Shown: positions 1-64,000 of the stretch, in pieces
How positions within the stretch are numbered: position 1 is the stretch's first letter
Layout of the letters: the number at the start of each line of letters is the position of its first letter
From: Octopus sinensis
Taxonomy: Eukaryota
Assembly (NCBI RefSeq): GCF_006345805.1
Contig: NC_043001.1
Span: forward strand, 92,690,001 to 92,754,000
DNA length: 64,000 nt
Reading direction: 5' to 3'
Position numbers and translations under genes: made by a program
The notes under the pieces: generated by a model
Told to the model about the DNA's origin: nothing
Database searches by the model: none
What the model saw: the letters and a program-made list of their open reading frames with translations, nothing else

Positions 1-700
1 TTGTTTACTTTTCACTTTTTTTATAAAATGTTTCTCTAATCCTAAACAATATGTTGGATCATCTGCTATACATTGATAGAAGTGAAAAATCTTTTATTTT
101 TGTTCTTCCACAAATTTTTCTTAGTTTTGGATGGCATATTTTTTGTTTATGTTTCCTTGTCCACTCACACAGGGAGTTTCCAGTCTGGCCAATATAATTT
201 TCCTTGCTATCGGGACAGGTGATACAAGGATTCTGATTCTCTATTTTACAGTTCATGTCCACTTTAAAAATTTATTTCCGAACTAGTTTCCAATGGTTGT
301 AATTGCAAGTACTGCATCTGTTATCTCCACAGGTTTTCACAGGAAATTCAGAATTATTTTTGCTGAAATGAACATTGCCTTGCTAAGAAGTTTTTTGAGG
401 TTCTTAGGTTGACGCCTGCTGTTAAAGATTGGGTTTTGATGATTAAGTTTTTCATTTGTGCACATTGCAAAAGGATTGAGATTTGCTTTTATGGAGGTGA
501 ATATATTTGATACTCCTGGATTATGAATATTGATAGATAGAATTACATTTTCCACTATGTTTTGCTTTGGTGTTCTAGGTTGAGATATATCCAGTCTCAT
601 TAACTTTTAAATACAGTTGTCTGTTAGTTTTTAAGAGATATTTTTTTGTTGCATGAGAAAGCCTTTCAGTTCATACAGTCAAATTCTATTTCTATAGAGG
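1..700 (-). mobile_element. Penelope-like retroelement remnant (GIY-YIG endonuclease end)
   Basis: Frame-broken translation RQPKNLKKLLSKA, KTCGDNRCSTCN, CITCPDSKENYIGQTGNSL...HKQKI is typical of the PLE linker plus GIY-YIG domain. Confidence 0.8.
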
Positions 701-720
701 TGTCATACATGTATACATGC

Positions 721-774
<54 letters not shown>

Positions 775-798
775 ACATACACACACACACACACATAT

Positions 799-1060
799 AT
801 CATCATCCTTCTCATTTAATGTCAGTTCTCCATGCTGGCAGGGATTGGACAATTTGGCTGGCCAACTGGAGAGATGCCTGGCTCCACTTTGTCTGTTTTG
901 AAATGGTTTCTATGGCTGAATGCTCTTCCTAATGCCTGCATGTTTACACAGTGTACTGGCATTGGAATCAGCGTTTTCACATGGCACTGGTGATTTTATG
1001 TGGTACCAGTATGGACACTTTTACATGGCACTAGCAGCCATTGCCCCTGAAATGTCAGTC
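799..1060 (-). repeat. (ATG)n-tailed RTE-tail/SINE family copy; related copies at ~1287-1410, ~1660-1760, 20010-20311 (+), 20473-20800 (-)
   Basis: Shared motif catcatc..tttaatgtc..ttccatgctggca..tggctggatgcccttcctaatgccaaccac recurs in the window. Confidence 0.7.
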
Positions 1061-1224
1061 TGTTTATTGCAGGGTTAACCATTTACAGCTTTAAATGGAT
1101 AACTCTGAAGGTGGGTGGCATAATGCTTAGTGTGTTGCATTCATGATCACAAGATAAAGGTTTCAATTTCCAGGCAGGCAGTATTTTGTTCTTGAGCAAA
1201 CACTGCTCCAGACCACTCAGGTAT

Positions 1225-1259
<35 letters not shown>

Positions 1260-3129
1260 CATGCACAAATATACACAAACACACAGATCATCATCATCAT
1301 TAGTTAATGTCCATGTTCCATGATGGCATGAGTTCAATGGTTTGACAGGATCTGAGAAATCAAAGAACTGCATCATGCTCCAATGTCTGCTTTGGCAGTA
1401 CATGGATGGGATGCCAAATGCACTTTTGCTGAAGGACAAGAAGCCAAAGCCAAGAAACTGAATGAACACAAGGCTGAATGGATATAAGGTCAAATTGACA
1501 AAATGCCGAAAAGAAACGAAAATTAAAATTTAATCTCATGTGCCAAATTGGTGAATTGGTCATTAAACTATGTAAGTAGGAATGTTTTTTTTATTATTGT
1601 ATCTGGTCAGCTTTATGTCCATTCGGCTTCTTGTTCTTAAGCAAAAGTGTATTTGCCATCCTGTCCACGCATGGCTTTGGCATGGTTTCTAAAGCTGGAT
1701 AATCTTCCTAATGCCAACCACATTACAGTATATACTGGGTGCTTTTTTGTACAAATTGCACTACTGTGGTTTCATGCTGCTTGCAGACCTACAAACCCAG
1801 GGGAAATAGAGGATCAACTTCATACTAAGAGACAAGGGGTTAAATTGACAGAAGAGTGGTGAGGGAAGATCTTGTAAAGGATCTGCATGGCTACTCACAT
1901 TTAATAGAAGGGGAAAAAGAGAAAAGAAGCAGTAATAGCTGCAAAGAGATAGATAATGATGTGCCCAGGAGGTTTCACAGGGCACAAGATGAATTGAAAT
2001 GGGTGGGTGATTTGCAAGATTGTGGATGTTGCAGAAGATGAGGCAATGGGGAGACAAACTATAAAATTTGGGTAGAGTTGAAGGGTAGATGAACAATGAC
2101 CTATAAGATAGAGAAGGTAGAGGGGTGCAGAAGAGAGGGGATGCAAGTGACACACACACGTGAATACAAATACATATAAATAATTTATGTATATACACAT
2201 ATATGTACCTACATCTTTTTTTTTTATCTTTTATTGCTTACTTGTTTCAGCTAGTAAGCTGTGGCCATGCAGGGGCACTGTTATTGGTATTGTTACCCCT
2301 TTAAAAATCCACCTTTTTCAGCTGGCATTTAGTGAATGCAGGAGCTCAAAGTTGTTGCTCACATTTGTGTTTCTTACAATGACATGAACTCAACAAGAAT
2401 TCAAGATGGCAGAACATTCAGTTGTATTTTGAAGATGTCAATATCCACACCATATAGGTCTTTTAAGTCTTTCAATAGAATATTGAAAAGCTATGGGCCT
2501 TTGAACACTAAGCTATTGCAGTACCTGGTCCTAAATTTGAATGGTGAGAATGGAATCTTTGACACTATGCAGTGGCACCTTGTTTGAGGATTAACATGGC
2601 TAAACTTTGATGCAGCTCCTCCCAGCATATTCCAGATATATTACTACATATTTTCCTAACTTCACTCTTAGGAGTAGTCTTAACTTTTACAGCCTTTCTC
2701 AGTATCTGATCTGTTGCACTGAGGCATTCTTTTTTTGTGTAGCAGCATTAAATTGCTTGAAGTTCCACCATTAATTCTGTACAATATGGGGACCACAATT
2801 GGAAGAAATAATCTATATGGCTTAGGATAAATGTTCTCCTACATGCATTCATTTAAATATTCAAATATGTGTAAACATGTACATAAATATGTGTTTGTTT
2901 TTGTGTGTAGATATTTGTATATACCAAAACTTTTGCAGGTGAAGAATGAACTAAGCAACAGACATTCATGACTAGTGTCATCAGAGTCAGAGGTAGAAAG
3001 AGACAGAAATAAAAGATAATATAGAAACTAAAAACTCCTGCAAATGGAAACAGATTTAAAGAAATTCTAATTTATTCATGTGACTGTAAGGAAAAAAAAT
3101 TAGATACCTGTAGTATAGAATAATACAAT

Positions 3130-3845
3130 TCACAGTGCAGCTAAGGCTAAGAGAGAGGCTTCAAAAACACAGAAAGCAGTAGTAGGGAATGGTTAGAAGA
3201 GTATCTAGACAACAGGTATGCTTGGCTAAGGATGAGATAGAAATGAAGATATTCGCACATTTCCAGTAACATAAGAATCAGAGGCATGAAGTGTTCAGGA
3301 TTTTGAGATAGCATGTGAAAGAGAATGAGATGTCATTGTTGGGAAGTGTATTCAGAATTATGAAGGCATACTCACTATCAACAAGAAAGTAGCATGAAAA
3401 AGCAGTTATAAAAGACTGCTGAATGAGAAAAATGCATGGGATTAAGGGGTATTACCTCTACAGAGATGCCAGCAATTCATGTTGATAACAGTGTAGTGGA
3501 CAGAGCAAAAGCTGCAAGTTTCTCAGGAATAGTTACAGAAATACTCAAAATATCAGGTGAGGTAGGATACACAATTACCACCCAGATAGTTAATCAAGCC
3601 AAAGAAAGTGTAATGACTGACATAGCCATTTCATCATCAACTACTACAAAGACAAAGGAGATGTCTAATAGAGAGGAAATTATAGAGGAATCAAAGTAAT
3701 GGATCAGGTTATGATTGTCACAGAGAAAGTTATAGCCCACATAATCCATGACAGAGAAAAACTAGATGAGATGCAGTTTAACTTTGTGCTTGGAATAGGA
3801 TGCAATATTCCTGGTAAGACTACTGTAAAAGTACTTGACGAAGTA
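3130..3845 (+). mobile_element. degenerate RTE-clade LINE reverse transcriptase fragment
   Basis: KAASFSGIVTEILKISG, YKDKGD..RGNYRGIK, LDEMQFNFVLG resemble RTE RT N-terminal motifs; many stops and frameshifts. Confidence 0.7.
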
Positions 3846-3855
3846 TAAATCACTA

Positions 3856-4212
3856 TTAGTGGAATTTGTAGGCACGGCTGTTTGCTTCCCAGCCATGTAG
3901 TCTTGTGTGCAGCCTTGCTGCATGGCACCTTGAGATAGTATCTTCTACCACAACTCTGGGCCAACCAAAGCCTTGTAAGTGGATTTGTTAAGGTAAACTA
4001 AAAGAAACTTGTGCGTACATATGTATTTATATATGTGTATATTTGTCCCCCCACCTTTTTGACAACCAATGTTGATTTTGCCCCAACCCTGTAATATAGC
4101 AGTTTGTCAATAAATACCAGGCTTAAAAAAGTAAGTACTGGAATAAATTTGTTTGTTCAACCCCTTCAAGGCAGTGACAGCATGGCAACAGTCAAATGAC
4201 TGAAACAACCAA
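3856..4212 (+). repeat. tRNA-head SINE (family A) copy
   Basis: Similar to 23971-24366 (catggcaccttg..., ccaaagccttgt.agtggattt, cagtcaaatgactgaaaca). Confidence 0.75.
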
Positions 4213-4216
4213 TAAG

Positions 4217-4289
<73 letters not shown>

Positions 4290-4571
4290 TACATATACAT
4301 ACAGAGAGAGGAAGATTGAGAGATCTATAGCAAATGCACAAATGAAAAGTAAAAAATGTACAATGGATGCACAGACGAACAAACAAAAACGTATATTGAG
4401 TGCACAAACAGAGGGAAAACAGACACAGCCATTTGTGCACTAAATATACATTTTTCCATTTGTCTGTGCTTTCATTATATGTTTTTTACTTTTTGTTTGA
4501 GCATTTATTTTACATTTTTTCACATATCAGGTAATGGAATACAAAGCACCGTGGTTTTTATTAACAGTAGG

Positions 4572-4603
<32 letters not shown>

Positions 4604-4631
4604 ATGAATGCATGTGATATATATATATATA

Positions 4632-5030
4632 CAGGTGCATCATGGCTGTTTGGATAGATGCTGTCATAGCTGGGTGATAAGAATCTTGCTTCTCAACCAC
4701 ATGCTCCAGGGTTCATCCCCACTGTGTGGGATTTTGGTAAGTATTTTCTACAATAGCCTCAGACTGACCAAAGCCTTGTGAGTCGATTTGGTAGACAAAA
4801 ACTTAAAGAAGCCTGTTTTTTATAAATACATGTGTGTGTGTTTGTCCCCCCCCCCCACTGTCACTTGACGACTGGTGTTGGTGTGCTTACATCTCTATAA
4901 TCTAGTGGTTCAGCAAAAGAGACCGATAGAATATGTACCAGGTTTAAAAATAGACAAGTACCTGGGGTCAATTCATTTCACTAAAAATTTTTCAAGGCAG
5001 TGCTCCAGCATGGTTGCAGTCTAATTGCAG
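4632..5030 (+). repeat. tRNA-head SINE (family A) copy
   Basis: B-box-like gggttcatccc, gaccaaagccttgtgagt, gcaaaagagaccgatagaat, gtgctccagcatgg, all shared with 23971-24366. Confidence 0.8.
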
Positions 5031-5064
5031 CCTAATTAAATTGCAGTCTAATTAAATATAAATG

Positions 5065-5103
<39 letters not shown>

Positions 5104-6430
5104 AGCATGGAGGAAACTGTTAATATAAATGTGACTGAAATAAAATTAAGTCACGGGTCCATATAATAAAACAGAAATCAACAATTACATATATTTATTC
5201 ATAATGAACAAGAACACAGTCGCCATCATGTCACTACAACTTTAACACATTTTTTGCCTTTTATACTTTTTAATATATGGTTGAAATCATTACATTGGGG
5301 CCATGCTGCAGTACTGCTTTCCTAGTTAAATTGATTACAACAACCTTTAATACTTATTTGATTCAGATATTTATCTCATCCATCCCTATTTATTCAAGTT
5401 CTAACTTACTGGACATGAAGAGACACCAAGTGAAACTACACTGGTTTTTATTTCATAAACACACATAGTAAGTCTCGCTCTCTCTCTCACACACACACAC
5501 ACACAGAGGACTTGTGAATAGTTTATCTTTACCAAATTCCACTCACAAATATTTCCCCACCAAAGGCTTCAGTAGAAGACACTTGCCCAAGGTACATAGC
5601 TAGATTAAATCTGAAACCACATGGCTAAAAAGCAAACTTCTTAAACACACTGCTACACCTATGTCTTATCTGTCTACCTCTGTGTTTATGTATGTACGTA
5701 TGAATGTATGTATATACATATACACATGTGCATGTGAAGAGAAAAGTTTTTATAATGCTATCAAAACGTCACAAAATCTATTTCAATTTTTCTTGTCTAT
5801 TTTCATTGAACATTATCATGAGGATGGTATAAATCACTCGCACACACAAACCAAACACAAGAAATATCATTATCTGTACATTTGTTTCATTTTCTCTTGC
5901 TTAATTACAAACAAAAAATAAGCATAGTGGAAAATTATATATGCTTACAAAATGACTGAATAGTGTGTTTCAATGTATTGTTACATGTGAGTTTTCTCCC
6001 TTCTTACCTCTTATTTGCCAAGCCTGCACAATTACACACACGAAATTTCCACATACATGATGTTATATGTCTCTTAAATCCTCCGTGACATAGCAAGAGT
6101 ACTTTTCTAAAATTATCAACAAAAAAACTCATCAAGAGAAAATTATGCAGAAAATTCTTTTAGTCTATGTTTCACATAAATATGTTCGTAAAAGATTTCA
6201 TATTCTTTATACAGGGAGATAACTCTGATGGTACAAGCTGTAAGAAGCTTATCCTATACAGGGATTCATGAAGAAAGACAACTCTGCACAGAACATGCTC
6301 TCAGAACATTTTAAGAGGAGACAACTCTAATCTACCGCAGAGATCCGTTCTGATGACTCAGTGTCATACCACTGGTTTAACTTGATAATTCAGCAGTTGA
6401 ATTCCTCCTAAAAGATTTGTTAAAACACAC

Positions 6431-6477
6431 TTAACTTCTACCGATATGCTGCAATGATAAAACTTCAACCTTCATTT
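6431..6477 (-). CDS. candidate alternative exon after FN3 (terminal with stop, or 36-nt cassette 6442-6477)
   Basis: Strong acceptor gtcttctttctttcctcAG. In phase 1 it reads (E)MKVEVLSLQHIGRS*. A weak internal donor CG|GTAGAA would give a symmetric 36-nt exon. Confidence 0.3.
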
Positions 6478-7476
6478 CTGAGGAAAGAAAGAAGACTACA
6501 AAACAAGGATTATCATTTCAGTTGAAAACTTCTCTCAAAAGCTGGTGTACAAAGTAAATGTCTAAATCAGTGTTTATACAGAAACATTAATATTACCATT
6601 GCAATGACTGTCAACTGAGTGAGAAGGTGACTTTATTTCAGATTTTGAGAGGCTAAAGTATCAAAGAGAGACATGCATAGGTGTCTTGCTATAGAAGTGA
6701 TAATGACTACCTCACATTGCATAGCAATAAATGGGAATAACAAGAAAGAAGATATTAGTGATGAGCATATTCTCAATGTATAAGTAGATAAGTAGTGACA
6801 GATGTTTTGAGAGTGACTAGAGGCGAATGTGGTGAATATTGTACAAGGGTAAAGGTGTGGTCAATGGTTAATTTCAGTAAGGAGGAGAATGTAATAAGTG
6901 GCAGTACAGGAAGGTTGGATAGCAGCAGAATAATAAACCTGTAGACATATCAGAAAATAGGGATTTTATGTACAGGTTGGGAAGGTGTAGGGAGAGAGAG
7001 ATATACAGGGAGAAAGATGGAGGCCAAAGGTATGTGCGAGTACAAAAGTAGCAGATATGATGGAGTGATGGTAGATATGAGAGGCTGCTAAAGATGAGAT
7101 ATGACAGCCCAAAAATCTAAGGCACACAAAGGGATGATGAGTGGAAAGGGATGTATTTGGAAGTGATTCCAGGGAGATAAGGAGATAACTGGTAGCACAA
7201 ATGAAATAAAATATATGCTGATTTTTCTATTACATGATTACAGCAGCTGAATAGTACCATTTAGAGTGACAGAAGCATGGGCATTAGGAAGATGTAAAGT
7301 GGGAAAAGCTTGACTGGGATGGGGCCCTGTGAGTGTATGGACATAAATATCTAAGGCCACAATTATATGGTGAGAGACATGTCTTATTGAGCACAGCAAA
7401 GTGCCAATAATTTCAGTCCTTTGTCATTTCCACCATGAGGTTCAACATGTCTTTGTATATGTACGTTTCATATATG

Positions 7477-8721
7477 TGAGGGTAGACTGAAAAGTTCATA
7501 GACTACCTAGGAAGAAGTGAGATGTGAAATCTTGCAGGCATTAATTTCAACTCTTCTTATTTATAACTACATTGCTTTTTTCCGAGTAAACTGTAATCTG
7601 ACTGTTCAGGGAAGACTTTGTAAGTAACTAGAAACAATTCTCTTGAAAATGGACAAAATTTGGCTTCATGGTATTATTAAGAACCTGCAGAAAAATGGCT
7701 TAGCTCCCTCCCCCAATGACATTCATACTGATATAGTTACTATATTAGGATATGATGCTCCAGCTTTATCAGCAGTGCAAAGGTGGGCAGCTGAATTTAG
7801 GAAGGGATGAGAGAATTTTGAAAATGATCCAAAGTCTGGACGTCCAACAACTGCCACCACATATTCATCAAATATTGACGGATGACAAGCAATTGACTTT
7901 AAATCAAATAGCGAATGCTAGTAGTATGTCCTATGGGAGAGTAGAAAATATTGTGCACAATGAACTTAACATGAGGAAGGTTTCTGCTTGGTAGGGGCTT
8001 TGTTTTCTGACACTTGATCAAAGCACAACAGGCTGATCACATCACAGGAAAATATGGCACTGCTTCAGCCAGATTCAGCTGGTTTCTTTGAAAGTTTCCT
8101 AACCCAGGGTGAGTGTTCATCACTTTGAGTCAGAAATAGAGATAATCATGCAGTGAAAACATCCCTCCTCACTGCTCCAAAGAAGGTCATGGTCGTTTCA
8201 TCTGCAGTGAAAGTGTTGACCTAAGTGTTTTTGAATGCAAAAGGCATTGTATTTCCTGACTATCTTCAAAAGAGCCACACCATCAGTGGAGAGTACTATG
8301 CCAACTTGCTGTGGCAGTTATGAAAGGCTATCAAGACAAAAATCCCAGGAAAACTGGCAAAAGACATCTTGTTTCATCAGGACAATGCTCTAGCACACAA
8401 GCCCTTGGTTTCATTGATTGCTGTGCAAGACTGGTTTTGATCTGGTTGACCACAATCCCTATTCTAATTTGGCCCCATTTGACTGCATCTGTTACCCAAC
8501 ATGAAGAAGCACTTGGCTGGGAACCAGTATCACAGTGATAATGAAGTCATATTTGTTATTGATGACTTTTTTGATGAACAGGATGAAAGCTTCTTCACCA
8601 ATGGGGTCTAAGCACTGCAACAATGATAGAAGTGTGTGGACTATGTTACAAAATAAACCACATTTGGTCATATTCCGTGAGAGTATCTTGGTCAGACTCT
8701 GAACTTTTCAGGTGACCCTTG
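7477..8721 (+). mobile_element. mariner transposon (irritans/Himar1-like), near full length, pseudogenised transposase
   Basis: TIRs (t)gagggtagactgaaaagttca / tgaacttttcaggtgacccttg followed by TA. Transposase fragments APALSAVQRWAAEFRKG, DPKSGRP, LNMRKVSAW, FHQDNA, PYSNLAPFD, LPNMKKHLAG. Length ~1.25 kb. Confidence 0.9.
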
Positions 8722-8747
8722 TATATCTGTGCATGTGTGTGTATATA

Positions 8748-10014
8748 CAGGAGTTTCAGGATACACATGACTATTTTTTATGTTGCCTTTTTTTTCAAGA
8801 ATGGCTTGATGTATTGGTGAATAGTCAATAGCATTAGAGAGTATAAAGATTAAAATTGTAATTGAGAAAAAATTGGCTGATTTGGAGGACTGGAAGCCAT
8901 CTGGATATTGGAAAAGAGTTACCTGTATCATAATGATCTGTGCAAGATTATCAAAATGCTGACATCACGACTGCTGCTCAATGCTTTGTTAACATTATAA
9001 AGAATGCAAGACATGACATGGAAAGCTGCAACAGAGACTACACAGCCGTGGCCAGCAGGAAGGGAACACAACAAGCATTTTGACTGCATCTGTATGCTGG
9101 AATTCATCCAATAACTGCAGGACAAGGTGATGGAAGAACTGATCATGGGAATCCAGGCTTTGATGAGTGAGATGGGTGTTAGAGTCACCCTTATGAAACT
9201 GACCCTAAATGTGTACCTTCAATATCACGCATAGCACAAGGGACAAATTTTGACAGCCAAGGCTAAGGGGAACCACTTAACAAGGCAAAGAAGCTCCTGA
9301 ATAAATTGAGGCATACTGCTGAGCCAGGGATGATTTGGTTCTACTCAGATGAAAAGAACTTCTGCCAAGATCAGTTATACAATACCCAGAACAACATATG
9401 GCTTACACACAAACCATGTGATGTCTCATATAATGAAAACCAAGTCCCCCCAAAGCATGATAATCTTTGGTTAGGTTTCCAGTGAGTCTAACATCATGCT
9501 ACTTCACATCTTTGAACAGGACCTTAGGCTCAATTCAGATGGTTATGTGAAGCTACTGGAGACTGTGGTAAACTTTGGTTCGTGAGGGTACTGCTGGAAG
9601 GTCATATGTGTGGCAGCAGGATTCAGCTCCTTGCTATACCTTCACTACGACTTCACTAACTCTAATTTCTGTTCTCCTAATTCACCCAATTTTAATCCCA
9701 TAGATTATTAAGTGTGGGGTGCAGTTGAGAAAGACATTGCCTGTTCTGTTTGTAACACCAAGACCAAGCTGATGGGCAAGATCAAGGAGGTGTTCGAAGA
9801 TTTTCCCAAGGGCACAGTCAGGAATACATATACCAGGTTCTGGAGAACTTTTCAGGCCACGGTGGAAGCTGAAGACAGCTACTTTTAGTAAACTGTTATC
9901 TCCCGGCCATAATCTAGTTGATATTTTTTGGTTATTTGGAATACTTTTATTTTTGGATGGAGTATTGTTCTTTTTTCTTTTTATGCAAACTGTCAAATTT
10001 ATCTGAAAACACAG
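8748..10014 (+). mobile_element. Tc1/mariner maT (DD37D-type) transposon, degenerate
   Basis: FYSDEKNFCQDQ, VWQQDSAP, SPNFNPIDY.VWG motifs. Imperfect TIRs caggagtttcaggatac / gtcaaatttatctgaaaacacag. Confidence 0.82.
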
Positions 10015-10091
10015 GGTGTGTGTGTGGGGGGTGCATGCGATGCATGTATAGATACACACACACACACACAATATATATATATATATGAAAA

Positions 10092-10310
10092 GGTATGTGG
10101 CCCAGTGATTAGGGTACTGTATTCATGACTGTAAGATTGTGTTTTTGATTCCTAAATTGGGTAATGTGTTGTGTTCTTGAGCAAAACACTACACTTGACA
10201 TTGCTCTAGTGCACTCAGCTAGCAAAGATGGGTGATCCTGCCACAGACCAGTGTCCTGTCCCAGAATCTGGGAAAGCATCCTTCTGAGACTATGGCTCAG
10301 GAAGGACTTT
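10092..10310 (+). repeat. SINE head with central conserved domain (family C); similar copy ~1110-1220
   Basis: gtggcccagtgattagg A-box-like start; gtgttgtgttcttgagcaaaacact...cactcagc core is shared between the copies. Confidence 0.5.
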
Positions 10311-11358
10311 TGGTCTATATATATATAAGAGGGTCATTTTAACTTCACACAGTGACATGAATATTATTTTTGCTCTCATTTATTTCTTATTAAAAATTAT
10401 TGTCTACTATGAATACTATGAATTGTCTAAATGATATAGTGGAATTTTTTCATGGCCATGTAGCAGAAGTGCAACAAAAGTTTTTCATAGTTCACGGTAG
10501 GTAATTCTATGAAGAAATAAATGAAAGTGAAACTAAAAGATTTTGTTTGAGCTTAAATGGTTAAATAATCTTTCAAGGATGTAACTATCATTTCTCTTTG
10601 CATCAACACAATTTTTAAGAATGAGATTCTCCAGCCAAAACTGTCTGCTTATGGTCTCCATCTGGTTATTAACTCTTTGATGCTAGGCTTCCAACTAGAT
10701 TGCAAAATCACAATGTGTGTTTGTGGACTCCTCTGTGATACACTCTCTATCAATTCTGGTGAGTCCCATTCTTTTGAGAATTTTAACAATTTTTCTCTAA
10801 GTAGGTTTTCAATAACCTACTTTTAGTCAACTCCAACATCCCCTAATTCAAAGCATAAGATACCACCACCCTGTATTTCTCTGTAACCTTCTGCAGCTAA
10901 GTATCATCAACATGTAACCTAGACAATTCATATGAATTTTGCAATGACTTCTTGAACAGAGGCTTTCAAAACATCCTGCAATGATGGACTACCAATTTTG
11001 TTCTATTTAATAGCAAAAAGGACAAAATCATTGCATATATTAAAAAGCAAAACAAAAAGAAAACCCACGCACACATACCAAAACAAAATAACATGAAAGC
11101 ACCATACAAGAGGCCTCACAAATACGATTGCTGGCTATACTATCACTGCAGATCTTTTCTGGCAAACACATATTATATATATATAGTGGTAAGGTTAAGA
11201 AGTTTGATTTGCCACCACAAGATTCTGGATATTATTTAAATACATGGCACTTAAGGTAAATGTTTTTATCACAGCCTCAGATCAACCAAATCCTTGCAAA
11301 TTATATTTGGTAGAAAAAGCTATTTAACTATCTAGTTACCTACCTGTCAATATGTATA

Positions 11359-11413
<55 letters not shown>

Positions 11414-12004
11414 ATACACACATACACACAGATTCTCACACACACATACACACAGACACACACACTCATATCATTGACTAAATTCACCAAATTTTTTGCT
11501 GCATTCCTTTTGTTTTGTTGATTTTTCCACTTGTAATCCTCCAAGGTCAATAAAATAACAACAGACTAAATACTGTGGTTGATATAAAACTCTTGAATGT
11601 GGTGTAGTGATCTGAATACATTCTAATGAAAGAAAACAGTAATATATATATATATTACACATATGTATAAAGGCTCCTTCCTCTCTCTATCATACACACA
11701 GAAACTTACACACAAACAAACACACTGTGCTTCATCGTGTGTGTATAGATTTATATACAGAGTTATAAGTGTCATGTAGCAAAGATTTCTATTCCTATAT
11801 GAAGTAATACAGAAAAGATAAGGACAGTACATGTGAGAGAGCGACAGAGAAATATTAATATTCATCAATTTTTTTTTGCTATTCTGTATATGTAATATGT
11901 ATATAATAACAAAGTGAGAGGAAGAGACAGGAGGACGAGAAAGAACCTCTAAGAGTTAACCTACCATAAATGAAACAGCCAAAATGAATTTTAAAGCAAT
12001 AATG

Positions 12005-12120
12005 ATATATATATATATATTGAGAGAGAGTGAGAGATACATATATATGGATATACATATGAATGTATACATATACATAAATATATATATATATATATAT
12101 ATCTATATACATATATATAC

Positions 12121-12184
<64 letters not shown>

Positions 12185-12221
12185 TGCATACATATACATG
12201 TGTGTATATATATACACATAC

Positions 12222-12266
<45 letters not shown>

Positions 12267-12587
12267 ATATATACATAAATATACATATATATTTAAATAT
12301 ATGCATAAATATACATATATATATACATATACACATATGCATATATATACATATATATATATACACACATATGCATACATTAATATATACACACACACAC
12401 ACACATATATATATATAACATACATATATATATACATATATATATATACATACAGATATATATATACATATATATACATACAGATATATATATACATATA
12501 TATATATGTATATATATACATATATATATATATATTATAATATATATATACATATACATATATATATATATACATATACATATACAT

Positions 12588-12629
<42 letters not shown>

Positions 12630-12676
12630 ATATACATATATATGTATATACATAGATATATACATATATATATACA

Positions 12677-12739
<63 letters not shown>

Positions 12740-13510
12740 TACATAGATATATACATTATATATACATGTATAATATATTATATATATAATATATAATATA
12801 TATATACACATGTACATGTATATATATAATATATATATACATGTGTATATATATAATATATATATACATGTGTATATAATATATATACATATGTATATAT
12901 ATATACACATATATATATATACATATAGATATATATATATATATATTATATATATATATATATACACATGTATATATATATGTATAATATATATATATAT
13001 ATATACACATATATATATATATACGTATATATATATATATAATATATACACATATATATATATACGTATATATATCTATATATATATATAACATGTATAT
13101 ATAATATATATATATACATATATATACATATATATAATATATATATAGATATATATATAACATGTATATATTAATATATATATACATGTATTATATATAT
13201 ATGTATATATTGTGTATATATATACATACATACTATATATATATACATGTATATATATATATGTATATATATGTGTATATATATACATACATATATATAT
13301 ACATGTATATATATATACATGTATATATATACACATATATATATATACATGTATATATATACACATATATATATATACATGTATATATATACACATATAT
13401 ATACATATATATATATATATATAATATATACATATATATATATTTATATGCATATATATATGTATATATTTTATGTATAAATATGTATATATTTATATGT
13501 ATCTATATAC

Positions 13511-13555
<45 letters not shown>

Positions 13556-13640
13556 CATACATATATATATATACATACATACACATATATACATATATGT
13601 ATATACATAAATACATATACATATCTATATATATACATAC

Positions 13641-13671
<31 letters not shown>

Positions 13672-13834
13672 ATAATAATATTAGGGATAAATCCAATTTA
13701 CAGGGAAAAAAATCAGATTTAGGATTAAATCCAATTTATAGTAAATATTATAAAATATTATTTGAGACAAAACCACTATTAAAACTTTCCTTGTTTGTTT
13801 TGCAAAATAGTGGTTTTGTCTCAAATAATATTTT

Positions 13835-13932
<98 letters not shown>

Positions 13933-13959
13933 AATATAATATATATCTATATATATACA

Positions 13960-13995
<36 letters not shown>

Positions 13996-14047
13996 ACATA
14001 CATATATATATATATATATATAATATAATATATATATATATATATTA

Positions 14048-14106
<59 letters not shown>

Positions 14107-14110
14107 TACA

Positions 14111-14151
<41 letters not shown>

Positions 14152-14152
14152 T

Positions 14153-14228
<76 letters not shown>

Positions 14229-14295
14229 CATATATATATAGATTATATATCTATATATCATATATATAATACATATATATATATAGATATATAAT

Positions 14296-14341
<46 letters not shown>

Positions 14342-14343
14342 AT

Positions 14344-14397
<54 letters not shown>
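12005..14397. repeat. ~2.4 kb degenerate (TA)n/(TACA)n microsatellite with a short unique insert at 13680-13840
   Basis: Directly visible; it is the source of the many spurious YI-repeat ORFs. Confidence 0.97.
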
Positions 14398-14399
<2 letters not shown>

Positions 14400-14585
14400 C
14401 TAGATTATAGAATAAAGCATAACTGTCATACCACAAACACACACATTAGGGATGGTTAAGATACATATACAATATTTTCATCTATTAACCCATCTGTCTG
14501 TAAAAAAAATACAGATCGGTTGATAGCAATACTTCTAACATCAAAATGCAATTGTTTAACTTGGTTTGGAATAAAAATGACTTAC

Positions 14586-14764
14586 CAAGTGTTCTTGCTA
14601 GTACTCGGTCACTGTACAAGCCATTGCCCATAATATTACGAGACAAAACCATGAACTCATAAAGTGTGTCAGCTTCTAAACTGTAGACAATAAATGATGT
14701 TTTGTCACCAGGGGGCACTCGGATTGTCTGCCAATTGGATTCTAAGGCATCTGTGTTTCGAAAC
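14586..14764 (-). CDS. tutl: turtle/IGSF9-like exon, C-half of FN3 domain
   Basis: Acceptor tttcctattAG, donor G|GTAAGT. 179 nt, phase 2 to 1. (W)FRNTDALESNWQTIRVPPGDKTSFIVYSLEADTLYEFMVLSRNIMGNGLYSDRVLARTL has the FN3 L-x-x-x-T-x-Y-E-F-x-V-x-x-x-N-x-x-G motif. Confidence 0.93.
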
Positions 14765-17421
14765 CTAATAGGAAATTGAAATGGAAAAACTATAAGAAGA
14801 AATATTTAAAAAAAATTTTTAAGTAGATTTTTAAAAAACAAAGACAATAAAACAATATAAAAGAATAGTGAAAAAAAAGAAAAAATATAAGAAAAACAAA
14901 ATAATAAGCAAATAAGGACATAATAAATTAGAAAATAAAGGAGGCAAAACAAGTAAGAGAAGAAAGAAGAAAGAGAATTACCATGATTAAGTAAATCTTA
15001 TTTGTGTATGTACAAAAAGATATGATAGTAAATTGATTGGAAGAGATCAACTCAAAGTTAAGAACAACATAAGATCAAGGTATGATAATGTAAGGAAGCA
15101 GTTACAAAATTTATACAGAATCTTTTCTAGAAATATAATTCCACAGGTATATCTTGTAATATTAGAGAGACATTAACCACAAAATTGTCATTTCAGTGTG
15201 GATAAAGAAAGCTGTAACTGGTTAAGTTGTCAGATTGTTAGCCAAAGCATCAACAAGTTGTACTTCTATCACTGATACTGCAATGTGTTTGTGACACCTA
15301 ATTTTCAATAGTTTAAGCCACCTGTCTCTAAACAGGTGCAGAAGAGTTTCTGGTAAACAATGGGGATATTACATAACTGACAAGTATTTAATTACATTGC
15401 AGTACTTTGTTGGAATTGTCTCATATGCAAAACTTCTAACAGACAAGCATTTCCATCTGTTGAGAAAATTAACAAGTACTTGATACTGTAAAAAGCTGGA
15501 ATAAGCCTCAGCCAATATCACCTATAATGCAGGGCATTTTTCAAAGGCCAGTGACATACAAGACTCTAAAGTGGAAGATCCTTCTCAAATTAGATTAGAC
15601 TAAGTTGGCTTCAGTATACAAGACATAAAACTGCTCATCTACACTGTAATATACTCTAAAGGAATGAACTCATAATGCTTTTAATTCAGATACTTTTTAT
15701 TGATGTAGATCTAGTTCTAGATTTACCAATACTTTTGAGTAATACATGTTAACAAAAGATGTCTGGTGTATAAACAGACTATCATATGTCTTTTAATATC
15801 CAGAATTGACAAACAACTATCAATAACATAATGTTTAAATTTTTACATATAGTGTTACAGAGGTTAGTTCTTATACTGTAGATTGATGGGTTATACACAA
15901 AAATAAATGGTTCTTTGAGAAAATAAATTTTAGGATTAGTGGTATGGAAACAATCAATTCATTTATTTACAGCTTTACAATTTGTAACTAATAGAGAGTG
16001 GAAATTTTGATGGAATTCAGAAAACAGTAAGGCATTTCAGGATTGTTGCCAGACATATATTTACTGCTAGCACTGGACTGTCATCATATCCAGAATTTCC
16101 AGTTATTATACTACCTCAGATCAATGGTGGTAAAAAGACAAAATTAGTAACATGCATAACCCTTGTAGCATATACCATACCAAAATAATTAGTTTGGAGT
16201 CTATTGAAGTTGACTTTGTGTCTATAATTCTAAGGTCAATGAACTAAACATCAAACATCTACTGAGAAATTTAATGAACTCTTTTCTTCCTTCATTATGT
16301 TGTTATCTTTCCTTAATGTAAAAAAATCATTGTTACAATCCAGATTAAGTTGAACATAACAACTGGTTTTGTAAATGAAATGAAAAAGATCACATTCTGA
16401 TATATTTTATAACACACAGAATATGCTTTAATTCATTTTTAATATTGTTGCTATTTTTGTAATGTTTGCCTGTCCATCGGATGATTAAAACTTCCATTGT
16501 TAGTTTTATTTGAAACTACTGTTATGTATCCTGTTGTTCTTACCACTATGTCAGTGAAAATCAAAATAAAATACTTAAAGCAACAGTCGTCAAATACAAA
16601 ATCCAAAGAACTGTTAATTGTTTAAATTTCACTTGCAATATTCACTTTGGAGATAAAACAGTGTTCAGTCAGGCGTATAGGTGTCATCATGAGGTATGCT
16701 TGAGAGCAAAAAGTTTAAGGTTATTTATGATGTCCAATTCCACTTGAAGTTGTATATATGTTGTGTTAAGATTCATTATCAATCAATTATCCTTATTGAG
16801 AAGAAACAGTCAAAAGTAATCACCACATACAATCACCAAGCATCTCCACTACTTAACACTCTTCACCTTTACAGCTGACATGAAAAACTACGAGGAAAAG
16901 GCAGCCATTTTAATTAAGCAAAAAAGAGAGAAAAATTGATTGCTATTTTAACGTGTAAAATTTTGGGGTTAATAATCTTTAGTTACAGTTTCTCATTCAA
17001 GCTACATAATAGGCAGAATTGTCAGATTCTTTGTAATACATTCTCCATAAGATTTTACAGCTGCATAAAATTAATCGACCAAGCTGAACAGATCAACATT
17101 ATTAGATCAGTTTTTTTAAAATCACAATTCAGTCACTTCTATTCAATAATTTTACTGCTTATAAATTACTGACATGTTTCATTCCAAGTCTTTCATTTTG
17201 AGTTATGTCATTGAAACAGCCTTAAGTTTTAGTAGTCCATTTGACAAGTTCACAGTGCACTGCCAAATAAGTAAAATAGCAAATGCTTCTTTCATCAAAA
17301 GATCGCATTCACCCTAACCAAAAGTAACAACCCCATACAATCACCAAACATCTCCACAACTTAAGTTAACCCTCTTCACCTATACAAATGGACAGGGGGA
17401 CGTTTGCTAGTACATATATAA

Positions 17422-17460
<39 letters not shown>

Positions 17461-17599
17461 TATATATACATACATATATATATTTATATGTATATATATT
17501 TTATATTTTTATTTCAACTTTCATTCTCTTATTTCCCTCTATATTCCTTATCTCCTCCTTTTCTATAATAATTCCTTATTTCGAACTCAAACATTTACC

Positions 17600-17647
17600 G
17601 TCTCTGATGAAGGGATATCCGTAATATCCCAGAAACAGCTGTAAGAC
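17600..17647 (+). ncRNA. minimal type I hammerhead ribozyme motif, copy 1
   Basis: GTCT-CTGATGA-A-GGGATAT-ccgta-ATATCCC-A-GAAAC-AGCT-GTA-AGAC: stem I GTCT/AGAC, 7-bp stem II, palindromic stem III ACAGCTGT, GUA triplet. Confidence 0.68.
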
Positions 17648-17825
17648 TATATATCTATAACTTTTTCCTTATAAATGTCCTGAAAACTCCTGTTAGCCTT
17701 GGGTTTGTTATCCCATTTTGTCTAATATATATATAAATATATATATACAAGTAACATCCTTGTTACTTGCATGAATTTTGCTACCCTGGTAACTGTTTAT
17801 TGAATTTTCCATGTTAACGGTAAAC

Positions 17826-17884
<59 letters not shown>

Positions 17885-18026
17885 TCATATATATACATAC
17901 ATATATATATTTATATGTATATATATTTTATATTTTTATTTCAACTTTCATTCTCTTATTTCCCTCTATATTCCTTATCTCCTCCTTTTCTATAATAATT
18001 CCTTATTTCGAACTCAAACATTTACC

Positions 18027-18074
18027 GTCTCTGATGAAGGGATATCCGTAATATCCCAGAAACAGCTGTAAGAC
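18027..18074 (+). ncRNA. minimal type I hammerhead ribozyme motif, copy 2
   Basis: Identical to 17600-17647, 427 nt downstream. Confidence 0.68.
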
Positions 18075-18254
18075 TATATATCTATAACTTTTTCCTTATA
18101 AATGTCCTGAAAACTCCTGTTAGCCTTGGGTTTGTTATCCCATTTTGTCTAATATATATATAAATATATATATATACAAGTAACATCCTTGTTACTTGCA
18201 TGAATTTTGCTACCCTGGTAACTGTTTATTGAATTTTCCATGTTAACGGTAAAC

Positions 18255-18313
<59 letters not shown>

Positions 18314-18364
18314 TATATATATATATCATATATATATATATATGCATGCATATATATGCACATA

Positions 18365-19230
18365 CACGATGTGGTGAATAAATTGTCATCTAAATTAAGC
18401 AAAAATGAAAATAACACTGACATCTCATTTTAACATATATTTACCAAAATTACATAAAAATATCTTCAAGTAGTAAAGAGTAAATTCATTCAATAAAATC
18501 GCCATTGGCTTCAACCATGACCTCAAGATGACTTTGGAATCTCCTGCAACTATTCTGAATGGTCTCCTTGTTGGAGAATACTGCCATAATCCTTGCCTTC
18601 AGTTCATCTTTGGTGTTACAAGAGGTTTTGTTGGTCTCTTGCTCAACTGTGCCCAACACATAATAATCAAGGGGGTTGCAATCTGGGGAGTTAGGTGGCC
18701 AGCAGTTAGGGGTGATATGGTTGCAGAAATTGTCTGACAGCTATCACTGGGTTCTCCTCCTTGTGTGGCATGGTGCAGTGTCCTGTTGCTAGATATAGGG
18801 TTTTCCAGCAGCAACCCTCTTGACCAAAGGCAGCACTACCTCTTCCAAGCACTTGAAGTAGACCTCTGTGTTGAGTCTGATGCCATTTGGGAAGATGAAT
18901 GGAGGCATAACGTCACCATCACTAGTGATCACTCCAAACACGATGATGTTGACTGAATGTTTGATCCTTATCACTCTTGATAGATGTCCTCAGACTGATA
19001 CCCAAATACTCTGAAATGTTTGTATTGGAGCTTCCGGCACAAATGCTAAACAGTACAGCATGTCATTTCCAAATTTTTGGTAAAGTGAATTACATCATGG
19101 TGCTATTTTTCTCGCAAATGCTGCCCAACTGATCCTACTATACTGTATAGTTGATGAAAATCAAAAACAAATAATGCGCATGTGCAAAATTAAAAATATA
19201 AAATGGCGACAATTTACCCATCACACTCTG
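18365..19230 (-). mobile_element. internally deleted maT/DD37D Tc1-mariner element
   Basis: TA-flanked TIRs CACGATGTGGTGAATAAATTGTC / GACAATTTACCCATCACACTCTG. ORF pieces VFGVITSDGDVMPPFIFPNGIRLNTEVY..KPYI, QQDTAPCHT, WPPNSPDCNPLDYYVLG. Confidence 0.88.
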
Positions 19231-19248
19231 TATATATATATTCTTTCC

Positions 19249-19562
19249 TTTTACTTGTTTCAGTCATTTGACTGCAGTCAAGCTGGATCACTGCTTTTAG
19301 TCAAACAAATCGACCCCAGGTTTTATTCTTTGCAAGCCTAGTATTTATTCTATCAGTCTCTTTTGCTGAACCGCTAAGTTACAGGGGACGTAAACTCATC
19401 AACACTGGTTGCCAAGCGATGGTGGATAGGACAATTGCAGACACACAAATACATACGCACACACACACACACATATATGGGCTTCTTTCAGTTTCCACCT
19501 ACCAAATCTACTCACAAGTCTTTGGCTGGCCTGAGGTTATAGTAAAAGACACTTGCCCAAGG
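19249..19562 (-). repeat. SINE family A copy (5' truncated), reverse orientation
   Basis: Reverse complement matches 24050-24366. Confidence 0.85.
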
Positions 19563-21473
19563 TCTTGGAGAGAGATTGTTGCAACTCAATTTCAAGCAAT
19601 GTTGATTGATTCTTCTCTTAAACATAAACAGCATAGATATGGCATTTTAGTCCCGCTGGGTACCTACACACTTTGGCACATGTATCAATGATGACTACTT
19701 TTCGCGACAGTTATTCAGGGAGCTTGCCACCCATGCTAATACATGCTTTCATTTCATCATGGGATTTACATTGGATGTTTTGCTACATGACTTGGAGGAG
19801 GAGCATGAATTCTGCATAGAGCTATTGCATAGAATGAAACATGAAGTTGGTATTTCTTTTATTTCATACCTGTTACAAAACATTTCTCAGATTGATCAGT
19901 TTTGTTTTTCATGATCAATATGATTGAAAATATTTTGTAATTTGTGATTATTCATTATAACAGATATAAAATTAAAGAAATACCAACTTCAAGTTCCATA
20001 TAAATTTCTTGTGGCACGTAAAAAGCACCGTCTGAATGTGGCTGATGTCAGCGCTGCCTTGACTGGCTTCTGTGCCGGTGGCACATAAAAATCACCAACT
20101 GATTGTGGCCACTGCCAGCCTCCCCAGGCACCTGTGCCAGTGGCACATAAAAGCACCCACAGCACTCACAGAGTGGTTGGCATTAGGAAGGGCATCCAGC
20201 TGTAGAAACGCTGCCAGATCAGACTGGAGCCTGATGCAGCCTCCTGGCTTCCCAGACCCTGTCCAACCTGTGCTAGCACAGAAAACGGACATTAAACGAT
20301 GATGACGATGATATATGAGAGATATTCTCTGTATAGAATACACTTCATAGTGCTCAAGAGATTTAAACTTGAGCCAGTAGAGGAGTAAATGTCAGGATAA
20401 GCATGTTAGGCAAGTCAATATACAAAAAATATTAAATACATTTAATACAAAAAATGTGTATGTATATATATATCATCATCATCATCCTCATCATCATCAT
20501 CAATGTTTAACATCTAACTTCCATGATGCATAGGTAGTACAGCTGACAGGAACCAGCCATGTAGAAGACTACCCTAGGCTAACTGTATGTTTTGGCAGGG
20601 TTTTTATAGCTGGATGCCCTTTCTAACACCAACCATTCTGTAGAGTGGACTTTGCTTTTTACATGGCACTAGCATAGGTGAGGTCAGTTTTGGGATGATT
20701 TTTACAGTTGGATGCTCTTCCAAATGCCAACCACTTTACAGTGTGGACTGGATACTTTTTAGATAGCACCAGCACAGGCAGAGTTACCAAGTAACTTGCA
20801 AGACAAGGAATTTTGAGAGGAGTGGGGGCGTTGGATTTTGTGTCAGATGAAATGTTAGAGTGTGACAGAGAAATAGAGAGGCAGAAACAGGTGTCTTGCT
20901 ATAGAGGTACATGGTTACTCAGCAAGAGTGAGAAGAGAGAGAGAGAGAGAGAGAGAAGGGGGAGAGACAGTGGTACAAAAAAGATGACAGAAACAGGTAT
21001 GCTAATCAATGTAAAGGAGATACTAGGTCACCTAGCCAGAGGGAAAAGCAAGAGAAGGAGAGAGAATTATCAAGAATGAGGGCAGAAACAGGTGTGCTGC
21101 TGTAGGGAAGATACATAGCTACCCAGCCAGTAGGAAGAGTAAAGGAAGAGAGAGAGATAGAGAGAAAGAGAAAGTCCCTTTGTTGACAACAGAGATAGTA
21201 TATATTAAATTAACAAAAAGGAAAAGTTTGTTTGCAGAGCAATTAATACAGAACTCGAAATTTAATAGTACATTAAAAATAAAGAAAGTTAAAATGAATG
21301 AGTACACATGCAATTGTGTGGTACATATAAACATAATATAAACTGAAACATAGTTGTGAATCTCAAGCGATAAGTTAGAAAGAAACATGCAAACACAGAA
21401 AATCCAATCTTTAATATATTAGCTGTAGAATAAAGATAAAATTAAAAAACAAAAGTGACAGACAGTGGCTTAC

Positions 21474-21585
21474 CAAATCACATAATTCTGCTCTAGGCCT
21501 CCATTATAGGCTGGCATCCATTGCACTTTAGCTGTAAATAAACTGGTCGTTACTGTAACATTGTATGGAGCATGTGGAGTTGTCT
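21474..21585 (-). CDS. tutl: turtle/IGSF9-like exon, N-half of FN3 domain
   Basis: Acceptor ttctctttttcAG, donor TG|GTAAGC. 112 nt, phase 1 to 2. TTPHAPYNVTVTTSLFTAKVQWMPAYNGGLEQNYVI(W) resembles Turtle TQPHAPYN...LQWLPGYSGG...YTIW. Confidence 0.92.
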
Positions 21586-23202
21586 CTGAAAAAGAGAATG
21601 AAATGAAGTTATATTTCACTCTAGATAATTTATATCTTAAAACTGTATGAGACAAAATTTTCGTTGCATACTAAGTCATAATTCAACTTATGTCTCAACT
21701 GATTGTTCTTACTAATTAAGCTGTTATACTAATATTTCAATGCTCTGTGTACAACTTTCTGAAAATTAAAATGTTGTGTAATCTATTGGCAACACCAAAA
21801 ACTTTTTTTCTGCCTTATGCCTGCAACAACCAACAAAACATTAATGAGGTTATCCTCTGAAAAAACGCAAACACAAGGTTTATTGAATTAATTTACTGCA
21901 TATTAAATATTTAATATATACTACCTGTATGTACCTAGGTTAGGAATGCTGCACAATTTTAGATAGCTATGTTACAACAAACTTGAATCCAGATGATGAA
22001 ATTCAAATTGTCATTCTAGAACACATTTATTTTCTGAAGTCATGCTTCCATGTAGGCTAATTTGTTTTAGGTATCTCAATTCCTATACATTAAAATTTTT
22101 CTAATCATATATACATCTACATCATGTGACCAAACAAGTGCAGTCCCCTCTCTTGCACACTACATATAATTTCTCTTATGCCCAACACTTTTCTCTCAAT
22201 ACACTAATGCTCAGTTGCACATGTACACTGACATGGTAGGAGTGTACCAGCTTAATTCCTCTCAAGTCTTCACATATCTTCTACATTCAAGGCCTACATA
22301 TCACTGGCATGTAGCACTGCAGTTCACACAGACAAACAGACACAGACACACACATATATATACATATGTGTACATGTATATATGTTGAATACATGCATAC
22401 ACATACACATGTATGTATATGCACCAGCATATATAGACATACATGTACATACATACATACATACATGCATGCAAACACATACTTATTCAGTCTCCTGCTT
22501 TTACAGAAAATTCAATAAAGTTTTCAGATATTCTACGCTGAAGAAAGCAAGATCTATTTAATTCTGGAACTCCATTCAAAATTGCCACAAGAATTCTATG
22601 CTGTTGAGCTTGTAGTCATTATCAGTGACATCATTATCATCACCACCTTCATGAACCTAGTAAAACAGCGGTGAATTGGCAGAAATAGTATTTAGTTTTA
22701 CTCTACTCTGTGAATTTGAAATTGATGAAGATCAGCTTTATCACCTTTATCCTTCGAAGATTTATAAAGTAATCATTAGGAGCAGTTGATTTAGTCCAAT
22801 TGTTCTCATCCCTTTAAACAACAGACCTTGCGTCCAAGCAAGAAATCCTCTTTATTACTTGAGGCTTTAAAAATTATAAACTTGAAGCTACATGGCATCT
22901 TGTTCTGTATATAATTGTTTAAAAATCCTATCAGTCAATATCCCCTTTCACTCCTTCAAAGTCAATAAACAAGCCAATGAGAAAACTTCTATATAGCCAT
23001 TTTGACTGATAGAAAGAGACAAATTTCCATCAAATTACAAGCACACTTCAGTATAGCTAATACCCTTCATCATATAGCTGCTGAATCAGAGATGGCTTTC
23101 AATAACAATAAAATAAGTATCAGTAATACATTTGGATGATTTAAATAATTTAAGCACCTCTCTGGAACAACTGATTTAGTGCTTCAAAAGTTAACAATAA
23201 TA

Positions 23203-23910
23203 ATCCTTTCTACTATAAGCACAAGGCCTGGAATTTGTGGAGAGGGGGATAGTCGATTACATCGACCCAGTACTTGACTGGTACTTAATTTATCAAACCT
23301 GAAAGGATGAAAGGCAAAGTTGACCTCAGTGGAATTTGAACTCAAAATGTAAAGCTGGATGAAATACTGCTAAGCATTTTGCCACTGCATGCTAACGATT
23401 CTGTCAATCCACCAACTTGTTGCTGCTGCTGCTGATGATGATGATGACGACGATCATCATCATCATCACTACCACCACCACCACTACCATCATCATCGTC
23501 ATAATCATCATCATCCTTGCTACTATAGCAAAATGGCCTGGAATTTTAGGGGAAAGGTTAATCAATTTCACTGATTGCAGTATTTGACTGGTACTTCGTT
23601 TATCAACTCTAAAAGGATGAAAGACAAAGTTGACCTTAGCAGAATTTGAACTCAGAATGTAAAGACAGATGAAATACCTATTTCTTTACTACCCACAAGG
23701 GGCTAAATACAGAGAGGACAAACAAGGACAGACAAATGGATTAAGTCGATTATATCGACTCCAGTGTGTAACTGGTACTTATTTAATCGACCCCAAAAGG
23801 ATGAAAGGCAAAGTCGACCTTGGCGGAATTTGAACTCAGAATGTAACGGCAGACAAAATACGGCTATGCATTTCACCCGGCGTGCTAACGTTTCTGCCAG
23901 CTCACTGCCC
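23203..23910 (-). repeat. cluster of ~3 SINE family B copies (Nin-domain-like core)
   Basis: Repeated aaaggatgaaaggcaaagtcgacct..ggaatttgaactcagaatgtaa is the reverse complement of the units at 33078-34450. Confidence 0.85.
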
Positions 23911-23970
23911 TATGCATTATGCATTTTGTTTGGTGTGGTGATGATGATTAATGATGATGATGATGATTAT

Positions 23971-24366
23971 AGGCGCAGGAGTGGCTATGTGGTAAGTAGC
24001 TTGTTTACCAACCACATGGTTCCGGGTTCAGTCCCACTGCATGGCACCTTGGGCAAGTGTCTTCTACTATGGCCTCGGGCTGACCAAAGCCTTGTGAGTG
24101 GATTTGGTAGACAGAAACTGAAAGAAGCCCGTCGTATATATGTATATATATGTATGTGCGTGTATGTTTGTGTGTCTGTGTTTGTCCCCCTAGCATTGCT
24201 TGACAACCGATGCTGGTGTGTTTATGTCCCCGTCACTTAGTGGTTCGGCAAAAGAGACCGATAGAATAAGTACTGGGCTTACAAAGAATAAGTCCTGGGG
24301 TCGAGTTGCTCGATTAAAGGCGGTGCTCCAGCATGGCCACAGTCAAAATGACTGAAACAAGTAAAA
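23971..24366 (+). repeat. full-length tRNA-derived SINE (family A), youngest-looking copy
   Basis: A-box TGGCTATGTGG, B-box GGTTCAGTCC, core GGCACCTTGGGCAAGTGTCTT, internal (TA/TG)n, tail gactgaaacaagtaaaa; CpGs retained. Confidence 0.88.
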
Positions 24367-26099
24367 AGAGAAAAAGAGATGGTGATGGAAGCTATTAATG
24401 TGCTGAACTTATGGCATGGTTATGAGGTCAAACCTTAGTTCAAGTATTCAGTTCAAACCTTACAACAGGAATAATACTTAGATACAGTTCACTATCTTTT
24501 ATATGCTAGCAAGTTTTGTTCTTATTTTATAGCTGTAATTTTTGTTAAGAGTATCCACAGGTAAAAGACATTCCATTCAAAAGTTTACTCATGCCAAAAT
24601 TTTCTGCAGTAGAATTAACATTATCTTTTAGTCTTTGTCTACTCAAGTAGTACAAATCAACAATCATATTAAAACTTTTCCTAACATGCCATCAAATATG
24701 ACATTTGTGATAAGATTTATATCTATAAAATTAATATTTGTAAATTCAAAATCCACTGCATTTTAATATTCAGCTAATACTAATGTGCATGTGTGTTTGT
24801 GTACATGTATATACACACACAGCATAAAATGAAGAGGTATGAGAAGTGAAAATAATTTTATTTTTCCATATAACAGCCATTTTGTAATGGTATGTGAAAT
24901 TATATGTACATGATTGCATCAATATGTATGTTCAGCATCATACAATACAATTGGATATTCACAAATCAAAGCAAATAAAAAGATAACTTATGAGATCACT
25001 GGAACATAATAGTTAGACCTATAATTTAACTGGATTTTCGACTACATTACACAACATGGTAATTGATTACATTGTAAACTGATAGCTGATTCTGAATGAA
25101 GTGCTTACTGTGAAAGCTGCATGACTTGTTGGATCCATACTTTACAGTACCCTTTTGTGTGTGTGTGTGTGTTTGCATGCATGAAAATGCATTTAATCTT
25201 TCTTGTCTATGCTAGCATGGGTGGACAGGGGTTTATTTCACACAAGATTTTACACTTCCTGTCACCAACTTTTATCTGTTTTCAAGGGATATTTTTCATT
25301 CTACAGGTCTTAAAAATCACATATCAACCAGTTATAATATTGATGAAATTTATAAACATTACATTGTTTTGCTCAGAAAGTTACACATCAAACTGAGAAA
25401 TATCAACATTTAAGCATTTCCACACACACAAGTATGCATACATAAATAGCAAGCACCTATAGTCTTTGTTTAACAAATTCACTCATATGTGTGTATGTGC
25501 GTGTGTGTGTCAGTATGTATGTGTGTGTGTATTCATATATTCCATCACATATTTTCTGAGTATATGACTATGAGTATGTTTCATGTCCGCCTTTTAGGTG
25601 TATATATATTTTATTAATTTGTATTTCTGTGTGTATTTGTTCTTTGAATATATGTGTTTATATTGCTAAATTTTAAATTTCATTGGGGATTTTCCACTTA
25701 CACCACAGTCCTCTTTACTTAACTTGATATTTATTGATTATCACATCACTTTGCAAAAATATTTTTGATTGCAGGTTTCAGAAAAAAATAAATAACATTG
25801 TCATGAATTTTAAGTTATTTTGGTTAAATGCAAACACTTTCAACAATTGAGTCACTTATGTTAATTTACAACCAATTAATGTGTGTGTGTGTATGCACGT
25901 GTGTGCATGATTGCATATACGCACACAAACATACTCTTATGTACTGAGTTCAATTCTTCCTATTTGTTCCCCAGTATCTGTTCTGTATTTCTTTATTGAT
26001 GAACTCTGTCTACTAACTCAAATCTGCAATCCAGCATGGAACAATTTCACATCCTATGTTCAATGGAAAATATACCAATCCCATCAAGGAATGTATATA

Positions 26100-27060
26100 T
26101 GACAAAGTTTATTGAAATAAACAAAACAACTTATTAAACGCATGTTTGTAAAGTATACTTTTGCAACAGGAGCTCACAAATAATAATCCAACAAGCAGTC
26201 TGTATTCAAAATCAGAAAATACAACTTTCTGAACATGATAAAGAAAGTAAAGTTCATAAATTATTCCAGCAACTTCCAATACACTTCAATGAATGACTTG
26301 AAGTATTTCCATAACTCTTTTAAATAGATACCTACTTCAGATAAGGTGAAAAATATGAAACTGTGAAAAATTAGTATGAACAACACCTTTCTAATAATAT
26401 TACAAAGATTAAAAGAAAAGTAATCCAAACATATACAAATGTACTAAGAAGGAAGCTAAACAGTTGGCTTCAGCCTGTAAGTTAGATGATAGAAGTGAAT
26501 GTTTAGCTGCAAAAGACTATAAATAAACCTAATTTCTCATCTGACCCTAAACGCAGGTTTACTAATCCTGCATGAGCAAAAAAGTCATTAGCAAGGTCAT
26601 ATTTGATGCAATTAATGACAGAATTATGCAATCTACTAACCATTATCCCTGGTAAGACAGGTTCTTCAGTATATTCAGATAGTTTGACAATCATTGATTT
26701 TATACTTATCACTGAAATGAAAGCCTTTAATGAAGGTCTTTGAAATAAGCTGCATAGATTTGGACATGGATGCCAGTGTACCTGCTAGAAAATCTCTTCT
26801 ATCTTTTGATAATTCTTTCTGGATAAAGTATAATGGCTTAGAACTTACCAATGTTTCTATGGGTGGTTTTGGTAAAAGCTGAAATTTGCAATCTAATAGG
26901 ATTACCTATTTTATACAATCTTCCATCCAAATTTGATTTTATAGAATTAGGATTATACAGTGATGATGGTCTAAGAATGACCAACAATTACATAGACTTA
27001 AAAAGTTACAGCTGTAAAGATAATTTCACCTATTCATTAGCCAAGATTAACAGGAAGAAT
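26100..27060 (+). mobile_element. Penelope-like RT fragments
   Basis: MGGFG.AEICNLIGLPILYNL...GLYSDDGL resembles the PLE RT motif MGSYDGAEICELVGL..GLYRDDGL. Confidence 0.6.
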
Positions 27061-28027
27061 TTAGATTTCTGCTCCATACATAATTCCTTCTCTCAATGCA
27101 ATTGCCTTACTATGAGTACTTGCTCTCTGAATGGAAAATGCATTTAAAATATATGTTGTATGCTGCGCGGTAAGGTTTCCACTTATAATAGTAACATAAA
27201 GTGCTGCATATGCCTTACTGATAACATTTTTCAATACACACATGTACATGAAGCTACAGAACTGCAGCAATACAACTGAAATACACCTGGATTTTAAAAC
27301 ATAACAATATCTCCAATTACATACTTATACATCAATTGCCAAGACTGCTCCCTTTGCATATCCAAACAATGCAATATCCTAACATAGCCTGGTTAAATTC
27401 TAAATTGGAGATGATTCCTTCGTGATCCTTCATGATCACACCAAAGCAAATTCAGCCCACAATTTTTCAATTACTCACTACTGCATAAACTATAAACTGT
27501 GTAATATGCATGTGTGCACGCACACACACTGACACACACATACACGTGTGTATATATATACACACACACACACACATATATGAATATATGTGTGAGTATT
27601 CTTTTTTGAAACAGTGAAGCTGAAGGCAGATAAAACTATAAATTACAGCTGGTAAATATTGGGCTAAAAAACCCATAGAAAGAAAAAGTTGAAGGTTGCC
27701 AGTGGGATAAGAACCAACATATTTTGTAAACATGACAGATATTCTATCATTGGACTGAAGTAATCTATCTATCCATATTAGAAACTTTATTCTTACCATA
27801 TCTATCCATATTAGAAACTTTATTCTTACCAGCAAAAATTATACATTGTTGACATCTTAGGAATTTATAAACTGCTAGAAAATGAGAAATAATTCCTTTT
27901 TGGAAGCATAAAACTCAAAAAGATAAAGCTATAAATAATAGTCTGTAGAGGTCAGCTTAAAAAAAGAACCCTTTCAAAAGAAAAAGTCAAAGATAGCCTT
28001 GATATATATATATATATATATATATAT

Positions 28028-28820
28028 AACGGGAACCTTTATGAAAATAAACAAAAGACGAAGGCAGGTGGAAAACAAACGAACAATTGTATTAGTATGG
28101 CGCTCAGGAAATATAAATAAAACAAGTCTTTAACGTTTCGAGCCTACGCTCTTCAACATATATATATGATTGAAAAATAGGATAAAATAGGATAAAATCT
28201 TTATAAGAATTTATCAAGTAGCGTGAAAAACCTCTTAAGGGAAAAATCCATCAATCATTCCTCTTAAATATATTTACTTATATTAAGGGCATTACTATAC
28301 ATAAATGCCTCACACTAGGAGGGACTCTTAAAGTCAAAACTACCATAATAAATAAACACATTGTACTGAACTCGAGGGAATGCAACTCTCGAAGTGAGCA
28401 TTTTAAAAACAGAATTCAGCTGCATATCATAGGATTTCATAATTAGTGCACAAAATGCACTTTTTAATCTTCAGTGCAAGCATAATTCAAGACACACAAA
28501 AACGAACAAAAAATCAACATACCAGATGAACACCAAATGTATCCAGCATAGTACATAGAATTGTTCACACTTATATATCTATGTAAAAGGCAGGCTTTTC
28601 GAATTGCATCTCGGTACATGTGTTTATTCAGAATAAAATTCAGCACTGAATATATCCCGGTTAAATTTACAATTGAAAAATAGGATAAAATCTCTATAAG
28701 AATTTATCAAGTAGTTAGCATAAATATATTTAAGACGAATAATTGATGGATTTTTCCTTTATGAGGTTTTTCATGATAACTACTAATTCTTATAAAGGTT
28801 TTATCCTATTTATTCCAACC
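28028..28820. repeat. Penelope pLTR-like fragments: truncated hammerhead (28126-28158, -) plus direct and inverted copies of a ~105-bp unit (28170-28276, 28673-28820; another copy 48604-48705)
   Basis: aataggataaaatc.ttataagaatttatcaagtag recurs in both orientations; minus strand reads tgttgaagagcgtaggctcgaaacgttaaagac. Confidence 0.65.
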
Positions 28821-30865
28821 TTGCTGTTATCCAATTACTGAAACAAGTAAAAGAATAAAAGACTGAAAGGTACACATACACTTGTGTATGAGAGCACACA
28901 CACATACACACAAATAAACACTGGCAAGGGCTGTGTGAGCAAAATCGGTGCATCAAATAAATATGCTTTACGACAATTCATTTATTTCCATCAGTTATGA
29001 CACTTTATGCTGAGATAAACTTTGACAGACACAGACAGGTTAAATTATTTTTTTAAAATATATCAGTCAAAGTATAGAAGTCAATAAATAACCAACTAAA
29101 ACCCTTAAACATTCTACGATGGTCACAACCCCAATACTAAAAGCAGTGAAAGAATAAAAGAATAACTCAGCTTATTATTAATATACTAGAATTTTCTAGA
29201 AAATCTCTTCATAAACAATTTTCCAGTTAGCCACCTAAAATCCAATAAAAATTTTAAAAACTTCGAAAGTTTTAAAGACATGAAAAAGTAGGGACATATC
29301 TAACATCTAGAATCTAAAGGTATCATTTCACACACTAACATCATCATCTGGTATAAACAAATCAATGAATGAATAATGGTCACTAGATCTACCAAAAACT
29401 GTAGCCATATCTCCTTCAAATTACATGCTACTGTCTCAAAAATAGGTGTAGAGGTATCAGACAATGCAATTTTAGACACCTTTAAAACCAAAAATAAAAG
29501 AATGGTCAAGACTGGAATACGTTTAACCATAAGTCTTAATGAACAAGCATGATCTGTTCATTAAGACATTTTAACAACAACAATTAATATAAATACTGAC
29601 ATAAACAGGAAACAATCTTTAAAGCCAAAAAATGCCAAATTATCATCTTTATTATTAGATTATCTTTCAGTAGTTGACTATTGTTACTGTGGCAGGTTCA
29701 GTAAGCATTGGATAAAATACAGTATTTAGTATTTTGTTTCATCACATTAATATTTCACTGAGTTCTACTTTGCTTTTTATTATGTCAGTTGCTAAAACAA
29801 ATAACAGTATTATACATCAACATGGTCCTCATTTAAAAGTGTGCAACCTTGTATCAATACAAGAAATTATTATTATAGCTAATATTGATTTTTTTTTTAA
29901 ATAAGCACAAGGTCTCAATTTAAGGAAGAGGAAAGTCAACATTTTAACTCTAGTGCTTGACTTGTACTTAATTTTACTGACCCAGGAGGATGGATGGTAA
30001 ACTAGATCTCAGGATTTGCATTTAAATGAAAAGAGCTAAAACAAAATAGCACAAGAAATGTTATCTAATATTATAACAATTCTGCCAGTCCCAAACCATT
30101 ATTATTGTTAATATTAATGTTATTACAAATAATATTTATTTAGTAGTGGTAGTTGAAGAATCTAAGCTCTGAAACTTTCCAAATATTTTCAGATTTAACA
30201 ATGATCTTCCTAAGAAAAGGTGAATATAGACATTTTCTTAAACATACTCATCAACAAAACACTTTTGAGGCTTAAATATATTGACAGAAAAATCATAATG
30301 CATAAGGAATGTGGTGTGTATAGAAAACCTCACAATTTCAGAATTTTAAGATTTCTTTTCAACATCATTTTATATTGTTGTTTCTTACTGTTAAGATTTT
30401 ATTTATTCATTTATTTATTTATTTTATATTGCAGAAATCTTATGGTCCGAAATGGTGCTCATAGAAGTGAAATAAAGTATTACTGATTATTGCATATACA
30501 TAAGATTCGTGAAATATTAGCAAAATGGTAACCATTAGAAGAATATATATCACACAACAAAAATTCTAGCTAGTTTAGTTCGATTGTTAGGATGCTTGCC
30601 AGCTAAACAAGGGGTAGAGGAAGAGGAGAGAAAGAAAAGAGGGGGAGATTAGATAGTTCTTTTCTTGTTAATAGAGATAACTTTATTAATAACCAAGACA
30701 ACACTTGCTGGATTATTAATTTAGCTATATGCCAATAAATGGGCTTCTTTATAGTAGCTTGATCTGCTAGAAATAATAGTCAATTTCCCTTAAACCTCTA
30801 CTATCTTTAAAAAAAAAACACATTGAATAATGTAGTCAGAGCACACTATTTTAGAGAGAGGGGGA

Positions 30866-30907
<42 letters not shown>

Positions 30908-32330
30908 TGCAGACCTAGTGCACAAAAACAACATTTAATTAACTATAAAGATACAAAGATACGACTTCAGGCTCTTGAAAGACTCAGTAATTGTACAGTG
31001 CTTCAAAATCTTCAGTAATGAGCTCTACCTTTCTATAGTACCTATTAGCAATGAAATAATACTAAATAAGAGCATTCAGTGCTGCATGCCACTGCTATGG
31101 ATGCAATCTAGTGACAATAGGGTTACAAACTGTCACCCTTTCAACTTCTAAATCATTATTAAATGGCTTGTGGACCTATGTTTCTCTTGAGACTATATGT
31201 TTTATGATATATTTTATGGTGATAATTTAGTAATAACTAATTCTGTTTCTATCATACATCAATGCTGTCCAGGCTTCATTCTATACTCAAATCACTTGGA
31301 AAGGTGATGCCTGTTCATATGTAGATTTTACTCTTTCCAACATCTTTCACATGAATATCTCATCTAAATATATATGCTTCCTTTAATTTTCTCTGATCTC
31401 CTCCAATCACCAATAACTATCCAATCACTTCCTGCATCAAAGATATATTTCTCATTCCAACATTCTGCCAAGTCATCAGTCTTAATGACATTAATGTTTA
31501 CAACTCTTCGTGGAGTATACTTATTCCATACAGATGTTACCTGTGTAGAAAGCAAATCTTTTCTAATCCTCAGTATCAACTAGTTTCATACACTAAACAT
31601 ATTACTATCATTCCCTTTGATCTCTCTCACTTTCAAACTCAGCATCTTCAAAACCATCACAGACTCTTGTAATTGGTACACATTCTTGACTAATGATATT
31701 CAAAATTATCTGACTCATAAGAGCTCTATCAATTCAAGGCTATCTAATAAATGAGCTTCCCTCCTGATTCTTCTAAGAAATTTAGGTGAGTTAACGAAAC
31801 TATTCTGTTAGGTATATCTTTTCATATTCCACACATAACCAAAACTCACTCCTAAATCTCCCAAGTAATTCACTCATTACTGCACTGCAGCAGTCCAGGC
31901 ACAGATCACAATCTACAACACTTGGAGCTATAGGTAAATTATAATTTCATAATGCTACATAATTAAATGACATCACTCTTTCAGCAAAACAAAAACTTGC
32001 CTGTCAGTTGTAGATTCTACAATTTAAGCACTGCAATTTAATGAAATTATTTTCAGTGATATAGGCACATGCTATAAACAATAGTGGATTTGCCAATCAA
32101 ACATAACAATTTTCTTCACACGAGAAATAAATGTATTTTACAGTCACACCATGTAAGTGTCAGGAAGAGACAAACTCTACAGTCAACAATCTAGCACTAA
32201 AAAAACTAGACTACTCGTAATTCTAAAGAGGAAGAGCAGGAGGTGAGTGAAGTTATAAAAATGTGTTATTATGTACTATGAATTCAAATGTTTACTTTCA
32301 CTCAAGAAAGAATCAAAGCAATAAATATAG

Positions 32331-32371
<41 letters not shown>

Positions 32372-32827
32372 AATTTAACTACGCGGCAGTCAATATTTTA
32401 TTTGATGCGGCATACGTTTCCAATGGAGTCTAGGCATGCTTTTGGCGCGGAATTTGAGACATAACTAAAAATGTAATTGGTTGGACCGCTCGTGTTTTTG
32501 ACGCTCGAATCGATCTAATTAATTGCATTTCTGACAAACTCTACCGAAGATTTATAGATGTAAGTGTAAGTAAAACTACATATTACATTAGTAATGAAAC
32601 AATTGTATAGAGTCAATCTATTTTATTCGTTGTATTTCACTTTCCTTACGTTAAATGTATGTTGATTCTAGTTGGAAACAGATCTTCTGTGGTTGCTTCG
32701 GAGCTATTTTTAGCACTAGAGTTATCCACATAGTGGATAACTCTCTAATAATTTATATATATATATATATATAATTTATTATATAGAAGGAGCTTCTACA
32801 GGACTAGAACTGTTTCATTCAAGAGAA

Positions 32828-32923
32828 ATCTCCATATATATAATATAACGTAATGTATTATGATATATATATATATATATATATATATCATAATACATTA
32901 CGTTATATTATATATATGGAGAT
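32828..32923. repeat. perfect 96-bp palindrome centred on (AT)13
   Basis: atctccatatatataatataacgtaatgtattatg-(AT)13-cataatacattacgttatattatatatatggagat. Confidence 0.95.
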
Positions 32924-33077
32924 AGCTCTCTGGATATGTATATATAAAGAGCACAGCAGGTATATATAAAATGTGTACCTCATGCCAGGAAAAGTAATGA
33001 AATAAATAATTTAAAAAAAATAATTTTTACCATTAACATTATTATTACAATCATTATCATTATTATTATAATTATTA

Positions 33078-33316
33078 AGGCAGCAAGCTAGCAGAATCAT
33101 TAGCATACCAGAGAAAATGCTCAGTAGTATTTCTTCTGATTTTATATTCTGCATTCAAATGCTGCCAAAGTTGTCTTTGTCTTTCATTCTTTCAGGGTCA
33201 ATAAAATAGGTAGCAGATGAGTACTAGGGTTGATGTAATTGACTTACCCACTCCCCCTGAAAATGCTGGCCTCGTACCAAAATTTAAAACCATTATTGTT
33301 ACTATTATGATGATTA

Positions 33317-33357
<41 letters not shown>

Positions 33358-34450
33358 GCTGTTGTTAAGATGGAGAGCTGATAGTATCATTAGAATGCTG
33401 GGGAAAATGCTTGGCAGCATTTCATCCATTCTTATGTTCTGAGTTCAAATTCCACCGAGGTTGACTTGACCTTTCATCCTTTCAGGGTTGATAAAATCAG
33501 TGTCAGTGGAGCACTAGGATCAGTGTAATCAACTATCCCCCTCCAACAAAAATTCCAGGCCTTGTACTTATAGTAGAAAGGATTCTTCTTATTATTATTA
33601 AAGTTTCTAGCTGGCAGAACTGCTTAGCAGCTTTCCATCCAACTTCACAATTTGAGTTCAAATTCTACCAAAGTCAACTTTGCCTATCCTCCTTTAGGGT
33701 TCAATAAAATTATTACCAGTTGATAAATGTGGTTAATTCTATAAACTTCCTTACTCTTGAAAATTGCTGACCCTGTGCCAAAATAACAATAACAGCAGCA
33801 GCAGCAGTCTGCCGCCGCCACCACCACCAACACCAACACCACCACCATCATTCTTAAAGCAGCAAGCTGGCAGAATCATTAGCACATTAGGACAAAATGC
33901 TTAACAGCATTTCCTCTAGCTCTTTATATTCTGTCAACTTTGCTTTTCATCCTTTTGGGATTGATAGAATAAATACCAGCTAAGCACTGGAGTTGATGTA
34001 ATTAACTAACCACTCTCTTCAAAATTGCTGGTCTTGTACCAAAATTAGAAAGTATCGTATTATTATTATTGGTGAGGTGAGCTAACAGAATAGTTACAGT
34101 ATGGGACAAAAGACTTAATAGCATTTCTTCTGGCTTTATGTTCTGAGTACAAATGTCATTGAGGTCAACTTTGCATTTCATCCTTTCAGAGTTGATGAAG
34201 TAAGTACCAGTTGAGCACAGAGGTCAATGTAAGTAACTATCCTCTTCCCCTAAAATCGTTGGTCTTCCACCAAAATTTGAAACAATTATTATGACTATTT
34301 TGAGTCTGAGTTCAAATTCCATCAAGGTCATCTTTACCTTTCATCCTTTCGGGGCCAATAAAATAATTACCAGTTGAGCACTGGGGTCGATGTAATTGAC
34401 TTACCCCCTCCCTTGAAGGTTCAAGCCTTGTGCCTTTAGTAAAAAGGATT
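33078..34450 (+). repeat. head-to-tail array of ~6 SINE family B copies separated by (ATT)n/(CCA)n
   Basis: Unit ggcagcaagctggcagaatcattagca..gagttcaaattcc..ctttcatcctttc.gggt.ataaaat.agtaccag..gatgtaattgact starts near 33078, 33368, 33601, 33856, 34071 and 34300 (last one truncated). Confidence 0.9.
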
Positions 34451-35484
34451 ATTATTATTATTATTTTGTAAAATGGTTATTTGCAATTTAATAAAAGTTA
34501 TAAATAAGCAGAGTTTTATAAAATTTGAAATTTTATAAAAGTAAAGTTATTTGGTTTCCCAGTAATAACAAACTCTAACATACCACCATAAGACAAACAG
34601 GCACACAGTTACACGTAGCACAATAAGAATCTTATATAAAGTGTACTGAGAAAGCAAAGGCAAAAGAGAATTACATTTCTATAAAATTAAGGTGATCTAG
34701 TACCTTGCTAAAAAGAGTGTGTTCATTCATTGCTATTCTTGTTTGTTTTTCTGTTTTGTTTTTTAAATAAAATCATGTATCATCACTCACTGCTCTATCA
34801 TGTAACTACACTTCATAATCTGATCTCAATACAAACAAGATAATTTCAATAAGATTTCAGTAGCCAAAAAGCAAATAATGTAAACAGAAATTTACACAAG
34901 AAAGATGTTCAGATTCACAGAAATGTGAACACGCTTCTTGATACACTAGAGTATACCACCAAATGCCCAATCATAAAAAGATAAACTTTCTAAAGAGAGA
35001 TTAAAAAACTAACAGCATGCTTTTAAACCAAACAGGAATAAATTCTCAAAGACCTTCTATTTCACTAAATTATGTTCAGGATATTTTTTAAATGTTAACT
35101 ACTTGCATCTAATAAGACATTAAAAGGTGCTCAAGTGAGAAAAGAAATGGATATGATGCACAATCATATTGTTTGTGCAGTTATATCTTTTTAGTCCTTT
35201 TCATATATCTATATATATTATATATATATATTATATATATATATATATATATATGAACAGATATCATTTAAAAAAAGGCAAAATATGACAAAAAAAAAAC
35301 AACAGGATTAAGAGTGCTGTTATTATTTCTTCATACTTTCAGTTTTAGTCAGTGCCAAACTGCATCTAAGTAAAGTGAAAGAGACCATATGAAGAGTTCA
35401 GTTCCTATAATTCACAACCATGGTAATATTTTAGATGGAGCATAAAACTGGAATGTGTAAAGAACAATGCATCATCAAACTTAC

Positions 35485-35496
35485 CTGTCTTGGGAG
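35485..35496 (-). CDS. tutl: candidate 12-nt microexon in the Ig-FN3 linker
   Basis: ttttctacctatttctattaacAG|CTCCCAAGACAG|GTAAGT: pyrimidine-rich acceptor, consensus donor, symmetric phase 1-1, no stop. Changes IE-K-TTPH to IE-TPKTE-TTPH. Confidence 0.62.
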
Positions 35497-35950
35497 CTGT
35501 TAATAGAAATAGGTAGAAAAGAACCATAGTCTGTCATTTTTTAATGTTTTTTAATGAGTAATGCTACATACCTAATTTCTTTATTTTGTTTCATATATTT
35601 AAATATTAAGGTATTTAATTTATTTATTAGTCTTTATCATTGTGCCTACTGAGTTACAATGCCTAAGTGGTTAGGGTATGGACTATGACTACATGGAATT
35701 AAGCTCAAATCTACATATATTCCCTAGGTAGAGTAAATAATTCTTGCATCAGTCAGTCTGGATGACTAAAAGGTACCTCTTTTACTTCTCTATTAAGTGA
35801 TTAAGAAAGAAAAAATAACAAGTAGAAAAAATAATAGTAAATCACTCCAACAAATATAAAATTTGCAAAAAACTTTCCATTTATGCTATCCATGAGCATA
35901 TGGATGACAAAGTGAACAAAATGAAAAAATATAAAAAAAAGCATACATAC

Positions 35951-36104
35951 TTTCAATGAGCAGTTTTGTACCAATAACAATACTAGTGATTTGGTTTGTT
36001 GCTACACATTCATAATCGCCATGGTCTGCTTTTTCAAGAAGATAGATGGTCAGGTTCCCTTTATTTTGAGAAGCTCGACTTTCCCAATCAATTTCACCAT
36101 CAAC
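35951..36104 (-). CDS. tutl: turtle/IGSF9-like exon, C-half of the Ig domain (not in the ORF track)
   Basis: Acceptor ttttctAG, donor GAAA|GTATGT. 154 nt, phase 0 to 1. VDGEIDWESRASQNKGNLTIYLLEKADHGDYECVATNQITSIVIGTKLLIE contains the D-x-G-x-Y-x-C Ig motif and continues the frame of 43143-43258. Confidence 0.92.
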
Positions 36105-38028
36105 CTAGAAAATGAGTCAATTAATAATAACCTTGTAATAACCTGAGACATACATTTGGCTACAGTGGCCCAAAGGTTCTTTACTTAGTCACTAAAATAT
36201 GTGTTGTTTCAGGAATATCATAAAAGTATACTTGAATTGATGAATACAGCTGAAAATAGATACTCTTCCTAATTCTTGATTGATGTGCCAAGCTATTCAG
36301 ATGGAAACAGATCTAGCTAACATGAACCATTAGATGGGTATGCCAATATTTACAGCAATATTAGAACCTTGAATTTTGCATTAACATCTAATAAACATAT
36401 GTAACTGAACATACTTAATGATATTGTCTAAATGTTTCAAGCTTCCTATGATTAGTGAAGGGAGTTTTCCTAAGCCTATAAGGGGTGCTGACTCCATATT
36501 TGCAATCAATGAGTCCTGATGATGATGGAACAAGATGTTAAACTGCATGAATATACGATGTTTGTAACATAAATCAACAAATCACAAATATACCATATAT
36601 TTCTCCACTTAAATATGAACATACTGAATACCTAAAACCAAATAAATTGCAGGCTATTACCAAACAATCAGAATCAGATAGAAGGTAGCCAAATATCAAA
36701 ACACAGATCATAAAAGATATCAAAAGGTAAGTCTATAATAAGTTAGGCAAAATATATTGAAATTAATCTCCTAAGTAAGGTAATGTCAGTGTTCTTTTTA
36801 TGGCATAATTTAAAAGCCCAAGAAATAACTGTTTTTTTATTTTAATGTTTTGTTTTTTAAACACTTTTCTCTTTTTATGTTAATAAACTAAGCCACATTA
36901 TCATTTCTATCCATTTAGGCGAAACAATAATGAGATTCTTGTTGTTATACTCACTAAGTTTTACTGAAATTGCTAACAATATCCTTTGAATAGAGACTAC
37001 TTGAATAGCAAACTAGATAAATCATGCTATGTTACTAAACTTCAATCATTCATTCAACACACTTGTTAGAGATGCAAAAATTATCAGCTATTTATGATAA
37101 ATTACTTATATCTTTAGGAAAAATGTAAGTACATATTGAAATTTTCAATCCTGGATACATTAAAATTTAAAAAAAAGGAAATTATTTTGATTACAAAAAT
37201 AAACAGATCAATAAATGAATATGACACAAATACAAAAGCAATAACTACAGAAAACAGGTAATAAATATATTTACAAAATATTTGAGCATCCTCAGCATAT
37301 AACTCATGTTTACTAATAGACAACATAAAGATTCAAAAGATCACTTGAACATATCTCCAAATCACAACAAAATGCAACTAAATAAAAGAAATGCTATCAC
37401 TTACTGTAAAAGCCCTCAACTTAATGACTATATCAAAGTACAAAATACCAACACAAGATGACATTATATACATAAAACATATAGCAACAATAAAGAGAGC
37501 TTATATACACTGTGTAATTACAAAACAGAACAGAAAAGCTTCAGTGTACTAAAATACCTGAATAAGAGCCTTAGAAAAATTTTTTATGGAACCAAAAACC
37601 TCACGATATAAAGGTGTAATAAGAGCAATAATTAAATGGAAAATTGAGGTAAGCTAATCATAGTACCCTCTCAAATTACACTCCAATAAAGCAGTAAAAA
37701 CCAAGCCATGGAGGATGCTTCACAATATGAAATTATGAAACCTGTACATATATGCAACAAATAGCATTTAAATGTCAATAGGACATGATAGCATACTTGA
37801 AACTTAAGTATTCATAAATCAGCAATAGAATGCACATTAATATAATGAATATATACACAGGATGATGGAAAGTATAAGCACTAATTTCAGAGGGAAAAAT
37901 GGAAACAATCCATTGATGGTACCTAAAGTACATAGCATTTGTAGGGTGATGTGTTACTGATTACATTGCAGTGTGTCTGCATTCCATTTCATCAAATCAG
38001 ATGCTATGACTAGTTTATGCTATTTGAA

Positions 38029-38320
38029 ATAGAAGTGGAGCTGCTGAGGTTTCGTGGGACAATCATTCTTAAAAGTTCTGACTGGGCTTGGAGTTACTGG
38101 AGCAACAAAGAGGAGAGCTACAAATTTCATCACCGAAACTGCAGAGAAGACTACTAGGTGACTTTGGATAAAGAGGGCAGACCAGTGGTTTGCTACTATT
38201 GGGATGCAAGCTGGGACTTGATCAACCCCAGCTGGGTCAACTAGGTGAGGGGAGTCTGATGTTGAAAAACTCAAAACCCTTTGAGACCCTAGAAATATCA
38301 CTGATGATGCATCCCAGAGC
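38029..38320 (+). mobile_element. 3' end of a HERO-like (REL-endonuclease) non-LTR retrotransposon
   Basis: IEV.C*GFVGQSFLKVLTGLGVTGATKRRATNFITETAEKTTR*LWIKR resembles the HERO C-terminus (PIEVGCRGF...AEKASRWLW); 3' tail atatcactgatgatgcatcc. Confidence 0.7.
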
Positions 38321-41300
38321 ATATGCAAGGTATTTCTTAATACTAATCATAAAATAATTTGAGGATCACTTAACACTAGTAAGATAAGCAATTCTTCTAG
38401 CATCCAGTGTAGTGTGTTGTTGATATTCACAATGAGAAATAATTCCATAAAACAAAATTTCACATCAAAATGTAACATCATTTACATGAAAATTTTAGCA
38501 GTAAATTTATAACCATATACACATTACTCTTATTAATTATCCCACCAGGTTATATTTTTTAGCAACAACTTTAAAAAGTTGTAAACACCATCATTAGGAA
38601 AAACTAGCACACAAATAAAACAGATAGTAATTGGAGCTACTTTTGCACATATGGTGTTGAGTTTTGTGGAAAAGAAAGGAATAGTTTGGGAGATTTATTT
38701 ACTGTATCTAATGTGGAGTTGGATGCAAAGCAGACAGCAAATGTGGAAACTTTCTTCATGTGAGTACTAACAGAAATGTCATCGTTGAAAGGCAAAAGAA
38801 AAGAGGGTTCAAAATATTGGTAGAGATACTTTTGCCAAATGACCAGAATAACTGGTTGCATTTGGGTGGTAGGAAAGTTTGTACAACGTAAGGCAGCATC
38901 TGTCCCATGCTTGCAGGAGTTGTGGTGCTTATAAGTGTCATTCAGGTTGTAAGGTTGGTGAATTTTTTCTAAGCATTGTAAAATGTGTTCAAACTACCTA
39001 AAGACTTAGGGCTGTGAGTTTTAGTTCTAAGAGAATGGTATTCTGTTTTTGATGAGACAAGGTAAATAAAGGACATGAGCTGCATAGAATTGGTAGATTT
39101 ATGATGAGTCAGTTAATTTTAATGCCATAGGATCTTCGACACTGGAAATGGGTAGTCATGATAAGGAGGTGGTTGAATACCCCCAAAAGTAGTGATAGAG
39201 AAGGTTTAGTAAAGATTAGATCTGGAACTGAGAAAGAGGTCAAGAGTGTTTGACGTGTGTAGAAAACAAAACTAGTTGATGCAGAGAGTTGATGATTGTG
39301 AAAGACTCAGTTTGTATGAGATGAATAGTAAAGCAAAGAAGAGTTATGATTGTTGAAGTTATCATGGAAGATGTTTCAGAGAACTACGAAGTGAAGTATC
39401 CTCAATGCAAGGGATATGGTCTAAGAGTTAGTGGTGGCTGGAGGAGTTCAGAGAGTGATAGAGAAAACAGATGAGTTTCAATGAACAGGAGAAGGAGAAT
39501 TAGAGTAACTGAAAGTCTTTATTGCTGGTATATAGGTGAGATGGGTGAATGGCAGGAAGAGTGGGATCTATATAAATTCACACACAATGTTTTAGAAAGA
39601 AGTTTCTGTAAAGAGTGCTCCCTGGACAGCAATGACAAGCTGTAAATGAGGGCTGAGAGCTTTGAGAGAAATGGTATGAGTGGTTCGTAGACCCAAGAGG
39701 AGGAACAATTTCCCAGCAGGATTATTTTCAGTTTGAAGTATTTGGTGAATAGCAGTGTGAAATTACAATAACCTAAACCTCTTCAACTAAGATGATAAAT
39801 AATGATAGCAAAACTTGCTTGACTAGAATCTAATTCCAAAATGTAATATGTTTAATACAAAAAAATATCATGGCTAAAATGCAAATTATAATGTGTGACA
39901 AAAGCAAGAATTCTAGATTTAGTGGAATTTTTTACTCTCAACAGAATATAGTTTTGTTGCAGTGCACTAGTTAAAATTGATTAATGAATGAATCTCACAA
40001 TAATAAACCGCAGTTTCTCATAGACTTTTGATAAAAATAAGTACCAATATGTTACAATAACTAGCTATCATTATCAAATATTTTATTAGCTATCCACCTT
40101 CATATGATCAAATTCCACCAAGCTTACACGATAACTATAGTAGTTTTCTTTCCCACAGTAAACAAACAAAAATTCATTAGAAATCTCCAGATATTAGCAG
40201 CCATCTGCATGAAATAAACAATAGTTAAGTTATTTGTAATGTATGTGATGCTGGAAGCAGGAAAAGAAACTACTGAAAAAAAATCACAATAACTTTAGAG
40301 CACAGTGTTACCTTTCCACATCATTGTTTGAGGCATCCAACACTGACAAGTTTGCACAGGCAAGTAATAGAGCTAATAAAATTAAATTTGTTAGTTAGGA
40401 GAGCTATATAAATAGTATCATCTACAATACCAAGATTTCATGGATTGTTCTATATTAGTGTATTTAGATGTACTTAGCAAATATTAATTAACCTAAACCA
40501 GTGTGTTTCATAGGAAGGGTGTATGTAAAAGATTGGAAAATGGACAGACAAATTGCTATGTTTAATAAATTACATGATTTTAAACTTGTTCAGCACTCTG
40601 GATAAGAGAATTAAATAGAGTTTTTTGTCTTCGCATTAATAAATAGCCAAGCATGATAATTTTATTGATATAGTGATGATGGGTACACTGATATTTATGA
40701 GTTTGAAAGCTGCTGATTTGAGGCATTGGTTTTGTAATCTTTCCTAGTCTGATGAAGTCAAATTAGTAGATGTTCAGCTCAATCATCTTCAGTTTAATGC
40801 CTGCATAAAAGCCACAGGCAATAAGGGGATTCCAGAGGGTTACAGTTCAGAGGAAAAAGGATTGAGCAATGTATTTACAAGATTTGGGAAGGAAGACAAA
40901 ACAGAAATGATAAGATGAAATGGAGGTGAAGCAGGTGAGCTTGGATGGAGGTGATAGATTGATTACACATTCAGAGCACCAGAAACCATTGTAGTTATTA
41001 TTGTTCTTGTAAAAGTGACAGAAGGATACGTCACATTAATTAATCAGTGGTTGCAATGAGTAATGGTAATATTTTTAATGCATACTAGGATGTGTGTGTG
41101 AGTGTGTGATAGTGACACCATCTCAAATGCATGAACAGTACTCCAATATGCAAAGTACAAGCAACTAGTCATTTATAACCAAATTAAATACTAATATATG
41201 AAATGAAAGCTTTTAGAAAAGAGTTTTAGATATGCTGCATAAACTAGAATGTTACCTGTTATATGACAGCTAACTTTGGAAATATACTTTTGCCACTATG

Positions 41301-42367
41301 TGTAATATGAGGAAATATGGCATACATACAATAATTTAATTTTCTTCAAAGTTTTTGGGACTAATACTAAATAATGACATGAAAAATAATTATTACCATA
41401 AAATAAATTTAACAAAACAAATTTCTCTTTTACACAATTCTTCCTATAACTATACTGCCATTTACTCTCGCTCATCATCCTCTGTCTTTAAGACTCTTTC
41501 TCTCTCTCTATGTAGAGCATCCCTTTATACATTTCTTGCCACCAAGCCTTGTATGTGCACTCATCTTGTACCTTTTATGTTAAGTCTCTCTGTATATCTC
41601 TTTTACTCTCTCTGTATGTAAGCATGACTGGAGATATCAACAAACCAACATTTATATCAGCTATTATTAGATAATTATATACAGATATGAATTAGACATT
41701 TGAATATATTTGAAAAGGAAGATCTATTTACAAGCAATAAAAAATATTTTCTTAAAAATATACACACATGAATATGTACATGTAAATAACATTCATACAT
41801 AATTTTTTTTCTGGTGAAGCCATTGTAACCATTACACTAAACAAATGATGTATTTACATTTGCTGCATTATTTTGTAATGATAATAATAATATATACATA
41901 TTAACTATCAAAGTCTTTTGTTACATATTTATTGTCTAGATCAGACATTACATAACTGTATCAGTTAAAATTAATTAACAAGAAACAATTCTAAACTTTA
42001 AATAAGGGAGTATATTGTTATACTTCAACTAAATTTGGAAGAGAGCTGTTGTAATGATAATAGGTGAAGAGCATGGTGCAATAAAGATAGATTTGATAAG
42101 GCAATATTTGTGGACCCTACAAAATCCAACCTAAATATTAAATTCATCAAATTGAATTTTCTACAAATTCATTGCTTTTGATTGAAATATTGCACTATTT
42201 ATCTAAAATATGTTTATCACGTAAGTTATGTGGAGGGATCTTGTGCAAATATCACAAAAATGCTTGAAGAACATTAATCTTGGTGTATATATTACATCAA
42301 CACACTAAAAAAAACCCATCTTCATGCTTAAGGAATGTGTGTATGTGTGTGTGTGAGTGTGTGTGTA

Positions 42368-42409
<42 letters not shown>

Positions 42410-43142
42410 GTATATAATTAGAGAAAAAACCTCTATTAAACAATTCAATAATGAAATATGTTATTCACACCATATAGAAAACATACTATAAAAACCTTAA
42501 TCTAAAAATCAATAAAGTACAATAAATAGTAAATAGTAGTAAAGTACTATTTACTATATATATATATATATATATTTATATATTGTGTACATGAGTAAAT
42601 GCTTTCAGGAATATTTGATGATCCATTAACTTGACTGATGAGATGAGTATATGTTGCCTTTACATTACATTGATTTAAAACATTTTCTGACACCTATACT
42701 TAGTGAGAAGCCGTATTATGATTACCAGGAAATATCTAGATAGCAATAATGCTGCTTCTCCCTACAAGAAATGTTTGGTAACAATAGATGCTATTCTGTC
42801 ATTGACTCATCAAGAGAACTTGCAAAACAAGGGATAACTATGGCTACCTTAGCTGAGCCTTTAAGTATCACATTCACATTTTATGCATAGTTGCAGACAA
42901 TTTTTTCCATATTCAGCTTCAGGCAAGTGTATGTGTTTGCATTTACATATATATGCATGTACATGTAAATGTGTATATCAGTCTTTTATTTTCACTCCTC
43001 CCTCATCTTTACTACGAAAGGGGTAAGTAATAGCTGGAAATGTTATCTGTAATACGTAATTTTTATTGGAATGTAATATTATAATTAGGAAACATGCTTT
43101 TCTTTAAAGCAAATATTTTATATAGTTATAAGATATACAAAC

Positions 43143-43258
43143 CTTCCGCCATGTGATTTCTGGTTTTGGTGTTCCTTCAGCATCACATGGTATAGTTATT
43201 GAGTTGCCTGCCACCGACTGGTATATCGGCTTTGGACGGATTGTGAAGTATGGTGGAT
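43143..43258 (-). CDS. tutl: turtle/IGSF9-like adhesion molecule, exon encoding N-half of Ig domain (Ig5-equivalent)
   Basis: Acceptor ctacccttctAG, donor AAG|GTTTGT. 116 nt, phase 1 to 0. Translates (x)PPYFTIRPKPIYQSVAGNSITIPCDAEGTPKPEITWRK with the Ig B-strand Cys and C-strand Trp; resembles Drosophila Turtle PPAFTVEPETLYQRKVGDSVEMHCDA (recalled). Confidence 0.9.
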
Positions 43259-44331
43259 CTAGAAGGGTAGAATTCAATGGAAATAAAAGCAGGTATATGT
43301 TAATCAGAAAAGGTTTGATAGGAAGAAAAAAAAAAAAGGAGGTAAAAAAACAGCCATCACCATTCCAGCAAAGCACACTCTTGTGTGTGTTTACCTGCCT
43401 GTTTATTCATGTTATTATGCACAATGTGTAACCTTTTGATTTGATATTCTTTTTAAAGAATTGTTACAATAAAAATCCTTTATACAGAATCATACAGCAG
43501 CTTTGATAAATTTAAAGAGGTGATAGTGACCTAGAAGGGAAAAAGAAAAACAATGGAAGGAATGAAATAAGAGAGGAAAATTGAAATGAGGGTAATGGAG
43601 AGAATTCTGAAATTCTGGAGAAAGAAAAATTATGCAAAACCATCTGAAAATCTTTGACAAGATATATATTTGTTTGATGAAGTAGCTACAGTAGGAAGAA
43701 AGGGTGGAAACTTAGACTGGAAATGAAACTTGGTTCCTATGAATGCGTATCAAATACGTCTTAATAAGTCAATATATATACATATAAATGTTCTTCTGTG
43801 AGAGAAATACTTAGACCATGTATATGTATAGATATGGCAGATCCATGTACATCACCTAAGTACACAGAAAATTGATGTTAATATTTTTAAGACACTTTCT
43901 CATTATATTTAGGTGAATATTAAATAACAGTGTATACATGAATTTGTACATTACTCACATGCATCCCATGTTTCATTTGTATGTGTTAATATGTACATAA
44001 ATATATACAAATATATATATGATTTATTACATGTTTATAATGATTTGTTGAATATAGCAGAATGCATTCACTTAATTTTAAAAAAAACAACTTTTGTAGC
44101 TGCATGGTTGTGGCCATTTAAAGACTTTTCACATGAATAAATCTGCCCACAGGTTGTTGGAGCAAATCATTTTATTAACAATGTATCATTCCCAATATCA
44201 ACTACTTGAAAAGTACTCTTCCTATATCTAGGAAGGTATCTTGGCTGTCACAGATATTAAAAGAATTTTATATTGAACATCCATGATAAAACAGAGGAAA
44301 GAACAGGAAAACTTACACAAACGCACATACA

Positions 44332-44368
<37 letters not shown>

Positions 44369-45049
44369 ATGCGCATGTGTGTGTGTGTTAAAATGATGAT
44401 ATGTTAAAGCTAACTTAATAACAACTAGATATTTACTGTTAGTGTGGATCTATACTGATAGTAGTGTTAAATCAATTGCACAGATCAAGCAGACTGGGAC
44501 CCCAAGTTTTGCCTGTCTGTTCAGCCATTGAGAGAGGAAATCATCAAAAAGAAGTGAGGGGATAATAAGTTATACTATTTGGTAAGAATTTCAAATGAGC
44601 TAAGTCAATGAAGCGTTTAAAGGTCAAGAAGCAGATTAAGCAGATAAGTCAGTGTTGGTTAAAGACAAGGTTAGTTTGGAGTAGAGGATGGACATTAAAG
44701 AAATAAAAGGGCTGAGGTTTATTGGATAGATTTTGCTATAATATCAACAATGAAAAAATAGTTTGGGTGGCTCTGGGTATTTTGTACATGGGCTGACTTT
44801 TGCAATGTTTTTAATATAAAAAAGGGTCATATGGAGATTATGGGAAGAAAAATACTTAATTTTTAAGTATGTGTGTGTATGTGTAAACCAGTTTTTAATA
44901 TCAATGTGTCTATATATAGCTACAGAAAAGAAAAAAAAACTACTGCAAGGATAATAAGGCATGGTTAGATGCAGACATAGTTATGTGGTTAACAAGACTG
45001 AGTCTCAACCATGTAGCTTCAGGTTCAGTTCCACGGCGAAAAAAAAAAT

Positions 45050-46200
45050 ATTCATAAAAAGAACAAGTCTACTTATTTGAGAAAAATACAACACATAAAC
45101 CTAGAAAAAACAGACTGAAAAAATAAATTTCCATCTAGTAACATTTTTATCCAGTCATTTGAAAAGGATCTGAACATAATAAAAAAAATCTAAAATTTTA
45201 AAAAAATGTTTTTAAATTTGAGAATAACTTCCAAAACAACTATACAGCATTTTAATAGAATATAGAATTACAGTCTCTTTGCTAAATTATATAAAACTCA
45301 GAATATTTATTACTTAATAGAGAATCCTACTTCCTCCAAACATATGACACTAGACTGAATAAAATTAAAATCTCTGCCAGAAAGGAAGCTACTAAACTCA
45401 ATATTGAAGAAAGATCCAATAAACTAACCCAGCAAGAACCACACATAAGTTGAAAAGATCACATACCTAAGTTCATGCACCATCCAACTACTGGATAGAT
45501 AGACACTTGGAAAACTGACTCTGGAACAATAAGTAATCTATTATAGATTCTTTTACTTATAAAATTAAATAACAATCATCACTAGCACTGGAACAATTCC
45601 TTTCCCTAACACACTGCTTTTAAAAATGTACTAAATAAATCAGAAGGACACTTTTTCAGTTTTATATATTTAACTATTACCCTTTCATCAAGAAAATACT
45701 GACACACAAAACAATGCTCTAACAATAATACCACAGATACAAATTGACATTGACACCATTTTCCAGCAAGAAAATCAATATAATTTTTTCAAAACACCCT
45801 TTGGGAATCAGCACCTGCTGGATTCTGAACCATTTGTTGTTGGCATGGGACCGAGTTAGTGATTTGGTGAACTTGTACATTTTATAATTAAATCAAAAAT
45901 TCCTACATATTTCAAAGGGACTCTATAGAGACGATAACATAAAAACTTTAATAAACAGAGAAAGTAAAATTCCAAAAGAAGTTAAATTCTTTGACTTATT
46001 TAGTATTAGTCTTCAAAATTACTGTAGAAAACCAACCCCCACACAATTTTCTGCATATAAATTTAAGCCCTCAACAACTCTTCAAACCACTTATATCAAA
46101 GACCTACCAAAAATATTTAGTACATCAACAAATTACCAAATCACATGAAGAAAATCATAAATAACCTCATCCACAGTTTAACTTTCAAATCATTTGAATG
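45050..46200 (+). mobile_element. highly decayed Penelope-like RT region
   Basis: KDHIPKF..HP, PF.VGMG...DLVNLYIL, GTLYRDD, ITVE..NFL motifs appear in the expected order. Confidence 0.6.
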
Positions 46201-46651
46201 TGTAGTGGCTAGATCGCTAGTGCATTGTGATCAACAAAATATAACATAATGTCCAATAGTCTGGTTAATCATGTGATTATGTTATATATCTCATCATCGT
46301 TTAACATCTGCCTTCAATGCTGGCATTATATATATATATGTATAGTAATATTTTCTTTCTGTTGACTTGTATACAGATACATCTATTAGAAACTACAGCT
46401 TCCATACATACCACAGGCACACACATAATTAAAAGGTAAAATATTTTGCTTTACATAAACTCCATTTGAAATTAACTTTTTTAAAAATAAAACATAATAT
46501 TCAGTCTACTTACAAGGTAACTTGCACCATCAAAGTTATTATTTTCAATTCTGATATGGTGGCAACCTTTACCTAATAACCCTTCTCAAAATTTTTGTTT
46601 TTTTATTGTCTTCCATTCACTCCCATATATTCCTCCATCTATCTATCTATC

Positions 46652-46683
<32 letters not shown>

Positions 46684-47448
46684 ATTTAGGGTATTTAGGG
46701 AAATAGCAACCAAAATTTGACTCTAAAATCACATAAAATTTTCATACACCACCTGGAGAGAAGACAAAAAGGACAAAATAAACTAGCAAAAAATTTTATA
46801 TATATTTATATATATATGTGTGTGTGTGTGTGTGTGCGTGCGTGCATGCACACATACATGTGTGTGTGTGAATGTGCATGTGCAAGTAAAGAGGAGTGTA
46901 ATAAAAAAAATATCAATTTCATATTCTTAGAGTCATACAATCTACTATCTAGCATATGATCTTTGGTGTTTGATATCTATTTGCTTACTCTACTGTCCTG
47001 ACCTGTCATCACATGTACCATAACCCATTCAATATTAGATGGGATTCAATAATGTAAATTAGTCTTTTTAAAAATCAATTAGCAGTATGCAGCAAATAGA
47101 TGTGAATAGACTACAAAAGGACATGGTTTAATTTAAGGGAAAACACATGGTCCACATTGATTTTCATATAAGATTAAAATTTCTGTAATCACAATTTATG
47201 GCTAAGGGACATTAAACATTTTGACCTTAGATTAGGTTTCTATGTTTGGGTATGTCAATGAGTGTGCATGAATGTGAGTGTAAGTCTATGTATGCATACA
47301 CAGATGTATTTTACTTTTACTTAAAATACATATGTATATATGTGTACACATAAACATATATATGCATATTTATATATACACACTCACAATAATGTCCCAA
47401 TGCCAGTAGGGAAGGCGGACATTAAACAATGATGATGATGATGATAAA

Positions 47449-47480
<32 letters not shown>

Positions 47481-48739
47481 CATACATATATGAGTATCAA
47501 AACAGGAGATTGAAAAAATTTGGGCATTACTATTTATTCACCATATGGCAAATAAATAATACCAAAATATTTTTTCAATCTCCTGTTTTGATATGTAATT
47601 ATTCCAGCATTTTTTAACTTTTATGCATGCCTCACACACTTATAGAATTTAGGAGAACTGAAATATACAGATGTGCTTCACAAACACTATAACCCTATCT
47701 ATATACATACATACATATATATGTACATATGTGCTTATATACACACACAAAGAAAAATAGAATAGAGACAGCAGGTACTAAAAAAGAGAAAAAGGGGAAG
47801 AGAGACATAGAAGAGAGAAAGAAAAGGAGAGAAAAGGACCTGAAAAAATGGGAGGAGCAAAAAAGGAAGAGAGGTGAAAGCAGAAGGAAAAAGATTATTC
47901 ATTAAAACAGAAAAACAAAATGAGTAAAATCAAATGAAAGAAACAGAAAGTATAATGCAGAGATTATTTAATGTAGATATTAACCAGTTTCAAATATACA
48001 CTACAGAATGCCTGAAAAAAGATATATATACAGGTTGTGCTGCTGAGGCATATTGGAGAAAAAGCACATAGGAAGCAGGACCTGCACTTGTAAATTTAAA
48101 CAAAATTTGTTTATATGCAACATTTCACACATAGATTATACCAACACAGCATTTTCACCACACACCACAGCAAAATTCCATGAAACAAATTTTATATATA
48201 TATATACACATAAACAAATACATACATAATTTAGTTCTGGAACAATGGATCTTGAAGCACACTTGCAGCAAGAAACAATAGCATGCACATATTAGGTTCA
48301 AAATATGCTTTACGATAGGAAAAGCCTTCAACATTTTCTATCCAAAACACCTTTTCCAACCCAATTTTTACATTCCGTTATTTGTGTCTTTACGTGTGCT
48401 TCAAGATCCATTGTTCCAAAACACAAATTATTTCACATTCTCTTGAAGGTTTATAAATTCTTATGATGTGAAAAAAATATGTTAGGTGTATGTATTATAT
48501 ATTAAATACATGTTATATATGTAGTACAAACACATACAAATTACATATTAAATATATATCATATATATATACTGAAGGCATACATTCCCTTGCCCTCAAT
48601 ATAAATATATATATTTAAGAGAAAAATTGATGGATTTTTCCCTTATGAGGTTTTTCACACTAACTACTTGATAAATTCTTATAAAGATTTTATCCTATTT
48701 TAAAATTATATATATATATATTAAATATCTTTATAAAAT

Positions 48740-48780
<41 letters not shown>

Positions 48781-48929
48781 GGTTTTCCCCTTATCTTAAA
48801 AAGTAATTTTTAATCGAAAAAATTTTCTAAACGATGAACTTATCTTACCTTATATATTATACATTTGTATGTTTCCTATATATATATATGTATTTTTATA
48901 TTTATTATTCTAGATGTTATAATGTTAAA

Positions 48930-48961
<32 letters not shown>

Positions 48962-49166
48962 TTGTCGCTAAAGTATTAATTATTAATTGCGGTAGACTGT
49001 AGTCACACATTTCTCTTATATGCTTGTATAAATGAATTATGTTTCATCTTCTGTGATTTTATGCATCTATATTCTATGTGTAAGAAAAAGCATTATGTGA
49101 TTAAATGTTTGAGATGTGATATGTTACGTAGATGACCTTATATTTGTTTGTTCTGCAACCATAGTT

Positions 49167-49205
<39 letters not shown>

Positions 49206-49315
49206 CATATATTTCAAATTGGTTGAAAGATTCCACCAAAAATGCCTTCACAACATTTTAAACATTAAATGGGTCTTTTTTACTCCAGATACAGATGTCT
49301 TTGCCTCTGTAGGTA

Positions 49316-49633
49316 TCACTTATTGTATGCACAGTTTGTGACAGACCATGCCTTTCTTTTGCTGGGCTCAAATCTCATTTGCAGACCTATGAAAAATGAA
49401 CCTCCACCAACTATTCTGCCCATATATCTGTGCACACCTTTCAATGCTGTGTATGCCATAAGGTCTGCAAATCTAACGAAGGTCTCAAAAGACATTTTAA
49501 GATCCACAAAGATCAGAACTTAACTACAGCTCTTGGTAGTCCAAATCAGATATGCAATCTATGAGGGTATATTTTCAATATACTGTCTGGTTTAAAAAGC
49601 CACATCAGATGCCATGATGGATCTAAGGTGTAG
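49316..49633 (+). pseudogene. three tandem C2H2 zinc fingers with in-frame stops, probably the 3' end of an RTE-type LINE ORF
   Basis: Single frame: CTVCDRPCLSFAGLKSHLQTY..* / FQCCVCHKVCKSNEGLKRHFKIH / CNL*GYIFNILSGLKSHIRCH..*. Confidence 0.72.
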
Positions 49634-50277
49634 GTACAAGAAATGACCAGACTCTGTATAAGGAGAAGACAACCACACACACACAGAGATACAAATATAT
49701 ATATAGAGAGAGGGGGGGAGAGTAAATGTAATGAGAATCAAGTTAGGCAAACTGATTTACAAAGAATACTAAATGCATTTAATAGAAAAAATGTACATGT
49801 GTATGGATATAAAATAGTCCGACCTAGAGAATATAAAAGATATCAGGAGTTAAATGGATAGAGTTTTATGAGTTCATTTAATATTTTGTGTAAATTGACT
49901 TGCCTAACTTGCTTTTCATTACATTTACTCCTCTACTGGCTCAAGTTCAAATCTCTTGAGCACTTCGGAGTGCATTCTATATAGAGAACATCTGTCTCTA
50001 ACATATACATATATAAATATATATATACACACACACACATTGTTTTAAGGTCTACTTTTCCAAGCTTGTCTGCATTAATAGAATCTACTGAAACAGATCT
50101 ACAGCCAGATGCCATTCCTATTGTCAACCAACACACATATGTGTGTATGCATACATACGGATGTGTATATATATATATTTCGTTTTTGGATTTGGTTTGC
50201 AAGATTCTTTATATGAGTTCCAGAATATATATATACACACAAGCCAATATGGGTGCACATGTCTGTATACATAAACC

Positions 50278-50330
<53 letters not shown>

Positions 50331-51606
50331 ACATATATGGCATGGCTGTGTGAAAACATTTTCACAATTATGCAGTTTTAGGTTCAGAGCTTACTGTGTG
50401 GTGCCTTTTGGCAGGTGTCATCTTAAATGCTTATACATCCCTAATTTTGTAACAGTTTTGGTTCCCATTGACTTGACATCATACTATGTATTGTTGTGAG
50501 ATGTGATGCATAGTCAATGAAAATAACCCCCGGGAACCATGAAGAAAGATTTCATTCTATTACAATCAGAATTGAGTGCAAACAGAAAATAATAAAGCAT
50601 CCAGTTTTATGCTCATCTGTCTGGCTTATGTGAACCATTCTTTAACTATATAATTGCATAAATAGGAGAAGTAGGTAGAATCTTATTTCCTGAATTTATA
50701 TCTTTACTGTGCATACTACAAAAAAGTTATCTCTGTAGCCTCTTAATCAATTCTCTAAACATGGAGGTTACAATCTAAACTGTTTCTTTTACTATGGATG
50801 CCATCATACATACTACTTTATTTCCACATTATCTTCATTCATATACATTGTGTTACCATGATAAATTTAACTACTTTTACTGATTAACATGTATATATCT
50901 CTCACAGTACCTCTTCATGCATATTTCAGTAAATGAACTTCTACATATCTGCCTGGCTTTGCTAAAATTAGAGCCAACTTTTCATATTTAAACTTTGTAC
51001 CAACTTAACTCTAAGACATAAATTTTAGGACAGAATGTTTACAACACAGATTAAGTGGCCACAACTTAAATGTTTATGTTTATGTCAGTCTGGCATGTTA
51101 ATGTCTAATATCTTTCAAATCTGAGATGATGAAGTCTTGGACTATACACTAACATTCAACAACAAGAACACAGTCTGAATCTATTTCAATCAAAGGTTCA
51201 TACCATTTTCATTTATTTTTTTCTGTACCAACTACTATCTTCAAATCATAATTATCTCCTTATAACCCTAAGAATAACACATAAATGCCATATCATCAAT
51301 TTCTCATAACCAAATTTTGGAAAATGTCCTTAAAGAATAACAGGTATTCTGCACAAAGTCAGTCCACCGGAAAGATTTCCACTATAATTAGTATTAATAC
51401 ATTTTGAGATAAAAAAAACACCAAATTTGACAATAATTTAGATATAACCATCTTTCTTTAAAAAAAAATCTTTATACAACACAGCAAACAGTTCACATAC
51501 TGTATACCACTCAAACAAACAGATGATCTCTACTCCTTTTCTTGTAATTAAACTACTCATACACTTTTATATATGGATTGAAAGCACACAATATATATGA
51601 CCAATA

Positions 51607-51823
51607 AGGTGGCAAGCTGGCAGAAGTGTTAGCGTGCTGGGCAGAATGCTAAGCGGCATTTCATCAGACTTTACATTTTGAGTTCAAATTCCACTGAGGT
51701 TGACTTTACATTTTTCATCCTTTCGGGGCCAATAAAATGAGTGCCAATAGAGTACTGGGGTCGATGTAATCAACTTACTCTCCCACCCCTGAAATTGCTG
51801 GCTTAGTGTCAAAGCTTGAAACC
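51607..51823 (+). repeat. single SINE family B copy
   Basis: ggtggcaagctggcagaagtgttagc..gagttcaaattccactgaggttgact..catcctttcgggg; tatatgaccaata occurs on both sides (possible TSD). Confidence 0.85.
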
Positions 51824-53635
51824 ATTATATATGACCAATATACATCATCAGACTAATTTTTAACCTTAACCTGATAAAGTTGGGTAGCTATGCCACTGTG
51901 GCTTTTGTCTATATAGTACTTAGAAAAAAAGTTACAATGAAGTATACACCAAAACTTTAAAAATGAAAAAAAAAAAGTGTTTTAATCAAAAGGCTATAAA
52001 GTGAAAGGAAATAAACTATAAAAATGCCACAAAAGAAAATCAGGAATCTCTTTGTTTACCAGTTAAAAATTCTAAAGTACATCAAAGATAAAACTAAAAC
52101 ACTAAACACCTAAAGCAACTTAAACAACCATTTTAAAAGAAGTAAACTCAATTAGATACATAACCTTTATTTCTGAGAATAAAGCATTGTTTGAATATGA
52201 AATTTAAGCAAATGTAACAGGAAAGATTACATTAACTGACATAAAAATTGTATTGTAAAAGATTGAAAAGTTTATCCCTACAAAATTCAATAAAGAAACA
52301 TTATATCTATAGAATATGAGTTAAACTGAAAATTCATAATCAAAAATATACTAACATCTTGTTCTCAGAAGCAGAACTGATTCTACAAGAATCTCTTTCA
52401 TGGAATCCTTTAAACATGCTATAATTACTTTCAGGGACAGAAAAGTCATATTAGTAACTATGAAATTTGAAATTTTAATGCATTGTACTACCTATAATTC
52501 ATATTTAGTCATATTTACTGACTCTCACTCCAGTCAATAAATAATCACTTCTGACTTTGGCTCCATAGCTTAGATTTCATATCCCTGCTTATACCTGCAT
52601 GGCTATGAAGGAAAGGGAAAAGTATGTACATACATACATATGCAATAGGTTTGTTCACTCAAAGCTAACAAGAACTACTTAACATCAATAACTGATGTCT
52701 AACACCTTCCAATGCACAGTCAAAAACAAAAGGCATGAGATGATGTAATTAAATGAGATAATTGAAACATGAACCTATCATCACATATGACAATGGCAAT
52801 AAGAACAAATATAAAGAAAAGCATGTTTAAATCCAAAACACACAAGTACAAATAGTAAAATCAAAGACTGAATATTTTAATTGGCAGGTATGTCAATACA
52901 AAAAGTACAGTGCAGACACACACACAACCTTCCAGAAGAAATTTGAAGGGATTGATTCTTAACTCATCTCTTTTATAAATGAATATATGTTACTAGAATT
53001 AATAGTCTGAAAGTACAGCATAAATAAACACTTTTAAAGAATGCTGATAATGTCTTCTCATACCTGATATTAAAGCACCAAATGAGGTGTAGAAAGAGCA
53101 GGAAAAAAAATCAGTCTTTTTCCTTCCTTCATTTATCCACTTACTCTTTCACATTAACTCTCATCTCAATAGTTTATATGTTCTGAAGTATTTAACCACC
53201 ACATAATTACATTATCAATATCACTATTAACAGTATCAGCAAGGGTTTATTTTAATTAGATGTGGTTTCTTGTAAATATAACAATAATAATATATTTTTA
53301 GTTTTTCTATCAGTAATTAAAAACAGAACAAGCTGAATTGGTTCTTTCCAAGGCCAAGGTCAGTGTTCTCAATGATAGCTAGTACTAGTAAACATATTTG
53401 ACCTCTGCTGACCACAAGGGTGTGATGCTTCTTTTGTCTCTTGATTGCAATGGGAAGCCCCATTGTTGAATTTCTTCTCACCACCTGCTGAACCTATTTA
53501 CAGACCTGCAGAATTTGGTCTCTTCACCAAACTGCTTCTTTTTTTCCTACTATCCCCTCCAACCCTCACATATTTATGATTATCTCAAGTTGAAATTAAA
53601 CATTTAATAATACCACACAGTCGTAGGAGCAAAGG

Positions 53636-53807
53636 TGGCATCTCAAGATGGTTAAAATACCAGTGACTGTGGGAGCACTTGGAATGGTCAAAAAAGCAAC
53701 TGGAAATTATTCAAGAATGATCCCTAGATTACCATCCATGAAGGAAGTGTAAAGGATTGTCTTAACTGATATGTCACATGTATTGAGAAGAACCATGTCA
53801 CTGTGAA
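53636..53807 (+). mobile_element. 3' fragment of an R4/Dong-type REL LINE
   Basis: WHLKMVKIPVTVGALGMVKK...EV*RIVLTDMSHVLRRTMSL* resembles the PIVIGALG..ILRRVL terminus of this clade. Confidence 0.65.
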
Positions 53808-54419
53808 TTTTCTTTCCTTTTTTGCCCTTTATGTTCTTTGTTTACTTTTATATTTTTTCCCTTTTCTCTCTGTCTTTCTCCCCCTTTTTTCTCTATTACA
53901 TAACTTTGTAAATGAACAATCTGATGTGTTTATTTTGAAGGCCTGTGAATGTATACAGTGCATTCTCTATCTTGGGTGTCAGGTAGTCATTTAGCAAGAA
54001 AGGGAAACAGAATTGAAAGAAGATGATAATGAAAATAATAATTAATGGGACCCATAACAAAACTAACCAAAAGAGAAAGAACGGCAGACAGATAATCATA
54101 GATAATATAAAATAGTTGATTTATGAGTTACACACACACACTACTATGCAACTCCCTTCCAAAAACATACAAGAATAAACTCATACTGTAAATACCCAAC
54201 AGAGATAACAAAACCCACATGTGCCATAGAAGCCGATGCCTGACAGAAGAACACAACCTGCACTGCACAAACAATACATGATATAAAAACTAATACAACA
54301 GAAGACTCAAATCAAACCCCATAACAAAACATTCTGAGACAATATCACCTCAACCCAAAAAAGAAAAAAATGGAGCACACCCTCCCTGCAAAAAGGTGCA
54401 ACAAATGATGCAATAGCAA

Positions 54420-57400
54420 GTTGCTTGAAATTTTCATATGATGTAAAATAATAGTGGTGATGACAATGGTAATGAATGTTACCTTACCTCAGTTTATGAG
54501 AGACAGGAGTTACAGAAAAACTCTGGTTGAAACAGCAAAAATTAAGCTGGGACTTTAAGGGAAGGCCTCTCATTTGGCAATGGTTCAGTAAAGATGCAGA
54601 CTGACCACAGCTGTTATGCTAATACAGTAACAGCAAACAATAAAGCAAGGAGGAGAAAGTGGACCAGCAAAGAAAACAGGATAGTGGTTCAGTGCTACTT
54701 AGAAAGTGAACCTTCTTTGATGTTAACACTTTGGGTAGAGAAGGGTATGTTTAAAGTGACTGAGCAGAGATTAGCTGATCAAGCTAATACTATTAGGAGA
54801 AGAAAGTGGATGACAGAATTGGGGGTAGAAGAGATCACAAGACAACTGGAAAAGAAAGACCAAGCAGTGGGAAAGACAAATAACAGCTCAAACCAAAGAA
54901 GAACCTAAAGGAAAAAATAATAATAGCACTACCAATAAGAAAAGGACAACTGGCACCAAAGTGATTTAAGTGAGGAAGATCAGAAGATTTTAGATGAGTT
55001 GCAGGAAGTAATAAGTAAAGAAGGAAGGGAAAGACTGCCAGCATTAAAAGGTACCAACAGAAGGAAGCTGCCAGAAATGACTAGGAAAATAGATTCTATT
55101 ATCGGTAGGGTAGATACTAAAAATATAGGAGACACTAACTTATTGATCTATGCAAGATTAGATACGTCGTTGGAAAAGATTTAAAAAGAGCAAATATGGA
55201 AAAGAAGACTACAAAATAAAGTGAAGACTTCTAAGACAAGATCTGAGTAGAAAAGAAGCCTGGAAAACAAACAAGTTAGGAAACACAAGATACAGATCTT
55301 GCCTCGAGGAAAGATGATACTTAGTCACAGAGAAAGGATTTGGAACAGTAATAGAAGAGTTGAAACTGCATATCATAGCAGTAGCAGGCAAGCTCTCCAG
55401 ATATCAGAAAAGAATAGATCAATATCAACAGAATAGATTGTTTGAGACAGACCAGAGATTTTATAACCAAATAAACAGAGGAGAACAAAGTACTCAAGAT
55501 GAGAAACCTAATGCAGAAGAAGCTAGAAAGTTCTGGAGTAATATTTGGGATAAGCCAGTCAATCATAGTGGAGATGCAGTATGGTTAAAGAAAGCAAAGG
55601 AAGAAATAGTGAGTGGAAGCAGCCAGATCTGAGATTAACTAGTACATTAATGAGTGAAGTGTAGGAAAAAATGCCAAAATGCCAAATTGGAAGGGCCCAG
55701 GACCAGAGTTAGTTCAAGGGTATCAACTAAAGAAATTCAGTAGTTTACATGAGAGGCTGAGGGAACAACTTCAGGAATACTTTAATGGAGGAATAATACC
55801 AGTTTGGATGACTAGCTAGCAACAATAGACCAATCACTTGCTTACCATTAGTGTGGAAGCTGTTAACAGGAAAGCATTTACAAGCACCTTCACAACCAGA
55901 ATTTACTACAAGAACAGAAAGGTTGCAGGAAGAAGGCTAGAGGAATGCATGATCTATTATATATAGACAAAGCAGTTCTAAATGAAGTAAAAGCTAGAAA
56001 GTATAATGTAAAAATAGCATGGATAGATTATAGGAAAGTCTATGACACGATTCCACACTCATGGATAAATGAATGTTTGCGTATATTAAGTATAGCAGAC
56101 AAAATAAGAGTATCAATTAGCTGTAATATAAAGAAACAGAAAGTAGATCTCTATTCAGGTGACACACTTTTATGGAAAGTTAATATCAAAGGAGGAATTT
56201 TCCAGGGGGACTCATTGCTCCCTTTAATATTTGTCTTATGTTTGATCCCCTTCAGTTTAGTATTAAGGAAGGCAAAGGCAGGGTATCAGTTCAGAAATAG
56301 TAACGGCAACATTAACCATTTGCTCTACATGGATGATCTGAAACTTTTTAGTAAGAACTAGATTTATTACTCAGCGTTGCTTGGTGGAGTATTCATGGAA
56401 TTGTTTGCCAGTTTGTAGAATGGGAATTCATGGTACTTATGCATGTATATATATTTAACCTAACTTCTGGACTTATTTAATTGGAACTGAATGACGTGTT
56501 TTTGTTTTTCTTTCTTAGAAAGTTACAAAATGTCAACATTCGTACCGGAAGTTGACTCATTTAATGTCAGAATAGGATTTACAGAAAAAATAAGGGCTTA
56601 AATCTAATCAAAAGTAAGAGAAATTATGCCAAATACAACTAAATTGAAAACGTTTTACCCCTGGCCATATTGGCAATTCTGAAAACTTCTGTGTGCGAAT
56701 TTTTACATGGGTAGAAGCCTTTTTTTAACAATTTTTATCCTGGAAATCACCTGTGACTTTTGTTTTAAAGTGAAAGAGAGGAGCAAATGAAAGATGTATG
56801 AACGTGTATATGAAATGGACATGTGTGTGTGTGTGTTACAGTGAGAGAGAAAGAGAGAGAGTGCCACTTACAAATACATGAGAACACACATGTTCATTCA
56901 CAAACTCTCTCTCTCTCTTTCACACACATTCATGTCCATTTCATATACACATACATACACCTTTCACTTTAAAACAAAAGTAAATAAATAAAATATTTTT
57001 ACGGAAATTAATGAACTCCAGATGATGAAATCACATTGTTAAAAATATTTTTAAATGATTAAAATATTGTGTATGTCAAAAGTCAACTATTTCTGAGATT
57101 AAGTGTGTGTATATGTCATAGATAGTAGACCCGTGTTCATGTTGATTGAACGCCATGACATTCATTATATGTGTGCGTATTCTGCATGTGTTGACATCAA
57201 GGAAACCATATTTTTATTGTCAAGAAATAACAAACAAAAATTGTGTTTAATCATTTAAATAGAGGTCCAAATATCACAAAACTTTGTACTGTACTGCCGA
57301 AGGTATGAAAATAAATATGCAAAAACAATCAAGATAAAATATACTATTTCTGAGATATTTTGGGGAACACACAAACATCTTTAGAGTTTTAGTATTACTG

Positions 57401-58875
57401 AGATGAAAAAGAGATAGATTACTTAATAGAAACTGTAAGACTCTTCATTAAAGATATGGATATGAAACTTGGCATACACAAGTGTGCAATATTAGTCAGT
57501 AGAAGGGGACAGGTAGTCAACAGCAAAGGCATCCAACTACCAGATGGCCAGGAGAGAGTTATAAGTATCTAGGAGTATTAGAATCTGACAGAGTACTAAC
57601 AACATAAAGGAAAACAAAAATTAAAAAGGAGTACATCAGAAAAGTGAGAAAACTCATGAAGTCAAAGCTAAATGGTCTGAATCTAGTGAAGGCTATAAAT
57701 ACTTGGGCAATATCGTTACTTTGATATTCAGCAGCTTTTGTAGATTGGACAAAAACTGAATTAGCAAAGCTAGAAAGAAGAACTAGGAAGGAATTCAGCA
57801 TGAATGGAGGACTCCACCCAAGAGCAGGAGTAGCATAATCATACTTACCTAGAAAGGGAAGGCGGAAGAGGGTTAATATCAGTAGAAGACTGTGTGGAGT
57901 TAGCTAGAGTAGATATAGACTACTATGTAGGTAATAGTGAATAATGTTTATTAAAAGCTGCCAGAGTCACAGCAAGACATAGGGAAACCAAAAACCCAAA
58001 CAAAGTTAAAAACCAGAAAAAAGAACCAAAATTATCCGACTGGCAGAGGAAGGCGTTGCATGGTAGATTCCCAAAGATAGTTGCAGCAAATAGTAGTAGT
58101 GAGATATGGTTGCAGAAAGGAAAGCTGAAGAGGGACACAAAAAGCTTGTTAGTAGCTGCACAAAATCAAGCATTAAGGGCTAATTCAGTAAAAGTGAAGA
58201 TAGACAAAAACAAAGTAGATTCCCAATATAGATTACACAAATCAAAAGAGGAAAGCTTTACTCATATAGTAAGTGAATGTAGCATGCTGGCACAAAAAGA
58301 ATGCAAAAAAAAAATACATGACAATCTAGGGAGAGCAATCCACTGGGAGCCAAATAGAAAACTAAGATTTGAACATACTGATATATGGTATGAACATGAA
58401 CCTATTAAAGTACTAGAAAGTAAGGAATACAAGATGTTGTGGGACTTTAACATTCAGACTGACAGAGTAATAGAAGCTAGAAGGCCTGATTTGGTAGTAG
58501 TAGATTAAAAGAATGGAAAGTACCAGATAATTGACTTTACAGTCCCAAATGATGAAAAAATCAATGAGAGGTATAGAAAAAATAGCTAAGTACCAGGACC
58601 TAGCAACTTACAGAGACTATAGAAAGTGTGGGTAAAATATACTCCAGTAGCTATATGTGCATTGGGAACTATCCCTAAAGATATGAGCAGATGGATAGAG
58701 GAAATGGACATAAAGCCCAGTTCAGTACAGCTTCAGAAAACAGTATTATTAGGGACAGCTGGGATACTTAGGAAGATTCTTGGCATCTAAGGCTACTTGT
58801 GGTAGCCCGATATTAGGATTCTTTTCCAACAGTCTAATCTGTTGAGTGTATATGAAAATAATAATAATTATAATA
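54420..58875 (+). mobile_element. Dong/R4-clade LINE (RT + CCHC + restriction-like endonuclease), degenerate, interrupted by a Helitron
   Basis: EQRLADQ, AWIDYRKVYDTIPHSW, GIFQGDSLLPL, HLLYMDDLKL, YKYLG, HGRF, HIVSEC..H, LWDFNIQTDRVIEARRPDLVVV, KYQDL, ALGTIPK; ends in (TAA)n, as expected for Dong-type targets. Confidence 0.93.
56358..57403 (-). mobile_element. non-autonomous Helitron (1046 bp)
   Basis: Minus strand begins A|TCTCAGTAATACT and ends with a degenerate hairpin ccaagcaacgctgag then taataaatCTAG|T. No TSD. Removing it restores the LINE frame KLFSKN-EKEIDYLIETVRLF. Confidence 0.88.
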
Positions 58876-61800
58876 TTAGATTTTTAATCAACATTGCTAT
58901 TCTAATTAAGTTTTAAGATTGTATTTATTTTTCTTCCATTTCATTTTTTAGTGTTGCATTTGCTAATTTCTACCCAAGAATTCTTGAGCCAAGCATAAGT
59001 AGTGTTCATGTGCATGTATGTGTGTCTGTATACACACACACACACATACATGTACATACAGGCACAGGAATGGCATAAACTTTATAGTTAAGAAGTTTGA
59101 TTCCCAAACATGTGGTTTTAGGTTAAGTCTCATAGTGCCAACCAACCAGAGGTTTGTAAGTTGATTTGGCAAGTAGACACTGTAAAGAAGCCGGCCATGT
59201 ATATATATATATATATATACACACATGCATGAGATTATAAATGCACTTGGGTGCATCTGTGAGTTTACATCTGCAATTGTTTTCTTAAAACACTGATATT
59301 TGAGCAGCCAACCTTAGTGGGATCACTGAAGACAGTACAGTATTGTTTCTATAGAATCACCACGATTTTTCTGGCATCATCATGAAGAGTGTCATTAACA
59401 TCAGTGTAACAATTGTTGAAACAACAAAATTTCCTGGTAAATGTGTAGAAGGTTTTGGGATTGTGTTTAATTTCCTTAACAGCCCAGTCTTCTGTTGTAA
59501 TCCTTTGATTGTTAATGAAAGTTTTCATACAATTCTGAAAATAATGCTTTTGTTGCTCAAGTGTTCTTATTACTCTTAACTTGGAGTGATACTAGAGGTA
59601 TTTTAGTTGATGTATTTACGTATTGGTTTAATCATATGATTGAAATGAACACTGTTACACATGCATTCATTTCTTATCAATTTTAGACGTCTTATGTTTT
59701 CCTTTTGCTCCTTTTTGTCAGCCATGCACTAATCCTAATAAACTTTACTTTCAAAGAACATTAAAAACAATGATAATGAATACAATGGATAATCAGCATT
59801 AAGCTTAGGAATCAATTTTTGTTCTTAAAACTGAAAATAAGTAAACATGTAAAGTTGATTAGGTAAATAGATTATCAACTACAAAAGAACTGGTATTCCT
59901 TATCAAGCTACCAACAATGGATGCATGTCTCACTAGGTTAATAATTCTAATGATAAATAGAGAATAAGAATGCACAATTTACAATATAATTAACAAGCAC
60001 ATTGCTAACTTGCAAGGGTGAACTGGATTCCTGTGACTGAAGTCACAGTACTTTATCTTAGACAAGAATCCCTGATCATGCCAATCAATTTTTAAATCAA
60101 AACTCTTGTTCAGATGTCTTGTTCCATTGATGGCAAGTATGCAACAGTTGACCCTATATTAAACTTGTTGAGCATAGCAAAAGTATCTAGCAATGCATAA
60201 AAATCTTACCAGTGTACAAGGTCTCTACTGCTAATAAGAAGCTTATCTCCCTTCATTTACACATTAGAAGTACTTTAGCTGGTGGTTGGAAATGCTATGA
60301 ATGTTTTTCAATGACTAAGCACTGAGACATACATACCAAAGAAGCTCGACAGTGGTAGTAATTGTCTCCATTTAAGTATGAGAAATAGCTTTCTAGTGCA
60401 GTGTGCTATGGTATAATTTGGATTCAATATCAAATTCTGGGAAATAACTGTTGATTCTGTCTAATGAGGAATCATATATCAAGTATGCCCAAACTTTAGA
60501 TATTTGAACTCTTTATACAGAAATAAAGCAAGCTCCTATAAATTATTTGTCATTACCACTTAACATGCATAAATTTATATACAGCATAGCACCTTCAATC
60601 ACTGACAAAGATGCTGGTTTCAAACTTGATTAATTTGAAATCATTTACCTCCATGATAAAAATAGAAGAGCCTAAATGACTTTTGATAGGTCTTCTATCA
60701 AGTTTCCAATATTTAGAATTGTTTTAACAAGTGTTTAAGCCATTTTTGTTGTTTACATTTCAATGGAAAATGAAAAGTAAGTGCATGCTATCTATAGTAA
60801 TGTAGCATATAAAGCCACAAGTGATAACAGTGAGTGGGTATTTAGAGATACTTTATGAAGTAAGGATAACAATAACAGTAAAATTTAAACCAGAAACTGT
60901 AAACTTCAACTGCTAAAGGTCTGATAGAGGATGAGGATGAAAACAATTTTACCTATGTAACTATCAATCTTATCATGATGATAAGTCAAATTCTACAAAC
61001 ATTAAAAGTAAGATCATGCAAAGACTTAAGTGTAAATCCATAAAGCATTTTGACAGGGACTATCATATAAAAGGTGTTAAAGCTATAGTGAAATATTATC
61101 AGACACATATTATTTCATTCCAAATTGAAGTGTCTTATCAAACACTGTAACAGGAAACAGTAACAAAAATTTAAGATACTATGATTAATGAATAATAAAT
61201 AGATATCTACTCTAGTGAAGGAAATGATTAGCTTAGAAGCACTATATTCTGCATGTACTCATACAATTGCTCAAGTGTTTTAGGTACACTGGGTGATAGT
61301 GATGTAGATTTTGCACCTTAGTTAATAAAGTAGTAGCAAATTCTAGTAAAGTAGTTGTGCGTTGCACAATCATTGGAGATGTTAGAGCTTATGCAGAAGA
61401 AAACAGTGAAAAACTATTTCTAAATCATGAATCATAAAAAGAACTACTGGAATGGTGCTGGATTTTAAATGTTTGTAACTTGATTTTAGATAGGTCTGTA
61501 AAACTGAAAACTACATTTAGACACTACTGTCTTCCTTTAATACCATGCTGCTAGAAGATTACAATAAACTAAACATACTATTTCCTGCAAAATCTCAAAA
61601 TCAGTGATTCAGAGCAAACACAAAGAAAGCTAAGAAATTCCACTACCAGTTTACTCATGCTTTAAAGGCCAAAGAAGTGTCCTTTGTCTGAACAAGTAGA
61701 ACTTTTAGTTGATGAATTCCTTCAATTTGCTAAAAGAAATCTGTGACTTTTGTCATAATTACCTTTAAGAAGATCTATATTGTGACCAGTGTCACAATTA

Positions 61801-64000
61801 CCTTAATAAGATCTATACTGTGACCTCTTGGGGTCACAGTATATTTTGTTTTGATTTGAAGGGACACAAAGATTACTACTGATAGTTCAATGAAAGACTG
61901 AACACAGAAACCTATACTACTGCAGCAAAATGTCAATTTAATAATGCGGAAAACATTAGCAGAGCTGGAGAGAGCTCTGGTATGGGCTACCAGTGCTAAA
62001 AACACACTTCAGGATATCTTAGGATATAATCCTCATGAACTTGTATTTGACTCCAACGCTAACACTCCTTCATTTCTGATTAACTAGTTATGCATTTGGG
62101 AATCTGTAACAATTAACGACAGGGTGAGAATAAATTAAAATGCTCTCCATACAGTAAGAAATAGTTTCATGAAGGATGAGGCAAGTAAAAGACACAAGAG
62201 TGTACTGGGGTCTTATGTAATGCGTTATGCCAATGAAAATTTTATGGTTGAGATCTATTATAGAAGACAAAACTTATCTCTTTGTTTACATATAGAAAGC
62301 ATTTAAAAACAGCTGGAAATACAATGTTTTACAGTGACTAAGTCCTGATAAATATGTCCAAACAAATTAACTTGCTAGAAATAGTCAGTAACTTTCTTTG
62401 AAATGACACCCAACTGTCTTCAAAAGAGAAGAATACAAGAGATACTGTCAGGGGGAAAATACGGGATGGACAGCATAAGACTAAACAAGAACAATATAGA
62501 GCAACAATGAAGTATTTTCATAGCAACAAGGAGCTGGTTAAGTTAATGTTATGTTTGCTATATCAAAGGTTAGATTGATGATTAACATTTCAAGAGTAAA
62601 GGCATTATCAGCATTATTATTATAATACAAAAGCTATTACATATTTTAATCATCAGGGATGTTATCCAGAGCTTTGGTGACATCCTCCTCTGCCTCCTTT
62701 AACATGCCAAGCACTTGACATGTGCTGGATGCTTTTAACATGGCACTGGCACAAGCACTTTTACATGGCACTGACACAGTGCTTTTTACAAGGCACTGGC
62801 ACAAATCTCTAGAAATCATTTAAAAACTTTCTTAGGATTAATGCATGATTCAGGATGCTATTTTCTGCCACCCAATAATAGTCTATCAATTCCAATATCC
62901 TACAACCTCTTATGTTGCAATATGGGTGCTATGTTGAGTGTACTAATCACTGCAGAGAAAATTTTTTTGCATTCCATAATCTCTTCATCTTTTTGGCTAG
63001 GTCCTGATATTTCTCAATGTTCTCTGTTCTTATTCTTATTCTTATTTAACATTTACTTTACAATGTCTATAGCCTTCAGGAAAACCTTCCAGCTCAATGA
63101 CACAAAACATTTTCAAATTGGACATATTCATGCGACAAGAATCCTTTTTCAGTTTAAGCCAAATCAAAAACTGGCAACATCTTGACATAAAACTAAGAAA
63201 TATTTTCAATAATTCTAACTATAGACTGTAATCATCATAAAATCAAAAAATTGCTATGCAGATTAAAGAAAATTAAACAACCAGAAAAGATTTTAGGAAA
63301 ACACATGATATGAAAATATTAAAGGTTGAATGAAATCTCACTAGTAACTTCTTTTTCTCCGTTTTTTCCCTCATAACAAAAAGTAAACCCAATTTAAAGA
63401 TTAGGAAATATGATAAAATAAATTATAATAGACATTTATATATGTCCAGAGTTGAGCTAAGAAGGAATATGAAGAGAATGTGTGTAAACACATTATATAC
63501 AATTTTACTCCCTGGAGTGAAGCCATGACAGATATGTAATAATCTATATACAGAAAATTTTGGAAGAGCTAGACCCTAATTTCAGCATTGAGTGTTATAC
63601 ATATGACTGAACTGAGCACCATTTTATTGTATCAAAGGTACTATCCACCCAACCTAAAATCAGGAGCTGGTATTGCTTGGATTTTTTTTGTTCTTTGGCA
63701 AGATATTAAATAGTTGTAGGCCTTTGAAACCTAAGCTATTGTGAATATAATATATATGTAGAGAGAGAGAGAGATTCAGATGAAAATGGTACTAAAGTTG
63801 AGGCACCAGAACTTAGTATGGTATTATCCATACAATTTCAAACCTTGTTGCTTATTTTGATTATATATATATATATGGATAGATAGATAAGATACCAAAA
63901 AAGGTAATTAGATATACATTACATACACACATATATTTGTGTAAGTGTGTGGGGGGAGGGGCATCTAGATATACACATCTTTATAAGCATTTTAAAATTA

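What the first reader, a model, noticed from the sequence alone, without database searches (positions are those of the whole stretch)
17411..18256. Tandem dimer of minimal hammerhead ribozymes: retrozyme-like unit in an intron of a neural adhesion gene
Seen: two essentially identical ~427-bp units, each containing GTCT-CUGAUGA-A-GGGAUAU(ccgua)AUAUCCC-A-GAAAC-AGCU-GUA^AGAC. This is type I hammerhead topology with predicted cleavage after 17643 and 18070. Stem III is the palindrome ACAGCUGU, too short to be a stable hairpin but able to pair between the two copies. Known: Penelope-like elements and metazoan non-LTR retrozymes carry minimal hammerheads with palindromic stem III that work as dimers, and tandem copies release monomeric or circular RNAs. 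Inference: a + strand transcript, antisense to turtle, could self-process into a 427-nt RNA. Caveats: the A and A flanking stem II replace the usual purine-pyrimidine closing pair, and the duplication could be an assembly artefact.
Basis: partly seen in the sequence, partly recalled or inferred. Interest (0 to 1): 0.75.

Follow-up and report, generated by a model that had tools for sequence, protein, structure and literature searches.

The report
Duplicated transposon fragment carrying minimal hammerhead motif
Two near-identical 427-bp units each hold the tail of a very common transposon that carries a small hammerhead-ribozyme-like motif, so this is most likely an ordinary local duplication of transposon debris and not a dedicated circular-RNA element.

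Summary
Window 17414-18344 is a 427-bp tandem repeat of 2.2 copies. Each unit carries GTCT-CTGATGA-A-GGGATAT(ccgta)ATATCCC-A-GAAAC-AGCT-GTA-AGAC, at 17600-17647 and 18027-18074.

The retrozyme reading is not supported. Each unit is a composite:
- (TA)n microsatellite;
- the 3'-terminal ~270 bp of a 5'-truncated copy of a non-coding ~1.2-kb interspersed family (A), with 3452 first-look candidates and 1686 motif matches genome-wide;
- a 73-nt internal piece of an unrelated repeat (B).

No other locus holds this composite, and both duplication ends lie in (TA)n. The likeliest origin is microsatellite-mediated segmental duplication. An assembly duplicate is not excluded.

The motif itself is credible as a Penelope-like-element (PLE) type minimal hammerhead:
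- helix I is 4 bp and helix II 7 bp;
- there is an extra nucleotide after A9;
- helix III is palindromic;
- the predicted dimer is a double hammerhead.

Family A also behaves like a PLE: 5' truncation, head-to-head inverted pairs and (TA)n flanks. PLEs with RT and GIY-YIG are abundant in this genome.

Points against: no Rfam hammerhead model hits the motif. A second unpaired nucleotide lies between helix II and GAAA. No cleavage or RNA evidence exists. The motif is antisense to the host Ig/fn3 gene.

The parts
17411..17499 (.). TA-rich microsatellite 1; holds the left end of the duplication
17480..17749 (+). Copy 1 of family A. This is the 3'-terminal ~270 bp of a ~1.2-kb non-coding interspersed element. 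It is 5'-truncated and ends in a (TA)n run. The start is approximate: homology begins at 17477-17509, mostly 17486-17499, depending on the copy compared.
17600..17647 (+). Hammerhead-like motif 1. Helix I is 17600-03 with 17644-47. CUGAUGA is 17604-10. Helix II is 17612-18 with 17624-30. GAAA is 17632-35. The palindrome ACAGCUGU is 17635-42. Cleavage is predicted after 17643.
17754..17826 (+). 73-nt internal fragment of an unrelated, young, abundant repeat (family B). It lacks family B's own hammerhead-like motif.
17829..17926 (.). TA microsatellite 2, between the two units
17907..18178 (+). Copy 2 of the family A fragment. It has the same 5' truncation point as copy 1 and 2 extra bases in its TA tail.
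18027..18074 (+). Hammerhead-like motif 2, identical to motif 1. Cleavage is predicted after 18070.
18183..18255 (+). Second copy of the 73-nt family B fragment
18256..18344 (.). TA microsatellite 3; holds the right end of the duplication and runs into CA/TA repeats

Best explanation
The tandem pair is a duplicated segment bounded by (TA)n microsatellites, most likely made by unequal exchange or replication slippage between those tracts. Each unit holds three things: TA repeat, the 5'-truncated 3' tail of an abundant non-coding retroelement family (A), and a 73-nt scrap of another repeat (B).

Family A behaves like a non-autonomous element mobilised by Penelope-like elements (inferred). Its 3' region carries a PLE-type minimal type-I hammerhead motif.

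A single motif is predicted not to fold into the active shape. Two motifs are predicted to pair through ACAGCUGU into a double hammerhead. That structure would cut after 17643 and 18070 and release a 427-nt RNA. This needs + strand transcription, which is antisense to the host gene and was not shown. It also needs this variant core to be active, which is untested.

Shown here: the repeat anatomy, the family membership, the copy numbers and the predicted folds. Inferred: the duplication mechanism, the PLE dependence and any cleavage.
For: Anatomy of the unit:
- The query 17500-17825 gave 3452 first-look candidates. Of the 45 matches listed (40 candidates scored), only the two window copies cover the whole query. 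The 43 other matches cover only parts of it, nearly all ending near position 248 and the longest reaching 276, most at 77-86% identity.
- Other copies extend further 5' to varying lengths, from about 250 to 1240 bp.
- Three copies begin at the same point about 1.2 kb from the 3' end.
- No long non-repetitive reading frame was found.
- Copies end in (TA)n.
- Window 17754-17826 matches another repeat at 96-100% identity, with 1108 first-look candidates. In 4 loci examined that repeat continues on both sides where the window does not.
- Both window copies share one truncation point and identical flanks. The duplication therefore post-dates insertion.

The motif:
- CTGATGA-N16-28-GAAACAGCTGT has 1686 genome matches against 1 for the reversed control.
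- The exact 33-mer with one N has 245 matches against 0.
- The cofold dimer at -33.5 kcal/mol is the double hammerhead, against -24.6 for two monomers. The monomer's minimum-energy fold is not the hammerhead.

Link to PLEs:
- Among the first 100 listed family A motif hits I count 7 inverted pairs (6 head-to-head) and 2 direct pairs within 2 kb.
- A GIY-YIG search gave 5029 first-look candidates. Of 150 scored, 147 pass the cut-off.
- A 781-aa ORF has RVT_1 plus a C-terminal GIY-YIG domain.
- A second motif family (D) has the same architecture but different helices. It has 1836 matches against 0 for the control. It shows a compensatory GGCU/AGCC to GGCC/GGCC change and, by my count, 27 head-to-head pairs in the first 100 listed.
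- In L099 family D motifs flank an ORF that aligns to the PLE reverse transcriptase (E 6e-4).
Against: - No Rfam hammerhead model reports the motif. This holds at gathering score, at E<=10 over 1.1 kb and at E<=10 over 81 nt.
- An unpaired nucleotide also sits between helix II and G12. It is A, G or U in different subfamilies. It is absent from the published min-hammerhead rows that I could read.
- No sequence similarity links family A to the 25 PLE loci examined, apart from a 56-nt hammerhead module in L096.
- Evidence for selection on the motif is modest. Equal 60-nt queries gave 1612 first-look candidates for the motif, against 514 and 719 for the flanks.
- Between the A/A and U/U subfamilies, 6 of 48 motif columns differ. 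That is about the rate in the flanks, although 0 of the 14 helix II positions differ. The copies were chosen by the core pattern, which biases this count.
- No read or contig spans the repeat, so the duplication is not independently confirmed.
Confidence: 0.72

Rival explanations
1. This is a genuine non-LTR retrozyme dimer. The 427-bp unit is a mobile element that is transcribed, self-cleaved by the paired hammerheads, circularised and copied back as tandem units.
For: - Two same-strand motifs lie 427 bp apart, within the 150-450 bp monomer range given for metazoan retrozymes.
- A double hammerhead is predicted.
- A few other same-strand pairs exist in the family, with spacings of 295, 948 and 1383 bp.
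Against: - The unit is a composite of two unrelated repeats plus microsatellite, and it is unique among the best genome hits.
- Family A is dispersed, mostly as single or inverted copies.
- The motif is the minimal PLE kind, not the canonical type I with loop-loop contacts that the retrozyme paper describes.
- The repeat ends lie in (TA)n.
- The family A piece keeps only the element's 3' tail, so any promoter in the missing 5' part is absent (inference).
Confidence: 0.06
2. The duplication is an assembly artefact. The genome holds one unit, and a long TA tract misled the assembler.
For: - The non-microsatellite parts of the two units are identical.
- TA tracts flank and separate the units.
- Craig et al. 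2021 note that complex PLE insertions often cause assembly problems (passage).
- No contig spans the region in 4 runs.
Against: - The units differ in the length of two TA runs, as two real copies or two error-prone reads would.
- Other loci in the same assembly show older, diverged tandem pairs of the family (94.6% identity in L034). Such duplications therefore do occur.
Confidence: 0.15
3. The motif is not, or is no longer, a ribozyme. It is a hammerhead look-alike carried passively by the family, inactive because of the extra nucleotides flanking helix II and the 4-bp helix I.
For: - No Rfam hit.
- The position next to A9 is not the usual G10.1-C11.1 pair.
- The paper on PLE min-hammerheads reports low activity in vitro even for dimers.
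- The window copy has lost about 18 nt just upstream of helix I relative to other copies.
Against: - At least six motif families in 360 kb of sampled loci keep the core while helices I and II differ and pair. Their helix III octamers are palindromic: ACAGCUGU, ACAUAUGU, ACGAUCGU and ACAAUUGU.
- Family D shows a compensatory helix II change.
- A U-U mismatch at the base of stem II is known in active natural hammerheads (passages).
Confidence: 0.25

Closest known systems
Minimal hammerheads (min-HHR) in the pseudo-LTRs of metazoan Penelope-like elements (Cervera & de la Pena 2014, PMC4209133)
   Same: - Type I topology with a complete core.
- Helix II of 7 bp and helix I of 4 bp.
- An extra nucleotide after A9.
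- A G-C pair opening helix II.
- A palindromic helix III that suits dimers.
- Thousands of dispersed copies.
- Close inverted pairs.
- A position near the element's 3' end.
   Different: - A second unpaired nucleotide lies between helix II and G12, forming a 1x1 loop (A/A here; A/G, U/U and A/U in sister subfamilies).
- Family A has no ORF.
- No sequence link to an autonomous PLE was found among the 25 PLE loci examined.
Metazoan non-LTR retrozymes (Cervera & de la Pena 2020, PMC7229834; Li, Clavereau & Pollet 2026 preprint, abstract only)
   Same: - Same-strand hammerheads a few hundred bp apart.
- Low GC content.
- The potential to release a unit-length RNA.
- A proposed descent from PLE pseudo-LTRs.
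   Different: - The unit here is a one-off composite of two repeats and microsatellite.
- There are two copies only.
- The motif is minimal, not canonical.
- No RNA evidence exists.
- The preprint's abstract reports retrozymes as excluded from introns, whereas this pair sits in one.
Double hammerhead of newt and axolotl satellite transcripts (as cited in PMC4209133 and PMC7229834)
   Same: A weak helix III with a palindromic loop. The single motif is poor and two motifs pair into an extended helix III.
   Different: Those are satellite arrays of canonical hammerheads with loop 1-loop 2 contacts and shown cleavage. Here only the fold is predicted.
Natural hammerheads with a U10.1-U11.1 mismatch (Perreault et al. 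2011, PMC3088659; axolotl HHR_Amex2, PMC7229834)
   Same: A non-Watson-Crick pair at the base of stem II. One sister subfamily here has U/U, with 171 matches.
   Different: The window copy has A/A. Activity of A/A, A/G or A/C at this place was not found in what I read.

Membership tests
Hammerhead ribozyme, type I | Conserved core C3 U4 G5 A6 N7 G8 A9 ... G12 A13 A14 ... A15.1-U16.1, H17 | tested here: met
   Read directly from the sequence. My descriptor scan finds both sites.
Hammerhead ribozyme, type I | Three helices around the core, with helix I open and helices II and III closed by loops | tested here: met
   Helix I is 4 bp, helix II is 7 bp, and helix III is 2 bp alone or 8 bp in the dimer.
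Hammerhead ribozyme, type I | Helix II abuts the core with a G10.1-C11.1 pair | tested here: inconclusive
   A G-C pair is present but is set off from the core by one nucleotide on each side (A and A). The 5' nucleotide is known in PLE min-hammerheads; the 3' one was not seen.
Hammerhead ribozyme, type I | Match to the Rfam hammerhead covariance models | tested here: not met
   No hammerhead family is reported at gathering score or at E<=10 on 1.1 kb and 81 nt. None is reported at gathering score in 14 related loci either, including other hammerhead-like families. The models may simply miss this minimal kind.
Hammerhead ribozyme, type I | Site-specific self-cleavage | not testable with these tools
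   No raw RNA reads were available; only contigs were laid.
PLE-type minimal hammerhead | [quoted passage not shown] | tested here: met
   All four features are read from the sequence against the paper's list.
Non-LTR retrozyme | The tandem monomer is itself the repeated family unit, found in arrays at several loci | tested here: not met
   Only the two window copies cover the whole 326-nt query. The unit contains a fragment of an unrelated repeat.
Non-LTR retrozyme | Unit-length linear and circular RNAs | not testable with these tools
   No run with raw RNA reads of this organism was offered.
Penelope-like element or its non-autonomous derivative | Variable 5' truncation, adjacent inverted 5'-truncated copies or partial tandems, insertion in microsatellites such as (TA)n, hammerhead near the 3' end | tested here: met
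   - Truncation.
- Inverted pairs.
- (TA)n flanks.
- Motif about 105-150 nt from the 3' end.
- The features are those given in Craig et al. 2021 (passages).
Penelope-like element or its non-autonomous derivative | RT plus GIY-YIG ORF, or a 3' end shared with an element that has one | tested here: not met
   Family A has no ORF. BLAST against 25 PLE loci found only a 56-nt motif match. Autonomous PLEs do exist in the genome.

The most novel reading that the evidence does not exclude
Several PLE-linked repeat families of this genome, with at least 3,500 motif copies, use a hammerhead in which a 1x1 internal loop (A/A, A/G, U/U or A/C) separates the catalytic core from helix II. If these cleave, natural hammerheads tolerate an inserted nucleotide between C11.1 and G12. 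The duplicated copy in this intron could then shed a 427-nt antisense RNA.
Probability: 0.3. Interest if true: 0.5.

Novelty: new member of a known kind. Interest (0 to 1): 0.25.

Why it matters
By itself the locus is ordinary: a duplicated scrap of a transposon inside an intron.

What may interest ribozyme and transposon specialists is the genome around it. It holds thousands of PLE-type minimal hammerhead motifs in at least six families whose helices covary. Two large families share an unusual extra nucleotide on both sides of helix II.

A cleavage test of that variant would show whether the hammerhead core tolerates an insertion next to G12. It would also show whether these motifs are working ribozymes or passengers.

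Tried and rejected
- **Rfam.** Besides the absence of hammerhead hits, the E-value scans gave only microRNA-family hits on TA/CA repeats and a 14-bit SECIS_1 hit on the motif. I read both as low-complexity or chance resemblance.
- **Sequencing runs.** Only assembled contigs were available. The TA tracts and the family B fragments had no cover. No record spans the stretch, so neither the dimer nor expression could be tested. Runs X17, X18 and X8 laid nothing. X14 is labelled RNA only by a guess and comes from another organism label. It gave 20 contigs, and most of those listed match only 17599-17649.
- **Depth profile.** The depth peak over the motif partly reflects a deletion in the window copy just upstream of the motif. 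I do not use it as proof of selection.
- **Subfamily comparison.** The copies were chosen by the core pattern, so the result is biased and weak.
- **Earlier notes of this scan.** None exist for this genome.
- **Literature.**
  - Lunse, Weinberg & Breaker 2017, on PLE hammerheads acting as dimers, is recalled from memory. It is not held in the library.
  - A search for hammerheads together with cephalopod terms returned nothing specific. I make no claim about the organism.
- **TRF on L035.** No row was returned because the 1383-bp period exceeds its limit. BLAST shows that tandem.
- **L099 ORFs.** They gave no Pfam hit at E<=0.01. The GIY-YIG-like alignment is not significant.
Full report
**The observation**

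Window 17414-18344 is a tandem repeat of period 427, 2.2 copies. The two full units have 422 invariant columns of 430, and they differ only in TA runs.

Each unit carries GTCT-CTGATGA-A-GGGATAT-ccgta-ATATCCC-A-GAAAC-AGCT-GTA-AGAC, at 17600-17647 and 18027-18074 on the + strand.

A hammerhead descriptor of my own finds only these two sites in the window. It gives a mean of 0.05 hits in 100 Markov shuffles. The two sites are one sequence duplicated, so they count as one event.

**What the unit is made of**

The window lies at C5:92690001-92754000 of a 2.72-Gb assembly. A search with 17500-17825 gave 3452 first-look candidates.
- Of the 45 matches listed (40 candidates scored), only the two window copies cover the whole query.
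- The 43 other matches cover only parts of it. Nearly all end near position 248 (window 17747) and the longest reaches 276. Most are 77-86% identical.
- Other copies reach further 5' by varying amounts, with total lengths of about 250 to 1240 bp.
- Three copies start at the same point about 1.2 kb from the 3' end.
- No long non-repetitive reading frame was found in that stretch.
- Copies end in (TA)n.

I call this family A. The window holds its last ~270 bp, 5'-truncated.

The 79 bp after it looked unique but are not. Window 17754-17826 matches a second repeat, family B, at 96-100% identity, with 1108 first-look candidates. In 4 loci examined family B continues on both sides where the window copy stops. 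It is unrelated to family A.

Each 427-bp unit is therefore TA repeat, a family A tail and a family B scrap. Both units share the same truncation point and the same junctions. The array begins and ends inside (TA)n.

A composite like this was duplicated after its parts were in place. Unequal exchange or slippage between the TA tracts is the simplest cause, though this is inferred. An assembly duplicate cannot be excluded. The public runs offered only contigs, none spans the stretch, and the TA tracts have no cover.

**The motif as a hammerhead**

The core is complete and the topology is type I. Cervera & de la Pena 2014 (text parts 1-2; supplement part 1 and passages) describe the minimal hammerheads of metazoan Penelope-like elements (PLEs) as having:
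- helix II of 7-8 bp;
- helix I of 4-5 bp;
- a conserved G10.1-C11.1 pair;
- palindromic positions 15.2-16.2 and loop 3.

They also report low activity in vitro and probable action as dimers. The window motif fits each structural point.

RNAcofold's minimum-energy homodimer of the 60-nt motif is the double hammerhead, with helix I in trans, two helix II hairpins and an 8-bp helix III. It scores -33.5 kcal/mol, against -24.6 for two monomers. The monomer's best fold (-12.3) is not the hammerhead fold (-8.8).

The unconstrained fold of a 531-nt tandem transcript contains helix III between 17635-42 and 18062-69 and both helix II hairpins. Of the trans helix I pairings it contains only 17600-03 with 18071-74. 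This completes only the site that would cut after 18070. These are predictions only.

**What speaks against the hammerhead reading**

- No Rfam hammerhead model reports the motif. This holds at gathering score, at E<=10 on 1.1 kb and at E<=10 on 81 nt.
- The models also reported nothing at gathering score in 14 loci that hold other hammerhead-like motifs. They may be blind to this minimal kind.
- There is also an unpaired nucleotide between helix II and G12. I did not see this in the published alignment rows, although the text extraction drops one column.
- In sister subfamilies the flanking pair is A/A, A/G, U/U or A/U.
- A U-U mismatch at the base of stem II is known in active natural hammerheads (passages of Perreault 2011 and Cervera & de la Pena 2020). 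I found nothing on A/A.
- The window copy keeps only a 4-bp helix I. It has lost about 18 nt just upstream relative to other copies.

**Family-level evidence**

CTGATGA-N16-28-GAAACAGCTGT has 1686 matches, against 1 for the reversed control. These descend from one ancestor, so the number measures abundance, not independent support.

Comparison between families is more telling. In 360 kb of sampled loci the descriptor finds at least six motif families. Their helices I and II differ yet still pair. Their helix III octamers are palindromes: ACAGCUGU, ACAUAUGU, ACGAUCGU and ACAAUUGU.

Family D has the same one-nucleotide flanks as family A. It has 1836 matches against 0 for the control. Its two subfamilies differ by a compensatory change, GGCU/AGCC versus GGCC/GGCC.

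Direct evidence for constraint within family A is modest:
- Equal 60-nt queries gave 1612 first-look candidates for the motif, against 514 and 719 for the flanks.
- Between the A/A subfamily (12 copies) and the U/U subfamily (32 copies), helix II has no fixed difference in 14 positions.
- The motif as a whole differs at 6 of 48 columns, about the rate in the flanks. The copies were picked by the core pattern, which biases this count.

**Link to PLEs**

Craig et al. 2021 (passages) list these PLE hallmarks:
- strong 5' truncation;
- partial tandems;
- an inverted 5'-truncated copy at the 5' end;
- insertion in microsatellites such as (TA)n;
- hammerheads in the pseudo-LTR near the 3' end.

Family A shows all of these. 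Among its first 100 listed motif hits I count 7 inverted pairs (6 head-to-head) and 2 direct pairs within 2 kb. Family D shows 27 head-to-head pairs within 5 kb in its first 100.

The genome is rich in PLEs. A GIY-YIG search gave 5029 first-look candidates, and 147 of the 150 scored pass the cut-off. A 781-aa ORF has RVT_1 followed by GIY-YIG, and its copies are 98-99% identical. In L099 two family D motifs flank a minus-strand ORF that aligns to that reverse transcriptase (26% identity over 167 aa, E 6e-4).

No sequence similarity ties family A itself to the 25 PLE loci I examined, apart from a 56-nt motif module in L096. Its dependence on PLEs is therefore inferred from anatomy.

**Context**

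Minus-strand frames with weak Ig matches lie at 43107-43406 and 35889-36104. One with a weak fn3 match lies at 14488-14805. Together they bracket the repeat. It probably sits in an intron of an Ig/fn3 gene, with the motif antisense. Orthology to 'turtle' was not tested.

Gene transcripts would carry the inactive complement. The truncated element lacks its 5' part. A + strand RNA would therefore need read-through from elsewhere (inference).

**Verdict**

The sequence observation is confirmed. The hammerhead reading is credible as a PLE-type minimal motif, but cleavage is unproven. The retrozyme reading fails its main test, because the unit is a unique composite and not a family unit.

This is a new member of a known kind and is of low interest as a locus. 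The wider pattern of variant min-hammerhead families in this genome is the part worth a bench test.

Noticed in passing
window 17754-17826 and 18183-18255; L039-L042: Family B is a ~330-bp repeat with copies 96-100% identical to the window fragment and 1108 first-look candidates. It often sits beside an inverted copy of itself and ends in (TA)n. About 100 nt upstream of the part present in the window it has its own hammerhead-like motif: CUUUC-CUGAUGA-GAAGA...UCUUU-GAAAC-AUAU-GUC-GAAAG.
   Followed up: partly
L093 5537 (+), L007 2175 (-), L071 356 (-), L098-L100: Family D motif: GCGG-CUGAMGA-A-GGCY...RGCC-A/C-GAAAC-AUAU-GUA-CCGC. It has 1836 genome matches and a compensatory helix II change between subfamilies. 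Most copies lie in head-to-head pairs 0.1-4.8 kb apart. In L099 a pair flanks a divergent RT-like ORF.
   Followed up: partly
L093 1721-4063, L094, L097; L095, L096: [quoted passage not shown] Three copies are 98-99% identical over 3.4-4.0 kb, which suggests a recently active Penelope-like element. My pattern found no hammerhead inside the shared 4-kb unit.
   Followed up: partly
L093 6629 (+) and 1872 (-); L011 1341 and 2363; L029 100 (-): Further hammerhead-like families have a canonical G10.1-C11.1 pair and 4-7-bp helix I. Examples are GUUUUGG-CUGACGA-GCUA...UAGC-GAAAC-AAUU-GUC-CCAAAAU and UUUUAG-CUGAUGA-GUAC...GUAU-GAAAC-GAUC-GUA-CUAAAA. None reaches an Rfam gathering score.
   Followed up: partly
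L035 4298-7450 (G000 C6 near 97.58 Mb): A 1383-bp unit is repeated 2.5 times at 99% identity. It holds a family A relative with the motif plus another young 382-bp repeat. This is a second composite tandem with same-strand motifs.
   Followed up: partly
L034 4600-5230 (G000 C1 near 9.31 Mb): Two family A copies lie 295 bp apart. Both end 6 nt after the predicted cleavage site and are followed by (ATGT)n. The pair is an older, diverged duplication (94.6% identity).
   Followed up: no
window 55867-56358 (+): A frame with an RVT_1 match (E 1.9e-9). Neighbouring + strand frames at 54546-58505 suggest a decayed retroelement elsewhere in the window.
   Followed up: no
window 43107-43406 (-), 35889-36104 (-), 14488-14805 (-): Exon-like frames with weak Ig_3/I-set and fn3 matches, consistent with an Ig/fn3 adhesion gene on the minus strand. 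Its identity was not tested.
   Followed up: partly
window 17600-17647: The motif gives a weak SECIS_1 alignment (14.2 bits, E 1.9). The likely reason is that AUGA...GA flanking a hairpin mimics the SECIS core. I read it as chance.
   Followed up: no

Follow-up and report, generated by a model that had tools for sequence, protein, structure and literature searches.

A RefSeq-annotated 12-nt microexon, skipped in assembled transcripts, as a candidate hinge spacer of octopus turtle/IGSF9

A 12-nt exon at the junction of two domains of an adhesion protein raises the question of whether it is a regulated cassette that alters the geometry of the protein or a recently born exon that is merely tolerated there. 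We addressed this question for a locus of Octopus sinensis, within a stretch of 64,000 nt that we call the window and to which all coordinates refer unless stated otherwise. A sequence-only reading had placed an in-frame microexon at the Ig-FN3 hinge of turtle/IGSF9 and had seen in it a possibly unannotated splice code for Turtle adhesion in cephalopod neurons.

The peptide of the Ig5 exon is a 100% match to the Octopus proteins of LOC115211947 and LOC106876426, and the best homologs of the Ig5-FN3 region carry the name protein turtle (Mytilus, Haliotis and Lingula). Ig and fn3 domains were found by Pfam in the protein of the host gene, and a second FN3 repeat and a hydrophobic segment were read from its sequence. 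By these features, the gene has the architecture of the Turtle/Dasm1/IgSF9 proteins, described in part of PMC2959082 as five Ig domains, two FN3 repeats, one transmembrane segment and a cytoplasmic tail; the same part of that paper presents Turtle as known chiefly from neurons. Four turtle coding exons flank the microexon inside the window and the remainder of the gene lies beyond it. The features are, in the order of transcription:

43143..43258, minus strand: turtle exon, first half of Ig5 (sequence; ends of spliced contigs)
35951..36104, minus strand: turtle exon, second half of Ig5, with phase-1 donor AAA/GTATGT (spliced contigs in 8/8 runs, one partial)
35497..35536, minus strand: 3′ splice-site region with branch-point-like TGAC at -40, AG-free zone, pyrimidine tract and CAG acceptor, no UGC (sequence)
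35485..35496, minus strand: cassette microexon, 12 nt, phase 1 (sequence; TPKTE in RefSeq XP_036358844/5/6)
35479..35484, minus strand: donor GTAAGT, in the context CAG/GTAAGT (sequence; single occurrence on both window strands)
21474..21585, minus strand: turtle exon, first half of FN3-1 (TTPHAPY...), to which the Ig5 exon is spliced straight when the microexon is skipped (sequence; contig ends)
14586..14764, minus strand: turtle exon, second half of FN3-1 (sequence)

The turtle introns also hold short open frames (55318-56358 (+), 7628-7991 (+), 18489-18989 (-) and 9712-9885 (+)), which we take, by motif, to be broken fragments of non-LTR reverse transcriptase and mariner/Tc1-type transposase.

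The microexon, CTCCCAAGACAG on the minus strand (35496..35485), was read from the window sequence as 12 nt in frame, with its acceptor AG at 35498-35497 and its donor GTAAGT starting at 35484. It is separated from the donor of the Ig5 exon (exon end 35951, phase 1) by an upstream intron of 454 nt, and from the FN3 exon, which starts at 21585, by a downstream intron of about 13.9 kb. The acceptor is preceded by a 32-nt AG-exclusion zone with 80% pyrimidine at -30..-5 and by a TGAC at -40, the putative branch point being assigned from this motif alone. Microexons range from 3 to 27 nt, and with 12 nt, AG/GT sites, phases 1-1 and an open frame the exon has the properties of one. Its inclusion changes the hinge from E-K-TTPHAP to E-TPKTE-TTPHAP, and both peptides occur in database proteins. 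The position, tract, donor and phase thus read as had been claimed, and the replacement of K by TPKTE, a gain of 4 aa in the linker, is borne out by the database peptides, as are the gene and the hinge position by the Pfam domains and the turtle-named homologs. The absence of UGC from the tract was also confirmed: no TGC, TCTC or CTCT is present in the 150 nt upstream of the acceptor.

The splice architecture exceeds chance. We applied a strict filter, chosen post hoc with the site already seen: YAG, an AG-free zone of at least 20 nt, at least 70% pyrimidine, length of 3-27 nt and a multiple of 3, open phase 1 and AG/GTAAGT. The microexon is its sole sense-strand match in 64 kb, with no match in antisense and none in 300 block-shuffled introns. 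When the donor was relaxed to GTRAG, 16/300 shuffles and one antisense site got through. CAG/GTAAGT itself occurs once in the window, counting both strands, and this single occurrence is the microexon donor; no other splice signals of this kind in the window are as good. A repeat origin of the region was considered and set aside, as a search of the O. sinensis genome that skips common words returned the self-match and no second copy.

The suggestion that the exon was unannotated did not hold. TPKTE is present in all three O. sinensis RefSeq models retrieved (XP_036358844.1, XP_036358845.1 and XP_036358846.1, LOC115211947 X1-X3, in a 13-member protein cluster), which are labelled uncharacterized, and there was no skip-form model of this species among those retrieved. 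The microexon is therefore already annotated in RefSeq, where it is not presented as alternative. The transcripts give the complementary picture. We examined contigs assembled over 35330-36200 in 8 of the 24 listed runs, for which tissue is unlabelled. In 7/7 runs bridging the junction (6 studies, 3 organisms), the Ig5 exon is joined directly to the FN3 exon; the eighth, run X24, ends before the junction. The inclusion form was found in 0/7 of the bridging assembled runs, in which contigs lose minor forms and give no inclusion level. Of the two junctions that the earlier reading had set against each other, the skip junction was thus recovered throughout, and the inclusion junction is seen through the RefSeq models alone.

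Besides a skip contig of depth 33, run X13 yielded an unspliced contig of 203 nt (35405-35607, depth 4, one differing letter) that has the microexon at its centre, with both splice sites, the rest of the examined intron stretch being uncovered. This unspliced contig may represent pre-mRNA, DNA or slow splicing near the microexon. As X13 has both a skip contig and a piece carrying the intact microexon, skipping takes place where the exon is intact. Altogether, skipping is demonstrated in the assemblies and looks dominant in those samples. The inclusion recorded in RefSeq very probably derives from transcript alignments, since annotation pipelines and gene finders are not known to predict exons of 12 nt by themselves and no close homolog carrying the insert was retrieved. 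What is shown here is the skipping; RefSeq had listed the exon itself before, so that the finding is of limited novelty. We found no literature on this microexon, on LOC115211947, on individual cephalopod microexons or on a Turtle/IGSF9 microexon, in a search that covers subscription papers thinly. The preprint 10.64898/2026.09.05.749416 covers O. bimaculoides among its species and does not mention turtle in its text, and no match was found in the supplements examined of PMC9699675, a long-read isoform annotation.

How unusual is a longer hinge in this family? We compared 124 retrieved Turtle/IGSF9 proteins that align at a score above 200, a further 103 being excluded as hinge-less or lower-scoring. 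The Cys-to-Trp spacing across the hinge equals the skip-form length in 117/124 (55/58 from the first searches, 52/56 of the 50%-identity representatives and 10/10 later members), and the short hinge is found in bivalves, gastropods, a brachiopod, an annelid, a tick, Drosophila, a hemichordate and vertebrates. This uniform spacing indicates that the skip form has the ancestral hinge length and that the hinge is strongly constrained. The seven deviants are the three O. sinensis models, a single model from a fish, carrying LHQG, and three odd spacings (-1, +1 and +26) that look like model errors and were not retained as true hinge variants. TPKTE itself is confined to 3/124 sequences from one species. 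The remaining 12-13 cephalopod hinge proteins all have the skip form (O. bimaculoides X1-X5 and an older model, O. vulgaris, Argonauta hians and 5 Logan proteins), and the insert is absent from every mollusc or lophotrochozoan protein retrieved outside O. sinensis, although the protein level is a poor test for microexons. Microexons are frequently missed by annotation, so that the absence of the insert from the proteins of other species is weak evidence. Judged from these proteins, the microexon is probably restricted to Octopus. A metagenome scan for related loci gave 414 pattern matches, none of which was confirmed.

The fish model, KAK1800674.1 (igsf9a of Electrophorus voltai), has four residues, LHQG, at the same Ig5-FN3 hinge. 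We did not retain it as support: it is a hypothetical protein in a single-member cluster, its insert has no sequence likeness to TPKTE and is absent in two related fish proteins. It probably reflects an upstream acceptor or a model error, a convergent event being possible.

The effect of the insert was modelled with AlphaFold on Ig5-FN3-1 in the skip and inclusion forms, with the same 48 homologs each. The skip model reached a mean pLDDT of 96.2, a pTM of 0.79 and a hinge-block pLDDT of 95, against 94.9, 0.61 and 78 for the inclusion model. The insert lengthens the loop between strand G of Ig5 and strand A of FN3 from 7 to 11 residues and leaves the secondary structure of both domains unchanged. 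As had been proposed from the sequence, it is thus predicted to fall between the domains. The lower pTM fits an insert that would relax a defined Ig5-FN3 angle, but it is weak evidence, as any insert absent from the alignment would cut confidence. No Turtle/IGSF9 structure was present among the 11 PDB sequence matches at E<=1e-30. When the models were searched by fold, the matches were Ig-FN3 tandems of a generic kind (NCAM2, NCAM, titin and Robo2), with TM-scores by query mostly of 0.4-0.5 and at best 0.64; they did not tell the two models apart.

Could the exon be under the control of the neural microexon machinery? Microexon programmes have been described for vertebrates and flies. In the O. 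sinensis genome, one exon passes the Pfam cut-off for SRRM_C, the eMIC domain of Srrm234, with 32.6 bits (E 3.3e-4), and the exon following it was not found within the next 10 kb:

C11337:11167-11301: exon matching SRRM_C (Pfam match)

Moreover, the Drosophila tutl exon DmeEX0009970 is listed as eMIC-sensitive (PMC8797185, table S2, seen in part); it belongs to the same gene family as the octopus exon but, at 75 nt, is too long for a microexon. In all three Drosophila proteins retrieved, the Ig5-FN3 hinge is of the short form. The SRRM_C match and the eMIC-sensitive fly exon make a neural eMIC control of the octopus microexon plausible, by analogy.

Other small cassettes were noted in the same gene. 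A 33-nt cassette (TSSNVTLVFVG) lies in the FN1-FN2 linker at contig positions 92656126-92656158, some 34 kb past window position 1; O. sinensis X1-X3 include it, and O. bimaculoides X2, Argonauta and the Logan cluster skip it. The acceptor tracts of this cassette and of the microexon have in common the 10-mer ATGGTTCTTT, of which there are just 2 sense copies and 1 antisense copy in 124 kb; spotted post hoc, it could be chance or the site of a common regulator. Further cassettes vary between FN2 and the membrane among the turtle RefSeq isoforms, outside the window, and a short alternative cytoplasmic tail occurs in one O. vulgaris and one Logan turtle protein.

Our best reading is that the microexon is a real cassette that would act as a hinge spacer in the manner of the meB exon of PTPδ. 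In full, this is a cassette skipped in 7/7 assemblies, with inclusion likely limited to certain tissues or cell types, probably neural, and predicted to loosen a fixed Ig5-FN3 hinge; we hold it tentatively, at slightly under an even chance. The main rival is a young, weakly selected exonisation, in which strong splice sites would have arisen in the O. vulgaris/sinensis lineage and the exon, included at a low or sample-dependent level, would be tolerated as an in-frame linker insert. The absence of the insert from the other cephalopod hinge proteins, and from whatever else was retrieved among lophotrochozoan proteins, speaks for it, as do its inclusion in 0/7 contigs and the missing UGC; in addition, only 3% of outgroup neural tissue-specific exons are conserved in another species, according to part of 10.64898/2026.09.05.749416. 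However, the insert is in all three O. sinensis models and not in one minor isoform, the splice signals are the best in the window, and absence from proteins says little about exons that often go unannotated. We regard exonisation as rather unlikely. Less likely again is a regulated cassette that tracks non-neural tissue, developmental stage or population under a factor other than Srrm234/eMIC. The lack of UGC and UCUC would suit it, and Turtle is best known from neurons, yet all runs assembling the junction skip the exon while the RefSeq models of one species include it. Nevertheless, the tissues of the runs are unlabelled, and UGC is found in just 74-79% of SRRM3/4-dependent microexons (part of 10.1101/2024.09.17.613571).

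Two further explanations are, in our view, very improbable. A gene-model artefact, in which RefSeq misaligned an exon that is never spliced in, would agree with the absence of read-level inclusion from the assemblies examined, but reads over the skip junction could not have supplied the exon's first 7 bases, no close homolog able to guide a protein alignment was retrieved, and the splice signals are above chance. The other explanation is recursive splicing. Ratchet points take the form of a pyrimidine tract ending in CAG/GTAAGT, and the tract here could serve the AG just before GTAAGT. Excision of the 14.4-kb intron would then take two steps, with the 12-nt exon as a by-product of using the first AG. 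Mature RNA would then appear skipped, as in the 7/7 contigs. However, the first AG past the tract is the microexon acceptor, and such a site would take out just 0.47 kb of the 14.4 kb.

Under the preferred reading of a conditional hinge spacer, the very short exon, with its long AG-free 3′ site and strong donor, would be skipped by default and included only under certain conditions; that inclusion is regulated and enriched in neurons seems to us evenly balanced. Inclusion would provide a longer Thr/Pro-rich linker, predicted from the models to loosen Ig5 on FN3-1. It is possible, if doubtful, that this spacer changes how far, or at what angle, the five Ig domains extend above the membrane, and that it thereby tunes the geometry of adhesion, as opposed to creating a new binding surface. 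A more speculative and unlikely extension is that a turtle exon without UGC was independently drawn into an octopus neural microexon programme, where it would release an Ig5-FN3 hinge whose length is constant throughout bilaterians, and forms, with the 33-nt FN1-FN2 cassette and those between FN2 and the membrane, a combinatorial code of stalk geometry setting the reach and angle of Turtle by neuron type, in parallel to the eMIC-sensitive exon of fly tutl. If the exon is neural and functional, it offers a PCR-testable target for eMIC-type splicing that tunes adhesion proteins in octopus neurons, at a hinge otherwise fixed in the family; a young exon with weak inclusion would be an ordinary case of exon birth. 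For the fly protein, the requirement mapped for Turtle-Borderless binding is the distal Ig1 of Borderless, as given in part of PMC5442652.

Like the neural microexons under eMIC/SRRM3/4, the octopus exon is very short and frame-preserving, with a long AG-exclusion zone, a pyrimidine tract and a branch-point-like motif. Fly eMIC targets are described as having long AG-exclusion zones, UGC by the acceptor, UCUC-rich tracts and strong branch points (PMC8797185, in part). The octopus exon differs from them by lacking UGC and UCUC, by its consensus-strong donor as opposed to the weak donors of the fly targets, and by a TGAC at -40 that departs from the fly CUAAY branch-point consensus (same source). 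UGC is, however, not strictly needed by SRRM3/4-dependent microexons (10.1101/2024.09.17.613571, in part).

The precedent at the level of the protein is the meB exon of LAR-family RPTPs. The comparison has its limits: meB (ELRE) is inserted between Ig2 and Ig3, two domains that each contact the ligand, whereas the octopus insert lies at the membrane-proximal Ig5-FN3 junction of a protein of a different family; meB is found in most brain PTPδ transcripts and has measured effects on affinity, whereas the octopus insert is seen in the O. sinensis models alone (for meB, part of PMC4423211). Nonetheless, both inserts add four residues where two domains of an Ig/FN3 adhesion protein meet, and in PTPδ meB works as a length-dependent and largely sequence-independent linker for which other tetrapeptides can substitute (PMC4423211, in part), which is the type of spacer that we propose for octopus Turtle.
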